Positions 1 to 64,000 of a DNA stretch of 64,000 bases are shown here, piece after piece. A program made the position numbers and the translations under genes. Under the pieces are notes generated by a model. That model did no database searches and was not told the origin of the DNA. It saw only the letters and a list, made by a program, of their open reading frames with translations. The stretch is from positions 32,001 through 96,000 of IMG/VR virus record IMGVR_UViG_3300017963_000003; one strand, 5' to 3'. This DNA comes from a virus. How positions within the stretch are numbered: position 1 is the stretch's first letter; each line of letters begins with the position of its first letter.

Positions 1-1374
1 TCCGATTTCGATGTCCGACACCCCCGTACCGTCTTTCTCAGCCAAGGTCACGTAGACCCAGTTGTCCACACCGAAGATCTCAGCCACCTGAGCATCGATA
101 TCAAACTCCTCCAGATTCTCCCCAAGCTTCAACCCGTTGATGTAGCTGATGACGCGCTCCCTGACCAAGTTGAGGACCGTAGTCGGGTTACCCGACTTCA
201 CCTTCAGTTCCGCCTCGATCTCCACCAGCTTCGGCTGCGCCCACCGGAACAAGACGTCGGAGCCCATCACGAAGTACTCGGGCTGCGTGTAGTAAGAAGT
301 GACGATGGTGATCATCGAGTTGTAGTTGTAGACAATCCGCAACGGGTCCCCGAGAGCAGGTGCCGTCCCTCCAAGGATGAACCGGATACCGTCCTGACCC
401 CGGTCGCTGTAGGCGTAGATCCCTTCCCCGGTGACGACTTCGTAGTCAGTCCCTTCGGTATACACGGTCACGCCGCTCGAAACCGTCAAGACCGACATCA
501 ACGGTTGCTTGGGAACCGGTATCAGCTCCCCCAGACCGGGATAGGTAGTGTCGAACGTGTCGTTGAGGGGAGCCTCTGCCATCAGCCAGACGTCGACTGC
601 CCCGGCGTCGTCGGTATGCCGGGTCAGGTTGACGTCATTGCCGTACACAACATACACATCCTCGATATTGTTAAAGTTGTCCAACCCAAAAAGCGACAAA
701 CCCGCCGGAGTCGACCCCTGATTCCCCCGCACTTGCATCAAGTAGCGCTCAGCAAGATCGCTATTGGTTTCTCGACCAAGACCACTGGTGGTGGCTTCCT
801 TATTCGTCACGTACTCGAACGAAGAAAACGCACGGCGAAATTGAACAATCGTGTTCGCCCCCACCATCGAAGCTTCTCCGGCGAGAACACTCGCCACCGC
901 AACATCAATTTCGTACCTCTCGGTCGCGGCGTTGTAATAGCTAGACGAGGGGACAGTCAGAGGACCGTACATCACCGCTGACTCAATCGTCCTGAAGTTG
1001 ATGACGTTCCCCGTCTGAGGGTTTGCTGTCGTAGCCAAAGGGAAATTGACGGGTATATGGATATCAGTCGTCGGAGGCTGAAGTCGGGAAAACGTCACTG
1101 TGGTCACTGCCGGAGAACCAGACCAGCGGATCATCCCTTCGTTGAACACAAACGCGTCCAGATCATCCGGGTTGAAGCGCTCCGCGTACCTCATGCTCAT
1201 CAGCTGGCTGAGATAGACGGTGTTGTCGTGCATGTCCTTCATCACCGACGCCGGAGGGGTGACGAAGAGGTCCTTGACCGGACCTATCGAAGTGTCGAGG
1301 TTACCATCCCTCGCTGCCGCTGCATCGGAGATCTCACCTTCGAACTGAGCTACTGTTTTTCGTTGAATAACCAT
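1..1374 (-). CDS. Baseplate J/gp47-like wedge protein, 3' end beyond the window
   Basis: Not in the ORF track because it runs off the edge. Manual translation from ATG 1374 gives MVIQRKTVAQFEGEISDAAAARDGNLDTSIGPVKDLFV and stays open to base 1. Contains GxxxETxxxLxxRY-like and AVDVW motifs and follows a gp25-like gene. Confidence 0.8.
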   Translation of the reverse strand, partial: MVIQRKTVAQFEGEISDAAAARDGNLDTSIGPVKDLFVTPPASVMKDMHDNTVYLSQLMSMRYAERFNPDDLDAFVFNEGMIRWSGSPAVTTVTFSRLQPPTTDIHIPVNFPLATTANPQTGNVINFRTIESAVMYGPLTVPSSSYYNAATERYEIDVAVASVLAGEASMVGANTIVQFRRAFSSFEYVTNKEATTSGLGRETNSDLAERYLMQVRGNQGSTPAGLSLFGLDNFNNIEDVYVVYGNDVNLTRHTDDAGAVDVWLMAEAPLNDTFDTTYPGLGELIPVPKQPLMSVLTVSSGVTVYTEGTDYEVVTGEGIYAYSDRGQDGIRFILGGTAPALGDPLRIVYNYNSMITIVTSYYTQPEYFVMGSDVLFRWAQPKLVEIEAELKVKSGNPTTVLNLVRERVISYINGLKLGENLEEFDIDAQVAEIFGVDNWVYVTLAEKDGTGVSDIEIG

Positions 1375-1377
1375 GAT

Positions 1378-1815
1378 CTACCTCGTAGTACCCCCCAAAG
1401 AAAAATTAGGAAGATTACCCAACGTGTAAAAATCTACACGCCAACGGAAATTGCGAGGATCAGTCTCATCGCCCCACACCTGTATAGGCGAGAATGAATC
1501 CAGCAGCTCTCTGTAGGTACGCCGACTATACTGTTTGTGGCGCTGAGTCCACTGATACCGATTCAGGGAGTTCCTAAGGAGAGTCTGGAACTGGAACAAC
1601 GCAGGCATGCTCCAACCCAGCTCGGGCTCCCCATCTACGGCCCTCCCGACGACACGATTGAGCCCGGCACCGATCCCATCAGCGCGCACCCCCGTAGTGA
1701 GCACCATCCGACATTCCTGGCGTAGCTTCTCCTCGCCCGTGATAGTCTCGTACCCGTTGTTATCGTGGTACCGAACGATGTCACCATTTTCGATTTTCAG
1801 AGTCCAACTCATCAC
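1378..1815 (-). CDS. gp25/GPW-like baseplate wedge (sheath initiator) protein
   Basis: 145 aa with GEEKLRQECRMVLTT, typical of gp25-like N-termini; lies between spike and baseplate J. Confidence 0.65.
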   Translation of the reverse strand: MMSWTLKIENGDIVRYHDNNGYETITGEEKLRQECRMVLTTGVRADGIGAGLNRVVGRAVDGEPELGWSMPALFQFQTLLRNSLNRYQWTQRHKQYSRRTYRELLDSFSPIQVWGDETDPRNFRWRVDFYTLGNLPNFSLGGTTR

Positions 1816-2312
1816 GGCACCGCCGATGCTGCTTCCATCATGGCCCAGTAATGAGCGTCATCGACAGACTCTACTAGGGCCACGAGTTCGTTCTTGATAC
1901 CCTCCCAGTACTGAAGAAGCACTTCCAGCTCGTCCGTGAAGGATACCACGTTCTTGTACCGTTCCCTCCAGACCGTGAGCGCAGACGTTGCGGTGTCGAA
2001 CAGCAACAGCGCAGGGTCGGTGATCATCTGGTAGAACTCCGGGCACAGTTCTTTCAAAGGGCCGTCCGGTATGTTCGTCAACGCGTCCCTGACCTGATCA
2101 ATGATCGTCTGGACAATCGCCCACGCAGCCTCCTCCAGAGCCTTCAAGATGTCGAACTGCGCCAACCAAGCCACGAGCCACTGAATCTGTAGATCGATGT
2201 ACTCGATGATGGCCAACAAGATGGCCTTCAGCGCCTCAAGCAGAGGAGCCACCTGTGCGTAGAGCCATCTCAAGATGCACAACGCGATAGTCCCTGCGCC
2301 TGTTAGAGCCAT
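1812..2312 (-). CDS. Hypothetical amphipathic all-helical baseplate-associated protein
   Basis: 166 aa with strong SD (AGGAGG); hydrophobic heptad pattern; directly after the spike gene. Confidence 0.7.
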   Translation of the reverse strand: MALTGAGTIALCILRWLYAQVAPLLEALKAILLAIIEYIDLQIQWLVAWLAQFDILKALEEAAWAIVQTIIDQVRDALTNIPDGPLKELCPEFYQMITDPALLLFDTATSALTVWRERYKNVVSFTDELEVLLQYWEGIKNELVALVESVDDAHYWAMMEAASAVP

Positions 2313-2321
2313 CCTGTCCTC

Positions 2322-3839
2322 CTACAACGTCATCGACTTCGTGGACAACGTACCGCTCAAGGCAGACAACAAGGTCTGCGCCGCTGTAGCCAATGTCTGG
2401 AAAGGAACAGACAGTGGCGTCAAGGGCGGAGATGATGTCGCCGTAGAAAGCGCCTGGAACGTCGTCGCCGTGAGAGTCAAGTATGCCGTCAACGCCGTGT
2501 TGAAAGTAGTACCCTTGATCAGCGGCTCTACCGCACCTGTTCCGAGCTGCAAAAGAGGAGCTTCGAAAGTCAAGTTGCCCAGACAAGTCACCACGGCAGG
2601 GCTTGCCCCAAGACTGATCGACCCCGACGCTAGGGAGATCGAAGGTGCCGTAAGAGTCATCGCCCCTGCGGAAGTGAGGTCCATGACGCCACCAGCAGTA
2701 AGACCTAGAAGACCGCCCACGGTTATGTCCCCGAGACCGCCAACAGCGACCCCGTAGTCACCACCCACATTCAAGGAGTACGAACCCCCAACAGTCAAAT
2801 CGTAGGTCCCCGTCGAAGTCCAGCTCGTAGAGGTGTTGAGAACAGTCCACGTCGAGACCGGGGTGAACCATTGGAAACCGGTAACCAACGGAGCGGAGAC
2901 TCCGTAGTTCCCCAGATTGTCTACAAGTTCCGTCCACAAGGCAACCTGGCCCGTCGCGTCGTCAAAAGTACGACGAAGAACGCGCGTAGCGGTGCCGGTC
3001 ATGGCCACCGATAGGTCCGGAGAAAAGACTTGGGGACCAACGATCTGCTTAGTCGTGTCGTCGACAACCTGACCCTCGGAGGTACGCACCATCAGGAGAC
3101 CGTTTTGGTCCACAGAAGTCAGCGAAGCGCGCCTAATGTAGTTGGTGTGCTCCTGCCCGACATTGCCAGCGCCCGGAGTGACCAAATCGTAGATGTAGCT
3201 CTCCTGGGAATCCACGCCGGGAACGAGGATGCGCCGGGCCGACCCAGCCCTGATCTCGGAAGAGTCTCCGTACCGGGTGTGCACGAGGTCGGATTGGATG
3301 CGTACCTCGCCGTTAGGCTTATCGAGAGTCACCGAGTGGGGACCTGCTGTCAGGGACGCTCGGTCCCCCAAGTAGAGAGCGCAATTCCGCGCGCTCTTGA
3401 ACGACCAGTCCCCCGGACGTAGCCGCTTACCCGAAGCATCCCCCCACCCGATGCCGCCCCTCTCTTCGTTAGCGTCATCGTACCTCTTAAAAGCAGAAAA
3501 ATCTATCGTGTGGTAGCTAAGGGAGAACGCATTCCCCATTGCGTCGAAACCCACCAACAGGGTATCGCCTATCTGGGGTAGATAGACACCCCACGAAGAA
3601 CGAAGATAGTTCTTGTCCGTATCACTTTGCTTCGGAGGGAAAGACCACCCCGCAAGAGGTATCGGGACTTCAGGACGCGGATGACCCCCTCCTTTCAGGA
3701 ACTCCACGCTCACCGTACCACGCTCCAAGTGCAAGTCCTTTACACGAACCATATGTATGGTTGAGTAAAACTCCCGGTAAAGACGTCTTTCCTCCAAGAT
3801 CGGAGAAGTACTGGGATTCATGTTGGAGCGGCCAGACAT
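2322..3839 (-). CDS. Central baseplate spike (gp5/gpV-like: N-terminal OB-fold, beta-helix repeats)
   Basis: N-terminal GTVSVEF...LPQIGDTLLVGF OB-fold pattern; 8-residue repeats TYDLTVGG/SYSLNVGG/DYGVAVGG; C-terminal LQLGTGAVEPLIKG. Confidence 0.8.
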   Translation of the reverse strand: MSGRSNMNPSTSPILEERRLYREFYSTIHMVRVKDLHLERGTVSVEFLKGGGHPRPEVPIPLAGWSFPPKQSDTDKNYLRSSWGVYLPQIGDTLLVGFDAMGNAFSLSYHTIDFSAFKRYDDANEERGGIGWGDASGKRLRPGDWSFKSARNCALYLGDRASLTAGPHSVTLDKPNGEVRIQSDLVHTRYGDSSEIRAGSARRILVPGVDSQESYIYDLVTPGAGNVGQEHTNYIRRASLTSVDQNGLLMVRTSEGQVVDDTTKQIVGPQVFSPDLSVAMTGTATRVLRRTFDDATGQVALWTELVDNLGNYGVSAPLVTGFQWFTPVSTWTVLNTSTSWTSTGTYDLTVGGSYSLNVGGDYGVAVGGLGDITVGGLLGLTAGGVMDLTSAGAMTLTAPSISLASGSISLGASPAVVTCLGNLTFEAPLLQLGTGAVEPLIKGTTFNTALTAYLTLTATTFQALSTATSSPPLTPLSVPFQTLATAAQTLLSALSGTLSTKSMTL

Positions 3840-3842
3840 TTT

Positions 3843-6353
3843 CTAACCCTTCGCGTTCTCTGACAAAAGCCTCGCGTAGTTGAACGGCGTCTCTCCTCCG
3901 AAATGCTGAAAGTCCTCTAGCTTAGGGGAAGTCCCTTCCTTGTAGACGCCTTTCCACCCCCTAGCCAGATTAACGTTAACCGTCGTATCGCAAGCGCTGT
4001 TGACGACCATGCTGTGCTGACAACTAACGATATTCGCCACGTAGTTCCTCTGCCTCCAGTACAACGGACGGTTCACCATGAGTCCAAAATGAGGGAGAGT
4101 CTGTAACCCGATATTACGAGCCTCCGCATTCGTCTTCCTTAGCTCCACCGCAGCAAAAAGACGGGCAGCCTCTTCAGAAGTGACCTCCGTCCAAGGACCT
4201 TTATCAGCTGCGGGGCGTACACCAAGCAGAGGAACAAGGCCGTGGGCTGCCGCCCACTGAAAGCGCCGAGAGTTGATGTCGTTGGCCTCTTCAACACGAG
4301 CGATGTTGTTCGGAGCTATTCGAGCCAACGTCTTGAGACCGTTATCGTTCAGCGAACTGCTGAAACCGAAGGTTTCGTGACGGTTAATAGTAAAGTAGTC
4401 AGAATAGTTAAAATTCTGCGCGTTGTAGGAACCACCGAACCCCTCCAACGTGAGCTGAAGATCCGAAGACAGCTCCATCATCTCCAAAATATCAGACTCC
4501 GTGTAGTCCCCGCTCGCAGCAGACCACTCCGACACCCATTCACGAAGCGGCTTCTCCCCTTCCTTTCGCAAACCCTGCAAACCTGCACGACCTTCGATCT
4601 CCGCATTCGTGATATGGGAGTCCTCTCCATCGAACATCCAAGGATCGAAATCGTAGAAAGGCATCTCGAAAACAAGGTCCCCCCTACCTGTGGAGTAAAA
4701 ACAGAACTGAATCTGCTCCGCCAAATCGTAAATGTAGGTAAGACGGTCACGAAAATCGGAATGGAGATCCCCCTGAGCCCCACTAACCATCTCGTTCATT
4801 ACGCCTGCGGAGAGACCGAGACCCAGACGCGTCGGGGCCACGTAAAACACACGACCACCCCCTACTGGATAGGTGTCTATGTCCGACCCAATGATGCTGA
4901 CAACGTCCACCACGCCGAGACCGTCAGAATTAGGGGCGGAGGTCTCGTCGGCAGCCATATCGGTTAGATCGTCAACACGAACCCGACTGTGCAACATGTC
5001 GTTGAGCTGACGCAGATTCCCCATCGTGATCGGACTTCCTGTGGCCTTCTCTAAACCGTCTAGCTCGGCGTCCCCGATGTAATATGCGTACACCCCCTTG
5101 GACTCTTCTTTGCGCTTAAACGTTACCCCGTGAGGAGCATACACCGGAGGGAAGAAGGACCCCTGGAACCTACTCTGCTTAGCGCCAATCAGGTACTCTT
5201 CCAAGGATGACCGCCGTTGAGTATCGGTCATCTTGTTGATTTCATCCAAACTCTTATAAACACCGTGCTTCTGAAGGAAGACCTGCACCTCTGAGTCACT
5301 GAAAGCCTCTACAGCCCGATTGGTCAACTCAGTCATGACCCCCTCGTAGGCTTCCTTACCGAAGAAGAGCATCTCCAGAATCTCGTACGCAGTAAAATGA
5401 GCAAATAGCTCCTGATACGCAACCCAGTTCAACGCGGCTACGTCGCCCGCACCCTCGAACGCAGGATCAAACTTGAAGATCTCCTGAATGCTCTTGTCGA
5501 GCCCAGCGTCTACGTTGAGCTGGAAATAAGAGTACCGAAGTGTTTTACTGACGTCAGTCCCTACGATAGTAACCGTGGACTCCTGATTCACCCCAACGTC
5601 TTCGGTGAAACCGTCTACAAAGCCGGAAAACATCCAGTACCATATGGTCGGGACAAAAGGATCGCGAAACGCAATTCTTATAGGATCGTTCGGATGGAAG
5701 ATGCAGTCACCTTCAGTAAAAGGGTACGTGTATATGTAATCTTCCAAAAAAATAGGAAACGCGTCCCAATCCTCTCCCAAGGCGTCTATGACCTTCTGAG
5801 ACTCCGGGGCATACTGCGTGGCCTTCTTTTCCACTACCGTCTTCTTTATGGAATCGGGGACAGAACCCTCCTCCCAGTTCTCCTGGAACCAACCCGAGGC
5901 AGCTCTCAACTCGTCATTGAATGCGCTAACCACGTCCACAAAAGACTGCCCCACCTGCTCATTGGCGAATGCCCCAAAAAAAGCCTCTAGTACATCTACG
6001 TCCTCCCCCGCTTCGTCGCGAAAGTACTGCTGCAACCCTGCGAAGAGGGTAACGTTGTCTTTAAGGTAGTTGACAAGCTGTTCCCGGCTGTCGCTAAGCG
6101 CAACCATATCGGTATGATCGATGATGTATTTGTCCAACGGGTTATGCAGAGTGATTGAACACGTAGAAGGAGCGCGATCCATGCTGCCCCCGGATTGGTT
6201 GACACGCACGTCTATAACGTCCCCCGACACCTCCTGCCCGTAAATGAAAACACGGAACGCCGGAAAAGCGGCGCGGTAGATGCCTTCTTGAGACGAGAGG
6301 ACCGACTGCTCCGTCCAGAGTTTTTCACCCAGTTTACCCAGTTCAACCATCAC
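3843..6353 (-). CDS. Baseplate hub protein (gp27/gpD-like)
   Basis: 836 aa; N-terminal FRVFIYG..V...TCSITL and WMFSGFVD...TIVG.DVSK.L patterns, C-terminal LMVNRPL...VSCQHS beta-barrel; position between tape measure and spike. Confidence 0.7.
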   Translation of the reverse strand: MMVELGKLGEKLWTEQSVLSSQEGIYRAAFPAFRVFIYGQEVSGDVIDVRVNQSGGSMDRAPSTCSITLHNPLDKYIIDHTDMVALSDSREQLVNYLKDNVTLFAGLQQYFRDEAGEDVDVLEAFFGAFANEQVGQSFVDVVSAFNDELRAASGWFQENWEEGSVPDSIKKTVVEKKATQYAPESQKVIDALGEDWDAFPIFLEDYIYTYPFTEGDCIFHPNDPIRIAFRDPFVPTIWYWMFSGFVDGFTEDVGVNQESTVTIVGTDVSKTLRYSYFQLNVDAGLDKSIQEIFKFDPAFEGAGDVAALNWVAYQELFAHFTAYEILEMLFFGKEAYEGVMTELTNRAVEAFSDSEVQVFLQKHGVYKSLDEINKMTDTQRRSSLEEYLIGAKQSRFQGSFFPPVYAPHGVTFKRKEESKGVYAYYIGDAELDGLEKATGSPITMGNLRQLNDMLHSRVRVDDLTDMAADETSAPNSDGLGVVDVVSIIGSDIDTYPVGGGRVFYVAPTRLGLGLSAGVMNEMVSGAQGDLHSDFRDRLTYIYDLAEQIQFCFYSTGRGDLVFEMPFYDFDPWMFDGEDSHITNAEIEGRAGLQGLRKEGEKPLREWVSEWSAASGDYTESDILEMMELSSDLQLTLEGFGGSYNAQNFNYSDYFTINRHETFGFSSSLNDNGLKTLARIAPNNIARVEEANDINSRRFQWAAAHGLVPLLGVRPAADKGPWTEVTSEEAARLFAAVELRKTNAEARNIGLQTLPHFGLMVNRPLYWRQRNYVANIVSCQHSMVVNSACDTTVNVNLARGWKGVYKEGTSPKLEDFQHFGGETPFNYARLLSENAKG

Positions 6354-7102
6354 ACCAACTCGTTAAAAAACTCAGTCCCCAGCGTGAGGGAAATGTACCT
6401 AAAAATGTCATCCATTGAAGGAATCGTTTCTGTCGCCACGAAAGAAAAAGAGTACGTCTTGCTGAAAGGGTTAGCCGCGTCGTCGGTAAACTCCAGCACA
6501 CGGTCAAAATGACCGATGAACTGAATCAACGCATTGGCCAACATAGGGCTACTGTACATGAAATAAAAACGATTAGGGTACCCCCCGAACGGATCAATAA
6601 CAGGCTCCCGCGTGAGGCTGTACAGGTTCCAGAAGTTCACGAGCTTCGAAGCACCTTGCAACGCCTCGATATCAAGCCCCTCCTGGTTCGTGACCGACTT
6701 CACCCAGTCCCGGAACTTCTTGATATTCTCAGAGAGATACTTGCTGTTGCGCTGCATCCCAGTACGGATGTTGATGTTCCCCGTCGCCCCAGCAAAACTG
6801 ATGTTGATGACGTCGTTGTTGCGACCCTTCGCGTTCGTCCAGTGATAGAACACAGCACCGGACTGCGTATCTCGCCTCGTAATCCTCTTGTTCTGCGAAA
6901 AGGTCACAGTCTCCGGATTCATCTTCATGCGCACAGGATCAATGCCGTTGTTCATACGTTGATCCGAAGTGAACATAAAAGGAACTCGATACGCAACATC
7001 CTCGTAGGGGTTGAGTATCCGATCAAGAATACGTTCTGTAGAAGGTGTAGGAGTCGTCTCCCCACCAAACGTATTACGCAAATTTTCCAAAAATGTCGCC
7101 AT
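6350..7102 (-). CDS. Tail tube initiator / baseplate tube-like protein
   Basis: 250 aa with MKMNPETVTFSQNK...FYHW...ISFAGATG pattern seen in myovirus tube-initiator proteins; follows the tape measure genes. Confidence 0.55.
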   Translation of the reverse strand: MATFLENLRNTFGGETTPTPSTERILDRILNPYEDVAYRVPFMFTSDQRMNNGIDPVRMKMNPETVTFSQNKRITRRDTQSGAVFYHWTNAKGRNNDVINISFAGATGNINIRTGMQRNSKYLSENIKKFRDWVKSVTNQEGLDIEALQGASKLVNFWNLYSLTREPVIDPFGGYPNRFYFMYSSPMLANALIQFIGHFDRVLEFTDDAANPFSKTYSFSFVATETIPSMDDIFRYISLTLGTEFFNELV

Positions 7103-7110
7103 TACCTACC

Positions 7111-9906
7111 TCAGCCCGGAGCGAGCCCCAGCGCAGCAAGCTGGTTAGCCTGCTCCCCTTGGCGCTTCTTGGTTCGCTCTCGATGTTGCTTTCCGGTTGC
7201 CCATTCACGCGCCTCGCGACCAGCAGCGGTATCAGCTCCTGGCCTCCAGAAGAGGGCACGCTCGTAGTTCCGTCCTCCAGAAGGAATGGAACCTAAGAGA
7301 CCCCCACCCCTCATGAACGGCGGAAGTCCCTCGCCCTCGTTGGCGTGAATGAACCCCGTCGCACCCTTCGTCCAGTCCTGTGTCCCGGAATCACCTCTCA
7401 AGATGCTGCGCGCGAAATCAATCGTAGCCTGCGAGGGGCGACGGCGCGTAGCGTACTGGCGGTTGTACCGCTTATTGTTGTTCTGCTTCCCCCACCCCTT
7501 ACCGGAAGTGGCCTTGTTCTTGAGAGCACCCCCACCCCTGCCCTTGGCACGATTGATCAGAGTGTGCGCGATACCTACCAGCTCCTTCTTGCGCGCAGGA
7601 CTGTACCCTCCAGCTTCGCTCTGAAGGACACGAGCCAGCGCCTCCACGTCGTCCCCGGTGTACTTGCCCTCACTGGCAAGAGCCATACTGCTGAACTCTC
7701 CCTCCAGCTCCGCTTCCTCGGAAGCGAAGGAAAGCCCACAACGAGGGCAGTTGCCGCCGATCTCGAATGAAATGTTGCCCTGGGTGTCTACACCGCCCAC
7801 TTCGAGAGTGACTCCGCCTCCAGCCCACGGGCCGTCCCATTCCGACTGCGCAGCCTGAGGGTCCTTCTTTACCGAAGCAGGTGCCTTCGCCATCTGCTTG
7901 GGAGCCATCGAAGATTGACCCGACTGGAGCGATGCCACGGGGATCTGCACCACTTGAGACGGAGCGAACGCGTTGCCCGCACCCCGACCCTTGGTACCCG
8001 GCATCGATCTGAGTCGAGAAGACGCAGGATCGAAGTTCCAGGCCTCCTGGAGGGTCTTCATCGAGGTCCCCAGGACGTCAGAACCCATGCGCTTCATCGC
8101 CTTTGTCATCTGGGACAGACCCCGGTTCATCTTGCGCTTGTGCTCTTCCGTGTTCCCGAACAAGGCGTTGATGTCAGCCGCCAACCGATTATTGTCCTGC
8201 TGATCGCCGCTGATGCCGTTCACAATGAACTCAGGGAGGGCCTTGAAGAACGCAATCAGCCACGACACGGCCTGGATGACCATGCCCATGATACCCTGCC
8301 CTACCTTGGCCAGTCCCTTCATCCACGAGTTCATCGTGCGCTCGAATTTGCTGCGCTTGGTGGCCTCCACGCCAAACGACTTGGACAGGATCTCGGAATT
8401 CTGCTTGGCCGCCGTGGCTGCCTCTACGGTCTTCCCCTCCTTCATCTTGGAACCGATCTCGGCTATCAGACGGGCACCCTCAAACCCGAGACCCATCTGC
8501 TTCTCCATGTAGAACCGCGCGGTCTCCTCGTCCCCTCCAGTGGCCTCCATGGCGATGTCGTAGACGGCCTCGACGATTCGCGTGACTTCTCCACTGTTGT
8601 TGCCCTCGGCAACACGGCGGAATGCGTCCATCATCTTCTGCCGTGCTTCGAGTCCTCGACCGTAGCCGAGCCGTTCCCCGAGAATGATCTTCCAGGAATC
8701 CGACATCTTGGCGATCCCAGACGCCATCTGCTGTATCCCCATCGCGGCCTGCTTTCCCGCGAACTGCTTGGGAACACCCATCTTGGAGAACTGCTCCGTA
8801 ACGTGCGAGTAGATGTCCACGACGTTATCGATGTCGTACCCCATCTTGGCCAGCTCCTTGCCAGCATCCTCCACGTTCTTCACGTACTGCATCGCACCGA
8901 TACCGGAATCCCGACCCACCATGTACATCCGGGTCAAGGACTCCCTGGCCTCGTCAGTGGTCTTGCCGTAGTCGGCCATCAGGCCCACCATCCGCTTAGC
9001 GCTCTCCCCACCTCCCAGCTCGAACATCTTGTCCAGAGCCAGAGTCACCGTGACGGCACTGCTGTGGACGCCCTTGAGCCGCGTATCGACAGTCCGCGTC
9101 ATCTGATCGACGCTGACACCGCCGTCGACAAAAGCCTGGGCAACCGACTGAATCTGTTCCCGGTTGATCCCCATGTACTGCTGCAACGACTCCTGGATCG
9201 AGGACAGGTGACGAGTTCCAGAACGTACAGCCCCCTTCACCCCGTCATCGTAGGCGGCGATGAGGATGTTCTTCATCTCCCCGGCCTGGGCACGAACCCT
9301 GTCGCGGTCCATGTAGCCGTGGATCATGATGCCGATACCACCCGCTGCAAGGGCCTTCCACTTCGGCACCTTGAGCTTCTGCATCATGCCGCCGATCTTA
9401 CCCTTCAGCGTCCTCCACTCTGACCGAACCACCTGCTTGGACTTGTTGGCCGCCCAAGCACGCGCACCGCTCTTCTTACGGCCCTTGCTGTCACGCCCCT
9501 TAGCGCCTCCTCCGCCGTCCTCGGCGTCCACCTGACCCGCAACAGCGTCTGCCTTGTCTACAAGCCCCCTTGCGCCCGCTGAGAGGCTCTCAAAGTCCTT
9601 CTCGGCGGCCTTGACCGTCTTCTCCAGCTCGTCGAAGGACTTACCCATGCTCCCCGCGAGCTTCTCGAACTTCTGAGAAACCCCCTGGACGTACTCCTGC
9701 CCCATACCGGTCAGCTTCGACCCCTCCTTGAGGGTGGGATCGTTCTCCAGATCCGAGAACACGGTCTTGAAGCTGTCGCGTAGAGACGCACCGAGCGCAT
9801 CGATCATCTCAGTGTTGCGCTGAGATACCTCACTGATGGCGTCACCGAGTTCGGTGAACTTGAACCGAGCAGCATCGAGATGCTGTATGTCAACGATATC
9901 GGTCAT
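7111..9906 (-). CDS. Tape measure protein paralog C with C-terminal SleB-like (Hydrolase_2) cell-wall hydrolase
   Basis: 931 aa, Ala/Gly/Met-rich helical body homologous to the two upstream paralogs; C-terminal DVEALARVLQSEAGG...VGIAHTLINR...ATGF matches the SleB ARxxxxEA...AVxxVxxNR motif. Confidence 0.75.
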   Translation of the reverse strand: MTDIVDIQHLDAARFKFTELGDAISEVSQRNTEMIDALGASLRDSFKTVFSDLENDPTLKEGSKLTGMGQEYVQGVSQKFEKLAGSMGKSFDELEKTVKAAEKDFESLSAGARGLVDKADAVAGQVDAEDGGGGAKGRDSKGRKKSGARAWAANKSKQVVRSEWRTLKGKIGGMMQKLKVPKWKALAAGGIGIMIHGYMDRDRVRAQAGEMKNILIAAYDDGVKGAVRSGTRHLSSIQESLQQYMGINREQIQSVAQAFVDGGVSVDQMTRTVDTRLKGVHSSAVTVTLALDKMFELGGGESAKRMVGLMADYGKTTDEARESLTRMYMVGRDSGIGAMQYVKNVEDAGKELAKMGYDIDNVVDIYSHVTEQFSKMGVPKQFAGKQAAMGIQQMASGIAKMSDSWKIILGERLGYGRGLEARQKMMDAFRRVAEGNNSGEVTRIVEAVYDIAMEATGGDEETARFYMEKQMGLGFEGARLIAEIGSKMKEGKTVEAATAAKQNSEILSKSFGVEATKRSKFERTMNSWMKGLAKVGQGIMGMVIQAVSWLIAFFKALPEFIVNGISGDQQDNNRLAADINALFGNTEEHKRKMNRGLSQMTKAMKRMGSDVLGTSMKTLQEAWNFDPASSRLRSMPGTKGRGAGNAFAPSQVVQIPVASLQSGQSSMAPKQMAKAPASVKKDPQAAQSEWDGPWAGGGVTLEVGGVDTQGNISFEIGGNCPRCGLSFASEEAELEGEFSSMALASEGKYTGDDVEALARVLQSEAGGYSPARKKELVGIAHTLINRAKGRGGGALKNKATSGKGWGKQNNNKRYNRQYATRRRPSQATIDFARSILRGDSGTQDWTKGATGFIHANEGEGLPPFMRGGGLLGSIPSGGRNYERALFWRPGADTAAGREAREWATGKQHRERTKKRQGEQANQLAALGLAPG

Positions 9907-12212
9907 CGTGCGCCCATCCGGGTAGAGCTATTCTGAGAAACCCGTTTCCTCGATTCTATCAGAGAAGATGTCGTTCCTTTTTTACCCACAGCGGGTTTTG
10001 AAATACCGTCAGAAGACTCACTCACGTTGGAGTTCATCGTGCGGTCCTTGGCACGAGCCTCCCTGCGAACCTTCTGCGGAGAGCGGCGTCTAGACTTTCT
10101 ACCAGCCTGCGGTTTGTCTGCGGAGGAGACTGCCTTCTGGACCTTCCCTCGACGTTCCGTCTGATCAGGAACCGCCGCGTCCAGCTCCACGTCGGCGTCC
10201 GTATCGACATCGAGATCGTAGTCTCCGCTAGACAGAATATCCGGGTCTTCGTCGATCAGGTCCTCCCGAACCCTTTCCTCGTCAACGTCCATACCCCCAC
10301 CGTACCCAGGAGCCATCGGAGCCTCTACCGGGGCTTGATCACGCAAAACATCCAAGAGAGGGCCAAACGTCTCCCGAAACTCACCACCCAAGGCCTGTCC
10401 GGCGATCTCGAAACCACCGATGAGCTTCTCCCAGCTACCGGCCATCGTGTTGAAGACCTTGTTCTGCTGAGCGTAGATGCGGTGATACACCTCTTGACGC
10501 TCAGAAACAGGAGTCAAGAGAATCTGAGCCTCCCCTTTGAGGCCGACCATCAACACCGAGACCAGGTCCACCAGGATCGCCAGGATCGCCTCACCGATAC
10601 GCGCCATCCCGCGAATCAGCTCTCTCCGAGTACGGTGCAAAGAGGAGACACGCTCGCTCTCCGTCTGGAAAGCCTTGCGAAGCTCTTTTCGCTCTTTCTC
10701 GGACAGGTCCTCCAGCTTGCCACCCTCAGCTAGCTTCTCCCCCGCGTCCCAAACCAACTGAGCAGTCCGGTTCTTGACGTTCAGAAGCTTCGAAGTGGCG
10801 TAGATCCCCCGACTCCGCGACGTAGAGGTCTTGGACTTCAGAGTACGTACGGTGGAACGGATGAGATTCTCCAAAAACTGGTCATCATCCCCCTTAGAGA
10901 TGCGGCGCAGACCGTCGTCGAACCTCAGCATCAACGAAACCGCATCCGCCTCCTGGTCCTGGTACATGTCCCTAGCAAGAACGATCTTGAGCTGATCGTC
11001 CAGCTTCGTAAACGACGTCATCAGATCGGCTACAACACCTTCGGCCTGCTTCCCCGCGTACCTCTCGGACAACCCATGCGCGGAGTAGAAATCGATCACC
11101 TTCCCCGCGAAAACAGCAGCCGTCTCCGCCTGTACGCCCATTCGCGAAAGAGGATCAGCAGCAGACATAACGATGCGCGTGAAGTTACGAACACCGATAG
11201 CGCTCCGAGCACCGGCAGCGGTCAACCGAGTGTAGAACCCCGCAGCGTCATCCAACTTCATCCCGTAGTCGCGAACGAGACTCGTGATGTCCCCCATGGC
11301 CTCCGCCGTGGCGAAGTTGAAGTGCTTCCCTATACCCAGCGCCAGGGTGACGACGTTCTTCCCCACCTTCCCCAACCCATCATCAAAGGTCTTCAACATG
11401 TCAGAAGCGCGGAAGCCATTGTCGACCATCAACTTCACCGCGCCCTGGGTTTCTTTCCGACCCACACCCCATTGCCACTGGGCACGCTCACCCCAGTTGG
11501 CAAACCACCGAGTGGCTCTCCGGGAACTCGCTGAGAACAGCGAGTCCACACTACCCTCGAAGAGGTTGGCCATCTCGGACATCTCAGCACGCCGACGGTC
11601 ACGCTCTGTGTACCCGAGAACCATCGCCCCGATGAGACCACCGACAAAACCCGTAGCCACTCCCCCTGGAATCTTGCGCAGAACGCTCTGTAGCTGTTTC
11701 TTGACCGAAGCTGCCTCTTTGCCAACAAACTTCGCAAGACGTGATTGCCGCTCTTCGGCCTCATCAGTGGCGCTGTCTGCCTCCTGGGCCACCTTCTCGG
11801 TCGACTTCAGGGCCTCCTCGGCATCGTTCTTAGCCCCTGCCGTATCCGGGACCGGCGGAAGAGGTTGCGTCTTCTCGGGGGCTTCCCCTCGGGGGTCCTC
11901 GTTACCGAGAAAGTTTTCGATCTTCAACGACCGGAGCTTGTCGAGAGCGCTGCTCATGGTGCGCTCCTGTCGGTCGTACGCGCTGAGGCTGCTCTCAATC
12001 TTGGACACCGAGGCATCCGTCATGGGAAGAATCAACGGAGGAGGATCACCCACTGAACCGGAACCCAACGTGATGTCGTCCGATGCACGCATAACGCGCG
12101 CTGAAAGCATCTGAATCGTGTTCCCCAGCTCAGTGTATGCTCGCGTGGTACCCTCTAGCTGAGAACTCAGCCAAGGGAGATCAACTACGAGCCGTGGAAT
12201 ACCGTCGGTCAT
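9903..12212 (-). CDS. Tape measure protein paralog B
   Basis: 769 aa; shares GxxGAMVxGY.ERDR and TESERVSSLH motifs with its neighbours; ATGA overlaps at both ends. Confidence 0.65.
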   Translation of the reverse strand: MTDGIPRLVVDLPWLSSQLEGTTRAYTELGNTIQMLSARVMRASDDITLGSGSVGDPPPLILPMTDASVSKIESSLSAYDRQERTMSSALDKLRSLKIENFLGNEDPRGEAPEKTQPLPPVPDTAGAKNDAEEALKSTEKVAQEADSATDEAEERQSRLAKFVGKEAASVKKQLQSVLRKIPGGVATGFVGGLIGAMVLGYTERDRRRAEMSEMANLFEGSVDSLFSASSRRATRWFANWGERAQWQWGVGRKETQGAVKLMVDNGFRASDMLKTFDDGLGKVGKNVVTLALGIGKHFNFATAEAMGDITSLVRDYGMKLDDAAGFYTRLTAAGARSAIGVRNFTRIVMSAADPLSRMGVQAETAAVFAGKVIDFYSAHGLSERYAGKQAEGVVADLMTSFTKLDDQLKIVLARDMYQDQEADAVSLMLRFDDGLRRISKGDDDQFLENLIRSTVRTLKSKTSTSRSRGIYATSKLLNVKNRTAQLVWDAGEKLAEGGKLEDLSEKERKELRKAFQTESERVSSLHRTRRELIRGMARIGEAILAILVDLVSVLMVGLKGEAQILLTPVSERQEVYHRIYAQQNKVFNTMAGSWEKLIGGFEIAGQALGGEFRETFGPLLDVLRDQAPVEAPMAPGYGGGMDVDEERVREDLIDEDPDILSSGDYDLDVDTDADVELDAAVPDQTERRGKVQKAVSSADKPQAGRKSRRRSPQKVRREARAKDRTMNSNVSESSDGISKPAVGKKGTTSSLIESRKRVSQNSSTRMGAR

Positions 12213-14581
12213 TCGCTGTTCGGCCTCTTGAGGATATTCTTCTGGGCTTCCTGGTTGGCAGTCCCGGCGTCACCGGCACTGAGCACCGTCTTGCCTTTGC
12301 TGGCACCCACCTGCTGGTCCACCTGGGAGCGCTTCTTCTGTCTCTTGTAAGCACGGCGTATACGAGCCAACTCTTTCTTCTGCAAATGCCCCTCTACGGC
12401 GCTCGCCCTCTCTTCCAGTGCCTGAGTGCGCCTACTCCACTTCTGGAAGTCTTCGCTCGGTGCCTCGCCTTCTTCAGGAGCGTGCATGAGCTTCATCATC
12501 TCCGACGCCCACGCAGCGTTCTTCAAGAAGTCGACCGTCATCTGGTCCTTGACCTGACGACGAAAGTCCTCGTCCCCCGCCAGGTCACTAAAAACACTCC
12601 CTAGCTCCTTGGCAGCCGCATCCGCATCCTCCAGAGAGGTAATAGGCCTCATGCCGCCGCCCGTAGGAACCTTGTAGTTCAGTGCGTCCAAAAGGGGCTT
12701 GAAGTCCCGTCCGAACTCCTTACCCAAGATGCCGGGAACCATACCCGCGCCCTTCATGATCTGGTCCACACCGGTACCCATGTGCGCGTTCAGCGTGTCG
12801 AGTTGATCACTGATGCGACTCAGCTCGGTCTGCACCTGACCGGGGCTACCTGAAACCGCAGCGGAAACGATATCCGGGAGCGCACGGATACCTGTCACGA
12901 TAACCCCTAGCAGCCCCACGAGAACCTTGATCAAGCCGCGACCGATCTCACCTATCGCACGGTAGAGACGACGCTGCGTCTTGTGCAACGATGATACCCG
13001 CTGACTCTCCGTCATGAAGGCACGACGCAGGTGCTTCGTCTCATCCTTCGACAGCTCGGACAAATCGTTGGTCCGCGCGAGCTTCTCCCCCAGATCGTAC
13101 AACGTCGCCGCCGTACGGTTATCCATACCCTGGTACTCCATGACACGGATGGATTGAGCACGACTACGACCACCGCGACTGGACCACTGAGTGAAAAGCA
13201 CCAACGCCTTCTGCATGAAGTCGTCGCCCCCACCCTCAGCAACACGAAGAAAACCGTCCTCCCACTTCTGGAGGGCGTCCAGCGCGTTCAGCTCAGGGAA
13301 CATCTGCTGCGCCAGAACAGCCTTCATGCTCGGGTTGAGGTTCGCGAGACCTGCGGACATGCCACCGATGACCTGCGAGGCCTGATTGCCCGCGTATCGG
13401 GGATCGAGCCCCATGTCCTCGTAGTGCTTCCGGATGGTCTCCATGACGGACGCAACGTTGGACACGTCAACGCCGTACTGCTGCATCGCGGAGGAGCCTG
13501 AGATGACAGAATCGACGAACCTACCGATACCCATCGCGCTACGCTGCCCCGCGAAAGCCAGCTTGACGTACTTGTCCGTAGCGGTATCGAGAGAATCACC
13601 AAGCTCAGTAGTGATCTTGATGATGTTGCTCATGGAGGTACCGGTCTTCTGGTTGAAGTGCTTGTCCACGGCGATGGACGCAACAGTCACGTTCTTGCCA
13701 ACAAGACCCAAGTCTTTGTTGTACGTGGTCATGAAGTCCTTCGACCGGTACCCAGCGTCAACCATGCTCTTCAGTACAGCCTGCGTTTCCTCCTTGGCCA
13801 CCCCGTAGAACCACTGCGCGGTCTCTTGGAACCCAGAGAAGAACCGAGTAGCTCGCTTCGATGCTTTCGAAGAAAGCGCCTCTCCGGTAGCTTCGAAGAC
13901 ATTCAGAATCTCTCCCGATTGCCACCGAAGACGGTCCCTCTCCTGATACCCCATGACCATCGCAGCCAGGAGACCCCCAGCGATGCCCCCGGCAGTCATA
14001 ACGCCGCCAGGAACATGACTGAGCACGCTCTTGACCTGACCCTTGGCGGCGTCCAGCTCAGACTTCAAGTACCGCTTAGCGCGGTTGATAACCATCACCG
14101 AGGCCTTATCGGCCTCCTGAATCTTCTTGATCGACTCCAAAGCCGCATGCTTGACCTCGTCGGAGGACATGCTGGCCAGGCGAACGCTCTCCTTGACGAT
14201 TTCCGCCTTGGCCTCCGCTGCGCTGAGCTGAGGAGGTGTGGGGTCCTTGGTAGCGGCCCCCATCTTGACCCCCGACAGGCGAGTCATGTCGTTAGCGATC
14301 TTCTCGCTATGACGTGACATCTCTTCGAGGAGGTTGGACGTAGAGCCTACCCCGGACTCCATGATCTGGACCGACCGCTCCATCTGCGGAGTGATCGAAG
14401 AGAGACTGACATTGACCGACGCCGCCTGCTCCTGGAGAGAGACCAGCTCTTCGTCCGTACGGGAAATGAGACCCTGAAGAGACCTGCCGAAATCCGTGTA
14501 GGTCCTCCGAACGTCGTCGATCTGAGCCTGGAACTTATCCAGGTCGAATCGAAGCAGGTACTCTTCAGTGGTCGCCATCAA
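12209..14581 (-). CDS. Tape measure protein paralog A
   Basis: 790 aa helical protein immediately after the tail chaperone pair, the canonical TMP position; N-terminal LRFDLDKFQAQI typical of TMPs. Confidence 0.7.
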   Translation of the reverse strand: MMATTEEYLLRFDLDKFQAQIDDVRRTYTDFGRSLQGLISRTDEELVSLQEQAASVNVSLSSITPQMERSVQIMESGVGSTSNLLEEMSRHSEKIANDMTRLSGVKMGAATKDPTPPQLSAAEAKAEIVKESVRLASMSSDEVKHAALESIKKIQEADKASVMVINRAKRYLKSELDAAKGQVKSVLSHVPGGVMTAGGIAGGLLAAMVMGYQERDRLRWQSGEILNVFEATGEALSSKASKRATRFFSGFQETAQWFYGVAKEETQAVLKSMVDAGYRSKDFMTTYNKDLGLVGKNVTVASIAVDKHFNQKTGTSMSNIIKITTELGDSLDTATDKYVKLAFAGQRSAMGIGRFVDSVISGSSAMQQYGVDVSNVASVMETIRKHYEDMGLDPRYAGNQASQVIGGMSAGLANLNPSMKAVLAQQMFPELNALDALQKWEDGFLRVAEGGGDDFMQKALVLFTQWSSRGGRSRAQSIRVMEYQGMDNRTAATLYDLGEKLARTNDLSELSKDETKHLRRAFMTESQRVSSLHKTQRRLYRAIGEIGRGLIKVLVGLLGVIVTGIRALPDIVSAAVSGSPGQVQTELSRISDQLDTLNAHMGTGVDQIMKGAGMVPGILGKEFGRDFKPLLDALNYKVPTGGGMRPITSLEDADAAAKELGSVFSDLAGDEDFRRQVKDQMTVDFLKNAAWASEMMKLMHAPEEGEAPSEDFQKWSRRTQALEERASAVEGHLQKKELARIRRAYKRQKKRSQVDQQVGASKGKTVLSAGDAGTANQEAQKNILKRPNSE

Positions 14582-15411
14582 TCACTCTCCACGATCACAG
14601 TCGGCCTGTCGAGGCTCGGTTCTGCCTCCACGGACTTGTCCGATGTGACTTGGACCGACACCAAATCAACGTGCTCCACAATGTGCTGCTGAGAATGCTC
14701 GCGCTTCATGTCATGCCGGGCTTGACCGATAGTGCGCGCAGCGACATCCGACAGGGAGTTTTCCTCGATGTCGTCTTTGTTGAGAACCAGAGACTCCAGA
14801 AGGGCCTGGTTGTCCCGACCACCCCAGGACATCATCCGTTGCAGCTCCTCAGGGGTGCTGTCGCACTCGACGTCGCCGTCGTCCTCCATGAAGGCTTCCA
14901 GCTCGTCGGGGGTCATCTCCACGACACCGGTATCGACGGGGCGACCGTCGTCACCAACCTGGCCCGATGCAGCGAGCTGACCCGCCACCTCCTGCTGGGT
15001 ATGGAGCTGTTCGGTACGGTCTTTGATCATCGAGAGGACGTCATCACGCCCAGTCATCACAGAAAGTGGCATGATCTCGTCAGGAGTAGGCATCCGAAGC
15101 AACCCCGTCTCCTCGTCCTCCACCGGACACAGGTTGAGGCCCAACATGCTCACCACCTGGTCTTTCACTATGTCCGCCATCAGCTCGATGTCCTTGTACC
15201 GATCCAAGTCCTCCTTGTTCATCGCCTCAAGCTCAAACACCCACTGGGTATCGTTCATCCCCTTGATACGGGGGTCCCCGATGGGGATCTGTCGCTTCGT
15301 CAAGACCTTGGCCTTGATCCGAAGGCGAGAAGCTATTCGTCGCCAGACGGGGAAGACTCGGTCCCAGTGGGCTTCTCGCCCTCTTCCGAACCCTCCCCGG
15401 AGGATTTTTTT
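14578..15411 (-). CDS. Tail assembly chaperone T segment, C-terminal part of a predicted -1 frameshift G-T fusion
   Basis: The 14578..15303 ORF has only a TTG start; its frame is open upstream to the A AAA AAA heptamer at 15411-15405 in the -1 frame of the preceding gene. Confidence 0.75.
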   Translation of the reverse strand, partial: KKILRGGFGRGREAHWDRVFPVWRRIASRLRIKAKVLTKRQIPIGDPRIKGMNDTQWVFELEAMNKEDLDRYKDIELMADIVKDQVVSMLGLNLCPVEDEETGLLRMPTPDEIMPLSVMTGRDDVLSMIKDRTEQLHTQQEVAGQLAASGQVGDDGRPVDTGVVEMTPDELEAFMEDDGDVECDSTPEELQRMMSWGGRDNQALLESLVLNKDDIEENSLSDVAARTIGQARHDMKREHSQQHIVEHVDLVSVQVTSDKSVEAEPSLDRPTVIVESD

Positions 15412-15869
15412 GCTGCGTCCTGGGCGTCCTCCCTACGCTGTTCGAGAGACTCCCAGAAACCCCACATCTCCTCCAGACGCTCCGGAGGACGCTCCGCCAG
15501 GTACTGCATCAGGTACTCGGCCGCGAAGTACTTCTGATTGTAACGCCCCCGACCATCGACGAGCTGCACGATCTGACGTCCCTCCTCGGTGCTCTCCCAC
15601 TCCTCGCGGAAGAACTCGAAGACAGGAATTCCGTTGATGGCGCGAATGCCGATGGACAGTGTGGGCAACCTCCAGGAAGAAACCGTCGAGATGCGCGACC
15701 CGGTGTTGATGAACGAGTTACGCCAGTTCGACTCTTCCTCCGTCAGCAGACGTATCGTCCACTCACGGCCCATCCACAGGAAAGTATCCTCGATGGTCTC
15801 GCCATCGAGTTCCCGAGCAAGGTCCAGCAACATCTTTTTGGGACTTTGATTGTCGTTTGAAGGCAACAC
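15333..15869 (-). CDS. Tail assembly chaperone G, about 178 aa
   Basis: Start reassigned to GTG 15869 behind a GGAGGAGG SD; the track start at 16031 overlaps the tube gene. Acidic small protein between tube and TMP. Confidence 0.75.
   Translation of the reverse strand: MLPSNDNQSPKKMLLDLARELDGETIEDTFLWMGREWTIRLLTEEESNWRNSFINTGSRISTVSSWRLPTLSIGIRAINGIPVFEFFREEWESTEEGRQIVQLVDGRGRYNQKYFAAEYLMQYLAERPPERLEEMWGFWESLEQRREDAQDAAKKSSGEGSEEGEKPTGTESSPSGDE
15405..15411 (-). other. Programmed -1 ribosomal frameshift slippery site (A AAA AAA)
   Basis: Seven-T run on the + strand; zero frame reads GCA AAA AAA TCC; the -1 frame reads through KILRGGFGRGREAHWDRVFPVWRRIASRLRIKAKVLTKRQ into the downstream ORF. 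Confidence 0.8.
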
Positions 15870-15928
15870 GGCTTTCGCTCCTCCTCCCGCTACGCGGGGT
15901 CTAATTGTGAGTCGCTTTCGCGACAAAC

Positions 15929-16534
15929 CTACAACAGAGGTCTCACCTTGGTGTAGACCATCGTTGCGTTGACTGAGACGATACGGTCTCCTTGCGCTTG
16001 CATGTTCCGACCCAGACTGGTGAACCAGCAACCCGAGTACCAGAGCTTCTCCACGCTCACTTCCATCCCCTGAGGGACGGCCCCGGTGTCGATACCATCG
16101 AGGTCGTTCTCGGTCCCGATACCCAGTGCACCCCCGACCTTAGTGTTGCCGAGAGTGTTGAGCATGCTGTCGCTGACCGACTGAAGCCACGGGGTGAACG
16201 GGGAGTCGTCCTTCTTCCCGTACCTGACCCATTTCTCCTCAACGTCGAACGGGTTGTGCTGGTCGGTGAGCATGTAGAGTGCCTTGTCGGTCCCCCAGAT
16301 CTCCTCCATCTTCTTCGTGAAGAGATCGTACCTCGCCACCTGAACGGTCTGGGAAGACGAGATGCCGGCAACGTGCTCGATGGGCGCCCCGAGACCGACA
16401 GCGTTGATCTCGTACTTCGGCTTGACGTCCCTCGCCTGGGAAGGAGCCCACGTCTGGATATGTCCGATGGTCTTCCCGCCCGCTCTGATAGAGATCGCAT
16501 GGCTAGTGCGTACTTGCGTGACGGGTACTGGCAT
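15929..16534 (-). CDS. Tail tube protein paralog 2, with an extra loop
   Basis: 201 aa; aligns end to end with 16542..16988 (TSHAISI.AGG..IG.IQTWAP, TVQVARYDLF, GCWF..GRNMQAQGDRIV.VNAT) and is 53 aa longer. Confidence 0.85.
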   Translation of the reverse strand: MPVPVTQVRTSHAISIRAGGKTIGHIQTWAPSQARDVKPKYEINAVGLGAPIEHVAGISSSQTVQVARYDLFTKKMEEIWGTDKALYMLTDQHNPFDVEEKWVRYGKKDDSPFTPWLQSVSDSMLNTLGNTKVGGALGIGTENDLDGIDTGAVPQGMEVSVEKLWYSGCWFTSLGRNMQAQGDRIVSVNATMVYTKVRPLL

Positions 16535-16541
16535 GTGAGGC

Positions 16542-16988
16542 CTAGAGCGGTCGGATCTTGACGTAGTTGAGGGTCGCGTTGACCATCACGATACGGTCGC
16601 CCTGAGCTTGCATGTTGCGACCGATCTGCGAGAACCAGCAACCCTCGTAGTGGTAGAACTCGGTAGCGCCGTCCGGGTTTCTCCACTTCTCGCGCAGCTC
16701 CAAGGGATTGAGCTGGTCGGACAGCATCCAGAGAGCCTTCGCCGTACCCCAGACCTCCTCCATCTTGGAAGCAAAGAGGTCGTAACGCGCCACCTGGACG
16801 GTCAGGCCGGTGATGTTCCCCGGAACGTTCTCCGTCACCTCACCACTCGTCTCCGACCGCAACTCGTACGTTGGCGTTATGGTACGAGACTGGTTGGGCG
16901 CCCACGTCTGGATCTGCCCAATGGGCACCCCTCCTGCCAGGATCGATATTGCATGGCTGGTGCGGATGTTTGTCTGCGGAACTGGCAT
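16542..16988 (-). CDS. Major tail tube protein
   Basis: 148 aa directly downstream of sheath; ends Y.GCWF......Q...IV..NATL.Y as in T4 gp19-like tubes. Confidence 0.85.
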   Translation of the reverse strand: MPVPQTNIRTSHAISILAGGVPIGQIQTWAPNQSRTITPTYELRSETSGEVTENVPGNITGLTVQVARYDLFASKMEEVWGTAKALWMLSDQLNPLELREKWRNPDGATEFYHYEGCWFSQIGRNMQAQGDRIVMVNATLNYVKIRPL

Positions 16989-17011
16989 CTCTTAGCCTCC
17001 TCCCCTCTCGC

Positions 17012-19513
17012 CTACGCTGCCACGCTGAAGAAGGGGTTGTCGACGGAGAACTCACCGAAGAACCGCTTGGCCGGGTACTTCAGGTTGTACCAGTACTTGA
17101 AGTAGAACGTCCTCGGATCGGTCGAGGACTGGTACACCTGGATGTCCGTGGTGGCGTCGATGTCCCTCGGGAGACCGGAAGAATCGCGGTAAGCCGCGAT
17201 GGAACCGTTGTTGATGTTCGCCAGGATACCGAGCAGAATCCACTTCTTGCAGTCTGTGATGAAGTCCGCGAGGTCGTCCGGAACGATACCCACAACGTTG
17301 CTCGTGAGCAACGTATCGACAGTCTTGGTGACAGCGTCCTTCTGCGCACTCGCTGAAGGCTCCTCGAACTGCACCACCTTGCCCCCGCCGGCCTCGGTGG
17401 TGAGAGGATCGAGCATGACGAAGCGACCTGCGTCGTAGGTGACTACGAGGACACCTTTGTCCGCCAGAGCGTGCCGCTCCCCGCGCAGGTAGGTCCCGAA
17501 ACCGTCAGCGGTGAAGCCGGTGATCTGGAGACCGATGAGCGCCGACGAGGGACTCGGGAGACCCGCATAGATGGACGCCACCGCCGCCGCGATGTAGGTC
17601 CCGTCTAGATCGACGTTGACCTCCTGTCCCGTATCCAGGGTGAGGGTACGGGTAGCGTTCGGCGGAGCGATAAGGTGCATGCGCCCGCGCCCCGGAGAGT
17701 TGTTGCCCGGCTGGAGCGTCTGGGTGGACGCGAAGATCAAGGTCCCCGGCGTATCGGGATCACCGACGTCGGTGTCCCTGGCCATGCCGAACCAGCCGCG
17801 ACGATAGTGCTTCTCCAGCATCGACGACTCGCTGGACACATGGTTCATCTGGTAAACCATCGTCTCCAGCGCCGTATCGAGGGTCAACACTTCGGTGATG
17901 TTGACGTACTCCTTGGCCACGTCGATAGCAGAGTTGATCTGGGTCTGCGTGGGAGAACCCGGCACCGTGGCATCGTTGACCTGGACCAAGTAGAGCGAAG
18001 ACGCTCCGTTCTCGAAAGCAATCTCACCTGCGATACACAGATGGTTGCGGATGTAGTTGCTCAGGTTGAGCTGCGTCGTATACGCGTAGAGCTGGTCGAC
18101 ATCGAAGACCCGGTGAGCGGTGGAGTAGTCCGTGGAAGGCCGGGTGTAGTCGTAAGTGCTGTAGAAGGAGGTCCCGTAAGCGGGACGCTGTCCGGTCCCG
18201 TTCACGATGTAGGGCTGCGTGATGTTGCCGAAGATGGTCGTGAAGGCGTCGGTGGCGTTCGACAGGAACATGATCGAGGACGCGGCGCCCTTCTCGGCCG
18301 GCGTGTTCTCGAACGCATCCGGAGCTGTCAGCACCACCGTGTTGCCCAACACCTGCGCCACATGGCTGAACTCGGGACCGTAGGCGGTAGCGATGCTGTT
18401 CAGTGCCGTGTTGATGTCATCCGCCACCGTGGTCACGTTGGTCGGAGCGCCTGGGGTTAGCGTAACCGCCACCTGGGTGAGACCGTTGATCTGGATGAGC
18501 AACTGGTCGTTCACGCCGGCCACAATCGTCGGAGGAGACGCAACGAAGTCAACCGAAGTCACCGTAGCCTGCGACCACGAAGTGGTGTCCCAATCAAGAT
18601 CGTTGGAAGCACCATTCTCGTAATCGTAGTTCTTGATGTAGTCGATACCGCCCGGATACGAACCCACGCTGACAATGTCGGACAGCGGCGTCGAAGTGCC
18701 GGCTCCGGACAGAGCGTCTGTGAGCGTCTCGATTGAGATGTACTCGATGGTGTAGGTGGCGGCGGAGTTGTAAGCGGCGTCAGCAACCGTGATGGACGTC
18801 GCGGCCTGCACCCCACCCGAAGCCGCCGGAACCCACGCAGCGTTTGAAATGATGGACGCGGCGTCTTCTTCCATCGACAGGAAGACCTTCACGTCACTGG
18901 CAGACTCCGTCGAGGGAGACGTGAGAGTGATGTACTTCTGCGTCACACCAGCGACCGCCGCTGCCACCGCAGAGTATGCAGCACCGTAAGTGCTGTAGTA
19001 GGTCCCCAAGGGATTACCCAACTCGTAGTTGACGTATGCCGCGACCTCGTCCGCAGTCGCCGTAGCAGGGGCCGCGATGATGCCAACCGGGGCAACACCG
19101 AAATCGATGGTCACCGCGCGCTTCCCATCGAGAGACACGGTGAAGTTGTGAGTACCGCCAGCGGTGGATACGTCCACCGTGGCAGCGCCCCACTCCGAGC
19201 CGGTCAAGACCGCCGGGTTGAACGACCAATCTCCGAGACCCAGCTCGTTGTCGTTCATATACAGGACGGCCTCGTTGCGGGATCTGTTCGAAGCGTTCGA
19301 CAGAGTAGCCGTATGAGGGCTAGAAGACGCCACGGTCAAGGTCTCGTCGTACACCTTTCCGCGAACGATCTCCTCGTCGACGCTACGACGAGTCCGGGGC
19401 GCAATCCCGACCAGAGCGAGCGTTCTCTCGGACGTCACCGAAACGGAACCCGGAGTGATTACCTCCGAGATATATACGCCAGGGTCAACGTATCGTGAAA
19501 TCGAGATTGCCAT
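17012..19513 (-). CDS. Contractile tail sheath protein
   Basis: 833 aa; N-terminal RYVDPGVYISE and C-terminal LSEPS-like/YF.Y...YPAKRF sheath patterns; upstream of tube genes. Confidence 0.9.
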   Translation of the reverse strand: MAISISRYVDPGVYISEVITPGSVSVTSERTLALVGIAPRTRRSVDEEIVRGKVYDETLTVASSSPHTATLSNASNRSRNEAVLYMNDNELGLGDWSFNPAVLTGSEWGAATVDVSTAGGTHNFTVSLDGKRAVTIDFGVAPVGIIAAPATATADEVAAYVNYELGNPLGTYYSTYGAAYSAVAAAVAGVTQKYITLTSPSTESASDVKVFLSMEEDAASIISNAAWVPAASGGVQAATSITVADAAYNSAATYTIEYISIETLTDALSGAGTSTPLSDIVSVGSYPGGIDYIKNYDYENGASNDLDWDTTSWSQATVTSVDFVASPPTIVAGVNDQLLIQINGLTQVAVTLTPGAPTNVTTVADDINTALNSIATAYGPEFSHVAQVLGNTVVLTAPDAFENTPAEKGAASSIMFLSNATDAFTTIFGNITQPYIVNGTGQRPAYGTSFYSTYDYTRPSTDYSTAHRVFDVDQLYAYTTQLNLSNYIRNHLCIAGEIAFENGASSLYLVQVNDATVPGSPTQTQINSAIDVAKEYVNITEVLTLDTALETMVYQMNHVSSESSMLEKHYRRGWFGMARDTDVGDPDTPGTLIFASTQTLQPGNNSPGRGRMHLIAPPNATRTLTLDTGQEVNVDLDGTYIAAAVASIYAGLPSPSSALIGLQITGFTADGFGTYLRGERHALADKGVLVVTYDAGRFVMLDPLTTEAGGGKVVQFEEPSASAQKDAVTKTVDTLLTSNVVGIVPDDLADFITDCKKWILLGILANINNGSIAAYRDSSGLPRDIDATTDIQVYQSSTDPRTFYFKYWYNLKYPAKRFFGEFSVDNPFFSVAA

Positions 19514-19544
19514 CTGGAATCCTCCCTTAGATTCGTTGTGACCT

Positions 19545-19575
19545 AGTATAGCGTGCCCGGCCTCGGGATTCTAAA
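19545..19575 (-). promoter_or_regulatory. Class A putative late promoter TTTAGAATCCC-N14-TATACT upstream of sheath
   Basis: The same bipartite motif occurs in six intergenic regions, each upstream of a minus-strand start. Confidence 0.7.
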
Positions 19576-19584
19576 GACAAGGGG

Positions 19585-20742
19585 TCAACCTATCTTCAAG
19601 TAATTGGCACCGAAATAGTCCCCTTGGGGCAGCTCCTCGGTACTCACCAGATCCGTCTCGCGGATAAAGGTGTACTCGCCTCTGTTGAAGGGCCGATCCA
19701 CGAAGTCCGCCGTCACCACAGGCACGCTACCCCGGATGGAGTGGATAAACGCCTGCTGCTCTCCGCCCTGTCGGGGTACGTTGTACTCGCCAGCCCAGGT
19801 GAATTCTCTCTTCAAGATGATCTGGAACCACTCCGGAGGGCTCAACTCGGGGTCGTCGTATGAACGCCCGAGCATCTGGAAGAACTGACGTGACATGTAA
19901 AAAGTGAAAAAATCGTACACCAGATCGGCCAAAGCCGTACGGGTGTTCAAGCTGTCCGCGACCACATCGATGTTGATGGTGAGATCGGCAGCCACGGCAT
20001 ACCTACGATACGGAGGGTTGACCTCGTAGTCGAGGTACGTGACGTACTGACCGGTCTTGTACCCCAACGCCAACAAGCAATCAGGGGTACCTCCGATGAC
20101 CTCCATAGCGTTCGGAGTTCCGTGAGCGGCAGGTCCCCCGCTGACGATCTGAAGCTGTCCGGTACCGTTCTTCTGCGCGTGAGTATACAGGACCTGGGCG
20201 TTGATGGCTTGGATGACATCGTCCACCGTAGCGCTGTGGATATCCGGGAACAGGATGTCCTCGAACAGAATCACAGTATCCACAGGATCGTTGTCCAGCC
20301 CGAGAGGCCACGTACGGATATGAAGCTCCCACCCCGGTGAGAGGTCGTAAGGACCCCCATTCTCAGCGGTCAGGCGAGGAAGAGTCTGATTCGTCACCGC
20401 GTGAACATCACCAAGACCCAACGCCTTCTCTTTGGCGTTGGCAGACGTAATCACCACCATCGGAAACTTGTCCGGAGTGTCCCCAAAGCTCATGATGAAG
20501 TTCATCACGGTCTCCATGGACTGCGTGGTGTTGTTGGTTCCCATGTGAGCGAACTTCTCGATGGCCGGGAACTCTCCGATCTTAGCCCGGATGTCATCCG
20601 AACGGTAATCGAAGAAACGACGAATCTCGGACGCGAAGGCGTCCTTGGTCGTCTCGATCAGCTGACCAAACCTGGGCGGATCGTCAGGATCGAACGGCTG
20701 CGTGGGTCGGTACTCGCGCGGCCCTGAGAAGTCATCAACCAT
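19585..20742 (-). CDS. Tail terminator / tail completion protein
   Basis: 385 aa immediately upstream of sheath; FPMVVITS...DLTINIDVVADS...ALADLV pattern of tail-terminator folds. Confidence 0.55.
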   Translation of the reverse strand: MVDDFSGPREYRPTQPFDPDDPPRFGQLIETTKDAFASEIRRFFDYRSDDIRAKIGEFPAIEKFAHMGTNNTTQSMETVMNFIMSFGDTPDKFPMVVITSANAKEKALGLGDVHAVTNQTLPRLTAENGGPYDLSPGWELHIRTWPLGLDNDPVDTVILFEDILFPDIHSATVDDVIQAINAQVLYTHAQKNGTGQLQIVSGGPAAHGTPNAMEVIGGTPDCLLALGYKTGQYVTYLDYEVNPPYRRYAVAADLTINIDVVADSLNTRTALADLVYDFFTFYMSRQFFQMLGRSYDDPELSPPEWFQIILKREFTWAGEYNVPRQGGEQQAFIHSIRGSVPVVTADFVDRPFNRGEYTFIRETDLVSTEELPQGDYFGANYLKIG

Positions 20743-21458
20743 TAGGCCCTCTCGTCCATATCCGGATCATACGTGTACGGGCGCATGTACTCGTCCCTCA
20801 GGGTATCCATGGCATCCCGCCAGTCGGACTCCTGCTGCTCCAGCGCGCGAACCCTCCGAGCCACCTCGGAGGTGTCGACCCCGAACATCTTGGCTGCGAT
20901 GTGGATCGACAGCCCCCGACCCTGATCCCGAGCAGCCATGTCCTGTAGAGCCCACGCCGCAGCGTCCTCTACAGGATCGGTAGACGCGTACTTCTCCTCC
21001 ATCTCGTTGAGATGAGTGTAGTACTTGGGGTCCTCGACCAGGTGGTCGAGGGCGATCTCCAGCGCGAGCTTGGGGTCGTCGGTGTGCTCCATCTCCACGC
21101 GAACACCCTCGAAGACCTGACACAGGCAGAAATCGCTCGGGTACATATCGTCCCCGAGACCACCGTCGAGACGATCACCTTCAGCGGCACGACGACGGAG
21201 CGCAACCTTGATCATCGAGTCCAGGTACCCAAGCACCTTCTCTGCGTTGTGCTCGTACGCCAACTCGTAGATCTCCTCAACGTCAGCCCCGGCATCCATG
21301 AGCCGGTCAACGTAGCTCACATCGTCGGACATCACAGCATCCCAGAGGTACTGGTGGTACTCCGGAGGAAGGGCGGCTTTGCGCTTCTCCATGAAAGACG
21401 CCATGCGGACTTCCGCACCCTCCAAGAAACCGCGCTTCATCAGGCTTCGAGTGAACAT
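20742..21458 (-). CDS. DUF5661-domain protein, putative internal head protein
   Basis: GVRVEMEHTDDPKLALEIALDHLVEDPKYYTHL matches the DUF5661 motif GxxVExEHTxxxxxAxEIAxDHLxExxxYY. Confidence 0.75.
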   Translation of the reverse strand: MFTRSLMKRGFLEGAEVRMASFMEKRKAALPPEYHQYLWDAVMSDDVSYVDRLMDAGADVEEIYELAYEHNAEKVLGYLDSMIKVALRRRAAEGDRLDGGLGDDMYPSDFCLCQVFEGVRVEMEHTDDPKLALEIALDHLVEDPKYYTHLNEMEEKYASTDPVEDAAAWALQDMAARDQGRGLSIHIAAKMFGVDTSEVARRVRALEQQESDWRDAMDTLRDEYMRPYTYDPDMDERA

Positions 21459-21467
21459 TCTGTCCTC

Positions 21468-22580
21468 CTACCAAACGAGACTCATGGGCTCGACCGGGTC
21501 TGCAATACGAATCTTGAACGTCTGTGACGTGATGATGTACCCAAAGGGATCGGAGTTCTTCCAGGTCGTGGTCACGTACCGGTTGCCTGCACGCGCGCCA
21601 TCGAGAACCTCGATCAGCACGTTCGGACCCTTGATCATCTCTTCCTCGCTCCCCACGGTGATCGTGGGATCGAACAAGGACAATCCGGCTGTCCAGAACT
21701 CCAACCCGTCCTCCAGCGGGATGTCACCGTACTCCTGCTTCTTGTACCCCGTCGTCGGAGGCTCTCGCATGATGAGAATCCAGGGACCCATCCTGTAGGA
21801 GCCGCCAACGTCCTCCCTGCTGAGAGCGATGGTGGCGTACCTGGCCCGGACGACCTCGAAAAAAGGCGACAGAACGTTCGCGGTATCCCTGGTCAAGGTA
21901 GCCCGGAAACGGATGTTGCCGCTGCTCGGGTTGACCGTCAGCAAGTCACAGATCGGGCTCCAGCTACCGCCAGAGTCCAGAGAGAACTCCACAACGACGT
22001 CAGAGACGCCGTCCTCGCGCACCAGAGACCAGTAGTCGGCTTCCCAGGTAGAACCCAGGACGTCACGGATAAACGGCTTGTCAGCGCTCTCGATAGTACC
22101 TGAGAGTGCATCATCTACGAGTTCGAGCTTGGCCGATTTGAAATTCTTGGACAGGCGCAGGTTCGTCAACGTCGCGTCAACGTCCATGCCGGTCATCCAG
22201 AGGGTTTCGTAGCCGAACTTGAAGAACCCAGGAACCTTTCCCACTCCGTGACAGGCAGAGCACTTCCGATCCGGTTGCTGGTTCGACTCCTTGTAGCACC
22301 CGCACTTGACGCCGTCCTCGACACCCTGCCAGAGATCAGCACGAATACTACCGGCGAGAATCTGCTCGATCAGGAGCGCCCTCTCCTTGGAGAGTTGCTG
22401 CTCACCGAAGACGTGGGAATGAATGTCGCGACCCCAGTAGCCGACGGCCATGTGTCCCAGGTCCATACAACCCGGACGCTTCGGCCCGCACACACCTTGG
22501 TCGCCGTCACCGTTGCCGTTCGAGCCGTTCCCGTTTCCGGAACCGTTGCCGTTAAGGCCACTGGGAGTACACGTGGTCAC
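21468..22580 (-). CDS. Head closure / neck protein with Zn-finger
   Basis: 370 aa with CGC...CSACHGVG motif and an N-terminal Gly-Asn repeat; lies between the neck adaptor and the tail terminator. Confidence 0.55.
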   Translation of the reverse strand: MTTCTPSGLNGNGSGNGNGSNGNGDGDQGVCGPKRPGCMDLGHMAVGYWGRDIHSHVFGEQQLSKERALLIEQILAGSIRADLWQGVEDGVKCGCYKESNQQPDRKCSACHGVGKVPGFFKFGYETLWMTGMDVDATLTNLRLSKNFKSAKLELVDDALSGTIESADKPFIRDVLGSTWEADYWSLVREDGVSDVVVEFSLDSGGSWSPICDLLTVNPSSGNIRFRATLTRDTANVLSPFFEVVRARYATIALSREDVGGSYRMGPWILIMREPPTTGYKKQEYGDIPLEDGLEFWTAGLSLFDPTITVGSEEEMIKGPNVLIEVLDGARAGNRYVTTTWKNSDPFGYIITSQTFKIRIADPVEPMSLVW

Positions 22581-22744
22581 CGTCCCTCCAAAAGCTCCTC
22601 GAACAACTCATCGAGCGGCCGACCCTGTCCGCCGTCGTACTCATCGATCAGCTTCCGCCACCGTCCATCATCGAAAAGGTTGACCGTCTTCTGGTTGTCC
22701 TTCTTGGCAGGATCGAAGAGGTCTGCTCGGATCTCTTCGGTCAT
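22577..22744 (-). CDS. Small acidic hypothetical protein, about 55 aa
   Basis: TGATG overlap with the upstream gene at 22744 and GTGA overlap downstream; GGAG SD. Confidence 0.6.
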   Translation of the reverse strand: MTEEIRADLFDPAKKDNQKTVNLFDDGRWRKLIDEYDGGQGRPLDELFEELLEGR

Positions 22745-23652
22745 CAGCTCGAACTCCACAGGTTACGGAACAAGGACCCTGGAGGTGCACTGGCCAGCAT
22801 CATCGAGAACGCCATGTCCATACGAACCTCGACACCTATGGTACCGGAGTTGATGAAGTGTCGCTTGAAGTTGGGAACACGCTCCTCCAGCTCAGCGCGG
22901 AGCTGCTGGATGTACCCCGCCAGAGGCGTGGCGTGTTGCAGAACAAAGCTGTGACCGGAATCCGAGAAGTTCGGAACGTCGGTGTCGATGGAGAACAGGA
23001 GCTGACTCGTGATTCCCTGGTAGAGCGCAGCCCGGAGTAGGATGTCCGAATGCAGCTCAATGGGGAAGTAATCGATATTGTGCCACATCGGATAGGGCTG
23101 GAAGGTGTTGATGTACGCCAACCCCAGCTTGAGGAAGAGAGCCAGCATGCCGTCGGTGTACCCGATGAAGCAGTACTTCTCTGGCAGGTTGGGCTTGACC
23201 GTCTTGTCGATGAGCAAACGAAGAGCCGGCAGCAACGACAAGGTTCTCGGCGTAACCACCTCTACAACCTGCGTACGGTATGCATCCTCGGAGGTAGCGT
23301 TCTGCCGCGAGTGCCAATTGAACAACAACGTCTGCGCCGTGTCCGTCTCGCCGTCCTCGGAACCAAACCTGAGATAGTACTTTCCCGTAGTGAGGTTCTT
23401 CAAACGCCGTTGATCGGGATCGGCCAACGGCGGGTTGTAGGCCTCGGAGTAGATGACGTTGCCGCCAACATCCGTGACCTCGACCTCCAGCTCGCCTTTG
23501 GGATCTCCAGCCGCGTCAACACCCGTCTCAATGTCAATGACGGACCCCGTGGAGTCTTGCAGCTCTATGTCTATTCGACGCACCGCATTCGTACGAACAA
23601 GCTCCGTCATGTTCGCCACGGACGGGTGCTCAGCTCCGGGCTGGATGATCAA
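22744..23652 (-). CDS. Head-tail adaptor (neck) protein
   Basis: 302 aa; Ig-like N-terminus and helical C-terminus LRLLIDK...YTDGML..FL...LAYIN, typical of gp15/gp13-like adaptors. Confidence 0.55.
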   Translation of the reverse strand: MIIQPGAEHPSVANMTELVRTNAVRRIDIELQDSTGSVIDIETGVDAAGDPKGELEVEVTDVGGNVIYSEAYNPPLADPDQRRLKNLTTGKYYLRFGSEDGETDTAQTLLFNWHSRQNATSEDAYRTQVVEVVTPRTLSLLPALRLLIDKTVKPNLPEKYCFIGYTDGMLALFLKLGLAYINTFQPYPMWHNIDYFPIELHSDILLRAALYQGITSQLLFSIDTDVPNFSDSGHSFVLQHATPLAGYIQQLRAELEERVPNFKRHFINSGTIGVEVRMDMAFSMMLASAPPGSLFRNLWSSS

Positions 23653-23653
23653 C

Positions 23654-24040
23654 CTACTCTCCTACGATCAGGACGTACACGTTCGCGTCGAGGACACCAG
23701 GATTGGTGATCTCCAACGCTGTCAAGGTCGCGCCGTTCCACATGATGAAACCGCCCTCAGCGAGGTTAAAGACCTCCGTGCCGCCATTGACCTTGTACGT
23801 GACCGCCTTGTCGGTCCCCACATAGACGAACTTGCCGTCCGCGACGGTACCGAAGTTCACCGGCTGGATACCGGCAGGCGCGATGGTGTACTCGAACACC
23901 ACCTTCTCGGCGTAAGTCACCTCAACGCCAGTGTCAGAGTCGTCAGGGGTCACTTCCGGGGTTCCGATGATGATCGGCGTGGTGGAACCGCCCGGAGAGT
24001 TCGGAAGGGTCATGCGCCCCGTCACCGCCAGAGTTGCCAT
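23654..24040 (-). CDS. Small beta-rich virion structural protein
   Basis: 128 aa, beta-strand pattern, strong SD, within the neck operon. Confidence 0.65.
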   Translation of the reverse strand: MATLAVTGRMTLPNSPGGSTTPIIIGTPEVTPDDSDTGVEVTYAEKVVFEYTIAPAGIQPVNFGTVADGKFVYVGTDKAVTYKVNGGTEVFNLAEGGFIMWNGATLTALEITNPGVLDANVYVLIVGE

Positions 24041-24052
24041 GTCGTGTCTCCT

Positions 24053-24505
24053 CTATCTCGTTTCGGCCAAACCGAAATTCAAACCCACAGCGAGCGCAGC
24101 AGCACCCACAAAACCGACACTGAACCAAAGAATGGGAGATCGATACCACTTCCGCAAAGACTCGATCTCGCTCTCGTAGTAGTCTTGCTGAGCCTCTGTC
24201 ACCGAGACCTGATCGTTGAAAGCCTTTTCCCACTTGCCGGAGATCTTCTCAGTGATCTCTATGTCACGCTTCAGCAGTAACGTGTAGTCCTCGAACTTCT
24301 CAACCTTCAGCTCCAGCTTCGATACCTTGAGACGGAGCGGAGGAAGCTCCTTGAGGTCCTTGAGCATCCGGGTCGCGCTCTCTTCGGGGAACCAGAAACC
24401 CGGATGGCCCTCGTGCTCCAGCTCGACACTCTCCACGTCCTCCGCGAGAACAACTGACGGTGTCAGCAGGGTGATGAAGACGAAGACGAGAAGGAGCAGC
24501 CTCAT
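24053..24505 (-). CDS. Secreted coiled-coil protein with C-terminal TM helix, spanin-like
   Basis: Signal peptide MRLLLLVFVFITLLTPSVVLA, coiled coil, C-terminal PILWFSVGFVGAAALAVGL; no Cys. Confidence 0.6.
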   Translation of the reverse strand: MRLLLLVFVFITLLTPSVVLAEDVESVELEHEGHPGFWFPEESATRMLKDLKELPPLRLKVSKLELKVEKFEDYTLLLKRDIEITEKISGKWEKAFNDQVSVTEAQQDYYESEIESLRKWYRSPILWFSVGFVGAAALAVGLNFGLAETR

Positions 24506-24510
24506 GGCGA

Positions 24511-24816
24511 CTAAAGACCCTTAGGGGCACCGGACGGTGTCGTGTCTATCGCAGTGAACTCTTCCACGATGCGCTCTACGGCATCCAACCGCTCAGAGGC
24601 TTCCTCGTGTTTCCCCTCATCAGCGAGCCTGTGCGCCTGGTCCCAAGCGTCCCACGCCATATCGTACCAGTACCCACCCGTATCGAGGAGCCGGTCCTCT
24701 ATCGCCGCCAGCTCCTCTTTCCAGTAGTGAAGAGAATCCCACGCCAGGTATTCTTCCTGCGCGGTCTTGCTGGCAATACGATAAAGGGAATCATCGCTGA
24801 AAGTGGTATTCCTCAT
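24511..24816 (-). CDS. Acidic hypothetical protein
   Basis: 101 aa, overlap-coupled; carries the RIASKTAQ motif. Confidence 0.65.
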   Translation of the reverse strand: MRNTTFSDDSLYRIASKTAQEEYLAWDSLHYWKEELAAIEDRLLDTGGYWYDMAWDAWDQAHRLADEGKHEEASERLDAVERIVEEFTAIDTTPSGAPKGL

Positions 24817-24817
24817 G

Positions 24818-25168
24818 CTAGTACCTCAGCTTTCTGAACTCTTCGAGCTTCTCCTTCGAAGAGAGACGGTCTACCTCGTCCCGCTCGTTCTTAATCTTCT
24901 CGTTGAGCTTCTCAATGTCTGCATCAATGGCTTTGATCTCTTCCTCTACGTCGCCCTCGCGCTCGCGAATGATGTCGCGCTTCCCTTCGAGACGCGCAAC
25001 CTCTCGCTCGGCCTTGAGCACCTTAACCTTGTGCTGCTGAATGAGGCGCTTCTTCTGATCTCGGATAATGGTCGCCCCGAAAAACGCAGCGAAAAGGAGC
25101 ACGACAGTACCCGCGATCCACTCCCAGTTACGCTTCAACCAGCGCCAAGCTTTCTTCAGCCAAGACAT
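24818..25168 (-). CDS. i-spanin-like protein (N-terminal TM helix plus coiled coil)
   Basis: WIAGTVVLLFAAFFGATII TM segment followed by a long charged heptad repeat. Confidence 0.6.
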   Translation of the reverse strand: MSWLKKAWRWLKRNWEWIAGTVVLLFAAFFGATIIRDQKKRLIQQHKVKVLKAEREVARLEGKRDIIREREGDVEEEIKAIDADIEKLNEKIKNERDEVDRLSSKEKLEEFRKLRY

Positions 25169-25950
25169 CAGCGGTTACGACCAACAGCGTCCTCTGCACC
25201 TTCAAGTCCCTCAACAATCAGTTCCAGCGCGTCCCAGTCATTCAGCATATAGTGCACAGAGTAATCCAGAAGATTCTGCGCGTAAAACAACGCTTCCGGG
25301 GCCGTCAAATTGGCCGTATGCGCGTTCCTATTGATGAATCTGGAAATATAGCTCAAGAGTTCCGTCCAGTCCAAAACCCCAGGGACTCCGCCATGCATAA
25401 GAGCGTCTACGCGATCCTCGTCCATGACAGGAGCGTCCTCCTGCGCCACTCTATCGAGAGACCTTCCACCCTTACGTTCGTGCGGTCGCTGACCGTAGAT
25501 GTCGCTCTGGCAATACGGACATTCTCCGTACTCCTCCAGCTCACCGCTCCACTCCCCGCAATACGGACACCGACGCTCCTCCTCTGACTCCTCGTGCTGG
25601 CGCTCCGCCTCTTCGAGCCAGTCACCCCACGACGAGATGAAAAAACCCTCCGCGTCCGTATACATCAGGGTAGGGACATAGGTATCTCCGGCGTTGAGAT
25701 AAAGGACCTCCTGATCCCTGAGAGGGCCGCCGCTCTCGTACGGCAGCACCTCCACGCCGAAACTCATGACGTCATTCTCGTTCAGGTATTTATCCGCCTC
25801 TTCGAGCGCCGCATGCGGAGGAAGAGCACTCTCCTCGACGATCCCCAGAGCCTCGTTCAACACACGCAACTCATCGCCATGTCCGGCGCGCTTGGGTCCG
25901 TACTGCTTGGCCAGCCGCTTCAACCCGGCATCCTTGATCGCACGTTCCAT
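25168..25950 (-). CDS. Hypothetical protein with YLNAGDTY motif and CPYC-CPYC Zn ribbon
   Basis: 260 aa, translationally coupled to the downstream gene. Confidence 0.7.
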   Translation of the reverse strand: MERAIKDAGLKRLAKQYGPKRAGHGDELRVLNEALGIVEESALPPHAALEEADKYLNENDVMSFGVEVLPYESGGPLRDQEVLYLNAGDTYVPTLMYTDAEGFFISSWGDWLEEAERQHEESEEERRCPYCGEWSGELEEYGECPYCQSDIYGQRPHERKGGRSLDRVAQEDAPVMDEDRVDALMHGGVPGVLDWTELLSYISRFINRNAHTANLTAPEALFYAQNLLDYSVHYMLNDWDALELIVEGLEGAEDAVGRNR

Positions 25951-25953
25951 GAC

Positions 25954-26274
25954 TCAACCCTCCCGAGAACCGGCCTTAGCCATCAGCTTGGCCTTGCTGG
26001 CAAACGTACGAGTAAGAGCCTTGTAGATCAGGCTCGAACACGTACCGAGCGCACCACCGATGAGCAGCTTGTCCGCGAAGGACTCCGGAGGAAGCAGTAA
26101 TCCCCCAACCATGCCCAAGAGAATCGGGATGAACGGAAGGATGCGCATCCCGACATGATGCTTGGTGAAAAACTTCTTGAAGCCCTGCTTGAACGCCTGC
26201 ACGACTCCAGCCACTACCACAGCGAGACCCACGTAAGGGCCATACTCGGTCAGAATGACGATGAACTCTTCCAC
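25954..26274 (-). CDS. Holin-like membrane protein
   Basis: 106 aa with three hydrophobic segments and a basic C-terminal tail. Confidence 0.65.
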   Translation of the reverse strand: MEEFIVILTEYGPYVGLAVVVAGVVQAFKQGFKKFFTKHHVGMRILPFIPILLGMVGGLLLPPESFADKLLIGGALGTCSSLIYKALTRTFASKAKLMAKAGSREG

Positions 26275-26283
26275 GATGTCCTC

Positions 26284-26754
26284 CTAGCCCGACTCGGAGA
26301 CGGTCTCCGACACGAAGACAACCTTGCACCGGAGGGGGGCTCCGCCGCCACAGTTGTTGTAGATGTGCAACGCACGCGCCCGGTTACCGTCCTCCCGAAC
26401 ACGCCAACCATCCCGGACTCGGTCAGCCGGGAAGATCTCCAGGTTGGTAGAACCCTGAAAAACAGTCAGCGGAAACGTAATAGTGTTCGCCGGAAGAGTA
26501 ACCGTCGACCCCTGCTGAATACCCGTCTCGTAGTTCGGGACAGCGTAAGCCTTGGCTGGTTGACCGTAGCCGCCGCCGTAGAAGGTCTTGACGATGACGT
26601 TACCCGCACCAGCCGGAGTCTTCGGACCGTCGTAGAGCGGAATGATGTCGATGGTCAGGTTCTTGATCGGCTCGCTGACAGGGGCATCCGTCACCCTGAT
26701 CTCCTGACCATCAGGGAGATCGATCTCGATCTCTCGCTGCCTGTATCTTCCCAT
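26284..26754 (-). CDS. Hypothetical virion protein
   Basis: 156 aa, first gene behind a class A promoter motif. Confidence 0.7.
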   Translation of the reverse strand: MGRYRQREIEIDLPDGQEIRVTDAPVSEPIKNLTIDIIPLYDGPKTPAGAGNVIVKTFYGGGYGQPAKAYAVPNYETGIQQGSTVTLPANTITFPLTVFQGSTNLEIFPADRVRDGWRVREDGNRARALHIYNNCGGGAPLRCKVVFVSETVSESG

Positions 26755-26793
26755 GATTCACCTCTTTAGACGTACGTGTCCTGGTGACTATAT

Positions 26794-26825
26794 ACGATAG
26801 CATAGTCGAATGTGGGGATTCTAAA
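26794..26825 (-). promoter_or_regulatory. Class A putative late promoter TTTAGAATCCC-N15-TATCGT
   Basis: Matches the recurrent bipartite motif. Confidence 0.6.
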
Positions 26826-26854
26826 ATTGAAGAGGAAGTTCTCAGAAGGAGGAG

Positions 26855-27700
26855 CTAGAAGCGCGCACCCAACTCACGCTCTGCCCACTTCTTCACCGAC
26901 GGGTAGAAACCGTGTCCGAGCAAGTACTCCAGATCTCCCCGCGTGAGCTGCTGCCCCTCGTCGAGATCCCGCAACTCGTCCAACATCGGCCCGGCCTTCA
27001 TCCGGTCCTTCTCCTCGACGTCGTCCCCCACGCTGTTGCAGATGCCCACTACACGCGCCGTGACCTTGTCCTGGGGGTCCATGGGCTCCGCCTCACGCTC
27101 CTCGGCCATCTGCTCGATGGTCTTGCGCGGCTCCGGAGAGGGCTTCGTGAAAGTGCGTCGGTTCTGGAGGTCAGACTGCTCCTGGTGAGCCATGTCGATG
27201 GCCTCCTCAGCCGAGATACCGTACTGAGCACCGAGCTTCTCGTAGTACTCCAAGTACTCCCCCTCGTCCATGAGGACGAGTACCGGCGGACGGCGGTTGA
27301 CCATCTTGCGCAGGTCCGTGGACGCCTTGATGGCGTGGAACGGAACGAGCTGCGTCAAGTTGATCGGCTTCTTCCCCTTCGGGATGAGGATCGACTCGGT
27401 GCGACCCACGATAAGCTCGAACTGGAGCGACACCTGAGTGTTACTGCGGTTCTGCACGTAGACGTCGCGCTCCTCACGGAAGTACTCCGTGAAGTTGGTG
27501 ATGATCGGAACCCTGTTACCTTGACCGTTCATGACAACCTCCCTGGGATCTCTCGCCAGTTTGATGATGAAAGGCTCTCGCTTCACCACGACAGCCTTCC
27601 CCTTCTTGACCAGTTTTCTCGCCCTGGCGGGATGGGTGTACGACAGGACGGACCCGGACGTGTCCAAAACCGGGACCCGCGAACCTGTCGTACGTACCAT
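26855..27700 (-). CDS. Protein with N-terminal PLMP/RRXRR-type domain fused to an uncharacterised capsid-associated protein
   Basis: VPVLDTSGSVLSYTHPARARKLVKKGKAVVVKREPFIIKL matches the IscB/RRXRR N-terminal consensus. A second in-frame ATG at 27532 has its own GGGAGG SD. Confidence 0.75.
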   Translation of the reverse strand: MVRTTGSRVPVLDTSGSVLSYTHPARARKLVKKGKAVVVKREPFIIKLARDPREVVMNGQGNRVPIITNFTEYFREERDVYVQNRSNTQVSLQFELIVGRTESILIPKGKKPINLTQLVPFHAIKASTDLRKMVNRRPPVLVLMDEGEYLEYYEKLGAQYGISAEEAIDMAHQEQSDLQNRRTFTKPSPEPRKTIEQMAEEREAEPMDPQDKVTARVVGICNSVGDDVEEKDRMKAGPMLDELRDLDEGQQLTRGDLEYLLGHGFYPSVKKWAERELGARF

Positions 27701-27702
27701 CA

Positions 27703-27811
27703 GTGACCTTCAGGTGTGCCAGGGTGTTACCCTACCTCCCGCCGAAGCGGGGTTCATCGGATTAGGCGGCGGCGCGCGATGCGCCGCCGCCTGCACCTGC
27801 TTCCACGTCAC
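27703..27811 (-). ncRNA. Candidate structured RNA element between the capsid gene and the PLMP-domain gene
   Basis: Perfect 12-bp stem 27764-27792, cUUCGg hairpin 27738-27751, 5-bp hairpin 27721-27733, closing stems 27711-16/27794-99 and 27703-07/27807-11. Confidence 0.5.
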
Positions 27812-27814
27812 GCG

Positions 27815-29077
27815 CTACTTCTGGCCCTTGGCGCAGGAGCGAGCGTTGGCAATCGCGAACCCGACCATCTCGATGAAGGCCCAGCCCTTGACCGTCTCCT
27901 GGTGGCTGTACTTGTTGTACGGCTCGGAGAACAGCTCGATCCTGACACCCATCTCGCCCATGTAATCCGCGCCCGTCGTGGCATAGAAGCTTCCGGGCTC
28001 GATCACCTCTTCAACCCCCGTGCCTGCGGCGGTCAGAATCTGGGCGTTCAGGACGTTGCCGATGTAGCCCGCGAGGATCAACTCGCGCTCCGTCACCGGG
28101 TCCACGCTGGTCGACATGGTCTTGACGATGTCGCTCAGCTCGGACCGCGAGATCAGGAAGTTCTCGACCATCAGACGATGGCGCTCGACCTGGAACCGGA
28201 CGTCCTCGAAGGCGCCGATGCCCAACGTCGCGAACGTGGTCACGGCGTTGTCGGTCTGCGCGGCCTCGTCGATGAGGCTGATCGCAGCCTTGTCCTCCTG
28301 AAGCTCGATCTCCTGACGCGCGGTGTCCTGCGCCCGGTCGAGGACATCGAAGTTCATCTGGTAGATGTCCATGATGTCGATGGCCGGGAAGCTCGTCACC
28401 TTCCACTCGGGCGGGGTGATCCACTTCGTCTTGATGCGGCTCTCGGGGGACTGACCGTCCTGGCCGATGACCCACGCCGTCGAACGGATGTCCAGCGGGA
28501 TACGGAACAGCTCGGCCTGGGCCAGCTTCCGAACCCGGTAGATCTTCCGCGCGAAGCCCTCGTAGTCGAGGATCGCCTTGATCGGGAGCGCCAGCTCCTG
28601 ACCGACGATGTGGAAGCCCTGTCCGGTCGGGTCGGTGAGCGCGGCGGCGAGAATGTCGCGCCGAGCTTCCTTGCTGATCGAGGTCTCCGTGTCGGGACGG
28701 TAGAAGGAGAGCGCCTGAGCGTTCTTCTTCGTGACCTCGTTCATCAGCTGATGGATCTGCGTCATCGCCTCGCGCTTGTCGTGCGCGTTGATCTCACCCC
28801 TGCCGTCGAACATGCGACGGTCGGTGCTGCTGGCGGTGGCGCGACGGCTCGACGGAAGGTCGTACCGCTGCGGGTTGAACGTGCCGTTGCCCTCGAAGAG
28901 GCCCTCGTCGCGCTTGTTGGCGAAGCGGCCCGGACGTACGGCCATGCGGTCACGCGGCTGCTCGGAAGCCTCGCGACGGGGAGCGCGCTGTCGCCGGGTC
29001 TGGTCGCCATTCCTCTGCGCGGACCGCGAGGGGCCGGGGCGACGATTCTTGCTGATGCTCTTGAACGGATTGGACAT
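27815..29077 (-). CDS. Major capsid protein (HK97 fold)
   Basis: 420 aa in the order protease-scaffold-decoration-MCP; LALPIKAILDYEGFARKI...SFPAI...DVLDRAQD.ARQEI..QED pattern; strongly C/G-biased codons. Confidence 0.9.
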   Translation of the reverse strand: MSNPFKSISKNRRPGPSRSAQRNGDQTRRQRAPRREASEQPRDRMAVRPGRFANKRDEGLFEGNGTFNPQRYDLPSSRRATASSTDRRMFDGRGEINAHDKREAMTQIHQLMNEVTKKNAQALSFYRPDTETSISKEARRDILAAALTDPTGQGFHIVGQELALPIKAILDYEGFARKIYRVRKLAQAELFRIPLDIRSTAWVIGQDGQSPESRIKTKWITPPEWKVTSFPAIDIMDIYQMNFDVLDRAQDTARQEIELQEDKAAISLIDEAAQTDNAVTTFATLGIGAFEDVRFQVERHRLMVENFLISRSELSDIVKTMSTSVDPVTERELILAGYIGNVLNAQILTAAGTGVEEVIEPGSFYATTGADYMGEMGVRIELFSEPYNKYSHQETVKGWAFIEMVGFAIANARSCAKGQK

Positions 29078-29091
29078 CGTCAGCCTCCTTC

Positions 29092-29871
29092 CTAGCTGGT
29101 GGGTCCGCCGGCATACTGGACGCCGAGGAACGGGTCATCGGGGGTCGGGACCTGGTAGACGCGGCCGATGTACGGACCGGCGCCACCCTTCGTCACGAGA
29201 CCCTCCATGTTGGCAGCCGAAGTGCCAGCGGTGAGGGCATCGTTGACCGCGAAGGTCTGGGCGACATCGTACTGGGTCGTAAAGATCAGTGACCAGTCGT
29301 TGATCACGGTGATCTTCCGATCCTGAATGTCAACGTCATTCAGGAAGTTCCAGAAGTTGCGGCCCTCGAACTTCAGCTCCTGCTCGGTCACCGTGTACTG
29401 GTAGTCCACGCCGACGATCTCGCCGTCAGCGATGGTACCGCCAGCCACGCGGGTGATCTGACCGTTGGTGTAGTTCGCCGTGTAGTCGCTACCGGCGCCC
29501 TCGGTGTAGACCGTACCCGTGGTCAGGTTGTAGACCCGAACACCGCCCGTCGCGCCCGGAACCCACAGGTTCGAATGCGCGAGATTGGTGGCGGCTACGC
29601 CAACGAGCTGGATCTGCTCGCCAACGACAGACGCGTAGAGCGTGTTCGCCTTCGTGTACTTCGCGAAGCCGAAGGGATTCGTCGCGCCGCCGTTACCACA
29701 GATCTCGATCTCCTGGCTGCTGTTCAACTGAACGAGCATCCCGGCCCGGAACGTGGAAGAAGCGGAAGCGACGAAATGCCCCAGGTTCCGCGTGTACTGG
29801 GAGCGCATCAGGTCGATACCGATTGCTCGGCTCGATACCCGAAACGCCTCCATGCGCGGTGAGAAAGACAT
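29092..29871 (-). CDS. Capsid decoration / cement protein
   Basis: 259 aa directly upstream of MCP; FRAGMLVQL...PFGF and FAVNDALT..GRV cement-like beta-tulip segments. Confidence 0.6.
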   Translation of the reverse strand: MSFSPRMEAFRVSSRAIGIDLMRSQYTRNLGHFVASASSTFRAGMLVQLNSSQEIEICGNGGATNPFGFAKYTKANTLYASVVGEQIQLVGVAATNLAHSNLWVPGATGGVRVYNLTTGTVYTEGAGSDYTANYTNGQITRVAGGTIADGEIVGVDYQYTVTEQELKFEGRNFWNFLNDVDIQDRKITVINDWSLIFTTQYDVAQTFAVNDALTAGTSAANMEGLVTKGGAGPYIGRVYQVPTPDDPFLGVQYAGGPTS

Positions 29872-29903
29872 TCGTTTGCTCCTCTGCTTTGCCTACTTCG
29901 AAG

Positions 29904-31871
29904 CTACTGGCCCTGGACCCCGCCGAGACGTCCGAGTCTACGTCCCAGAAGAGTGCTTCCACCAATAGCGCTACGAAGATCAGCGACACCTGAAGATTGC
30001 GGAGGGCTGGATGCAGGAGCCCCATCGACCTCGAAATTGCCCTCGGCGGCTTCCCTACGAACCAGAGAAGCGCGACGAGAGGTACGTCGCATATCAGTCG
30101 CCTCGGCAGATCCCCTCACAGCAACCGGAGCGAGGTTCCTGAGGTCCTCCTCCGCGTCCTTGAGGTACGAGGCGTCCTTGGCCATCAGGTCGGCGGCTTT
30201 CTCCAAGAGAGCCTCCACGAACCTGTCATGACCTTCTGCGGTAATCAGCTCCGTCAGATCGACGGCGGCGGAAACGTCCATACCCGAATAGACGTCACCG
30301 TTGGCGAACTCGATGTCACCGGACTCCGCCGACAGGACGTCGACGGCGGCAACCTTGATCGGGTGCTCCTCATGGTTGAGGCGCATCCGCGACGACGCCA
30401 CCCGGACCGCACGAGCGAACTTCCGGACGAAGTCCTCCTTGGCCTCAGCGACAGCCTTCTTCGTCCGCTCGTCGTAGAGCTTCTTGAAGTTGGCGTGCGC
30501 CGAACGAATCACGTCATCTCCGCCCGAGAGAACATCACCTTCGGAACCGTTGTGCTGCTCCTGGGCGTTGGTGTCGGCGTCGGAAGTGGAGTCCATGGAC
30601 GGCTTGGAGGGCTTCTTCTCCTCGATGACGTTCTCGGCTTCGTCGAGGATGTCCTTGGTCTCGCCCTCAGCCTTCTTGCGAGCTTCGAAAGTAAGGCGCG
30701 CTCGCCGCAGGACAGCCCTGCGCTCACCGCTCAGGGTGCGCGGGGTCACCTTGTCGGGCTTCTCCCTGGTATCAACCTCGCCACCGGGAAGCGCCGAGTC
30801 CGGATCGGAGTCGTCGTACTCCTGACGGTTGACGTCCTCGGCGTCCGCGAGGATGCCCTGATTCTTCGGCTCGACTTCCTCGGCGCTGTTCAGCTCGATG
30901 TCATCGTCGACACCGGCAGCCCGCAGCATCTTCGCGTTACAGAACTCAGCGGCCTTGCTAAACCCCTGGTAAACAGCGAGCCCGTACACACGGTTGGCCA
31001 AACGCCGAAGAGCTTCGGGGTCGTTGCGATACTTGTCAGCAGGAACTGCGTGGAAGATCGCGCCATGATCCTCGTGATGCGCGACCAGCGTACGGCTTCG
31101 GGTGATGGCGATCTTGATCTTCTTCGCCCTGGCAGGCATCGTAGTGTCCTCGTGAGCCATCGAACCCTCCCCGGCATCCGAGATGCCCATCTCCTCCGCT
31201 GAAGGAGAAGTGCCGGCTTCCTCTGCGCGCTCCTGAAGCTCCTGGATGTCTCCGTGCTCCTGCTCCTGCGCACGCCGCAACGTGGCCTCGCGCTCCTTGG
31301 AGAGGTCCGGCTTGTCGTCCTTCTTTTCCTCGGGCTTGTCGTCCTTCTTTTCCTCGGGCTTGTCGTCCTTCTTGGGAGGCTTCTCCTCGCCGGACTCGTC
31401 CTTCTTGGGAGGCTTCTCCTCGTCGGGCTTTCCACCCATCGAGGGCACCGGCTTGTCGTCGAGCTTGACCTCGATGGGATCGCCGCCACCCATCTCCTTG
31501 ACCTTCTCCGTGATCGGAGACGAGGGACCATCGGTAGCCTTCTCCTTGACGTCCGCCAGCTCGTCTTCCAGAATCTCGGCCTCCTCAGCCCTCTCGATCT
31601 CTTCCTTGATGATTCCCTCGGTCTTCAGGAAGTCGACGATCACGTTGTACGCCGCGTCGGCATCGGGAGCCTTCTCCAGCTCCATGAGAACCTTCTCGAA
31701 CCCCGGAGGGGCGGACATGGCCGTCCGGTTCAATACCGACTTACGAACGAGATCCATGGTCTCGGATTCGATGCGCTCCTGGTCTGATGCCGAGAGGTTG
31801 ATCGTGCCCTTGGCGTGAAGATCCGCCACGGTCTTGAAGAGCTTGAATCGTTCGGTAAACGGCATTGTCAT
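29904..31871 (-). CDS. Scaffold-like acidic head assembly protein
   Basis: 655 aa, highly charged low-complexity sequence, between protease and decoration/MCP. Confidence 0.6.
   Translation of the reverse strand: MTMPFTERFKLFKTVADLHAKGTINLSASDQERIESETMDLVRKSVLNRTAMSAPPGFEKVLMELEKAPDADAAYNVIVDFLKTEGIIKEEIERAEEAEILEDELADVKEKATDGPSSPITEKVKEMGGGDPIEVKLDDKPVPSMGGKPDEEKPPKKDESGEEKPPKKDDKPEEKKDDKPEEKKDDKPDLSKEREATLRRAQEQEHGDIQELQERAEEAGTSPSAEEMGISDAGEGSMAHEDTTMPARAKKIKIAITRSRTLVAHHEDHGAIFHAVPADKYRNDPEALRRLANRVYGLAVYQGFSKAAEFCNAKMLRAAGVDDDIELNSAEEVEPKNQGILADAEDVNRQEYDDSDPDSALPGGEVDTREKPDKVTPRTLSGERRAVLRRARLTFEARKKAEGETKDILDEAENVIEEKKPSKPSMDSTSDADTNAQEQHNGSEGDVLSGGDDVIRSAHANFKKLYDERTKKAVAEAKEDFVRKFARAVRVASSRMRLNHEEHPIKVAAVDVLSAESGDIEFANGDVYSGMDVSAAVDLTELITAEGHDRFVEALLEKAADLMAKDASYLKDAEEDLRNLAPVAVRGSAEATDMRRTSRRASLVRREAAEGNFEVDGAPASSPPQSSGVADLRSAIGGSTLLGRRLGRLGGVQGQ
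31311..31422. repeat. Coding tandem repeats (24-bp unit about 2.6 times; 33-bp unit twice) encoding KKDDKPEE/EEKPPKKD
   Basis: cttgtcgtccttcttttcctcggg at 31311 and 31335 with a partial copy at 31359. Confidence 0.85.
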
Positions 31872-31881
31872 CAGACCTCTC

Positions 31882-32799
31882 CTAACGTCCCGCCAAAGCT
31901 GAGTTAATCAGCCCAGCCAGGGACTCCGGGATCTTACTGGCGTTCTTCGCAACGTAGGTGGTGATCTCACGCACCTGATCTTCTGTCAAGGAATGAGCCT
32001 GCGGGTCCGTGGCAGCCACCCGAAGGATACCCTCCTGGATCTCAGCAGATTTATCAGCGGGATCGTCAACCGCGCTCAGCTCCGCGAAGATAGTACCCCC
32101 GCACCACTCGAAGGCGCGACGTTCACCGCCGCCATCGACGGGATACGCGATCCGGGAATGCTTACCCCGGACGTGATCGCAGAACTGGAGAGTCGTCGAG
32201 GCTACCTTACCGCACACCGAGCACTCGGTGTTCTCGACGTCGCAACCCATGCTGAAACGATCAACAGCGCCACCCTTGTAGGCCTCCGCGAGATGCGGGT
32301 CCTTGGTCATGTCGGCAGCGATCAGAACTTCGACAAACTCATCGTTGACCACATCCTTGCCGGTGGCCTCGAAGACTGCCGTCTTGACCGCGTCCGTGGC
32401 AGCGTTCTGATCGTTGAAGTGCGAGTCGATGAGGACTCCGCGCGACAGTGCGTAGTTGCTGGCGTTGTGGTTGACGAAGTGGGGTTTCAGCTGGAAGGTG
32501 GAGTAGACGCGGCGGCCGATAGGGGGATCGAACCGAAGAAGTTCCTCTCTCCGGAACGCATCCATGTTCTCGTTCGGACGATCCGCGCTACAAGCCCTGC
32601 ACGGTATGAGCAAGTAGTCACGCGGGTCGCGAGAAATCTTGAAAGTGTCCGCAACCGTGTCCAGGATGGCCTCGAAGTTGAGACCGTACCCGTCGTCCAT
32701 GTAGACGGAGGAGAACTTGCCCGAAGCAACCTTATTCCACGCCCCGCCCAGAGGCTGAACGCCCAGAACTTGCGCCGCAGCTGTTTTCTTGAAGCTCAT
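31882..32799 (-). CDS. Prohead (capsid maturation) protease
   Basis: PHFVNH, FSMGC, C..CG..CDH and ELSAVDDPAD motifs of HK97/T4-type prohead proteases. Start moved to ATG 32799 because the TTG at 32835 abuts the -10 box. Confidence 0.85.
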   Translation of the reverse strand: MSFKKTAAAQVLGVQPLGGAWNKVASGKFSSVYMDDGYGLNFEAILDTVADTFKISRDPRDYLLIPCRACSADRPNENMDAFRREELLRFDPPIGRRVYSTFQLKPHFVNHNASNYALSRGVLIDSHFNDQNAATDAVKTAVFEATGKDVVNDEFVEVLIAADMTKDPHLAEAYKGGAVDRFSMGCDVENTECSVCGKVASTTLQFCDHVRGKHSRIAYPVDGGGERRAFEWCGGTIFAELSAVDDPADKSAEIQEGILRVAATDPQAHSLTEDQVREITTYVAKNASKIPESLAGLINSALAGR

Positions 32800-32837
32800 G
32801 ATCTTTTCAAAACAACGAAAGCGTCGTTCATCCAAAG

Positions 32838-32870
32838 ATTATACGCAACTACGGTGTCGGGATTTTAAAA
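32838..32870 (-). promoter_or_regulatory. Class A putative late promoter TTTTAAAATCCC-N15-TATAAT
   Basis: Recurrent motif with a perfect TATAAT -10 box. Confidence 0.7.
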
Positions 32871-32888
32871 AAGATTTCGACTATATGA

Positions 32889-33215
32889 TCAGGTGAGATA
32901 TTTCCGGATTATCGAATCAATACCGGAGGCTACATCGGCCACTCTACCATTTTCCGCTACAGACCAGAACCCTGTACTGAGCTGATCAAGCGCGTTTTCG
33001 GCCCAAGCGTAATCCTCTACCCCCGCGTGGATCGCTCGAAGTACCCTACCTTGGTCCCCCTCTCGAACCAGGTCAACCCCCGATCTGGCACAAACGGCAT
33101 CAAAGGCTGCAAGGAAGGAAGCAGAACGAGAACGGCAGTAGAGTACCCCCTCGCGGTGATCATGAAACACCACCGCTACAGGAGAGTCCCCTTGGTTTAC
33201 AGCGAAGAACCTCAC
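32889..33215 (-). CDS. Hypothetical protein
   Basis: 108 aa with GTGA overlap with the upstream microgene. Confidence 0.65.
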   Translation of the reverse strand: MRFFAVNQGDSPVAVVFHDHREGVLYCRSRSASFLAAFDAVCARSGVDLVREGDQGRVLRAIHAGVEDYAWAENALDQLSTGFWSVAENGRVADVASGIDSIIRKYLT

Positions 33216-33319
33216 TTCTTCGGAGGCTGCGGGGCCGAACCCTTCTTGTCGTCCTTGGGTACCTTAGGGGTAAAGGGCTTCCCCGTCGGTGTGGCGTCTC
33301 CGGTCTTCTTGAAACCCAT
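33212..33319 (-). CDS. Lys/Pro-rich microprotein (35 aa), below the track cutoff
   Basis: AGGAGG SD, ATG 33319, MGFKKTGDATPTGKPFTPKVPKDDKKGSAPQPPKK, TGA overlapping the next GTG. Confidence 0.65.
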   Translation of the reverse strand: MGFKKTGDATPTGKPFTPKVPKDDKKGSAPQPPKK

Positions 33320-33328
33320 CTCTACCTC

Positions 33329-34423
33329 CTACGCGAGACGCTCTCCCGTGCTAGCGTCCCAGAATTTACCCTCGTGACGTACTGCGGAACGTCCGCCTAC
33401 ATAGTACACCGTGGGGTCCCTGACGTCATCAAGAGAGATCTTCGAGAGGTTGACCACCGGCCTTGAGAACTCCCGGAGAAACTCCACAGGACCGTTGATC
33501 CCAACGTACCCGTTGTGAACCACCAAGGTATCCTCCTCCACGAGAACAACCACCCCGTCCAGGTCCCCTTGGTACGAAGAGTCGTTCAGTGAGTAGTCAA
33601 CCATGTTCACAAAGCGGATACGCTCGAAGTCGAGCTTCTCCGCGATCAACTTGATCTCCTCCACGTACTCGGCAGGAACGTTCAGCAGCTCCACACCGCC
33701 GTGCTCCAACCGCTCCACATTCAGATGTCCAAGCAAGGGACCGTAGTAGCTCGACCGGTCGATCACAGGAGCCCATGTGGACTCGCAGTAAGGATGGGGA
33801 ACGTTGCCACCCGAGCACAAACGGTCCATCAGGCTGTTCACGCGATAGAAGAGCCCCTCGTGGGCCACACACAGGGGGCAACCGTCTTTCTGACAGAAGC
33901 GAACCGTGTCTACCCCCATGTTGTCGTACGCCACGAGAAGAGCCACCTGGGCAACCTTGAAGTAGTCAGAGGTAGTGGTCTTCAAGTATTCCAGTATGTA
34001 GTAGTCGTTCTCGTCCAAGACCAAGTCCACCTCTTGGAGAGGGACATCACCGGCCGCCCCGGACCTGATAGCGGAGAAACCAAACAGCCGAAACGCGTCC
34101 CGTTTAACGGCGAAGAACAGCTCCCCGTAACGGTCCTCGTGAAGGAGGTTCACCTGATCGACCACGAACTGATCGAAGTCGTCAACCGCCTCTACCAGAG
34201 CTTCCGTCGAGGGAGGGTTCTTCAGATCCTGGACCGTAACGATACCGGTCAGCTGATCAGAGAAACACTCGGTGTTGTACCCCGGCAGCTCATCCCCGGT
34301 AGAACCCCCGATGAAGAAGTCGTCGTAAGCCAGAATGGGGTCTTCCTCGGGCCACCCGTTGAAGATCTCCTCCGCCTCGACTCTGGTACGAGACCTAACC
34401 GACACCGGTCGGCAATCCGCCAC
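33329..34423 (-). CDS. MuF-like minor head protein
   Basis: C....CPLC...G...PHPYCES resembles the MuF/SPP1 gp7 CxxC...PHPNCRC motif; directly downstream of portal. Confidence 0.6.
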   Translation of the reverse strand: MADCRPVSVRSRTRVEAEEIFNGWPEEDPILAYDDFFIGGSTGDELPGYNTECFSDQLTGIVTVQDLKNPPSTEALVEAVDDFDQFVVDQVNLLHEDRYGELFFAVKRDAFRLFGFSAIRSGAAGDVPLQEVDLVLDENDYYILEYLKTTTSDYFKVAQVALLVAYDNMGVDTVRFCQKDGCPLCVAHEGLFYRVNSLMDRLCSGGNVPHPYCESTWAPVIDRSSYYGPLLGHLNVERLEHGGVELLNVPAEYVEEIKLIAEKLDFERIRFVNMVDYSLNDSSYQGDLDGVVVLVEEDTLVVHNGYVGINGPVEFLREFSRPVVNLSKISLDDVRDPTVYYVGGRSAVRHEGKFWDASTGERLA

Positions 34424-37400
34424 CGGAAGGCGACTCGATGGTCTCCTGGAGAACTCCGCCGCCCTCAGCGCTACCAGGAGGCTGTGAAGCGTCGTTCATG
34501 CCACCAGGAGCCAGAAGACCACCCCCAGCACCTCCGGCAGGGGCTGCGCCCCCTGGAGGCTTACCTGCGGCTGCTGGAGGCTTCGCACCTGCACCAGGAG
34601 TCCCCGGAGGTTGCGCACCCTGCGGACCACCCTGCTGCTCGTACTTCTGGAGGTCAGCCTTGCCCAGGGTCTGCTTCTTCATCTCCTCGGCGCTCTTGAA
34701 CTCGCGCAGGCTCTTGTCCAGCTCGTCCTGCCAGTCTACGCCGACAGCCGACGTCACCGTGGACTTGGACAGCTTGATCCCGAAGCCTTGCTCAAGCATC
34801 TTGTACGCGTTGAGCAGATCTTGGTCCACGCTGGGGTCGAGCTTGTTCTTCCACTTGACCGTCGGCATCAGAACCAGGTTTTGCTCCTGGATCTCCTGAG
34901 CTGTGCGCTTGATTCGGTACTTGTGGTTGACCTCACTCGGAGAAGAGGTGGTCCACTCGTTGATCTCGGAGATCGGCCGGAAGTACTTGGGGTAGAGCCA
35001 CATGTTCTCCAGGAACTGCCGCAGAGACAGCAACCTACGTAGGAAAACCTGGAGACCGGACTTGGCGGAGTTGAACGAAGCGATGTTGTCGAGCGTGTAG
35101 CTGCTGGTCTCCTCCACCGTGAGACTGTACACGTAGGGGTGAGCCTCTTGATCGACCCTAACAACCTCTACCGACTTCACCGGAAGGTAAACGAACTCAT
35201 CGTCCACGAAGACTTCGTGACGCTCACCCTGGCAGTCGTCGCGGTCGAACCCCTCCCGGTCGATACCGGCCCACACATCGGGAACGTCCGACCAGATGAG
35301 TTCCGCAAGAGAGCGAGCCTGCTTTCCCGCACAGGTGATGTAATGGCACTCCTTGTGAACGTAGCCCTTCTCGTCCTCACGCTCCGGAGAAGTGTGCACG
35401 TAGCAAGAGTAGCCCAACTGGGTGAGGATCACTTCGAGCTGCCGCATCAGCTGCGTCGAGGTCGTCGTGTACACAACATCGAGGCGGTTACCTTGCTTGA
35501 AGAGATAACCGTCCCCGCGATACATCCCCTTCAAGAGTTCCCGCTTCAGCTCCAGACCCCAACCCATCACTTCCGACGAGAAGTTCTTAGAGTCGCTACC
35601 TTTCCCAGCTCGGCTCTCCAAATAGTTGCTCATCCCGGTAGCGGCTGTCGGGACGTAGACCGTGTAGGATGGGGCTTCCGATTCAGGATGCTTCAGGTTT
35701 CTCTGGATCGTACAAAGATGCCCGAGCGACTCCAAGATTTCTGCGACATCGGCAACGTAGAAGCTCTCCTTGGCGCAGTCGACACGCCCGAACGAGAACC
35801 GCGTTACCTTGTTACCTGAGTCAGACGCGGTGAAATCCGTAGAGCCTTCCGCCGTGTAGTACCCCAGCAATCTCGCCCTGGCTAGATTCCCCGGAGTTGC
35901 CTCTACCCCGCACTCCTCGAACCCACGCGGAATCATCAACCAGTCCCCCACCCGAACCTCATCCGCGCGCAAGCGCTGGAAAGGCTCGTGCTCAGCGGGG
36001 AAAGAAGCGATGACCCTATCTCCGTGCATGTAGTCGACCCACTCTCGGTCGCGACCACCGCGCATCGAGAGTTTGTGGTGCTGAGGTGAGAAAGAACGCC
36101 ACTTCCGGCGACCTCCACTGGTCGCCTTAGCGTCCCCAAGATCCTCTCCGCACCCACAGAGACACTCATGCGGTCGAGTGAAAACAGGGAGCTTGTGGTT
36201 ATCCGTAAGAGTCAGCTCTCGATCACCGTAGAGCGTGAGCTTCACCATCTCGTCGGGAGACGGGTACTTCAGGACATCCGTAACTCCACGGGGATGTCCA
36301 AACCGATCCACGACGACGTCCCCGCGCTGTATATCCTGGATCTCGCTATATGAACCGTCACTAAGACGCACAGAAGTTCCGTCGACAGAGCAGGCATAGG
36401 TGACCTCCCCCGTCATGAAGGACTTCGAGAGGCCCAGCGCGAGGAGCTTGACCTTCTCGATTACGTCGTGCTCCTTGTTGATGGTGACCGCGCGGTCGTT
36501 CGTACCCCAGGCCTCGAAGTTGATGCCGTAGTGGTAGATCAGCCAGCTATTCCGGGTTCCAATACAATCAGTGAGGTAAGAGTGATCTCCGCTGACCGTC
36601 ATGTTGACCACGGTCTGCGGCTCCTCGCATTCCACGACCTTCACGCCACGAACCTTCACATACAGGTAGTCGTTGTCGGTCCACCACTGACGTGGAGTAC
36701 GGCCCTCCACGTCCTGCAACTCGAAACCCCAGATATCACGAGAAAGGTCCGCAGCAGCCTGACCGTATACGTGCAAGCGATATTGCGCATTACCAGGACC
36801 GAAAGTCTCTTCTGACTGCTCTCGTTCACTGAAATTGCCGTACGTCCCCCACTGAGCGAGTATCAGCTTCACCTGATTAATCAGGTTGCGAGAGCTAGAC
36901 GAAACCTCAACATAGCGACCGGAACTGCCCGGCTTCTTCCAAATGCTGCTCCCATCTCCTCCGATGTACCCCTTCAGGAACTCGTACTTGAGATCAAGCG
37001 GCCACGACATGACCTCCCCGGAAAGCCTCTTCGTCCGAGCCCCAGAACCTCCGTGGAGTTCGAGCCATTCAGCAAGATCAATGCTCGCGTTCCTGCGAGC
37101 ACGCACCTGGCAGTTGGAACGGTCTCCATAGAAGACCTCCGGACGGTAATCGCACAGAGCCTCCACAATGGAGCAAGCATCCCGTACCAAGGTGTCCTTT
37201 TCGTCCGCACCGAAGGAAAGCTCAAAGCCTTTCCGGACACTGCCGTCCTCCCGCTCGTAGACCCCAACAGTATTCCCCTCCGCGACGTAGTACCCGAGCA
37301 GACGCGCCTTTTCGCGCGTCACGTTCTCGGGACGATTCTCCTCAAACCGGCGAGGGATCATCAAGTAGTCCCCAGGGCGCAACTGGGTCGATAGAAGCTT

Positions 37401-38789
37401 CTGGTAGGGGTCAAAGCCCTCCAAAAAACGGACCTTCCCCGTCTGCGTCTTCTTGGGGGCATCCGCAGGCATTTCCTGGTAGCGGTAACCTCCGGGATGC
37501 GTACCATGACCGGGGGAGAAGTTCCCTCCCGTGATGACTTCTCCACAACCGCATGAACACGTCCGTGGCCCTCCCCACACAGGCCACTTGTGATTCGGGG
37601 TACACCGAATAGAAGGAGACCCCACCACATCGATCTCAACAAGCTGATCAGTACCTTCACGCTCCAGAGCAAGCACGCTACAAGGAGCGCCGTCCTTGTC
37701 GAGCAACTCGTCCCCGATGTCCAAGTCTCCGATGGGGCGCTGAGAACCGTCCCCGAGGGTAACAAGCGTCTCGGGGACGAAACACTGAGGATCGACCTCG
37801 GCCCTATTGAGCATCTCCAAGAGCTTCGACTCCGCCCCTGGAGCGGGAATCCACCCCGTGGCGGGATCACCGAGCTTGAGCACCTTGACCGGCGCCGCAT
37901 GACGCCGATACGTGGCGATGGTCGAGTTGTACACCGCGTCCTCGACCATGAAGATCCGCCACATCCTGCTCGCCAAAGAAGTCCCCCGTACCTGGTAGGG
38001 ATGAAGCTTCCTGGCGATGAACGTGGTGTTCAACGGAGACAGACGGATCTTCTGCCGTGCCATGATCTTGGACACGAACTCCGCCGGCAACCTCGACCGG
38101 AACTCCCTGGCCTCGGGAGATCCGTCCGCGAGCATGCGCCGAAGCTCCTCGTCAGGCACGAAGTTGATGATCGGGTCCATGTTGACCACCGGAGCATCGA
38201 CAACGTCGATGTAGTCCGGGTTGTGCATGGCGATGTAGGTCCAGATACCGAGGCTGTCATCAAAGAAGCAGTGAGGGATCGCCTCCCCCATGACCAAGTA
38301 CTCTTTGATTATATATCGTAACCGATCCATGAGATGCGAGACCTGGCACATGTACTCCAGCGTGTCCCGGATCTCTCGGCTCTTCTCGTCCCCGACAGAA
38401 ATGTCAAAATCGCTGACCAGCATCTCGGCATACATGTCCACGGCAGTCCCGAAGATGGGGTCCGTTTCGTGAAACAGTCGCCAGGCTCTGTTGGCCTCCT
38501 GACGAGTCTTCGGGTACTGGACTCGGTCAGGAGATTCGACTCCAGGCATGTAGGGGCGCTGCATGTGGTACATGGCGCTCCCACCACCCCCGGACGGGTA
38601 CGGAGATACCCCCATCGGCATGTTGCCACCGAAGAAGCCTGCGGCCTCCCGACGGCCCGCAGAGGGGGCCAGCGTGGCGTTCTTGGGTAGAACGCTCGCC
38701 GCTAGCTCCCTGCGACCGTAAGAGGGGTCTGAAGAGACGATGCGGGGCTTGAAGACTTCCCCACGACGGGTCGGAACGAAATTAGCCAT
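34395..38789 (-). CDS. Portal protein with two inteins (1464 aa precursor, about 611 aa spliced)
   Basis: Exteins show portal motifs (DPIFGTAVDMY, YLVMGEA, RGTSLASR, VKVLKLG) and a Pro/Gly-rich tail; two Hint plus LAGLIDADG insertions. Confidence 0.9.
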   Translation of the reverse strand: MANFVPTRRGEVFKPRIVSSDPSYGRRELAASVLPKNATLAPSAGRREAAGFFGGNMPMGVSPYPSGGGGSAMYHMQRPYMPGVESPDRVQYPKTRQEANRAWRLFHETDPIFGTAVDMYAEMLVSDFDISVGDEKSREIRDTLEYMCQVSHLMDRLRYIIKEYLVMGEAIPHCFFDDSLGIWTYIAMHNPDYIDVVDAPVVNMDPIINFVPDEELRRMLADGSPEAREFRSRLPAEFVSKIMARQKIRLSPLNTTFIARKLHPYQVRGTSLASRMWRIFMVEDAVYNSTIATYRRHAAPVKVLKLGDPATGWIPAPGAESKLLEMLNRAEVDPQCFVPETLVTLGDGSQRPIGDLDIGDELLDKDGAPCSVLALEREGTDQLVEIDVVGSPSIRCTPNHKWPVWGGPRTCSCGCGEVITGGNFSPGHGTHPGGYRYQEMPADAPKKTQTGKVRFLEGFDPYQKLLSTQLRPGDYLMIPRRFEENRPENVTREKARLLGYYVAEGNTVGVYEREDGSVRKGFELSFGADEKDTLVRDACSIVEALCDYRPEVFYGDRSNCQVRARRNASIDLAEWLELHGGSGARTKRLSGEVMSWPLDLKYEFLKGYIGGDGSSIWKKPGSSGRYVEVSSSSRNLINQVKLILAQWGTYGNFSEREQSEETFGPGNAQYRLHVYGQAAADLSRDIWGFELQDVEGRTPRQWWTDNDYLYVKVRGVKVVECEEPQTVVNMTVSGDHSYLTDCIGTRNSWLIYHYGINFEAWGTNDRAVTINKEHDVIEKVKLLALGLSKSFMTGEVTYACSVDGTSVRLSDGSYSEIQDIQRGDVVVDRFGHPRGVTDVLKYPSPDEMVKLTLYGDRELTLTDNHKLPVFTRPHECLCGCGEDLGDAKATSGGRRKWRSFSPQHHKLSMRGGRDREWVDYMHGDRVIASFPAEHEPFQRLRADEVRVGDWLMIPRGFEECGVEATPGNLARARLLGYYTAEGSTDFTASDSGNKVTRFSFGRVDCAKESFYVADVAEILESLGHLCTIQRNLKHPESEAPSYTVYVPTAATGMSNYLESRAGKGSDSKNFSSEVMGWGLELKRELLKGMYRGDGYLFKQGNRLDVVYTTTSTQLMRQLEVILTQLGYSCYVHTSPEREDEKGYVHKECHYITCAGKQARSLAELIWSDVPDVWAGIDREGFDRDDCQGERHEVFVDDEFVYLPVKSVEVVRVDQEAHPYVYSLTVEETSSYTLDNIASFNSAKSGLQVFLRRLLSLRQFLENMWLYPKYFRPISEINEWTTSSPSEVNHKYRIKRTAQEIQEQNLVLMPTVKWKNKLDPSVDQDLLNAYKMLEQGFGIKLSKSTVTSAVGVDWQDELDKSLREFKSAEEMKKQTLGKADLQKYEQQGGPQGAQPPGTPGAGAKPPAAAGKPPGGAAPAGGAGGGLLAPGGMNDASQPPGSAEGGGVLQETIESPSGGGLPTGVG
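35070..36392 (-). mobile_element. Intein 2 with LAGLIDADG endonuclease (441 aa)
   Basis: Starts CSVDGT, block B LTDNH, LLGYYTAEG and KGMYRGDG, ends VYSLTVEETSSYTLDNIASFN followed by Ser. Confidence 0.9.
36549..37784 (-). mobile_element. Intein 1 with LAGLIDADG endonuclease (412 aa)
   Basis: Starts CFVPET, block B CTPNH, LLGYYVAEG and KGYIGGDG, ends VVNMTVSGDHSYLTDCIGTRN followed by Ser. Confidence 0.9.
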
Positions 38790-39138
38790 TTTCCTTCACG
38801 TAGCTCTCTCCCTGCGGAGGTACGACCACGAGGCGCTCCACGTCGACTTGGTTGTCAGGCGACAGGTTCAGCTCCCGCAGGATCTGCTGCTGGACCTTCA
38901 CCGAGTCGTCCCTCGCGCTCATGACGTTGGTCTGCGCCGTACGCATGGCATCCTGGGCCGAGCGGAACCGAGTCTCGGCCTCAGTGATGGTCATGTACGC
39001 CAACCGAACCTCCGCACGATGGGCGCGGTTGAGCTTCACGACGGCCCTACGAGGAGAGACCGGCTCCTCAGTGGTGGGATTCTCGTCGTTGGGCTTGTCT
39101 TCGACAGGGGTGAGGTCGGGCTTCTTCTTGTCAGACAT
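38782..39138 (-). CDS. Coiled-coil hypothetical protein upstream of portal
   Basis: 118 aa, AAGGAG SD, overlaps the portal start. Confidence 0.7.
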   Translation of the reverse strand: MSDKKKPDLTPVEDKPNDENPTTEEPVSPRRAVVKLNRAHRAEVRLAYMTITEAETRFRSAQDAMRTAQTNVMSARDDSVKVQQQILRELNLSPDNQVDVERLVVVPPQGESYVKENG

Positions 39139-39170
39139 GGCGTTCTCCTTGGGTAAAGTGTTCTACTCCC

Positions 39171-39183
39171 TAATATACAAGAA
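39171..39183 (-). promoter_or_regulatory. Class B motif TTCTTGTATATTA upstream of the portal operon
   Basis: Same 13-mer at 55238-55250; variants at 47987, 52137 and 53005. Confidence 0.6.
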
Positions 39184-39204
39184 CACCTTCCCGATCTACC
39201 CCTA

Positions 39205-41745
39205 TCATGACTGAGTGGCGTTGTTGGCTACCACCGAAGAAGTACCCCACTGGGAAGACGTGGCGGTCTCGGACATACCGTCATTCGATCCCGAGTCTTG
39301 GTACATGGAGTTCCCGACTACCGACCACAGTTCGGGCTTACCATTTGTTCCCGTCTCAGCCGTTAGGCCGTGGCAGTACCTCTTGTCGTCACCATCGAAG
39401 AAATTGCCGTTGGCGCTCCCCCCGATAGCGTAGGTCGCCGGGTCGGCACCACTCTCAAGGAGGTAGATGCCGTGTCCGTCAGAAGTCGCGGTTCCGTGGA
39501 TACCGGTGAAGCGGTTGCTGTTGACAACGGTACCCTTGAGTTCATCGCTGTTCGCGTCGATGTAGTACACGAGTACGCCAACGCGAGAAGTGTTGTACAG
39601 AGCGAACTCGTTCCCCACAATCCCACAACGAGGTGCGTAGACTTCGACCAAGCCCTCTGTAGGCGTCCCCGTGGTCTCGAAACCGATCCTACGGCCATGT
39701 AGGTAGTTTCCATTGATGGTCACGTCGGGCTGACCCACGTAGACGAGCGGAGCGGTGTTCACCCCTGAGTTCGAGACCCTTTCGAGATGGTTCCCCTCTA
39801 TGAGGTGACGCCCACAGTCGAGCCCTGAGTCGGACTCGATGTAGACGCAACAGCCATCGTCCACGTCCCCTCCGGTATCGGCTCTCAGGTAGTTACCCGT
39901 GATCAACCAACGGTAGGAGTCCTGCGGGATGAAAATACCTGCACCCGCCGAGCTGTTGTTCGTCGGGTAGCTGTCGACTTGGTTGTTGAGGATGTCGATG
40001 TTCGAGCACCGGCCCACCGTGTGGTCCCCTCGAACGAACCAGTTGGCCGAGCACTGGATGCCCTTGTTGTTCGCTATGGTGAGGTCTTCGACGTCGTCCA
40101 AGAAGAGCAGACAGCAATCCGTAGCAGCAGGATTCACCCGAAGATTGGCAGCAAACGTGCAGTTCGACACCATGCTCCCTTGCGCCCCTGACGAGAACTT
40201 GATGGCGTAGGGAGGAGAAGAAGTGGTGCTGTCCCACGCAGACGAAGCAAACCGAACGTTCTCGAAGATCACCTGATCAGTGACCTCCAAGTAGTTGTTG
40301 GCGTTGTTGGTGTCCAGGCTGATCGTTACCGTAGCTGTCGAACCGAAGCGGGTCGAACCCATGACCCTCGTGTTCCCTCGAACCTGAAGGACGCTAGTAT
40401 GGGTCAACGAGTAGGTGAATGACGGATCAAGGATGACCGTATAGTTGCTCGTCGAGTTCAAGTACGTCGCCAGTTCCGTACCGTCTCTGGGGAAGACGAT
40501 GCGTCTCTGAATCTTGAGAGTCCCTGCGTGGTCCCCGCTCAGAATCGTATTGGAGTTCCGAACAACAGAAAAATCTCCAGTAGAGTCCCCGCTATCATAG
40601 GTCAGCGTGAGGTCGTCGTTTGCATCAACAGAAAAATCATCTCCGGAAGTGAGAGTGATGCTACCCGCACCTGCCGTGGTCTGGTTCAGGTCTTGACCAC
40701 TGACAGGTGTGATGTCCACCTGCCCTGCTGTGGTGATCGCGAAGATATTACCGCTCGCCCGCTGCAAGGAAAACGAACCGGAACTGCCCCCGTAGTTCCA
40801 CGTCGTAGAACCCCCCAGCGTAACGAGCGCAAAAGCATCGCTACCAGAGATCTTAAAAGCTCCTCCACCCACTCCGATTTGAATATCGCAATCACCACCC
40901 CCAGAAGGATTAAGAATAAGATCTTGGCCCGAGACAGGGTACGCAGCTACCGACCCCGTAGAGCTGCAAGTGAGAACACCCGTACCGTTCCTACTAACCG
41001 TGAATTCCTCGGTACCAGTATCATTAGCCCGATAGTCTAGTAGAATGGAACCCCCCGCATCCAGTTCCACATTTGCAACAGAAGAGGCATCGGTTCCCGC
41101 GTGTAGCTTAACTAGACCGTCTACGGTGCGAAGTAGTATGGTACCGGTGCCTGAAGTATCCAAACCGATCCAGCCATCGACGTCGACATCGAAATTGGCC
41201 CCGGCATCGATATCCACTGTACCACTCGCAGACGCCAACAAGATGGTGCCGGAACCCGAGTTGAAGTTCATGGCACCGCCGTTCGAGACGGTCACGTCGA
41301 AGTCTTGGCTGAGCGGAAGGTCGAAAGTGACGCCACCGCTCTGGTTGAAGGTCAAGAGGGTCACGTTGTTGCGCTTCACCAGAAGCTCACCCGCGCCCTC
41401 GGTATTGTTGTAACTGAAAGAAGTGGTCAGGCCCGAACCAACATCGATACCGGCTGAAGTACCGAGCTTGATCGAATCAGCGCCTGTCCCCTCTGAGAAG
41501 ATTTCGACCTTCTGAGCACCGCCGCCCGCAACCCCAAGCTCAAGGTTCGAACCGGAGTTGTCGACGAGGAACTTGGAAGTAGCGACCCCCGTTAGCTCGA
41601 CCGCGCCTCCTGAACCGAGATCGACGGAAGCAGAACCTCGTACCAAACCGCCGAGGAGCGCACGATCCGACTCAGCGAGACGGACCCGTGTCAACTCCCC
41701 GGCAGAAGGACTAGAAATCGAACCGTAGAGGTACCTGTCAGCCAT
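39205..41745 (-). CDS. Fibre/tailspike-like protein with C-terminal right-handed beta-helix
   Basis: Gly/Ser/Thr-rich shaft followed by I..N.. parallel beta-helix repeats of pectate-lyase type. Confidence 0.75.
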   Translation of the reverse strand: MADRYLYGSISSPSAGELTRVRLAESDRALLGGLVRGSASVDLGSGGAVELTGVATSKFLVDNSGSNLELGVAGGGAQKVEIFSEGTGADSIKLGTSAGIDVGSGLTTSFSYNNTEGAGELLVKRNNVTLLTFNQSGGVTFDLPLSQDFDVTVSNGGAMNFNSGSGTILLASASGTVDIDAGANFDVDVDGWIGLDTSGTGTILLRTVDGLVKLHAGTDASSVANVELDAGGSILLDYRANDTGTEEFTVSRNGTGVLTCSSTGSVAAYPVSGQDLILNPSGGGDCDIQIGVGGGAFKISGSDAFALVTLGGSTTWNYGGSSGSFSLQRASGNIFAITTAGQVDITPVSGQDLNQTTAGAGSITLTSGDDFSVDANDDLTLTYDSGDSTGDFSVVRNSNTILSGDHAGTLKIQRRIVFPRDGTELATYLNSTSNYTVILDPSFTYSLTHTSVLQVRGNTRVMGSTRFGSTATVTISLDTNNANNYLEVTDQVIFENVRFASSAWDSTTSSPPYAIKFSSGAQGSMVSNCTFAANLRVNPAATDCCLLFLDDVEDLTIANNKGIQCSANWFVRGDHTVGRCSNIDILNNQVDSYPTNNSSAGAGIFIPQDSYRWLITGNYLRADTGGDVDDGCCVYIESDSGLDCGRHLIEGNHLERVSNSGVNTAPLVYVGQPDVTINGNYLHGRRIGFETTGTPTEGLVEVYAPRCGIVGNEFALYNTSRVGVLVYYIDANSDELKGTVVNSNRFTGIHGTATSDGHGIYLLESGADPATYAIGGSANGNFFDGDDKRYCHGLTAETGTNGKPELWSVVGNSMYQDSGSNDGMSETATSSQWGTSSVVANNATQS

Positions 41746-41768
41746 GAAAGCTCCTCAGAGCTTCTGGC

Positions 41769-44700
41769 CTAGACGAGGGTCGGCTCGCCAATGGCCAGAA
41801 CGATCTCGTGCGAAGTGGTAGCACCGGAATCACCGGTCGCCCAACCCAACCTCTGAACCACATCCCCCGACGTACTCGGAGCGGTCGTGGTGGCACACCC
41901 GGCGTTGGTGTCCAGGTACACCGCATCACCCGCCGACCACGTCTCCGAAGCGTTCGAAGTAACGTCGACCACACCCGTGGTGGCGATCTCAGCATCGTCA
42001 CCGCTGGCCGTGGTGGCCCCGGTCACGCAAACACCACAGAGACCGTACTTCTTGTTCGCATCGTTGGCGTCCGCAACCGAAATGATTCCATTCGTCCCCG
42101 AGTTGTACGCCGTGACAGGCTGACCTGCCGTCAGGTCCTCGTCCGGCTGCGCGTACCAAGAGGTGTACTCGTCGGTAGCGCCACCCTTCAGCTCGTTGAG
42201 AGCGCCAACGATAGAGGTCGCAGTAAAGGCAGCATCCAGCCCGGTCGTTCCCGACTCAGAAATCGGGATGGCAGCAGAGAGGTGCTGATCGTTGAGAGTG
42301 AGTTCTCCCGCAGAAGCCAACAGCAGCGTCCCGCTAGTCAGCGTACCCAGCGTGAGGTTGGCCGACGTCGTCTGGAAGGAAGAAGCCGAACCACCTGCGA
42401 TGGCTACGCTTGTGCCGCTGCCAGCGTGGCCGATGCTAACCGCAGCGTCGTAACCAGACGGCTGGATGTTGAGCGCACCCGATCCGGTAGATCCTGGGCG
42501 CGCGGCAATGTTTACCGTGGCATTTCTTGTTGAGACAACGCTAGCATCGGCAATGAGATTGACCGAAGCGTTCCCCGCAGTAGCACCTGCCCGGTTATGC
42601 GCGATCAGGTCCAACTGCGGCGAGTAGGTCGCATCGTTGCTTGAGGCAATCGTCATGATCGGACCATCTGTGGCACTGGCAACAAGGCGAATGTTGGAGT
42701 AGGTTCCCCCCAGCCGAATCGCGTCACCGCTAATGTCGCCACAGATGACCTTCAGAGAACCGCTACCCCCAGAAGTCGGCCCTGTAACTGTGAAAGCCCC
42801 GCTCGATAGGTCCATTGTGGCGCTGTCAACATTCACATCGAGAGTCACTGAATGCGCGGCATCGCCAATCTTAACCTCACCGTCCTGCACGTCCTGGATT
42901 CGCACCTGTGCGTCACCTGTACCGCCGCTATGGGCGTACATCAGGATCTCGGCATTGTTGTTCGTTCCGTTGCTACCGTTGGAAACCAGCGTCAAACGAG
43001 GAGTGATACTTGTAGTACCAACAGTAACCGCACCGACCTGCATGTTCGGCACGTAGCTGCTATCCGTTCCGTAGTTCGCGACGATGAAATCTGTGGCATC
43101 AGCGTCCGCAACCGAAGAAACCCGGCGAGACGTACCAGACAGGTAGACCGAGGCACCGTTGTTCGTGTTGTTGTCTACAACCAACCCATGCTTATCGTTG
43201 GTATCATCGTTCTGGGTCAGGGTGAGGACGTCCACATTCTGTGTATCCGCCACAGAGAACGCAATCGCTCCATTGGCCGAAGTCGCCGCGATGGTGTTGT
43301 CGTCCTCGTAGGCGTCCTGAAGACCGACAGCCCCCGCACTTGCGTATGCCTGGTTGACCGCATTGATGAGGCTGACCTCACCGAAGTTCGTCTCGAAGGT
43401 GTCCCACTCACCGCTCGTGTCGGTGAACTTCATTGCGGTGCTGTAGGTGCTGCCGCTTCGATTTCCGTCATCCAGCGTGATCTCGCCAGCAGCGCCAACA
43501 GTAATGTCGCCGCTGGTAGCCGTGGACAGCCCAAGCGTACCGCCAGTCACTGAGATGTTGGAAGCTGTTCCGTTACCGACGATATTGAACTCGACGTTGG
43601 CGTTCGAGGCGTTACCGATATTGATGATACCGGCGTCGGTAGCCTGGATATTGACCTCTGCATCACCAGTACCGTCCACCTGGGCGTAGATGTTGACCTG
43701 TGCGTCCGCTGCCGCATCAGAAGATGCCTGGGAATCCGCACCGATATTGATGGTCGCATCGTTAGCAGAACCCGTGAGAACACGACTGAGCAGATTCAAC
43801 CGAGGAGCCACTGTGGTGGTGCCGTAGGTGGCGACGATCATCACATCGTCTTCGGCATCAGCTACCGTCCCGATTGTACGCTGTGTGCCCGTGAGGCCGA
43901 TGGCGATACCCGCGTTGTCACTACAGTCGACGATCAAGGCCGCGCCATCATTACTCGTGGCGGGTCCGTTGATCTTGAGTGCGCTGTTCTTCAGCGTGAT
44001 TGTGCCCTCATCCAGATACGCCGTGAGTGTAGAGCCTGAACCGGCAACAAACGTGAGGTAGTACGCATCTCCAGTATCCCAATCGTTCTGCGCACCTCCA
44101 GAGAGGGTAGCCGTAACCGTAGTGGAAGTGTTCGCCGTGACCAATCCGCTGGAGCCATCCGTAGTATTGTACACCCTCAGCCCAACAAGTTCGTTAGTGT
44201 CCCAATCCTGTGCACTGTCGGTCAGCACGGACGCATCATCAGCGCCTGTGTGCGTACCGCTGTCGCGGAAGCCGATCTGAATGTCCTGCGCCGTCGAAGT
44301 GTCCGCGAGGTAAATGTCACCACCAGCGGACAAGCGCAGATCGCCACTTGTAACCGTACCGACACTCAAGTCTCCACCAGTGACCGAGATCCCGCTGTTG
44401 GCAGCAGCACCCTGAATGGAGAACTGCTTGGTCCCACTATTGTCACCGATGCGAACGGTACCGTCATTGTCCTTCTGGATCTCGACCGCAGCGTAGGCGG
44501 CAGCAGAGGCATCCGCGAATACTTTTGTGGTGGCGGTCTCTCCAGAGTTGTCGTTCTTCGACTCCACCTCCATCAGAGCAGCACCAGAGGTTGCACTACC
44601 GAGAACGCGCGCCGTGATCTTGTTGTCTGCGCCCTGTGTACCGGAAGCAGCAAACGACCCAACGACCAGTTCGCTGTTGCTAGCGTCGGCAATCGTTCCG

Positions 44701-45809
44701 ATACGACGATTCGACCCTTCGAGAGTCAGCGCGAGCGATGTAGCCTGCGATGCGCTGTTGTCGATCAGCACCGCATGATTGGTCCCGCCATCCTGCGTGA
44801 TCGTGAACGGACCAGCCGTCATGTTCATAGCTGCATCATCGCAATCGAAGTCGAAGGAACCGCCGCTTGCGTTGAGCGCGATGCCTCCAGAACCAGACTG
44901 AATCGTCGTCGTCGTCGTCGTGTTGGTCGAGCCGATGGTCAGAGTGTTCGCCACTGCGCCAGTACCGATGTTGATCGTCTGCGCGACGGCATTAGCTCCA
45001 ATGTTGATAGTCGAAGCGGTCGACTCGATGTCGACGGTCGGGGCCGTCATGGTGATGGTCCCTGCCGCCGTGACCGTCATGTCCTCCAGCACCGCATTCA
45101 CGCTCAACTGATCGGCTGCCGGCGTCTCGTAATCCCAATAGTCACTTTCGAGAGCGTTGTTCGTGGTAATACGATGCTTCGCCGCTGTATTCTCAGTCAG
45201 CTCGAACTGAAGGTCGCCCGTCCCAGCCGCGACAAGGATGTCCTGCCCTTGGGTATACGCCTGCTGGAGACTGTTACCCGCAGATGTTCCAGCAGTCTGC
45301 CACGTGGCACCGTTGTACCACTGGAAAGCGCCCGCTCCGTTAACTCGGACAGCGCCCGTTGCCAAATTGGCAGGAGCATCGTCAGAGTCGGGAAGGATCA
45401 GAACAGACTCCGAATCGGCAGTACGGTCGAACAAGACACTCTTGTCCTGTGCGACATCCATGTCGACACGGAGATTGACATCAGTGTCACCACTCGCATC
45501 GGCAGTACCGATGTTGACGACGTCAACAGCCGTATCGTACGCACCGCCGAGGGTGATGGTATCGCCGTCTCCGTCACCGAACTGGACGGTACCGCTGTTC
45601 ACGGTCAGAGTACTGCTATCGAGCAGAGTCACCGTACCAGGAAACTGAACCTCCTGACCGGTACGACCGATGGTGATCGTGGTGGCGTTGGTGGTACCGA
45701 TGTTCAACGCCGCAGCAGACGAAGCATCCAGACTACGCGCGTTGAGGACGTCAGTGGCCTCGATGAAATTCCTTACTTGCCCTGAGGGCCTTACCAGCGG
45801 TAGAACCAT
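41769..45809 (-). CDS. Long repetitive fibre protein with C-terminal capsid-cement-like domain
   Basis: 1346 aa with about four internal repeats (LxGxxRxIxxVADA); ends DLTAGQPV...G.C....T.GVVDV...W.AGDAVYL...GDVVQRLG. Confidence 0.7.
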   Translation of the reverse strand: MVLPLVRPSGQVRNFIEATDVLNARSLDASSAAALNIGTTNATTITIGRTGQEVQFPGTVTLLDSSTLTVNSGTVQFGDGDGDTITLGGAYDTAVDVVNIGTADASGDTDVNLRVDMDVAQDKSVLFDRTADSESVLILPDSDDAPANLATGAVRVNGAGAFQWYNGATWQTAGTSAGNSLQQAYTQGQDILVAAGTGDLQFELTENTAAKHRITTNNALESDYWDYETPAADQLSVNAVLEDMTVTAAGTITMTAPTVDIESTASTINIGANAVAQTINIGTGAVANTLTIGSTNTTTTTTIQSGSGGIALNASGGSFDFDCDDAAMNMTAGPFTITQDGGTNHAVLIDNSASQATSLALTLEGSNRRIGTIADASNSELVVGSFAASGTQGADNKITARVLGSATSGAALMEVESKNDNSGETATTKVFADASAAAYAAVEIQKDNDGTVRIGDNSGTKQFSIQGAAANSGISVTGGDLSVGTVTSGDLRLSAGGDIYLADTSTAQDIQIGFRDSGTHTGADDASVLTDSAQDWDTNELVGLRVYNTTDGSSGLVTANTSTTVTATLSGGAQNDWDTGDAYYLTFVAGSGSTLTAYLDEGTITLKNSALKINGPATSNDGAALIVDCSDNAGIAIGLTGTQRTIGTVADAEDDVMIVATYGTTTVAPRLNLLSRVLTGSANDATINIGADSQASSDAAADAQVNIYAQVDGTGDAEVNIQATDAGIINIGNASNANVEFNIVGNGTASNISVTGGTLGLSTATSGDITVGAAGEITLDDGNRSGSTYSTAMKFTDTSGEWDTFETNFGEVSLINAVNQAYASAGAVGLQDAYEDDNTIAATSANGAIAFSVADTQNVDVLTLTQNDDTNDKHGLVVDNNTNNGASVYLSGTSRRVSSVADADATDFIVANYGTDSSYVPNMQVGAVTVGTTSITPRLTLVSNGSNGTNNNAEILMYAHSGGTGDAQVRIQDVQDGEVKIGDAAHSVTLDVNVDSATMDLSSGAFTVTGPTSGGSGSLKVICGDISGDAIRLGGTYSNIRLVASATDGPIMTIASSNDATYSPQLDLIAHNRAGATAGNASVNLIADASVVSTRNATVNIAARPGSTGSGALNIQPSGYDAAVSIGHAGSGTSVAIAGGSASSFQTTSANLTLGTLTSGTLLLASAGELTLNDQHLSAAIPISESGTTGLDAAFTATSIVGALNELKGGATDEYTSWYAQPDEDLTAGQPVTAYNSGTNGIISVADANDANKKYGLCGVCVTGATTASGDDAEIATTGVVDVTSNASETWSAGDAVYLDTNAGCATTTAPSTSGDVVQRLGWATGDSGATTSHEIVLAIGEPTLV

Positions 45810-45844
45810 TTGCTACTCCTCTCCTGGAATTCTTCTCCGGCCCA

Positions 45845-46174
45845 CTACAGCTCGATGTGATGGGTCAGATTGTTCGCCACGACCTCGAAAGGCCGAAGAT
45901 CTGCGTGATCTGCATGCTCGTAGAACTGGTTGGACGCTTCGGGCTCACCTTGCGCCCGAACCATCAGCTTCGGAACCCGTGGAGGGGCATACTGCTCCAG
46001 CTGAGCCTTCACCAGGTCGTCCTCCGTACGGACGATCTCCCCGGCGTGGATGTCGAGGTTCCGATAACCGGAACGGGTGAACACCTTGAGACGTAGCATC
46101 GGAGTACCGTTGTCGTCATGCAACAACATATCCGGCAACCCGTCGAAGCTGACCCTGAATTTCTTGACCGTCAT
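45845..46174 (-). CDS. Hypothetical protein
   Basis: 109 aa with GGGAGG SD. Confidence 0.65.
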   Translation of the reverse strand: MTVKKFRVSFDGLPDMLLHDDNGTPMLRLKVFTRSGYRNLDIHAGEIVRTEDDLVKAQLEQYAPPRVPKLMVRAQGEPEASNQFYEHADHADLRPFEVVANNLTHHIEL

Positions 46175-46184
46175 TCGCGCCTCC

Positions 46185-46859
46185 CTACACCGTCGTTGCC
46201 AAGGTGGGGTTCACCACCAAAGTCGTAGTCGAACGTGCCACCCCAACGAGCTGCTTCACCGTGGCCGTACCGGGGATCGCAATCTCCAGGACAGCAGCCC
46301 CCGCGTCCCCCAGATAGTACTCAGACCCCGCAGTGAGGCCGGACAACCCCGCAACCTCCGCTCGATAAGCGATGTCGCAGGTCGTGCCACCCCCGTACAC
46401 ATTGATGACCATGCCGTCAGCGCGCAGACCCGCCGTGGCGTCCGCCCACGTCACCGTATCTGCACCGTTGATGTGGGCCAACTCCCCCACGACCATCCCT
46501 GGAGGACACGTGAACCCAAAACCGAGGAATCCCGCCGAGGACGCCGTCCGGAGATCGTAGCTATTCCCGAGATCATCAGTGTAGATGATGGGGAAACCGG
46601 GACCACTGGAGTTGTCCACCCAGAGAGAAGGAGATCCAGGAGTCCCCGGATTCGAGGGGTTCCCGAGAGGATCGAACTCCAGCCCTCCGGTACCGACAAC
46701 AAGCGAGTTGTCGACGTTGAGCTTGGCCTGGAGGGCCATGACAGCAGAAGCTAACGAATTAGGGTGGTTAGCCCACACGATGTCGACGTTGTCGATCTGG
46801 GCGACCGAGAAATTGTCGAGAACCGTCGGATACCCCGCAGGGTAGGGCCAAAACGCCAT
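46185..46859 (-). CDS. Head fibre / cement-like protein
   Basis: 224 aa; C-terminal VVGELAHI.G...ADA...LTAGSEYYLGDAG...QLVGVA resembles the C-terminal domain of the 1346 aa gene. Confidence 0.6.
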   Translation of the reverse strand: MAFWPYPAGYPTVLDNFSVAQIDNVDIVWANHPNSLASAVMALQAKLNVDNSLVVGTGGLEFDPLGNPSNPGTPGSPSLWVDNSSGPGFPIIYTDDLGNSYDLRTASSAGFLGFGFTCPPGMVVGELAHINGADTVTWADATAGLRADGMVINVYGGGTTCDIAYRAEVAGLSGLTAGSEYYLGDAGAAVLEIAIPGTATVKQLVGVARSTTTLVVNPTLATTV

Positions 46860-46889
46860 AGCTATACCTCACTCCTCACGGCAGGAGCA

Positions 46890-46921
46890 AGTATACCCTA
46901 CGATCCGTTGGGATTCTTAAA
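46890..46921 (-). promoter_or_regulatory. Class A putative late promoter TTTAAGAATCCC-N14-TATACT
   Basis: Recurrent motif. Confidence 0.7.
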
Positions 46922-46937
46922 GTTGGAGTACGTCCCT

Positions 46938-47798
46938 TTAGAGACCGTACGTGGCAGGATCGATGGGACCCGTGTAGGGCTTCGTACCCCGGATGGCCCG
47001 GTGGAAGTACTTGCCCGCCGAGTCCTCAGTGAAGAAGCTCTCAAACTCGTCAGCGCTAACACCGGTATACCGATACATGGTCCGTGGCGTGTTGCGCTTG
47101 GCTTTGAAGATGATGTATAGGAGGTTCTCCTCAGGGTCGTACCCCACCTGCTCCAAGTTCGAAGACTCGATGGGGATCATCTCGGGGATCTCCCTGACGT
47201 CGCCAAACGCCGCCGGAGGAGCCTCCTCCTCGAACGGCGGCACCACCTCAGGCTCTGGCTCACCGACCGGGACACGTGGTTCCTTCACAGGCTCCTCCTG
47301 TACGGGTACCGGAAGTTCCGGTGCTGGCATCGGCGGCACGCCACCGCCAACGAACTCCTCAGGCTCCGTCGAGTACATCTCCTCCGTACCCGGCTCCTTG
47401 TAGGGAAAAACCTCACCCGCATAGTCCTTGTACCCCTCAGGAGCACCGGTACCCCACCAGTCCTTGACCTTGTCCTTGACGTTCTGCCACCACTGAGCGT
47501 CCTTGTGCATGGCGGCGTAGACAAGCCTCCCCTCCACGTCACCCTCAGTGAGACCCGTAGCCCCTACAAGAGTTCTACAAACGGGGTTCGAAGACAAAAA
47601 ATCCCGGACAGCCTCCGAGGCCTCCCTGTGCCCGGTACGCGGACCGATGTTGAGTTCCGCGAGAGCCATCGTGAACGGGTAGCGCTCCTCCTCGGAGAGC
47701 TGTTGAAGCAGATCCTCATAGTGCTGCTGACGCAGGATACGGTCCTTGCCCGCTGAGATCTTGGCAGATTCTATGGCTTCATCCAGAGTGATCATCAT
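46938..47798 (-). CDS. KTSC-domain protein with Pro/Glu-rich linker
   Basis: C-terminal MIPIESSNLEQVGYDPEENLLYIIF...MYRYTGV...F...SAGKYFHRAIR is the KTSC consensus. Confidence 0.85.
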   Translation of the reverse strand: MMITLDEAIESAKISAGKDRILRQQHYEDLLQQLSEEERYPFTMALAELNIGPRTGHREASEAVRDFLSSNPVCRTLVGATGLTEGDVEGRLVYAAMHKDAQWWQNVKDKVKDWWGTGAPEGYKDYAGEVFPYKEPGTEEMYSTEPEEFVGGGVPPMPAPELPVPVQEEPVKEPRVPVGEPEPEVVPPFEEEAPPAAFGDVREIPEMIPIESSNLEQVGYDPEENLLYIIFKAKRNTPRTMYRYTGVSADEFESFFTEDSAGKYFHRAIRGTKPYTGPIDPATYGL

Positions 47799-47952
47799 GC
47801 TCCTCCGTCTGACAAGTGCCGAACCACTCCCCGCACAGGTCGGGTCGGCAGTAGGGTTCCTTGCGGTTATAGCACGGAGGAGGTTGCTCGATCTTAACTT
47901 GACGAGACTTTCCGTCGACCTTGATCACTTCCACCGGTTTACGCTTGGCCAC
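47779..47952 (-). CDS. Cys-rich microprotein (57 aa), below the track cutoff
   Basis: GAGGAGG SD, GTG 47952, MAKRKPVEVIKVDGKSRQVKIEQPPPCYNRKEPYCRPDLCGEWFGTCQTEEHDDHSG. Confidence 0.65.
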   Translation of the reverse strand: MAKRKPVEVIKVDGKSRQVKIEQPPPCYNRKEPYCRPDLCGEWFGTCQTEEHDDHSG

Positions 47953-47986
47953 CTACACCTCCTCGGCGCACAAGAGGGCCTACACG

Positions 47987-47999
47987 TAATATACAGGAA
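47987..47999 (-). promoter_or_regulatory. Class B motif TTCCTGTATATTA
   Basis: One mismatch to the 13-mer; 34 nt upstream of the GTG at 47952. Confidence 0.55.
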
Positions 48000-48019
48000 G
48001 TAGCCAGACGGGGCAGCTT

Positions 48020-48673
48020 CTAGACGAAGATGCCTTCGATGACGAGCTTCATCTTGCCGGAAGTGCCGCTGTCGGCACCAGCGACCTTGGCGTACAGAGT
48101 CGCGTTGTCGGCCAGCATCGCCGCAGCCGCCACCGGAGGAGTCACGTTGGTGTAGAAGCCCTCGCCGGCCGCGTCCACCAGGACACCCTGGGCGTTCAGC
48201 AGATCGGTACCGCCACTCGTGGTAGCCAGGTTCAGAGTCGCGTCCCCGACCAGCGAGTCGTCCTCGGTGCACACGTAGACGTACCGGGTCGGAAGGAAGT
48301 ACCCGGAGCCCGTCCCGCGCAGCTGGATCTCGTACTCGGTCGTGGTGTCCTTGAGATCGATGTCGACCTGCACCGCGCCGGCACCCTTCTCGGACTGGTC
48401 GACCACGCCGTCCTGATCGAGATCGTACAGCGAGCCATCCTGGACCGCCGACATCTCGCTAGCTGCGAGGATGCGGCCCGTGGCGCTCCCCACGCGCACT
48501 TCGATCTTTCCGCCCGTGATGAAGGTCGCCGCGTCCTCGCAGAAACGCTGATTGCCGATCACCTCGCGAACCGCGACCTGATCAGTCTCGTTGCTCGACA
48601 CGCTGATGCTGGGGACGCCGCCATCCCCGGAGAGGCTAACATTCGCAGCCAGACCCTTGATGTAGAGATCCAT
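48020..48673 (-). CDS. Hypothetical virion structural protein
   Basis: 217 aa, beta-rich, strongly C/G-biased codons, behind a class A promoter. Confidence 0.7.
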   Translation of the reverse strand: MDLYIKGLAANVSLSGDGGVPSISVSSNETDQVAVREVIGNQRFCEDAATFITGGKIEVRVGSATGRILAASEMSAVQDGSLYDLDQDGVVDQSEKGAGAVQVDIDLKDTTTEYEIQLRGTGSGYFLPTRYVYVCTEDDSLVGDATLNLATTSGGTDLLNAQGVLVDAAGEGFYTNVTPPVAAAAMLADNATLYAKVAGADSGTSGKMKLVIEGIFV

Positions 48674-48727
48674 TTTCGTCCCCTTTCAATCCTGTCATAG
48701 GGAGAAGACTCCCTGAAACACAAGGGC

Positions 48728-48758
48728 AGTATAGCACGCTCGATTTGGGATTCTTAAA
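48728..48758 (-). promoter_or_regulatory. Class A putative late promoter TTTAAGAATCCC-N13-TATACT
   Basis: Recurrent motif. Confidence 0.7.
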
Positions 48759-48761
48759 GAC

Positions 48762-51032
48762 CTACCACTGACCGCGTCCCTGGTAGACCTGGCCAACCGA
48801 GCCGGAATCTGTAGCGATCTGGCGCTTACGGATCGACATACGTCGCTTCTGGTTCGCCATCTCGTCCACGATGGAATCCTGCACCAGGTGGTGCGCGCCG
48901 ACGTAGCAACGCGCGAGATCATCAGAGTCCTTGCCTCTGATCTGCCCCTTCTTGGGGTTGTAGAACTTTCGCAGATCGGGAGACCGTGTCAGTTTGAGCA
49001 GCTCAACCAGCGCTACCGACGAAGGCTGCATCTCCTCCTGAGGGGTGCCGATGACGAGCGCACCCGTGTCGGTGAGACCCACCGTGTCCCTCTGATCGGG
49101 AGGCAGCAGCTTGACACGGCCGTTGTAGGACATCCGGAGGAACCCCATGAAGTGTTCGGTCTTCAAGGTCACCTTGCGCGCCAGGATACCCATGGTGCGT
49201 AGCTGCTGTATCGTGGACTCAGAGTTCCAGTGGTCGAACGCCACTCCGCCGATCCGAATCTTCTTCTGCAAGCTCTCCACGACATCAACCACGGAGTTGA
49301 ACCAGATGTCACGGTCCACGGTGGGGACGATGCGGAGCGCGAAATCAACCACCGTACACAGCATCTCCCCCATGTGATCGTACGGGATACGCCCGGTGTT
49401 CTGAACATCCATGGCGGTCATGGCTCGACGACGATTGGCCTGGGACTCCTTGATCATCGCCCCGTCGGCACCCACGGGGATGTTGGCCCCCATGAAACTC
49501 CCCATCTGCTCCGCGAACACCACGTCCCAACCCGTGGAGGGTTCTACCCGCCCCGCCCCTGGAGGCGACTGTTGGGGCTTCTTGACAGGCACTCCGTTTT
49601 CGTCGAGCACCTCTGCGTTCGAGAACTCGCTGGCATCGATCCATTCCGGGTGGGCACAAACGAGAGCGAAAGAGTCCCAGGTCAACCCAGCATCACCGAA
49701 TATGTAGTAGGTGTTGGTGTGGTCGAGCGCACAGTGCGCCAGCTCCGATCCCACGTAATCCTTGCCCGTGGGGTCCGTGAGGTAGGTCGACTGGAAGGTC
49801 GCGATGGGTTTGCGCTCGAAGTCGACGCTCTTCCAGAACCTCTTGGGGTCGTCGACAAAAGGAGACTCGGCGTTGGGGGGATTGGCGCCGAAGTCACGCT
49901 CGGCCGCCACAGGGTCTTTGACGTACTCCTCGTCGAAGACCTCCCGAGGCATCTGCGGGTTGAACTCCCAGGTCGGACCCTTCCAGGCATAGGTGCGCTT
50001 CAGGGACCCATCAGAGGCCTTGTTGTAGGTCTCCATAGCGGGGTCATCCTGGGAAATCGGGCTGGTGACGTTGATCATCAGACCCATGAAAGCCGGAAGA
50101 TCGTTGAGGTCCACGGCGGCACGGATCGTCTTCAACGACTGGTTGAGCACACGGTACAGCTCCGTGGCCGAACGGGTACCCTCCGTATCAGAGAGACGCG
50201 CCCACTCGTCAATGGATGCCGCGATACGGGTCCTGCCGGCGACACCTCTAGAATCCGACGCGATGCGGTTGTAACGAACCTTGGCCCACCCGTCGAGGAC
50301 CGCGTCGTCGTTGGTCCGGTAGGTCCACATGTCTGAACCGGCCGGTTGTCGCTCCTCGAACCCCCGAACCCAGGACACGTACCGCTGAACCCACGGAGAG
50401 CCCTTCCGCATCTCCCGGTACTTGGCGTAGATGGTCTGCGCAGCCTGCGTGGCTGTACTGGCCGCAAAGGTGACCTCGAACCACTCCGCAGCAGCCTGCT
50501 TGAGCATCCGCTGGAGGTAGCCATGACCGAACATGGCTCGCGTGGACAGGAAGTGCTCGTAGTAGCCTCCGATGTGCGCACCCAGGTAGGACTTGCCGCT
50601 ACGCATACCGGCCAGGACGATCATCTCGTTGTACGGGATGAACATCCGGTCCCGGATCAACTCCCGCTGGGTATGGGTGCATCTTGGACAGACGAAGTCC
50701 TGGGCGCGCTCGTTCCACACGAGCAGAGTCTCGGACTCCAGGTAGATGCGAGACTTCCCCCAGCAGTCGATGTCCTCGGGCTTCATCGAGTTGCAGATCG
50801 GACAACGCGTGCAGAAAACGTCGCGCATGATCTGGTACTGCCGCGAGTGATCAAACGTTGACGGCATGTTCCAGAAATCGACCCCCGTCACCCACTCGAC
50901 GATGTTCGGTGCCGGGGTCCTCAAGTAGTCGACCTCCGGACCAGAGAGTCCGCCAGCGGTCCTCGACATCAACGACGTATCGATGTTGTTGGTGATACGG
51001 TCCAGGAAATCGAGGTTCTTGGGGTCGTTCAT
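48762..51032 (-). CDS. terL: Terminase large subunit
   Basis: Walker A GMRSGKS, Walker B ASIDE, coupling motif ITSP-like (VTSP), nuclease FGDAG..WDSFAL, FDHWNS and DSDD. Confidence 0.92.
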   Translation of the reverse strand: MNDPKNLDFLDRITNNIDTSLMSRTAGGLSGPEVDYLRTPAPNIVEWVTGVDFWNMPSTFDHSRQYQIMRDVFCTRCPICNSMKPEDIDCWGKSRIYLESETLLVWNERAQDFVCPRCTHTQRELIRDRMFIPYNEMIVLAGMRSGKSYLGAHIGGYYEHFLSTRAMFGHGYLQRMLKQAAAEWFEVTFAASTATQAAQTIYAKYREMRKGSPWVQRYVSWVRGFEERQPAGSDMWTYRTNDDAVLDGWAKVRYNRIASDSRGVAGRTRIAASIDEWARLSDTEGTRSATELYRVLNQSLKTIRAAVDLNDLPAFMGLMINVTSPISQDDPAMETYNKASDGSLKRTYAWKGPTWEFNPQMPREVFDEEYVKDPVAAERDFGANPPNAESPFVDDPKRFWKSVDFERKPIATFQSTYLTDPTGKDYVGSELAHCALDHTNTYYIFGDAGLTWDSFALVCAHPEWIDASEFSNAEVLDENGVPVKKPQQSPPGAGRVEPSTGWDVVFAEQMGSFMGANIPVGADGAMIKESQANRRRAMTAMDVQNTGRIPYDHMGEMLCTVVDFALRIVPTVDRDIWFNSVVDVVESLQKKIRIGGVAFDHWNSESTIQQLRTMGILARKVTLKTEHFMGFLRMSYNGRVKLLPPDQRDTVGLTDTGALVIGTPQEEMQPSSVALVELLKLTRSPDLRKFYNPKKGQIRGKDSDDLARCYVGAHHLVQDSIVDEMANQKRRMSIRKRQIATDSGSVGQVYQGRGQW

Positions 51033-51316
51033 AAGTTGACCGGCTCCAGCATGAAGCTGTTGACGCGATGCCTGCCCATGGAAATGATGATTCGGGCGTC
51101 GGGTACATCCTCCGGGACCCTGTAGGGGTGGCCGTCCAGGTAGAGCACGAGCGCCTTGATCTTGGCGATCTCCGTAACCGGCACCGTCAGCAACGCCACG
51201 TCCACGGGCTCCCCTTCCTCGTAGGCCGAGTCGTCCCGGAGGACGATCCTGCCAATGGGTCTCCCCATTCTATCACGAACCGCGTGGTCTCTCTTGAAGC
51301 TCTTCACGATAGTCAT
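51029..51316 (-). CDS. Hypothetical protein
   Basis: 95 aa with ATGA-type overlaps on both sides. Confidence 0.65.
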   Translation of the reverse strand: MTIVKSFKRDHAVRDRMGRPIGRIVLRDDSAYEEGEPVDVALLTVPVTEIAKIKALVLYLDGHPYRVPEDVPDARIIISMGRHRVNSFMLEPVNL

Positions 51317-52131
51317 TTTATCTTGTACTTTTTAGAAATGTTTTTCAAGACGACAGGGATGGCGTCCTTGAGCGCAGAACCCACGGTGTTCAAGACCAGG
51401 CCCTCCATCTGCTGAGGTAGAGACGAACCTGGTAACTCCCTGGCGATGTTGGACCGCATCTCTATCAGGACGTCCTTGAGCGACCCCACGGTGAGATTGA
51501 CAATCTGCTCGATGGCCTCCTGAAGGGCGGCACCCGCGATGGCCTCCGAGGACTGAAGGACCGCCAGCTCCTTCTTCATCCCCATCAGCTCCTTGATGAG
51601 CTTCTGGAAGAGCTGAATCTCTGACAGGTCGACCGGCCGGTCCTGCTCCGCACGATCCTTGGCGAGCAGCTTGCCGTTGTACATGGTCAGCCGATCCTCA
51701 GCCGCCGACACCAAGCGCTGCATGCGGCAGTAGTCCTCAACCTCCTCCGACGTCTCCGCAGGAGAGGACAGCGTCAAGAAAGGAGCCTTCGCCGCCTGAG
51801 CGCTAGCGGCCTTCGGATCGTTTCGACGCAAGTCCTTCTGCGTGTAATGGACGCCTGCGGTCAGCGCCTGCTCCATCTCCTCGACCGAGATGACGTGGCT
51901 GCGGAAATGGTTGTACACCGTGGTCTGGTGGAACGGCGTGATGTAGTTCTCGATGTCAGCGGGGTCGTGACCGGCGTTCAGGACGTCGAGCCTCGTGTTC
52001 AGCCACTCGGCTACCTGCGTACGGCTCTCCCCCAGGATGAGGACACGACGATGGGCCTCCTCCCACAAGGCAACGTCCTTGTCGAAGAGAGCGCAGAGCT
52101 TGCAGCGCGGGGAGAGTTTGAGCTTCTCCAT
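51313..52131 (-). CDS. Probable terminase small subunit
   Basis: ATG at 52131; N-terminal CKLC plus HTH-like segment and helical C-terminus; two genes upstream of terL. Confidence 0.55.
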   Translation of the reverse strand: MEKLKLSPRCKLCALFDKDVALWEEAHRRVLILGESRTQVAEWLNTRLDVLNAGHDPADIENYITPFHQTTVYNHFRSHVISVEEMEQALTAGVHYTQKDLRRNDPKAASAQAAKAPFLTLSSPAETSEEVEDYCRMQRLVSAAEDRLTMYNGKLLAKDRAEQDRPVDLSEIQLFQKLIKELMGMKKELAVLQSSEAIAGAALQEAIEQIVNLTVGSLKDVLIEMRSNIARELPGSSLPQQMEGLVLNTVGSALKDAIPVVLKNISKKYKIK

Positions 52132-52136
52132 ACCCC

Positions 52137-52149
52137 TAATATACAACGT
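52137..52149 (-). promoter_or_regulatory. Class B motif variant (TTGTATATTA) 5 nt upstream of the terS-like ATG
   Basis: Core matches the class B 13-mer. Confidence 0.45.
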
Positions 52150-52169
52150 CAGGCATGGAGGATCTAGCT

Positions 52170-52613
52170 CTAGCGGTCTTCGACAGCCCTTCGTACAGCG
52201 TCTTCGATGGCCGTCACAGTGATCCTGCTCGCGGAGTCCTCCTGCCGATGACGATCCTCGACCTGCTCAAGAACCTTGTTGTTCGCCTCCAGGTTGTAAG
52301 ATAGCCCGGCCAGGTACCACACGAACATAGCCCCAGACGTCAGCAGCACGAGAATGACTGCCGCGAACCCCCTCGCGTACCACTTGTACATACTCTGCAC
52401 GGCTTCCTGGTTTCGCACACTCAACTGTTCCACACCAGCGATCCTCGCTTCCTGTTCGCATGGATGCTTTGTGCCCACCTTACCGGTCAACTCGTCAATC
52501 TTCTCGTCCAAGCGCTTCACCTCAGACTTCACAACGGCTTTGTCAGACTTCTCGCCTACCTCGCGCTCCATCCAACGCTTCCAGTCCCCGGACTTATCTA
52601 CGCCATTCGCCAT
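52170..52613 (-). CDS. Single-pass membrane coiled-coil protein, about 147 aa
   Basis: Start reassigned to ATG 52613 with GGAGG SD; TM segment GFAAVILVLLTSGAMFVWYLAGL. Confidence 0.7.
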   Translation of the reverse strand: MANGVDKSGDWKRWMEREVGEKSDKAVVKSEVKRLDEKIDELTGKVGTKHPCEQEARIAGVEQLSVRNQEAVQSMYKWYARGFAAVILVLLTSGAMFVWYLAGLSYNLEANNKVLEQVEDRHRQEDSASRITVTAIEDAVRRAVEDR

Positions 52614-52619
52614 TACCCG

Positions 52620-53115
52620 CAACCTCCGGAAGAACAAACACGCGCCGGAACTTTTCGCGGACCATTCTACCCCAGTACGAGTTGGTCTTTTAAAGTTCGA
52701 AAATGAAGATCGAAAGACGAAAAAGTGATAGATATGGCAAGTTTCTACAAACGTTTGATCCATAGCTTCCGTGATCAATAAGATCCTATGATCATAAAGT
52801 CTAAGAAATACTAGCAGATCTGTATATTGCTGGAGGAAGATTCCTTGCGAAGCAAGGGATCTTCCGAAAGCCTGGCGGGGACCCGAAAACAGCGCAAAGA
52901 GCACAGAATTTCAAGATAGCTGGATTTTATGTACTCAGTTGTAATTCTCTGAAAGGATCGGAAAACACGTTGCATCGTATACCGAATAATGTACCTTTTT
53001 ACCTTAACATACAAGAAAGGGTTCTGTAAGGTTGACCCTTTCGTGCACCCCAGGGTAAGCGTGTACCCAGAAACTCTAAGAGTCCCGCAGAGTTAAAATT
53101 TTTTCAGAAAACGAT
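52620..53115. other. AT-rich 500-bp non-coding region with GATC cluster and a 14-bp hairpin
   Basis: Largest intergenic gap in the window; GATC at 52708, 52757, 52773, 52782, 52790, 52817, 52858, 52956 and 53113; inverted repeat 52835-52865. Confidence 0.7.
52664..52694 (-). promoter_or_regulatory. Degenerate class A promoter TTTAAAAGACC-N14-TAGAAT
   Basis: Same TTTA-to-minus-10 spacing (21 nt) as the other copies. Confidence 0.45.
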
Positions 53116-53628
53116 CTAGAGCTTACGGAGGGTGAAGCACTGGAGGGTATCGTCGGAGTCCCGGAACACCGCCAGCACCTGGTACCCTTGTGGGGCTAGG
53201 AAGCCGTTGAGTACCCCCAGGAACCCGATCAACGTGTGGGGGCTACCTTCGGTCTGAACAACCTGTACGTAGGGATCACGGGCCAGGACTTCGTTACAGG
53301 GAACTCTACTACCGATGAGGTCATCCACCGCAGACACGTCCAGCTCGACCAGGCGGTTCAGGTAGTCCACCCAGGACTGTGGGGTCATGTCGAAGATGTT
53401 CGGCTCGTTCGGTGGCTCCTCATCTTTCAGAACGGCCCCGTAGGACATCCCCAGGTCCTCCAGGAACCACTCCTCTACGTACTCCACTACATCACTCTCT
53501 AGGAGTCCTCCGTCTTCGTCGAAACAGTGCTCGGGGACTCTGATGACGTCTGTGAACTTGCCTGCTCCTGGGAAAGACAACCACGCTCTAACATCTCGGA
53601 GATCATCTTCTCGTGAGCTTCCAGCCAT
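53116..53628 (-). CDS. Hypothetical phage protein
   Basis: 170 aa; C-terminal LN...D..A...L...RVPCN..LA.DP.VQV...GFLGVLNG motif that I recall from conserved large-phage proteins. Confidence 0.65.
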   Translation of the reverse strand: MAGSSREDDLRDVRAWLSFPGAGKFTDVIRVPEHCFDEDGGLLESDVVEYVEEWFLEDLGMSYGAVLKDEEPPNEPNIFDMTPQSWVDYLNRLVELDVSAVDDLIGSRVPCNEVLARDPYVQVVQTEGSPHTLIGFLGVLNGFLAPQGYQVLAVFRDSDDTLQCFTLRKL

Positions 53629-53945
53629 TCTCGCCTCTCTTCCTCTGCCTGAAGCCTCCCCTGGGCCTCCAGGATGGCGTTGTACAACCCCAGCAGCTCG
53701 CGTCCCGGTTGGAGCTGGAGCGAAGTCTCCACGATCTCCGGACCGCCCTGTTCCGCGTAGACCACGGTACCTGCGGCGATGTGAGCGATCACGACCCGAC
53801 GCAGACCCTGGAGTATCTCCCCCTCGGTGACCTTGGCCCCCTCCAGTGCTTCGTTGATCTCCGAGTACAGGAGTTCTCGTGGGTTGCCGTGCTCGTCGAG
53901 GTAGGTGGACTGTAGGCGCTCGAACAGTGCTTGCAGTCGGTTCAA
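53499..53945 (-). CDS. Hypothetical protein
   Basis: 148 aa with ATGA-type overlap upstream; its tail overlaps the next gene by 130 nt. Confidence 0.6.
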   Translation of the reverse strand: MNRLQALFERLQSTYLDEHGNPRELLYSEINEALEGAKVTEGEILQGLRRVVIAHIAAGTVVYAEQGGPEIVETSLQLQPGRELLGLYNAILEAQGRLQAEEERREWLEAHEKMISEMLERGCLSQEQASSQTSSESPSTVSTKTEDS

Positions 53946-54190
53946 CCCACCGCCCCCTTCATAGGACTCCAGAAGCGCTCAGGGACTTCCTCGGGGTCGA
54001 AGATGTAGCGACACTGGTCGCAACGGTGAAGTCTGCCGTGATGGTCAGGCTCGATGATCGCCCCCGTGGGCTTGCAGATGTTCTGTTCGGGGAACTTCGT
54101 GTACTGCACGAGGTGCTCGCAGTCATCGGCACAGAAGTTGGGACCGAACTTGTCGCTGGTCTTGACCTGGAAAGTCGTCTCTTGGATCAT
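53942..54190 (-). CDS. Small Cys-rich hypothetical protein, about 82 aa
   Basis: Start reassigned to ATG 54190 with AGGAG SD; C..DC...C...CDQC. Confidence 0.6.
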   Translation of the reverse strand: MIQETTFQVKTSDKFGPNFCADDCEHLVQYTKFPEQNICKPTGAIIEPDHHGRLHRCDQCRYIFDPEEVPERFWSPMKGAVG

Positions 54191-54579
54191 TCTCCTGCCT
54201 CCGAATCTAGGTACAGTTGGATGTGCATTGAGGGCCTGGGGTACGGAAGGTGCCACCTGCGGATGACGCGACCTCGTACTTTTTGGTCCACCCACACGCA
54301 GGCACCCTTCTTGTTCTTGGCCTCCCTGGCCTCCAGGATACGCTCCTCTTCCTTGTCCCTCACACGGACCACCGTCGGGTAGAACCCTGGGATGGACGGT
54401 GCATCGGTGGTCATGAACCCATTCAGAAAGTTCTCCCACACCTCTAGCTCTTCTCGCCCTTCGAGGAGGCACTTCTCACAGATGAGCTGACCTCGGTCAC
54501 CCATGGGTTCCGGATCAGCGAGAACGTGGACATAGGGGTTAGTCGCTCGCATCGACTGCTCCTGTTGCTTGCGACCCAT
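54187..54579 (-). CDS. Hypothetical protein with CxxC
   Basis: Up to 130 aa; likely start ATG 54552. Confidence 0.55.
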   Translation of the reverse strand: MGRKQQEQSMRATNPYVHVLADPEPMGDRGQLICEKCLLEGREELEVWENFLNGFMTTDAPSIPGFYPTVVRVRDKEEERILEAREAKNKKGACVWVDQKVRGRVIRRWHLPYPRPSMHIQLYLDSEAGE

Positions 54580-54877
54580 AGGGCAACGACCGTAGCTCTA
54601 GAGGCTCCAGTCTCCCTTCGAGTGCAGCGATCTTGGTTTCGTGCTCTTCAAGAATCGCGCTGACCTCGGTGTTGAGGCGTTCGTTCTCCTGCACGAGAGC
54701 ACTGTTGATGGATTCGAGGTGGGCGATACGCTCCATGAGCTTCTGATTGGTCTCCAGCGCCCGTCGGAGGAGGTCAGGTAGGTCTTGCAGCCCTCCGAGC
54801 TGGTTCAGAGCGGCTTGGGCCTGCTGACGTACCTGCTTAGCCTTCGGAGGGGTTCTCTTTATCTTCCTCTGCGACAT
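54539..54877 (-). CDS. Coiled-coil hypothetical protein
   Basis: Start reassigned to ATG 54877 (AGGAGAGG SD); long heptad repeat. Confidence 0.6.
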   Translation of the reverse strand: MSQRKIKRTPPKAKQVRQQAQAALNQLGGLQDLPDLLRRALETNQKLMERIAHLESINSALVQENERLNTEVSAILEEHETKIAALEGRLEPLELRSLPYGSQATGAVDASD

Positions 54878-55202
54878 CAACCTCTCCTGGCAAACCCAGC
54901 TCACACACGACCTCCCACAAGGACAACGCGAGGAGACCCCCACGGGCCTCGTCCCCCTTGTCCTTCAGCTCACCCGCGATTTGGATAGAGCGAGCAAGAC
55001 AGGTCCGGATCACCTCTTCGTAGATGGAAGCCTCGGCGTGGAGTACCTCTTCCTCCGTCAGACCCTCGTCGATGGTCTTCGTGACCACCCCGAGTGCACG
55101 AAGCACTGATGCCTCCAGAAGGTCCAAAACAGGTTTTGTCGAGGTCTCGATGAGGGCTGTCAGATCGGAACGTTCGAGCACCTTCTCTTCGAAATCTGGC
55201 AT
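54837..55202 (-). CDS. Acidic helical hypothetical protein
   Basis: 121 aa, GAGG SD, behind a class B motif. Confidence 0.6.
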   Translation of the reverse strand: MPDFEEKVLERSDLTALIETSTKPVLDLLEASVLRALGVVTKTIDEGLTEEEVLHAEASIYEEVIRTCLARSIQIAGELKDKGDEARGGLLALSLWEVVCELGLPGEVDVAEEDKENPSEG

Positions 55203-55237
55203 AAGGGCACCTCTCTATAGTAGACAGATCACACCCA

Positions 55238-55250
55238 TAATATACAAGAA
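55238..55250 (-). promoter_or_regulatory. Class B motif TTCTTGTATATTA
   Basis: Identical to 39171-39183; 35 nt upstream of ATG 55202. Confidence 0.6.
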
Positions 55251-55267
55251 AGAGTCAGAGGGGAAGG

Positions 55268-55837
55268 CTACTTCTCGACAGGAACGCCAGGAGGGGTGTC
55301 GGTGCGGAAGAAGTACTCGCTGGCTTTCCAATACACCTGGAGGTATAGAGGAGAGACCTCCGGAGGCTTCCACTTCTCTGTATCCGGGATCGGACCGAGC
55401 CCTTCTACGTCACCCGCTCCGGGAAGCTTGCCAGCCTTCATGACACGTCCAACACCTTCAGAACAGAACAGTCTGTGGTGCCGGTGAACGGGTTTGAGAA
55501 TCGTCTTACCGAACAGACGGAAGACGATCAACTTGAACAACCCCCAGAGGAGCCCACGCCAATCGTACTTGGCACCGACGAAGTCCGTGATCGTCCTGAG
55601 TGCCGGCCAGAGGTCGTTCTTGCACTCGTAGCACTCGATGTAGTTGATCCGGTCGAGCTTCTCCACGGGTAGCTTCCTGACGCCATGCTCGTTGATCTCA
55701 ACGGCCCACCAGCCACCCCACTCCTTGGACTCGTAGAGGATGAACGAGTGGTTGACGTTCGTCCGCATCGCCCACTGAAGAAGCTTCCCGTACCAGGCGT
55801 TGCTCCCAGTGACGCAAAACAGGATACGAGAACTCAC
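55268..55837 (-). CDS. Permuted papain-like amidase (YiiX/YaeF family, NlpC/P60 superfamily)
   Basis: N-terminal NHSFILY...AVEIN, central GAKYDW, C-terminal FCSEGV: His before Cys, as in permuted members. Confidence 0.75.
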   Translation of the reverse strand: MSSRILFCVTGSNAWYGKLLQWAMRTNVNHSFILYESKEWGGWWAVEINEHGVRKLPVEKLDRINYIECYECKNDLWPALRTITDFVGAKYDWRGLLWGLFKLIVFRLFGKTILKPVHRHHRLFCSEGVGRVMKAGKLPGAGDVEGLGPIPDTEKWKPPEVSPLYLQVYWKASEYFFRTDTPPGVPVEK

Positions 55838-56016
55838 GGAGCGACCTCAACCCAGGACGAGCCGTCCCAGACCTTCAGAGCCTCGGCCTGGGTATCGAAG
55901 ATGACCTCCTTCGGTGAAGGGGAAGAGGGGTAGTTGGACACCCCGTCGACGTCCTTCGAAGGGAGTAGTGACCGCAGCATCTTCTTCACGTCGGACTTCT
56001 TGATCTTTGGAGTCAT
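55834..56016 (-). CDS. Small fibre-associated protein
   Basis: 60 aa; VIFDTQAEALKVWDGSSW is a common phage fibre beta-hairpin motif. Confidence 0.55.
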   Translation of the reverse strand: MTPKIKKSDVKKMLRSLLPSKDVDGVSNYPSSPSPKEVIFDTQAEALKVWDGSSWVEVAP

Positions 56017-56025
56017 CTGTACCTC

Positions 56026-57360
56026 CTAAGGAATGACGGTCCCCGCAGGGTCTACCCAGCCAGGCAAGAAGGCGTTGTACACGAGCGTGACGCCATTTCC
56101 AGCTCCGCCACCGGGAGCAGTATCGTAGGCGAAGAACTCATACCCGTGTGGAGGTTTAGGGGGCCGCTGATCGGTGCCTTGCACAGTCCCAGATCCCCAC
56201 GTGCCCGTCCACATCCTGACTAGAGTCCCGTTGACCACCCAGTTCTCGTAAGGGGCCGAACCGGGACCTCCAAAGGCGTTGAGCGCAACGTCTCCCTCTA
56301 TCATGAAAGAGGTCGCATCGATGTCTACCGGTGTCCCAGGGATGCCGCCGAGATTGATCATCCTGGCAGCAAACACCGCAGTTCCCGTAGTGGCTTTGAC
56401 GCCGTTCTGCCCATCAATGAGGCAGTCCACCGCAGCGAATACACTGGCATCAGCGTCCACTGCTGTTCCGCTTGAGATGTCGGCAGAGATGCCAGCACCG
56501 CTTGTCGCGATCAACGTAGCTCCGTTACGGAGCTTGGCACCCGTGTCGGCGTTCCCGTCTGTACCTCCGCTGATGACGAACGCTCCCCCTCCGTCGAGAT
56601 AGTAACCATCTCCCCCGGACGGGTTGTCCACGCCGCAGAAGACGCAAAGAACGTTCGTATCCGGAGGCAGCGTATCTACAAAGATACCGCGACCTCCTCC
56701 CATCGCAGTACACGAACAGTACGAAAGGAACGACTCGTCACCCGCCCCGAGACCGTCATCGATGACATGAACCGGAGAATCAGTAGTGCTGAAAGAGCTG
56801 TTCTCGATTGTGATCCCTACGATCCCACAATCGTGCATGGGCATCGTTACGGTGTGACCTGAGGTGGCGTGCAGAACAGTCGACTTGCTGAGACCAAAGC
56901 TCAGCGTTGTGCACAGATACACGTACCTCTTCAGGACCAACGACTCTATCTCGTAGAACCCTGGGGCCAAGACGATGACGTATCTGTTGTCGTCGGTGGC
57001 ATCCGTGATGGCGTCAACCGCTTCCTGGATAGTCTCGAAGTCCCCGTCTCCAGAAGGGGTCAACGAGTACACGGTCCCCTCCAGCAGTTCTGTGATGTCC
57101 CTGTTCTTGAGGTCCCTGACCTTGGCCGCTGTCAGCTCCACAGACCCCAGAAAAACCCTACAACGAGACCTCTCCGTGTACTGCGCCACCGTCTCTACAA
57201 AGAGGTCGTCGAACTGGAGCGAAGCCAAGTTCACAGGTTTTGTCTGGAGTGCCCCCACGGATACGCTGGGCTTACCGTACTCTCCGTCGATGGAGAGTAC
57301 GTTCTTGGTCAAGTTCTGGATCGTCAACTGGACGCTCATACGGACCTCTCTTCCAGGCAC
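56026..57360 (-). CDS. Beta-helix (pectin-lyase-like) virion protein
   Basis: TPSGDGDFETIQEAVDAI...VIVLAPGFYE is the typical N-cap of right-handed beta-helix proteins. Confidence 0.65.
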   Translation of the reverse strand: MPGREVRMSVQLTIQNLTKNVLSIDGEYGKPSVSVGALQTKPVNLASLQFDDLFVETVAQYTERSRCRVFLGSVELTAAKVRDLKNRDITELLEGTVYSLTPSGDGDFETIQEAVDAITDATDDNRYVIVLAPGFYEIESLVLKRYVYLCTTLSFGLSKSTVLHATSGHTVTMPMHDCGIVGITIENSSFSTTDSPVHVIDDGLGAGDESFLSYCSCTAMGGGRGIFVDTLPPDTNVLCVFCGVDNPSGGDGYYLDGGGAFVISGGTDGNADTGAKLRNGATLIATSGAGISADISSGTAVDADASVFAAVDCLIDGQNGVKATTGTAVFAARMINLGGIPGTPVDIDATSFMIEGDVALNAFGGPGSAPYENWVVNGTLVRMWTGTWGSGTVQGTDQRPPKPPHGYEFFAYDTAPGGGAGNGVTLVYNAFLPGWVDPAGTVIP

Positions 57361-58472
57361 TCTTTCCAGATCTGAACGTTCTTCTGGATTCTAGGGTTCG
57401 CACCGACCTTCAAGGCCTTTTCAGCCTGCTCGACGGCAGCACCGAACATCCCCAAATGGTTGTACGTCATGGACAGGAGGTCGTAACGATCTACCTGATA
57501 GATCTTGGGGTTCACGAACAGCTTGCACTGAGGCTGATCCATCTGGACGCACCTCTCTAACCAGACTCGTGCCTCGTGGTACCTTTGCTGCTTGTACGCT
57601 AGATTTCCGAGATAGTAGTACGCTTCCGCCATCTCCGGATACTCCTCGATGGCCAAAACATACTGGTTCCGGGCAGCGTCGATATCCCCCAGGTTACTGT
57701 GACACGTTGCCGCACCCACCCTGGAGTGCCAGCGCTCTTCATTCCATACGCTGAACTTCAAGCACTCTATGAAGGCCCGATGCCCCTCGTCCCACCGACC
57801 GTTCTCTTTGTAGGCCGTCGCCAGGTAGAACCAGCTCCGAGCGTCGTCTCCGTCGATACGAAGTTTCTTACGGAACGCTTCGATGTTGGCCTTTGAGCGC
57901 TGTCGGTCACGCTCCGCTTTCGACTCAGGGTCTTGGTCGCACTTCCGGTGCTCTACCCTGACGAATTTTTCTTTGTACGTCGACTTCGTCACCGGAAGAT
58001 TGTGGATAGGGTTCTTGTACAGAACATCTGAACGCATCAACCTCACAGAACCGAAACGCGTCTGGGGTACCCCTTCTTCGTCTGGCTCGAAGAGCACAAG
58101 CACCTCCACAGAGTCACACCCTGCGCGCTCTGCTTCTGTGATGGCATCTGTCAGCCCAGATGCGTTGAGAACTGTCTCGTGGCCATCCAGGACCAAACGC
58201 CAGGAGTCTGGATGGCACTCACGGAAAACCTTGTTCCGGGCATTCGAGAAACCCCAGTCTCCCTCACCGTTGAGGGGTCCGCAGAGTTCTAGCTCTTCGG
58301 TGAGGTGAATGTCGACGAGCGTATCCGCCCACTTCTCCGCGATTTCTCTCGTTCCGTCTGAGGATGCTACATCGAGCCCGATAACGATTTCGTCTACGTG
58401 CTCGCGAACCGCCTGAATGGTGCGCTCCAGGGTGCGCACCTCGTTCTTCACGATCATCGCCAGTGAGAGCAC
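57336..58472 (-). CDS. Family 2 glycosyltransferase with TPR repeats
   Basis: LSLAMIVKNE...DEIVIGLD..SSDGT.EIA...FSNARN...WRLVLDGHE, then TPR repeats (RSWFYLA, EAYYYLG). Confidence 0.88.
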   Translation of the reverse strand: MLSLAMIVKNEVRTLERTIQAVREHVDEIVIGLDVASSDGTREIAEKWADTLVDIHLTEELELCGPLNGEGDWGFSNARNKVFRECHPDSWRLVLDGHETVLNASGLTDAITEAERAGCDSVEVLVLFEPDEEGVPQTRFGSVRLMRSDVLYKNPIHNLPVTKSTYKEKFVRVEHRKCDQDPESKAERDRQRSKANIEAFRKKLRIDGDDARSWFYLATAYKENGRWDEGHRAFIECLKFSVWNEERWHSRVGAATCHSNLGDIDAARNQYVLAIEEYPEMAEAYYYLGNLAYKQQRYHEARVWLERCVQMDQPQCKLFVNPKIYQVDRYDLLSMTYNHLGMFGAAVEQAEKALKVGANPRIQKNVQIWKECLEERSV

Positions 58473-58475
58473 CCC

Positions 58476-59336
58476 TTACCCCTGGTACTCAGGATCGACG
58501 TAGTACGTTGCGTCGGGGAAGCGCGATTCGCAGTACTCCAGGTCTTCTTCTTGACCCGTGTCTTTGTTTTTCGCGTCGTACGGCTGGTGATCCAGGATTC
58601 TCAGCGTCAACTTGTTCATGTAAGGCAAATACTCGGAGGCGGGCGTGTCCGCGAGGTGGAGGTAGATGATCTCACCGAACTCGTAGGTATGGACCTCGAT
58701 GGGGTTGTTGTAACGAGCGGGAGAGATCTCCTTGAACTCGGTGAACTTGGCGAGGAAGTCGTCCAGGCTGTAGTAGATGGTGCGCCGAATGAGCGACCCG
58801 TCTTTCTTGTAGTACGAAACAACCAGCGGGCTGTGGAGATCGGCGTTGTTGGAGATCATCAGCTCGATGGTTTCGAGTTTGATCAGCTGCCCTACCACCC
58901 CCTGAAGCGTCAGCATCTCTATAGGGATCAAGTCCCACTCGCTGTCATAGTCGTTGAAGTCAATCGTTCCGCCGCTAGTCCAGGCCGAGAAATCGTCACC
59001 GTCAGTGTCTACTTCCGTGATCGACTTGTCAGCGTTGATCTTCCAATACGAAAGATCGATGGTGTCAGCGTCCACGACGGTCACGATGAACGTCCTGCCG
59101 TTCAGCTCTTCACCAAGATCACCATCGACGCCAGAGAAACGGGCATTCGTACCCGTCGACACTCCATGAGCGGTCACAGTGATACGAAGAGGCTGACCAG
59201 AGGTGCGCGTAACACCAGAAACCAGACCCTGGCTCTCAGTCCATCCACCCTCTGGCTTCTTCTGCCACTTCTCAGGGTGACGCCAATCGTGCATCGGCAG
59301 AGAATCAGTGTACAGCTTATCTCCCAGCAACGTCAT
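58476..59336 (-). CDS. Virion protein with an inserted E1-FCCH-like beta-barrel
   Basis: ITVTAHGVSTG..RFSGV.G..ELNGRTF.VTVVDADT matches the FCCH-like module frequent in phage virion proteins. Confidence 0.55.
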   Translation of the reverse strand: MTLLGDKLYTDSLPMHDWRHPEKWQKKPEGGWTESQGLVSGVTRTSGQPLRITVTAHGVSTGTNARFSGVDGDLGEELNGRTFIVTVVDADTIDLSYWKINADKSITEVDTDGDDFSAWTSGGTIDFNDYDSEWDLIPIEMLTLQGVVGQLIKLETIELMISNNADLHSPLVVSYYKKDGSLIRRTIYYSLDDFLAKFTEFKEISPARYNNPIEVHTYEFGEIIYLHLADTPASEYLPYMNKLTLRILDHQPYDAKNKDTGQEEDLEYCESRFPDATYYVDPEYQG

Positions 59337-59812
59337 CCTTTTGCCTCCCAGTCGAACGTAACCGGCGTGCGGGATACATTCTTCGTGTTGCGCACACGCA
59401 CCTCATAATCAAAGAACGCCGTATCCCTCTGAGCAACCTCAACGGTCTGGCTGCGATTCGAGAGGACCACAGCAGGAACGTTCACAAACTCAGACTTGAA
59501 GTGTATGCGCTCCCTTTTCGTGATCCACTTCTGACTCGCGGAACCGTTGAAAAGGATGTCGAGGTACACACAACCAGTTTCTCTGTGCCAGCTTCCGTTG
59601 TGATCGATAGCATCCTGGACAATAGCGTCGAGAACGTCCTCCTGCTCCGCAGACAAGGCTTCCTCGAACCAAATCTTCAACCAATCTTCATCGGGGTTGT
59701 AGCTGAAGTAAGGAGCGGCCAGCTGTACTGAGATCTGCGCCTCGACTTCTACTTCGAGTTCCCCCAAAGAAGGGGCCTGCGTACAGTTGTCGTAATGGTA
59801 GAGTTCTGACAT
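59333..59812 (-). CDS. Fibre-associated protein with H-type-lectin/gp53-like C-terminus
   Basis: RIHFKSEFVNVPAVVLS...FDWEAKG pattern. Confidence 0.45.
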   Translation of the reverse strand: MSELYHYDNCTQAPSLGELEVEVEAQISVQLAAPYFSYNPDEDWLKIWFEEALSAEQEDVLDAIVQDAIDHNGSWHRETGCVYLDILFNGSASQKWITKRERIHFKSEFVNVPAVVLSNRSQTVEVAQRDTAFFDYEVRVRNTKNVSRTPVTFDWEAKG

Positions 59813-59813
59813 C

Positions 59814-64000
<4,187 letters not shown>

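Follow-up and report, generated by a model that had tools for sequence, protein, structure and literature searches.

The data support the presence of three genes of one tape measure protein (TMP)-like family in the tape measure slot of an uncultured, contractile-tailed phage of 192 kb, and these genes are best explained, from their sequences, as anciently diverged copies that arose when a single TMP gene was duplicated in tandem twice in succession. TMPs set tail length, open the path of the DNA, and are regarded as homo-oligomers encoded by a single gene; the co-retention of three ancient copies suggests a tail core composed of three different proteins. The genes (A, B and C, consecutive on the minus strand; Table 1) are located in a window of 64,000 nt, i.e., positions 32,001 to 96,000 of IMG/VR record IMGVR_UViG_3300017963_000003.

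Table 1. Features of the tail module in the window, in window coordinates.
Feature	Position (strand)	Size	Remarks
Tail sheath	17012..19513 (-)	833 aa	40% identity to Rctr197k_065; 26% to annotated sheath gp178 of Bacillus phage G
Tail tube candidate	16542..16988 (-)	148 aa	phrog_985 virion structural protein, E 2.7e-7
Second tube-like paralog	15929..16534 (-)	201 aa	phrog_985, E 4.8e-6
Tail assembly chaperone, G-like ORF	15333..15869 (-)		start at 15869 (GTG) or 15833 (ATG)
–1 slippery heptamer A_AAA_AAA	15407..15413 (-)		read directly in the sequence
Chaperone, T-like extension ORF	14578..15303 (-)		entered via –1 frameshift
Tape-measure paralog A	12209..14581 (-)	789 aa from ATG 14578; 790 aa from TTG 14581	
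Gly-rich hydrophobic segment of A before anchor 1	13952..14008 (-)	residues 192-210	equivalent in B at 11616-11672
TM-like hydrophobic segment of A after anchor 2	12878..12934 (-)	residues 550-568	B 10542-10598; C 8236-8292; peaks 1.8-2.2
Tape-measure paralog B	9903..12212 (-)	769 aa	ATGA overlap with A
Tape-measure paralog C	7111..9906 (-)	931 aa	ATGA overlap with B
C-terminal module of C	7237..7839 (-)		GNCPRCG knuckle (about 7738-7749) and SleB/Hydrolase_2-like domain
Downstream virion protein p250	6350..7102 (-)	250 aa	phrog_1011, E 0.001
Downstream large tail/baseplate protein p836	3843..6353 (-)	836 aa	co-linear with Rctr197k_073

The tail module reads sheath, tube, second tube, the G/GT chaperone pair with its A_AAA_AAA site, A-B-C, p250 and p836, which places the three genes downstream of tube and sheath and between the frameshifting chaperone pair and the baseplate/hub genes. 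The 148-aa and 201-aa tube types cross-match each other in relatives, and the ortholog of the former in lineage L013 showed a weak match to Phi812_tail_tube. The G-like ORF is 57% identical to a 169-aa gene in the equivalent slot of lineage L027, a slot corresponding to that of gp181 in Bacillus phage G, while the –1 frame is open from the slippery heptamer into the T-like ORF, which is 43% identical to a 220-aa gene of L027 and weakly matches within the gp182 region of phage G. The TMP slot after a chaperone pair, as proposed in an earlier sequence-only reading of this DNA, is thus borne out by the slippery site, the gene order, and co-linearity with both Virus Rctr197k and gp178-gp183 of phage G.

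Rctr197k (KX853510; an uncultured 197-kb myovirus) is the closest record in the phage collection, and its tail module is co-linear gene for gene with that of the window. However, the space between its chaperone and its p250 homolog (Rctr197k_072, 37% identical to p250) holds only one gene, i.e., the single-copy Rctr197k_071 (669 aa), which is homologous to A and C and has no enzyme domain. Phage G likewise has the order sheath, virion proteins, frameshifted tail assembly chaperone (a joined CDS) and TMP, the last of these being gp183 (2893 aa), annotated as 'tail protein with lysin activity; tapemeasure' and thus also combining a TMP with a lysin. In contrast to this one giant gene, the window has three separate genes for proteins of about 770-930 aa, each with a complete core.

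The ORFs of 790, 769 and 931 aa that had been read from the sequence were all present, and the three genes form one operon with ATGA overlaps at the starts of B and C. The first junction, however, which had also been described as an ATGA overlap, reads TTGATG, with the upstream TGA (14580-14578) and the ATG at 14578 having one base in common, and a 4-nt overlap (TTGA) occurs there only when translation begins at TTG 14581. Since the ATG at 14578 is preceded by a GGAGAG Shine-Dalgarno sequence 6 nt upstream and lies in this TTGATG junction, A is probably 789 aa long.

Pairwise comparison yielded identities of 33% between A and B (E 1e-102), 23% between A and C (E 1e-43) and 25% between B and C (E 2e-43), co-linear across ~600-650 residues and far above chance, which confirmed the proposed paralogy. 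The case in which one paralog would be a TMP and the others members of unrelated families did not arise, because the three are homologous to one another along the whole core. Both shared anchor motifs noted earlier are real and constitute the best-conserved columns of the alignment; their positions agree within about 15-45 residues across the paralogs, and the cores are length-matched. Core length varies by no more than about 10-30 residues across 11 genomes, too little to test whether the lengths change in step. An N-terminal YT[DE][FL]G motif is conserved and common to all three proteins.

The AF2 model of A consisted entirely of helices, with a pLDDT above 90 for residues 200-630, and a Kyte-Doolittle scan (19-residue window) revealed two hydrophobic peaks in A, two in B and one in C, consistent with the long, helical and hydrophobic character of TMPs. 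The hydrophobic segment expected after each anchor was found behind anchor 2 in all three paralogs; at anchor 1, however, the segment precedes the anchor in A and B, and the equivalent stretch of C does not reach the cut-off of the scan. Across orthologs, the last 130-200 residues of A and B are hypervariable whereas the cores are conserved, and of the three proteins only C has a conserved C-terminal region. Neither a Pfam search of the window's A and B nor the model of A showed a recognisable domain in their tails.

Kinship to recognised TMPs emerged at the level of fold and profile. A Foldseek search of BFVD with the model of A returned 92 matches at E <= 1e-3 (TM-scores of only 0.2-0.3; lowest E 1e-8), and nearly all named matches were tape measure or minor tail proteins; the same model had no match at E <= 1e-3 in the PDB. 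Moreover, a profile of 58 family members matched residues 1185-1392 of phage G gp183 (E 7e-10 in a search of that single sequence). Against PDB sequences, the profile mostly retrieved designed coiled coils, together with one TMP chain ('Tapemeasure protein' 9d93, E 0.012). None of A, B and C matched the curated TMP profiles (PF10145 PhageMin_Tail, PF20155 TMP_3 and the PHROG TMP families) above threshold, and only B matched TMP_3, PhageMin_Tail and phrog_1272, weakly (E 0.005-0.009, 16-17 bits vs. cut-offs of 33-41). Among the 58 distant members, PhageMin_Tail and TMP_3 were the only recurrent non-enzymatic families with an evident functional link, matching five and three of them, respectively, weakly and always below the curated cut-offs. 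Because the Pfam and PHROG TMP matches all fall below curated thresholds, the family is, judged by its profiles, a remote, TMP-like clade outside the curated TMP models.

The cell-wall hydrolase that had been ascribed to C only, among the three, holds up as a predicted activity, but indirectly. The window's C itself has no Pfam match, including to PF07486 (Hydrolase_2), and its last 239 residues gave chance matches only in a phmmer search of the PDB. Its last ~240 residues are, however, 37% identical (E 6e-37) to the tail of the C ortholog P0006, which together with the orthologs P0016 and P0019 exceeds the PF07486 gathering score (29-36 bits vs. a cut-off of 27). The 'LQSEAGG' stretch of the window's C contains a Glu, which may correspond to the catalytic Glu of SleB. 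The enzyme is exchanged among C orthologs; across C-type proteins with differing enzymes, the CPRCG columns remain at least 90% conserved.

A search for triplicated TMP loci in related genomes, as the sequence-only reading had recommended, placed the window within a large, wholly uncultured family of myoviruses of ~160-210 kb, whose proteins form 391 clusters at 50% identity; when 50,697 phage records were searched with A by tblastn, nothing was returned, and no cultured member was found. One gene is present in Rctr197k, two in four lineages, and three in at least eight lineages, window included. In the seven lineages where all three genes are sequenced (the window, L005, L008, L010, L019, L020 and L024) the order is A-B-C throughout, and the eighth (L027), whose contig ends inside B, keeps that order. 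Each three-copy lineage has exactly one A and one B; no copy loss was seen in the eight examined, at mean ortholog identities as low as 30-40%.

In trees, A, B and C each formed a supported clade, with the longest branches in clade B and with clade C grouping with the last gene of the two-copy phages. The enzyme-bearing copy is always last in the main clade and first in L030. Paralogs within one genome were no more similar than paralogs between genomes, which rules out recent duplication or gene conversion. Among the best 150 of the 391 family representatives, the profile match was nearly always one single stretch, and all were at most 1045 aa, with no fused two-core or three-core protein; a search of longer proteins, which is weak evidence, found no fused form of at least 1384 aa. 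The copies were thus co-inherited in the lineages examined, with no loss, fusion or gene conversion seen. The genes may have arisen stepwise, from one to two to three, possibly more than once in the group.

The most likely reading of this arrangement, to which we assign a probability of roughly 0.45, is that A, B and C co-assemble as a hetero-oligomer in one tail; it is backed indirectly by the coupling of the genes, their long co-retention and the matched core lengths. The three proteins would be co-translated from a single operon, downstream of the G/GT chaperone pair, and would lie next to one another within a single tail tube, loaded into its lumen as a 1:1:1 or 2:2:2 hetero-oligomer in which the length-matched cores of ~600-650 residues lie in register and the hydrolase of C is placed at the tail tip. 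Upon contraction, all three would be ejected, and the two hydrophobic segments could help make the membrane route; the presence of the proteins in the virion, their parallel arrangement and their stoichiometry are what we infer rather than observe. More tentatively, in the clade as a whole, two or three different TMP chains could form the tail core as an obligate hetero-oligomer in one tube, one carrying a wall-cutting enzyme and the others different ejected ends.

Comparable TMPs are the trimer of gp134 in the phi92 myophage tail (PMC13450770) and the six-fold bundle of gp13 in that of A-1(L) (PMC10966104), both of which are helical, reside in the lumen and are ejected upon contraction. Their lengths (656-689 aa) resemble those of the cores described here, and a hexamer could be divided equally among one, two or three paralogs. 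However, each is a homo-oligomer encoded by a single gene and has a conserved peptide at the C-terminus for docking in the hub, whereas A and B have no conserved C-terminus. Since the C-terminus docks in the hub in phi92 and A-1(L), the hypervariable C-termini of A and B may fail to provide the hub anchoring of a canonical TMP, which counts against a hetero-oligomer. So does the three-fold symmetry of the hub, which a 1:1:1 or 2:2:2 bundle would break, and the matched core lengths could merely reflect a conserved domain. Literature on three, multiple or second TMP genes yielded no report of a heteromeric TMP.

An unlikely but serious competitor holds that C, taken as the slowest-evolving, enzyme-tipped copy, is the sole length-determining TMP, with A and B as TMP-derived passengers of the lumen that form channels or act as effectors once ejected into the envelope or cytoplasm of the host, their variable C-terminal tails being the payload. 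The hypervariable tails on conserved cores in A and B, the long branches of B and the retention of hydrophobic segments in all three paralogs fit such a division, and there is a parallel in a contractile injection system of Streptomyces, which loads TMP-related cargo with exchangeable C-terminal modules (PMC13277306). This cargo, Sle1 of the Streptomyces lividans phage-tail-like particle, derives from a TMP, lies in the lumen and has a functional module at its C-terminus that can be exchanged, although it comes from a bacterial system and not a phage; its likeness to A, B and C is one of description. Nevertheless, A and B retain a full-length core and share the N-terminal motif of C, the tails of the window's A and B reveal no recognisable domain, and passengers would be expected to vary or disappear, while one A and one B persist in every three-copy lineage.

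It is less probable still that homotrimers of A, B and C are stacked end to end in gene order, with C at the tip, as a split version of a giant TMP such as phage G gp183. Such stacking would let each homotrimer retain the three-fold symmetry of the hub, and agrees with a summed length of 2490 aa (near the 2893 aa of gp183), with the restriction of a conserved C-terminal region to C, and with the last position of the enzyme copy in the main clade, as in single TMPs with C-terminal lysins. It predicts that tail length adds up with gene number, to about 100, 200 and 300-370 nm for one, two and three genes, respectively. However, fusion would be a simple route to a longer ruler, yet no fused protein occurs among the best 150 of the 391 representatives; every copy retains the complete architecture (N-terminal motif and hydrophobic segments) without specialisation for head end, middle or tip; and the enzyme-bearing copy comes first in L030. 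Against it, too, no phage is known to arrange its TMPs end to end.

Finally, it is very improbable that the paralogs are alternative or redundant TMPs, one per virion as a homo-oligomer, giving tail subpopulations with different penetration properties: the C-terminal ends do differ and only C bears the enzyme, but the tight ATGA coupling implies co-synthesis rather than choice, and redundant copies would be expected to disappear often, whereas none of the eight three-copy lineages has lost one despite their ortholog divergence. Tails of different lengths, which the sequence-only reading had offered as an alternative, are likewise unlikely: the matched lengths of the three cores led to their rejection as the main reading.

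Two candidate TMP genes per phage have already been published for Staphylococcus jumbo phages, as 'two potential tape measure proteins' that are both helical with TM segments (bioRxiv 10.1101/2020.12.14.422802; PMC10638138), and MarsHill, Madawaska, Machias and DC4 have adjoining 'tape measure protein' and 'tail lysin' genes (about 1960-1990 aa). These phages form an unrelated group, however, with ~2000-aa proteins in two copies rather than three, both with an enzyme annotation in DC4, and the pair comes without a published copy-number series or phylogeny; co-assembly is hypothetical in both systems.

In the family described here, two or three diverged copies have been kept side by side for a very long time while a one-gene relative survives, which points to a division of labour in the tail lumen. 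Annotation pipelines that assume a single TMP will mislabel two members of each triple. If the copies were stacked end to end, they would represent a new way of tail lengthening. If they instead co-assemble as a hetero-oligomer, they would make up the first 'ruler' of a tailed phage to be asymmetric and multi-gene; models of TMP symmetry, hub docking and the trans-envelope channel would need revision, and the family would show how a ruler can gain functions at constant length.

The tail region of the window is encoded entirely on the minus strand, with the genes ordered along transcription as sheath, two tube-like genes, chaperone ORF, –1 frame ORF, the tape-measure (TMP)-like genes A, B and C, and downstream genes; the source record, of which the window spans bases 32001-96000, is 192,260 bp long and has direct terminal repeats. 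The chaperone ORF contains a perfect A_AAA_AAA –1 slippery heptamer (15413-15407, minus strand) followed by CCTCCGGGGAGG, from which the –1 frame is open right into the next ORF. A slippery heptamer with an open –1 frame is a hallmark of the G/GT chaperone pairs preceding tape-measure genes, and judged by their sequence the two ORFs look like such a programmed frameshift. The gene order is, moreover, like that of Bacillus phage G, in which a joined chaperone CDS is followed by gp183, annotated as "tapemeasure".

Features of the tail module, in window positions
Feature	Position	Strand	Description
Sheath	17012-19513	-	833 aa; 40% identity to Rctr197k_065, 26% to annotated tail sheath gp178 of Bacillus phage G
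Tube-like gene	16542-16988	-	148 aa; phrog_985
Tube-like gene	15929-16534	-	201 aa; phrog_985
Chaperone G-like ORF	15333-~15869	-	166-178 aa; A_AAA_AAA heptamer inside
–1 frame ORF	14578-15303	-	241 aa; TTG is the only start
A	12209-14581	-	790 aa (probably 789 aa)
B	9903-12212	-	769 aa; ATGA overlap at start
C	7111-9906	-	931 aa; ATGA overlap at start
GNCPRCG knuckle	7738-7749 (C residues 720-723)	-	alignment A3
Downstream genes	from 7102	-	250, 836 and 505 aa

The sequence-only reading had taken A, B and C for paralogs sharing two anchor motifs, and both points were borne out: the proteins are co-linear (A-B 33% identity over 650 residues, E 1e-102; A-C 23%, E 1e-43; B-C 25%, E 2e-43; pairwise alignment), and the anchors are the best-conserved columns of the A-B-C alignment, lying within about 15-45 residues of one another in the three paralogs. 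An N-terminal YT[DE][FL]G motif is also present in all three. A hydrophobic segment had been placed behind each anchor, which holds behind anchor 2 in A, B and C, where the segment is strongly hydrophobic, but not at anchor 1, where a Gly-rich hydrophobic segment lies ahead of the anchor in A and B. Likewise, the ATGA overlap proposed for every junction stands for the starts of B and C, but the first junction reads TTGATG, with the stop TGA overlapping the ATG at 14578 by one base. Since a well-placed GGAGAG precedes this ATG, A probably starts here and would be 789 aa long.

Direct matches to TMP profiles were weak and confined to B (i.e., TMP_3, PhageMin_Tail and phrog_1272 at E 0.005-0.009). 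A 16-member profile showed the family to be large, retrieving 391 representative proteins among 1.84 billion at E ≤ 1e-3. When 58 distant members were compared with Pfam, PhageMin_Tail (in 5) and TMP_3 (in 3), all below curated cut-offs, were the sole non-enzymatic families that recurred and had an obvious functional connection; Baculo_PEP_C and ATG17_like, with three matches each, look like coiled-coil noise. The AlphaFold2 model of A (58-sequence alignment) was all helical with a mean pLDDT of 73.6 (>90 at residues 200-630), and Foldseek yielded 92 BFVD matches at E ≤ 1e-3, the named targets being, with few exceptions, tape measure proteins or minor tail proteins, with TM-scores as low (0.2-0.3) as is expected when helical models are floppy; the same search against the PDB gave no match. 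Profile comparison with PDB sequences revealed a single "Tapemeasure protein" chain (9d93, E 0.012), and the 58-member profile matched residues 1185-1392 of phage G gp183 (E 7e-10 in a search of that single sequence). Since homology among A, B and C runs through the entire core, the TMP kinship of one applies to all three, and we class them as a distant TMP-like family outside the curated Pfam models.

The uncultured myovirus Rctr197k (KX853510) is co-linear with the window gene by gene, with one 669-aa gene replacing A-B-C; a putative homing endonuclease gene, Rctr197k_064 (L001:15047-15934), adjoins its sheath gene on the upstream side. Four lineages (L011/L012, L013, L021 and L022/L023) carry two copies, i.e., a ~773-799-aa gene and then an enzyme-bearing 907-967-aa gene. 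A search for related loci recovered the order A-B-C, with all three genes sequenced, in seven lineages (the window, L005-7, L008/9, L010, L019, L020 and L024), and an eighth (L027) is on a contig that ends within B. The two tube-like genes are tandem paralogs whose pairing is common to Rctr197k, L011, L013 and L027, and which therefore does not track TMP copy number. In a deeper relative (L030:5095-10070, 187.7-kb contig), an M23-bearing 967-aa copy comes first and a 689-aa copy second, with 23% mutual identity. The short contig L029 (2-6636) is unusual in its order, with a homolog of the downstream 250-aa gene, a TMP-like gene (710 aa), a 150-aa gene, a TMP-like gene (842 aa) and a homolog of the 836-aa gene: the array can rearrange, and copies can follow the 250-aa gene.

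With Rctr197k as the root of a maximum-likelihood tree, C and the last genes of the two-copy pairs grouped in a clade (99) apart from that of the first genes (99), and A (100) and B (99) were each monophyletic. In the 30-row tree, A and B were sister groups (97) next to the two-copy phages' first genes, this latter node becoming a polytomy once more distant rows were added. Two successive tandem duplications would be the simplest history. In the tree, the L030 and L029 pairs do not belong to the main clades and may have arisen by duplications of their own, although their long branches make this unsafe. Mean ortholog identity was 37% for A, 30% for B and 40% for C, and paralogs were no closer within than between genomes (e.g., A-B 25.3% vs. 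24.3%), which shows no gene conversion and makes the duplications older than the radiation. No fused forms occurred among the best 150 of the 391 representatives (maximum 1045 aa, nearly all with a single-stretch profile match), nor in a search among longer proteins. A literature search found no report of a heteromeric TMP, nor of an array of three TMP genes; for the Staphylococcus jumbo phages, an unrelated group, published work mentions "Two potential tape measure proteins" (bioRxiv 10.1101/2020.12.14.422802; PMC10638138). New here are the TMP-like family itself, the 1-2-3 copy series with its clean phylogeny, and the demonstrated long co-retention.

Window C has no Pfam match of its own, and its last ~240 residues share 37-55% identity with ortholog tails, of which P0006, P0016 and P0019 exceed the Hydrolase_2 gathering score. 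The tails of window A and B, hypervariable among orthologs, yielded no domain; the proposal that only C bears an enzyme thus holds indirectly, through the identity of C's predicted hydrolase domain to the tails of its orthologs. Long C-type proteins across the family carry different wall hydrolases, i.e., M15 (Peptidase_M15_2/3), CHAP, glucosaminidase, SLT, Hydrolase_2 or M23, the enzyme of the last paralog having been swapped repeatedly (P0005-P0033, 58-member alignment A4).

A, B and C are established as old, non-redundant, coupled TMP-family genes with a predicted enzyme on the last, and from this we infer how their products are arranged inside the tail. We tentatively favor, at a probability of about 45%, a side-by-side hetero-oligomer, because each copy has the complete architecture (the N-terminal motif, the hydrophobic segments, and matched anchor spacing), the single-copy relative's protein (669 aa) is not longer than any paralog, the paralog genes are never fused among the proteins searched, and solved TMP bundles are trimeric or six-fold, six chains dividing equally among one, two or three genes. 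The TMP of phi92 is a trimer (656 aa, 24 rings; PMC13450770), and that of A-1(L) a six-fold bundle with tripods at its end (PMC10966104). However, the TMP C-terminus docks to the hub in both, whereas the A and B C-termini are unconserved, which counts against a side-by-side bundle, as does the break that mixed chains would cause in the three-fold symmetry of the hub. The hypervariable A and B tails agree with C being the ruler and A and B TMP-derived cargo in the lumen, which has a precedent in Sle1 (PMC13277306) and which we consider unlikely. Homotrimers stacked end to end would keep the three-fold symmetry, and the 2490 aa of A, B and C together come near the 2893 aa of phage G gp183, but the lack of fused forms and the architectural completeness of every copy render this more doubtful still. 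That the three are alternative rulers is highly improbable, being at odds with gene coupling, equal lengths and the absence of loss in the eight three-copy lineages. The probability left over from these four readings belongs to arrangements beyond those considered.

In C-type proteins, the enzyme is preceded by a GNCPRCG motif, at least 90% conserved whether Hydrolase_2, M15 or M23 follows (family alignment A3). With one CxxC per chain, a metal site could form only between chains, and such an inter-chain site might tell the number of C chains sitting together.

Follow-up and report, generated by a model that had tools for sequence, protein, structure and literature searches.

A nuclease-free PLMP domain fused to a capsid-module protein in a family of uncultured phages, and the conserved tandem hairpins that may be its RNA partners

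Descriptions of the PLMP domain have so far been confined to the RNA-guided nucleases IscB and IsrB, in which it is an accessory domain. In IsrB, it binds the tandem 3′ hairpins SL7 and SL8 of the ωRNA; SL7 carries a Shine–Dalgarno (SD) sequence, for which the authors suggested a part in controlling IsrB expression (PMC9581776). The PLMP domain of IscB likewise recognizes the terminal hairpins of the ωRNA (PMC9640706). Besides contacting RNA, the domain packs onto RuvC and TI in these proteins, which gives it a protein–protein role as well (PMC9581776, PMC9640706). Our full-text literature searches (PLMP together with phage, and RRXRR) returned no description of a PLMP fusion that is free of a nuclease. 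Here, we describe such a fusion, encoded directly behind the major capsid gene of a virus, and discuss the conserved RNA hairpins that accompany it.

The locus belongs to IMG/VR record IMGVR_UViG_3300017963_000003, a complete virus record of 192,260 bp with terminal repeats, and the window analyzed here is the 64,000-nt stretch that spans bases 32001–96000 of this record. A first-pass annotation, made from the letters alone, had described an IscB-type N-terminus that runs in frame into an unrelated 225-aa protein with its own SD, and this is what the sequence contains, with the motif GGGAGG placed 5 nt ahead of ATG 27532 (Table 1). The capsid gene directly upstream is matched by tblastn to capsid genes in 319 phage records. 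Its product matches phrog_2522 and the capsid genes of cultured phages only from about residue 91–94 onward; the first ~90 residues are rich in Arg and Gln and unexplained, possibly forming a propeptide or a scaffold-like extension. In relatives, the PLMP gene likewise sits in the head module, directly ahead of the head–tail genes. Two genes upstream of the capsid gene, positions 29904–31871 (-) encode a 655-aa acidic protein with KPEEKKDD-type repeats, and in the records of Lauda and pEa_SNUABM_22 the gene at the equivalent position is annotated as 'ATPase'. Positions 23654–26754 (-), downstream of the PLMP gene, hold small genes; the product of one is a membrane protein that resembles holins (phrog_1299, E 0.002), and others have signal peptides or transmembrane segments. 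Lying between the head and tail modules, these genes may form a lysis cassette.

Table 1. Features of the PLMP gene, its surroundings and the second hairpin site, in window positions
Feature	Positions	Strand	Basis or remark
ORF of the predicted long isoform (PLMP domain, linker and conserved body)	26855..27700	-	281 aa; ORF list, sequence
PLMP (RRXRR N-terminal) domain, residues 9–54	27539..27676	-	PF14239 match, structural match
ORF of the predicted short isoform (body alone)	26855..27532	-	225 aa; public gene call P0001 in the window
Internal SD, GGGAGG, 5 nt before ATG 27532	27538..27543	-	sequence
Major capsid protein gene, directly upstream of the PLMP gene	27815..29077	-	phrog_2522, E 1.7e-58
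HP0, 12-bp G+C hairpin just past the capsid stop codon	27765..27793	-	RNAfold, intergenic regions of 24 loci
Site 1, tandem-hairpin leader	27714..27758	-	alignment A5; covariance model R1, 61.4 bits
HP1, 5-bp stem with UUCG loop	27738-27751	-	AGG follows at 27735-27737
HP2	27721-27733	-	4–5-bp stem in the alignment, UGGCAC after it
Site 2, second tandem-hairpin copy	15861..15905	-	R1, 14.4 bits; sequence
Putative tail-assembly chaperone gene, start GTG 15869	15333..15869	-	assigned by position

The identity of the N-terminal domain is confirmed by both sequence and predicted structure: it is a genuine, nuclease-free PLMP domain of the IscB/IsrB type. Residues 9–54 match positions 1–46 of the 174-position Pfam profile PF14239 (RRXRR) with an E of 3.6e-10 and 40.4 bits, above the gathering cut-off of 25 bits, and this is the only RRXRR match across the 192,260-bp genome. 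In PHROGs, the same residues align with the start of an IscB-like family named 'HNH endonuclease', and a profile of the phage family finds the PLMP domain of TbaIscB at an E of 3.5e-9 and other IscB chains near 1e-4. An AlphaFold (AF2) model of the 281-aa protein was computed from 38 family members (mean pLDDT 89), and its residues 7–56 have the beta-beta-alpha-beta-beta fold of solved PLMP domains. With Foldseek and VIA-align, its best matches were PLMP domains from solved complexes of IscB and IsrB (Z 6.0–7.6 overall): 50 residues superpose on 9k30_A with Z 7.4, an rmsd of 2.6 Å and 44% identity, 48 residues on 8dmb_P with Z 6.6 and 2.3 Å, and 49 residues on 9liq_A with Z 6.0 and 2.1 Å. The eponymous P-L-M-P of strand 2 is absent and is replaced family-wide by (V/I)LSY(T), and the basic helix (PARARKL..GKA) is kept across the family. 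The proposal from the letters alone of an IscB-type N-terminus with PLMP changed to VLSY is thus borne out by the HMMER and fold comparisons. Searches for the domain elsewhere stayed within the family: tblastn against GenBank phages gave no match, and a word-index search for close PLMP relatives with other architectures returned family members only.

Nothing that would make this protein a nuclease follows the domain, in agreement with the initial description. Beyond profile position 46, no RuvC-I, -II or -III motifs and no Arg-rich bridge helix were found by Pfam, PHROGs or fold, the part past PLMP has no Pfam or PHROG match to HNH and no TAM-interacting domain, and neither of the two predicted models (the 281-aa protein and residues 62–182 modeled alone, pLDDT 91) contains an RNase H-like fold. 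Pfam returned nothing for the body and PHROGs only weak matches to families of unknown function; residues 62–182 have no PDB neighbor above Z 4.0, the C-terminal helical part has generic helical matches only, and a search of the ESM Atlas gave hypothetical viral clusters only. Residues 62–182 do resemble uncharacterized proteins of 200–245 aa from four cultured jumbo phages, PaBG, Motura, BcepSaruman and phiRSL1 (TM 0.56–0.68). Comparison by hhalign with the post-capsid genes of phages Lauda and pEa_SNUABM_22 gave no similarity.

The fusion is widespread. A word-index search found 43 homologs, and HMMER found 1134 at E ≤ 1e-3, with 133 cluster representatives at E ≤ 1e-30. At the DNA level, we compared 39 loci, of which 33 come from IMG/VR, one is Rctr197k and five are on metagenome contigs. 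In 38, PLMP and body share one reading frame, down to 36% protein identity, and the RRXRR segment still opens members whose linkers are up to ~100 aa longer. The one locus with an in-frame stop between the two parts is L050, where this single codon separates a PLMP ORF (L050:2225-2437) from the body (L050:2438-3268); a naturally split form, readthrough and an error in assembly are possible explanations. By mean pairwise identity in the family, the mid domain ranks first (0.58), followed by PLMP (0.50) and the C-terminal parts (0.36–0.38). The codons of the invariant PLMP residues V11, P24, R28 and P43 differ synonymously in 0.69–0.81 of pairs; the PLMP segment lies at 0.5–0.8 and the gene-wide mean is 0.57. 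Residues that stay invariant while their synonymous sites are saturated point to a segment that is translated and under purifying selection. The homolog search and the check for stops or decay called for at the outset therefore support, by comparison of sequences, a PLMP segment that is conserved and probably translated rather than decaying; public gene calls of 210–255 aa reflect callers choosing the internal ATG.

This internal start is itself conserved. Nearly every locus has a GGAG-type motif 5–9 nt ahead of the ATG at the junction, including those with a different linker peptide; in L021 no internal start was found, and in L032 it is doubtful. In the close clade, the 13 bases that encode DPRE are invariant, and codons 51–54 show synonymous-difference fractions of 0.23, 0.28, 0.32 and 0.06 against the gene-wide mean, which indicates constraint on the nucleotides themselves. 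For the upstream start, loci use ATG, GTG or TTG at a constant distance from the domain, with a weaker, AGG-type site, and in ~40% of homologs the internal start is the one that gene callers take. The most economical reading, and a likely one on these patterns, is a minor long form from ATG 27700 and a major short form from ATG 27532. Two N-terminal isoforms had been thought possible from the window alone, and both the internal SD and ATG across clades and the suppressed synonymous change favor them.

Upstream of the long ORF, the capsid stop codon (27815–27817) is followed by a 114-nt spacer with three hairpin elements, HP0, HP1 and HP2. HP0 differs in sequence among relatives, and the hairpin itself is always present (RNAfold, 24 loci); it may act as a terminator or stabilizer. 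HP1 and HP2 form the tandem-hairpin leader that we call site 1. Across relatives, the 5-bp stem of HP1 has a C-G pair at its base, is capped by a UNCG or GNRA tetraloop and is flanked by AAC (5′) and AGG (3′); the C-G base and the 3′ flank combine to an SD-like GGGAGG. The unpaired flanks of the hairpins (AAC, AGG and UGGCAC) are conserved. In an alignment of 12 distinct sequences (A5), 94% of cells are paired and five pairs show compensatory changes; none of 500 shuffles was as good, and sliding the partner columns left ~50% paired. Distant clades keep the layout of hairpin, AG(G) and hairpin with different stem sequences, some with inserted hairpins. Rfam returned no family, HEARO included, on the leader (E ≤ 10) or on nine related loci (E ≤ 1).

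Several loci depart from this compact arrangement. In L025, L027, L028 and L029, which represent distant clades, the leaders extend ~200 nt upstream of the PLMP start and hold five or six hairpins, the extra ones lying between the HP1-AGG-HP2 pair and a second HP2-like hairpin; each may form a larger structured RNA. At L026:1442-1515, an inserted tRNA gene (Rfam, 47 bits) separates the capsid and PLMP genes, and the L045 clade has an extra 191-aa gene at this place. In Rctr197k, the PLMP domain is diverged and the tandem-hairpin motif is not recognizable. A long-range helix that would pair the start of the intergenic region with the SD and start region was considered and rejected, its duplex energy differing significantly from shuffles in only 3 of 21 loci, with p=0.18 in the window.

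Searching the genome with the covariance model R1 gave one strong match, site 1, and one weaker match, site 2, which lies at the start of another gene. Here, an HP1 stem identical to that of site 1 is followed by an SD run rich in purines, and a mini-hairpin with a GAAA cap directly adjoins GTG 15869, placing a conserved structure at the ribosome site. The element also begins the homologous gene in six related genomes (R1 27 bits in one), where the HP1 stems covary, reading CCCGC, CCCGG and CCUGCU with matching partners, and in some genomes HP2 is identical between the two sites. The gene itself has no PHROG match. It is placed between two phrog_985 paralogs and the tape-measure genes, and by this position we consider it a putative tail-assembly chaperone gene and a candidate second target. 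A generic HP1 pattern is not enriched genome-wide (5 matches against 3.1 expected by chance), which argues for two real copies rather than a dispersed motif. Two further HP1-like hairpins with AC...AG flanks, at 58259-58278 (-) and G000:C1:140249-140266 (-), were rejected, since they lie inside coding sequence and their number is at chance level. In two cultured phages with related capsid genes and without the PLMP gene, no significant tandem-hairpin match was found.

These observations can be combined in a translational switch, to which we assign a probability of about one half. Translation from ATG 27700, with its weak ribosome site behind a structured leader, would yield the long form as a minor product, and the strong ribosome site at ATG 27532 would yield the 225-aa body alone as the major product. 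The PLMP domain of the long form would then bind the HP1/HP2 operator, much as PLMP binds the SD-bearing terminal hairpins of ωRNA. At operator 1, about 19–62 nt ahead of the long-form start, binding would limit synthesis of the long form (autoregulation); at operator 2, which coincides in part with the ribosome site of the putative chaperone gene, it would act in trans. The proposal builds on the phage element being a pair of tandem hairpins with an SD-like sequence, the same logic as in the ωRNA–PLMP pair. We infer the steps from conserved hairpins to binding by PLMP and on to repression, as we do the sign of regulation and the part played by the body. The covarying leader and the second copy at another ribosome site lend circumstantial support to the idea, raised in the first-pass annotation, that the domain contacts RNA encoded just upstream. 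They also narrow it: the regulated targets are likely to be the long isoform itself and the tail-assembly gene, rather than translation downstream of the capsid gene in general.

Two copies per genome, and the absence of the motif from the two cultured relatives that lack PLMP, count in favor of an operator bound by this domain. Counting against it are the replacement by LSY of the PLMP motif, which contacts RuvC and RNA in IscB, a leader without detectable Rfam ωRNA homology, and the position of the hairpins behind highly expressed structural genes, where they could work in cis without any protein. At site 1, moreover, the hairpins end ~19 nt before the start and leave the weak SD uncovered, and any repression would have to work through steric or standby effects. 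The diverged PLMP domain of Rctr197k, with no motif beside it, and the missing internal start of L021 also weigh against the switch.

The main rival, which we regard as possible although rather unlikely, takes the PLMP domain as functional in another way. It would be a protein–protein or DNA-binding adaptor on the minor isoform of a head-assembly or virion protein, and the hairpins would be independent cis elements that follow the two structural genes with the highest expression and serve as ribosome standby sites, processing sites or mRNA stabilizers. The known packing of PLMP on RuvC and TI would suit such an adaptor, although what the family has kept is the basic helix, and what it has lost is the RuvC-contacting motif. 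The place of the gene in the head module, directly before the head–tail genes in relatives, and a body whose structural neighbors are uncharacterized proteins of cultured jumbo phages also fit this reading. Both hairpin sites do come after abundant structural genes, as independent cis elements would; however, the conserved unpaired flanks suggest recognition by a factor, and the two-hairpin module occurs at only two genes in each genome, with no match in the examined relatives that lack PLMP.

A reduced RNA-guided system, in which the leader would be a miniature ωRNA that guides the body to a nucleic-acid target, is far less probable. A PLMP domain with a structured RNA directly upstream of its gene does recall OMEGA loci, as do the ~200-nt leaders with five or six hairpins in distant clades; yet a variable, guide-like segment is missing, as are a nuclease or RNase H fold and a HEARO match, and in the clade of the window conserved structure spans only ~45 nt. 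Least credible is the dead remnant of an inserted IscB or HNH homing endonuclease, in frame by chance, with only the 225-aa protein made: the frequent choice of the internal ATG by gene callers and a weak upstream start, often GTG or TTG, would fit it, but the comparative sequence data already contradict it through the frame kept in 38 of 39 loci to 36% identity, a PLMP segment second in conservation only to the mid domain, residues invariant despite synonymous-site saturation, and a start codon and AGG-type SD held at constant spacing upstream.

Returning to the proposed switch, its origin and purpose can be sketched more tentatively. The descent of the domain from OMEGA, as put forward in the first-pass annotation, is one candidate, and a PLMP domain of phage or of older origin is the other. 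The PLMP domain and an SD-bearing hairpin might have been captured together, or might share ancestry with the 3′ end of ωRNA, and might now serve as a trans-acting switch by which a two-isoform capsid-module protein limits its long form and gates the tail-assembly chaperone, thereby linking the production of heads to that of tails throughout a large, uncultured family of jumbo phages; we consider this possible but doubtful. The switch, if real, would be a new class of translational regulator of phage late genes and would bear on the origin of the partnership between ωRNA and protein. A phage family of 133 clusters that keeps a nuclease-free PLMP domain beside conserved hairpins suggests in any case that the domain can act as a self-standing module. 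With ~55 aa and ~45 nt, it would offer a natural minimal system for studying PLMP–RNA recognition, and a compact hairpin-binding tag could serve as a tool.

Among known proteins, IF3 N-terminal domains are the next Foldseek matches after the IscB and IsrB chains. They have a similar small alpha/beta fold, but the match is weak (E 0.17) and without a counterpart at the sequence level, and IF3 is not a member of the family; a remote relationship between PLMP and IF3 has been proposed (PMC9581776). The PLMP domains of OMEGA IscB and IsrB (9K30, 8DMB, 7UTN, 7XHT) are homologous to the phage domain in sequence and fold, and in both cases the domain stands at the extreme N-terminus. Tandem hairpins just ahead of the coding region, one of them SD-like, are also common to both. 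In contrast to IscB and IsrB, the phage protein lacks RuvC, bridge helix, HNH and TI, carries LSY in place of PLMP, and has its PLMP domain fused to an unrelated phage protein. Its leader of ~45 nt has no guide, pseudoknot scaffold or Rfam match, unlike ωRNA, and a second copy of the hairpins occurs at another gene, unlike in OMEGA loci.

In function, the closest parallels may be found among the autogenous and trans-acting translational repressors of phages, such as T4 RegA, T4 gp32 and the MS2 coat protein with its operator hairpin. By analogy, the proposed logic is the same, in that a phage protein would act on an RNA hairpin near the ribosome site of its own and of another late mRNA; the phage PLMP fold is unrelated to these repressors, however, and the operator that it is predicted to bind is a tandem hairpin. 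In gene organization, lambda C/Nu3, T7 gene 4A/4B and lambda S107/S105 are in-frame nested genes with an internal start. The locus described here resembles them in having one frame, two conserved starts and a shorter product with a strong ribosome site, and differs in that both products are predicted and that the extra N-terminus is a nucleic-acid-binding domain of the kind found in transposon nucleases.

What the first reader, a model, noticed from the sequence alone, without database searches (positions are those of the whole stretch)
27703..27811. The whole capsid-to-PLMP intergenic region folds into a multibranch RNA abutting the start codon
Seen in sequence: AGGCGGCGGCGC/GCGCCGCCGCCT (12 perfect bp), CCCGC-TTCG-GCGGG (cUUCGg tetraloop on the transcribed strand), AGGGT/ACCCT, all enclosed by CAGGTG/CACCTG and GTGAC/GTCAC. 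The last stem ends 2 nt before ATG 27700 and would cover the weak AAGG SD region. No U-tract follows the main hairpin. Inference: this is a cis-regulatory or processed small RNA and the natural ligand candidate for the adjacent PLMP domain. It does not resemble omegaRNA sequences as I recall them.
Basis: partly seen in the sequence, partly recalled or inferred. Interest (0 to 1): 0.7.

Follow-up and report, generated by a model that had tools for sequence, protein, structure and literature searches.

The report
Structured leader of phage PLMP gene
The gap between a 192-kb phage's major capsid gene and the next gene encodes a three-hairpin RNA; its last two hairpins keep their pairing across distant relatives and are laid out like the hairpins that the neighbouring protein's PLMP domain grips in transposon RNA-guided nucleases (IscB/IsrB), so this may be a captured RNA-protein pair reused to control a capsid-module gene.

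Summary
All the stems named are present at 27703-27811 (- strand), and the fold is stronger than all 200 shuffles (-63.5 kcal/mol, z -3.7).

The three parts differ across 19 distinct related loci:
- **P1** is a perfect GC hairpin just after the capsid stop. It is always present, is never conserved in sequence, and is terminator-like.
- **P2-AG-P3** is a pair of tandem hairpins with strong covariation: 89.5% of cells paired against 72% in shuffles and 42-51% in slid controls, and 9 of 10 pairs changed on both sides.
- **The enclosing multibranch helices** are only partly conserved.

The downstream ORF begins with a true PLMP domain. Pfam scores it above cut-off, and it superposes on IscB/IsrB PLMP domains at Z 6-7.7. 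The phage genome holds one PLMP domain and one copy of the RNA, side by side.

Published IscB/IsrB structures show PLMP binding the terminal tandem hairpins of the omegaRNA, one of which holds the gene's Shine-Dalgarno sequence. The phage element has the same layout. However, Rfam HEARO and two IscB-derived covariance models do not detect it, so homology is unproven, and binding is inferred rather than shown.

A conserved internal SD+ATG at Met57 predicts two isoforms, one with PLMP and one without.

Verdict: a conserved cis-acting RNA and a plausible PLMP ligand. I class it as a new variant of a known kind.

The parts
27815..29077 (-). Major capsid protein gene (420 aa). Its stop codon TAG at 27817-27815 opens the gap.
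   Evidence: phrog_2522 major head protein, E 1.7e-58. The capsid is the upstream neighbour in the related loci whose upstream sequence was read.
27807..27811 (-). 5' strand (GUGAC) of the outer closing helix. It pairs with GUCAC at 27703-27707.
   Evidence: Present in the MFE structure. It is not conserved as such in relatives.
27794..27799 (-). 5' strand (CAGGUG) of the inner closing helix. It pairs with CACCUG at 27711-27716.
   Evidence: My reading of the sequences suggests analogous helices with different sequences in L004 (CCUUGGU/ACCAAGG) and L008 (UGGUG/CACCA). The MFE fold draws such a helix in L008 but not in L004. It is absent in L003, L013, L111 and L167.
27764..27792 (-). P1: a 12-bp perfect GC hairpin with loop AUCGC. 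It is terminator- or stabiliser-like and has no U-tract here.
   Evidence: Every relative has a strong, long (about 10-13 bp) hairpin of unrelated sequence at this place. In L167, L111 and L004 it is followed by UUUUU.
27738..27754 (-). AAC + P2 (CCCGC-UUCG-GCGGG). This is the conserved first tandem hairpin. Its 3' strand plus the following AG forms GGGAGG.
   Evidence: 97.9% of cells paired over 19 loci, and 4 of 5 pairs changed on both sides. The bases AC before the stem are invariant, and AG after it is kept in at least 90% of loci.
27735..27740 (-). GGGAGG, a Shine-Dalgarno-like element held between P2 and P3, 35 nt upstream of the ATG.
   Evidence: GGAG or AGAG is kept in all clades. RNAalifold pairs the trailing G-U with the UGGC that follows P3.
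27718..27735 (-). P3 (AGGGU-AAC-ACCCU, 27733-27721), with a possible extension GGU/UGGC. This is the conserved second tandem hairpin.
   Evidence: All 5 pairs changed on both sides somewhere in the family, and 81% of cells are paired despite misaligned distant rows. The extension pairs are seen.
27703..27716 (-). 3' strands of the closing helices (CACCUG, GUCAC), which cover the proximal weak SD AAGG (27710-27707).
27533..27700 (-). The PLMP domain coding part (residues 1-56) of the 281-aa ORF at 26855-27700, with start ATG at 27700-27698.
   Evidence: PF14239, 40.4 bits (cut-off 25), residues 9-54 against profile positions 1-46 only. TbaIscB E 1.8e-6. Z 6.1-7.7 and rmsd 2.1-4.0 A to five IscB/IsrB PLMP domains. 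The N-terminus M-x-RTTGS is conserved.
27530..27544 (-). Internal ribosome-binding site: AGGGAGG (27544-27538) followed by ATG (27532-27530) at Met57.
   Evidence: An SD 5-9 nt before a conserved ATG is present in 15 of 15 loci from all clades. Gene callers start there. In L174 this position is the start of a separate gene.
26855..27529 (-). The body of the protein (residues 57-281): a beta domain plus a helical domain of unknown function.
   Evidence: AF2 pLDDT 92, with a low-confidence linker at residues 58-61. The only fold relatives are uncharacterised proteins of PaBG, Motura and BcepSaruman jumbo phages.

Best explanation
The gap is the structured leader of the mRNA for the PLMP-bearing long form of a capsid-module protein.

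- **P1.** Directly after the capsid stop, P1 acts as a partial terminator or 3' stabiliser. It steps expression down from the abundant capsid protein. This is inferred.
- **P2-AG-P3.** This pair of adjacent hairpins holds a GGGAGG element. It has the same layout as the terminal SD-containing tandem hairpins of IscB/IsrB omegaRNAs, which the PLMP domain binds in solved structures.
- **Proposed mechanism.** The PLMP domain encoded immediately downstream binds these hairpins on its own message and clamps the leader. In the window's clade the leader also pairs the proximal SD and start region with upstream sequence. Binding would limit further initiation at ATG 27700, giving negative feedback on the long isoform. 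This step is inferred.
- **Short isoform.** The body of the protein is made independently from the conserved internal SD+ATG at Met57.

Shown here: the structure, its covariation, its one-to-one adjacency with the only PLMP domain in the genome, the PLMP fold, and the internal ribosome-binding site. Inferred: the binding, the direction of regulation, and descent from an omegaRNA tail.
For: - **Fold.** z -3.7, with 0 of 200 shuffles folding as well. All 17 relatives folded show P1, and most also show P2 and P3. P3 is not drawn in the MFE fold of L014 or L107, and P1 is weak in L170.
- **Covariation on 19 distinct loci.** 89.5% of cells are paired, against 72.1 +/- 1.9 in shuffles (0 of 500 reach it) and 42-51% with slid partners. 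9 of 10 pairs have changes on both sides, and the covariation score is 0.535 against 0.06-0.11. RNAalifold keeps only P2 and P3.
- **Specificity.** Model R1 hits only the gap upstream of the PLMP gene (directly after the capsid gene wherever that flank was read), once per locus, in IMG/VR and metagenome loci. It hits once in the complete 192,260-bp genome, which also has exactly one PLMP domain. About 60 other pattern hits were chance.
- **PLMP domain.**. R28 is the only invariant residue among 63 family representatives.
[quoted passage not shown] - **IscB loci fetched here.** They show UUAC-stem-tetraloop-stem-AG, an optional second hairpin, and then the PLMP start. The phage element reads (U)UAAC/UUUAC-stem-loop-stem-AG-NN-hairpin-start.
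- **Variable loops.** The P2 and P3 loops vary freely (UUCG, GAAA, GUAA and others), which fits sequence-independent recognition.
- **Start region.** In most members of the window's clade the SD or start region is predicted to pair with upstream sequence.
Against: - No binding or expression data exist.
- Rfam HEARO does not match the window, even at E <= 10 in the local search.
- Covariance models built only from IscB tails (R2, R3) do not pick out the phage element. The best scores are 8.5-10 bits in L106 and L013, at noise level, and nothing scores in the window. The shared features are short (AC, a GC stem, AG). An SD inside a hairpin could arise independently.
- In IscB/IsrB the PLMP domain sits against RuvC and TI domains that are absent here, and the eponymous PLMP motif is VLSY in this family.
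- Two AT-rich relatives keep PLMP but lack P2/P3: L171, and L174 where PLMP is a separate 64-aa ORF.
- In the window the GGGAGG lies 35 nt from the ATG, so it is not the working SD of that start.
Confidence: 0.45

Rival explanations
1. This is an ordinary cis-acting mRNA structure with no role for PLMP. P1 terminates or stabilises the capsid message. P2/P3 and the closing helices only set how often ribosomes start at the PLMP start. They could do so by masking the SD and start, by coupling opening of the helix to ribosomes finishing the capsid gene, or, in relatives where the start follows P3 directly, by bringing the GGAG close to the start as in T4 genes 38 and 25.
For: - The 5' strand of the closing helix begins 4 nt after the capsid stop, and its 3' strand covers AAGG.
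- Different sequences keep start-region pairing in L005, L008, L012, L013 and L017.
- In L170, L015, L107 and L111 the start codon lies 3-9 nt after P3 with GGAG just before P3.
- P1 is followed by a U-run in low-GC relatives.
- The IscB-derived models fail to detect the element.
- PLMP exists without P2/P3 in L171 and L174.
Against: - P2 and P3 are kept with compensatory changes over lineages whose proteins share only 40% identity, while the start-proximal layout changes. The distance from P3 to the start varies from 3 to 22 nt, or an extra hairpin intervenes as in L172. A pure masking or bridging device would be expected to track the start.
- The invariant AC and AG flanks, and the exact parallel with the RNA known to be bound by this very domain, would be coincidence (PMC9581776).
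Confidence: 0.38
2. The RNA is a stable processed small RNA that the PLMP-bearing isoform carries as a ribonucleoprotein, for example into the capsid or to a target. That would make it a minimal omega-like RNP rather than a regulator of its own gene.
For: - PLMP is flexibly tethered to a capsid-module protein (linker pLDDT below 50 at residues 58-61).
- The stable GC hairpins would protect a processed fragment.
- The element occurs once per genome, next to the only PLMP domain.
Against: - There is no guide-like variable segment other than P1, which is self-paired.
- No nuclease domain is present.
- There is no evidence of processing.
- The body has no known function.
Confidence: 0.08
3. This is a DNA-level signal, such as a promoter, a recombination site or a homing site, and the hairpins are incidental.
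For: CUGGCAC resembles the -24 box of sigma-54 promoters. This is a resemblance recalled from memory only.
Against: - No TTGC-like -12 element lies at the right spacing.
- The GGC of that box pairs in the P3 extension.
- The covariation preserves pairing rather than sequence, and includes G-U pairs valid only on the transcribed strand.
- No sigma-70-like promoter is found in the gap.
Confidence: 0.04

Closest known systems
Terminal tandem hairpins of omegaRNAs (SL7/SL8 of IsrB; 'terminal hairpins' of IscB, just 3' of the Rfam HEARO model)
   Same: - They lie immediately upstream of the start of a PLMP-domain ORF.
- The first hairpin is a short GC stem with a stable tetraloop. It is preceded by (U)UAC or AAC and followed by AG, so that GGAG is half inside the stem.
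- An optional second hairpin follows 1-3 nt later.
- Loops vary freely.
- PLMP is the partner domain.

Sources; PMC9581776; PMC9640706.
   Different: - The rest of the omegaRNA is absent. The HEARO model finds no match. No guide segment and no transposon ends were seen, though neither was searched for specifically.
- Models built from IscB tails do not score the phage element above noise.
- The protein has no RuvC, bridge helix, HNH or TI domain.
- In the window's clade, 20 nt and a second weak SD lie between P3 and the start.
SD-to-start bridging hairpins of phage T4 genes 38 and 25 (from established knowledge, not checked in a paper here)
   Same: In L170, L015, L107 and L111 a GGAG is followed by a short hairpin, and the start codon comes 3-9 nt later. 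Folding would bring the SD and the start to a working distance.
   Different: - In the window the start is 20 nt beyond P3.
- The GGGAGG is itself largely paired.
- This does not explain the conservation of P2.
Autoregulatory leaders bound by their own gene product (ribosomal protein operons, T4 gp32/RegA type), and long-range translational coupling as in MS2 coat-replicase (from established knowledge)
   Same: - A structured leader is next to the gene of an RNA-binding domain.
- The start region is paired with sequence lying just after the upstream gene's stop.
   Different: No binding or coupling has been shown here. The binding domain is an exapted transposon-nuclease domain fused to a structural-module protein.
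Intrinsic terminators and 3' stabiliser hairpins after major capsid genes
   Same: P1 is a strong, long GC hairpin within about 25 nt of the capsid stop. It is free to vary in sequence, and a U-run follows it in low-GC relatives.
   Different: There is no U-tract in the window. P1 explains nothing about P2/P3.

Membership tests
omegaRNA / HEARO (Rfam RF02033) | Match to the family covariance model at the gathering score | tested here: not met
   No Rfam family reaches its gathering score anywhere in the window. No HEARO hit appears even at E <= 10 in 26500-29000. The same model scores 89-142 bits on seven IscB loci fetched here.
omegaRNA / HEARO (Rfam RF02033) | Terminal SD-containing hairpin or hairpins directly upstream of a PLMP-domain ORF | tested here: met
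   The layout AC-stem-loop-stem-AG, then a second hairpin, then the PLMP start is seen in 19 phage loci and in IscB loci. This is a match of layout, not of sequence.
omegaRNA / HEARO (Rfam RF02033) | Detectable by a model built only from IscB terminal hairpins | tested here: inconclusive
   R3 gives no hit on the window's element. It gives only 8.5-10 bits, at noise level, on the true elements of L106 and L013. The model is very small (26 positions, 4 pairs).
omegaRNA / HEARO (Rfam RF02033) | 5' guide segment and IS200/605 transposon ends | not tested
   No search for transposon ends was made. The gap is only 114 nt, between two phage structural genes.
PLMP domain (N-terminal part of Pfam PF14239 RRXRR) | Profile match above the curated cut-off | tested here: met
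   40.4 bits against a cut-off of 25, residues 9-54 on profile positions 1-46 of 174. TbaIscB E 1.8e-6.
PLMP domain (N-terminal part of Pfam PF14239 RRXRR) | Fold: a small beta sheet plus one helix, superposable on solved PLMP domains | tested here: met
   The AF2 model has pLDDT 95-97 over residues 10-50. Z 6.1-7.7, rmsd 2.1-4.0 A and 35-44% identity for most chains (26% for HfmIscB), on TbaIscB, HfmIscB, DtIsrB, OrufIscB and 9liq. Foldseek's top nine matches are all IscB or IsrB.
PLMP domain (N-terminal part of Pfam PF14239 RRXRR) | The P-L-M-P motif itself | tested here: not met
   The aligned residues are V-L-S-Y. L19 and S20 are invariant in nine close relatives.
IscB / IsrB / IshB proteins | RuvC and/or HNH nuclease domain following PLMP | tested here: not met
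   Pfam covers only profile positions 1-46, and no other domain is found. The body has an unrelated fold.
Intrinsic (factor-independent) terminator, for P1 | GC-rich hairpin followed by a U-tract | tested here: inconclusive
   The hairpin criterion is met. The U-tract is absent in the window but present after P1 in L167, L111 and L004.
SD-start bridging hairpin (T4 gene 38/25 type) | Start codon within a few nt after a hairpin that follows the SD | tested here: not met
   In the window the ATG is 20 nt after P3. The criterion is met only in the L170, L015, L107 and L111 lineages.

The most novel reading that the evidence does not exclude
A group of roughly 200-kb environmental phages has domesticated a minimal piece of an OMEGA (IscB/IsrB) system: the PLMP domain together with the SD-bearing tail hairpins of its omegaRNA. 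The nuclease and the guide have been stripped away. The phages use this RNA-protein pair as a self-contained switch or tether that sets the amount, or the RNA loading, of an N-terminally extended isoform of a capsid-module protein.
Probability: 0.3. Interest if true: 0.8.

Novelty: new variant of a known kind. Interest (0 to 1): 0.62.

Why it matters
PLMP is known only as an accessory domain of the RNA-guided nucleases IscB, IsrB and IshB. Its suggested role in regulating expression through the SD hairpin has never been isolated from nuclease function. In this phage family the domain and a look-alike of its RNA partner occur alone, in a phage structural operon.

- **A natural minimal system.** It would allow a direct test of what PLMP does with RNA.
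- **Exaptation.** It would be an example of a transposon part reused by a virus.
- **Annotation error.** It explains a systematic fault: gene callers start this gene family at the internal site and lose the PLMP domain.
- **A new RNA family.** Even on the modest reading, it is a conserved phage RNA structure that Rfam does not match.

Tried and rejected
- **Rfam.** Rfam on the region at E <= 10, and on the whole window at gathering score, returned only noise.
- **Pattern scan.** The pattern ACCCCG..CGGGAG..CTGGCA in IMG/VR gave 79 stretches. Only those in gaps upstream of PLMP genes (after the capsid gene where that flank was read) score with model R1; the rest are chance.
- **IscB-derived models.** R2 (34 positions) and R3 (26 positions) were run against the phage loci with default filters and with filters off. 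Neither detected the element. R1 found nothing upstream of about 50 IscB-like PLMP genes.
- **PLMP-less homologues as a natural control.** This failed as a control. Of five 'short' or odd database proteins, P0014, P0025 and P0035 are gene-call artefacts with PLMP in frame upstream. P0077 has a diverged PLMP. P0031 has PLMP as a separate ORF.
- **Sigma-54 reading of CUGGCAC.** Rejected, because there is no -12 box and the bases pair in the P3 extension.
- **P2-like hairpin in Rctr197k and L175.** A hairpin AAC-CGGC..GCCG-AGG was seen by eye, but the folds are not better than shuffles (z +0.66 and +0.67). I do not count these loci.
- **Fold of the protein body.** There was no convincing PDB match. 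Only generic helical hits at Z 5-6.4 covered residues 205-281, and the beta domain was barely tested.
- **Scripts.** The script machine was lost. No R-scape-like statistics, trees or scripted alignments could be made.

Full report
**Observation.** I read the region on the - strand. The 114-nt gap lies between the stop of the major capsid gene (27815-29077; phrog_2522, E 1.7e-58) and ATG 27700 of a 281-aa ORF.
- P1 at 27792-27764, with 12 perfect base pairs;
- P2 at 27751-27738, with a UUCG loop;
- P3 at 27733-27721;
- the enclosing helices CAGGUG/CACCUG and GUGAC/GUCAC.

RNAfold returns exactly this multibranch fold. It scores -63.5 kcal/mol against -49.8 +/- 3.7 for 200 shuffles (z -3.7), and no shuffle folds as well. 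No U-tract follows P1, and the pattern scan finds no terminator or sigma-70 promoter in the gap.

**Context.**
- The window lies in a complete 192,260-bp phage record with direct terminal repeats.
- The downstream ORF begins with a PLMP domain. PF14239 scores 40.4 bits against a cut-off of 25, and only profile positions 1-46 of 174 match, so no RuvC part is present.
- An AlphaFold2 model built on 63 family representatives has mean pLDDT 91.9. A disordered linker sits at residues 58-61.
- Residues 7-56 superpose on the PLMP domains of TbaIscB, HfmIscB, DtIsrB and OrufIscB, and on the IscB of entry 9liq. Z is 6.1-7.7, rmsd 2.1-4.0 A, and identity 35-44% for most. By sequence, TbaIscB matches at E 1.8e-6.
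- The eponymous motif reads VLSY rather than PLMP.
- The body (residues 62-281) resembles only uncharacterised proteins of the jumbo phages PaBG, Motura and BcepSaruman.

**Relatives.**
- Searches with the protein found 17 viral loci, and a further set of full-length relatives among metagenome contigs (L097-L113, several of them the same contigs as the viral loci). Their protein identity to the window runs from 69% down to 40%.
- The metagenome search also found about 50 loci that match only the PLMP part.
- Of the 20 PLMP-only loci scanned with Rfam, seven carry the HEARO omegaRNA directly upstream and so are IscB elements.
- A profile search of 1.8 billion representatives found 561 proteins at E <= 0.001, 97 of them at E <= 1e-30.
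- The nearest named phage is Virus Rctr197k, with 73% nucleotide identity in the capsid gene.

**What is conserved in the RNA.** I folded the gap of 17 relatives. All show a strong hairpin right after the capsid stop, and most show two small hairpins after it. The exceptions are L014 and L107, where the MFE fold omits P3, and L170, where P1 is weak.
- **P1** is different in sequence in every lineage. In lower-GC relatives it is followed by a U-run (L167 CUCGGGGCUUUUUAAC; L111; L004). That is the behaviour of a terminator or 3' stabiliser.
- **P2 and P3** are conserved. On 19 distinct loci, 89.5% of cells pair, against 72.1 +/- 1.9 when partners are shuffled (0 of 500 shuffles reach the observed value). 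Only 42-51% pair when partners are slid by 1-3 columns. Nine of ten pairs show changes on both sides, for example CCCGC/GCGGG, CCACC/GGUGG, CUACC/GGUAG and CUGUC/GACAG in P2.
- **G-U pairs** occur on the transcribed strand, so the structure is RNA of the sense strand.
- **RNAalifold** on the window's clade retains only P2 and P3. It adds pairs that tie the GGU after P2 to the UGGC after P3. This explains the conserved CUGGCA and leaves GGGAGG almost wholly paired.
- **The closing helices** are kept only in part of the clade, and by different sequences. By eye, L004 has CCUUGGU/ACCAAGG and L008 has UGGUG/CACCA. The MFE fold draws such a helix in L008 but not in L004. In L005, L013 and L017 the paired region includes the start codon, and in L012 the helix masks GGAGA. 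In most members the start region is masked somehow, but the multibranch picture is not a family character.

**Specificity.** A covariance model of P2-P3 (R1) hits only the gap upstream of the PLMP gene, which follows the capsid gene wherever that flank was read. It hits once per locus, and once in the whole genome, which also holds exactly one PLMP domain. A loose sequence pattern gave 79 stretches in IMG/VR. All those outside this context failed the model.

**Link to PLMP.** Two structural papers bear on this.
[quoted passage not shown] I read the sequence between the HEARO 3' end and the PLMP start in the IscB loci fetched here. It runs ...AUUAC, then a 4-bp stem, a tetraloop and the closing strand, then AG. 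After that comes either the start 6-9 nt later, or a second small hairpin and then the start.

The phage element reads UUAAC-CCCGC-UUCG-GCGGG-AG-GU-P3 in the window. In the L107/L111 lineage it reads UUUAC-CCACC-GAAA-GGUGG-AG-CU-P3, and there the start follows P3 by a few nucleotides. In position, geometry, flanking bases and partner domain, P2 corresponds to SL7 and P3 to SL8.

**Limits of that link.**
- The whole omegaRNA is absent.
- Two models built from IscB tails alone (R2, R3) do not recover the phage element. The window's copy does not score, and the copies in L013 and L106 reach only 10.0 and 8.5 bits among noise.
- R1 finds nothing upstream of the IscB genes.
- Homology of the RNA is therefore not shown. 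A GC hairpin that half-buries an SD could be convergent.
- The AT-rich relatives L171 and L174 have PLMP but no P2/P3.

**Gene structure.**
- An SD (AGGGAGG, 27544-27538) lies 5 nt before ATG 27532, which is Met57, exactly at the PLMP-body linker.
- An SD 5-9 nt before this ATG is present in 15 of 15 loci from all clades.
- Gene callers use this site. That is why many database members look PLMP-less. In L167, L170 and L176 the PLMP codons lie in frame upstream. L175 has a diverged PLMP.
- In L174 the PLMP is a separate 64-aa ORF, with a stop, ahead of the body gene.
- The family therefore always pairs PLMP with the body. Most members probably make two isoforms.

**Mechanism.** My preferred reading has confidence 0.45.
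- P1 lowers read-through or stabilises the capsid message.
- P2-AG-P3 is the binding site of the PLMP domain made from the same message.
- Binding, together with masking of the start region, limits initiation at ATG 27700.
- The body is made from its own site at Met57.

The main rival (0.38) keeps the RNA as a translational or terminator structure without PLMP involvement. That could include coupling to ribosomes that finish the capsid gene, since the closing helix begins 4 nt after the stop. Minor rivals are a carried small RNA (0.08) and a DNA-level signal (0.04).

**Novelty.** A search of the paper library for PLMP together with phage and capsid found nothing. I rate the element a new variant of a known kind: a PLMP domain with a look-alike of its RNA partner, outside any nuclease, conserved in a phage capsid module. 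Earlier first-reader notes on this window had seen the orphan PLMP domain and the internal start. I tested and confirmed both.

Noticed in passing
window 27530-27544 (- strand): A conserved internal ribosome-binding site (AGGGAGG + 5 nt + ATG at Met57) sits exactly at the PLMP-body linker. It is present in 15 of 15 related loci and predicts a 281-aa and a 225-aa isoform.
   Followed up: yes
L167 1756-2000; L170 1-240; L176 1-98: Public gene calls for this family often start at the internal ATG. Database proteins of about 212-250 aa therefore look PLMP-less, although the PLMP codons lie in frame upstream.
   Followed up: yes
L174 350-544 and 601-1362: In an AT-rich relative the PLMP domain is a separate 64-aa ORF with its own stop. 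It lies downstream of a dCMP deaminase gene and 56 nt ahead of the body gene. No P2/P3 hairpins precede it.
   Followed up: partly
window 26855-27529 (- strand): The body of the protein (a beta domain plus a helical domain, pLDDT above 90) has fold relatives only among uncharacterised proteins of about 200-245 aa from the jumbo phages PaBG, Motura and BcepSaruman. These are of body length (about 200-245 aa), too short to include a PLMP domain.
   Followed up: partly
L172 83-190: One relative carries an extra 11-bp hairpin (UAUUCCAAA..UUUGGAAUA) between P3 and the called start. Its P1 is reduced to GCC-GUAA-GGC.
   Followed up: no
window 38802-38822 (-) and 5119-5141 (+): These are weak hits (11.7-13.6 bits, E 1.4-4.4) of the IscB-tail model R3: UACC-UCC-GCA-GGGAG-AG and AACGUUACCC..GGAG. 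They may be other SD hairpins or chance.
   Followed up: no
L001 (KX853510.1, Virus Rctr197k) 3805-3933: This is the nearest named phage. Its gap has a 13-bp hairpin after the capsid stop. Its 379-aa downstream gene starts with a diverged PLMP-like segment that the profile did not align.
   Followed up: partly
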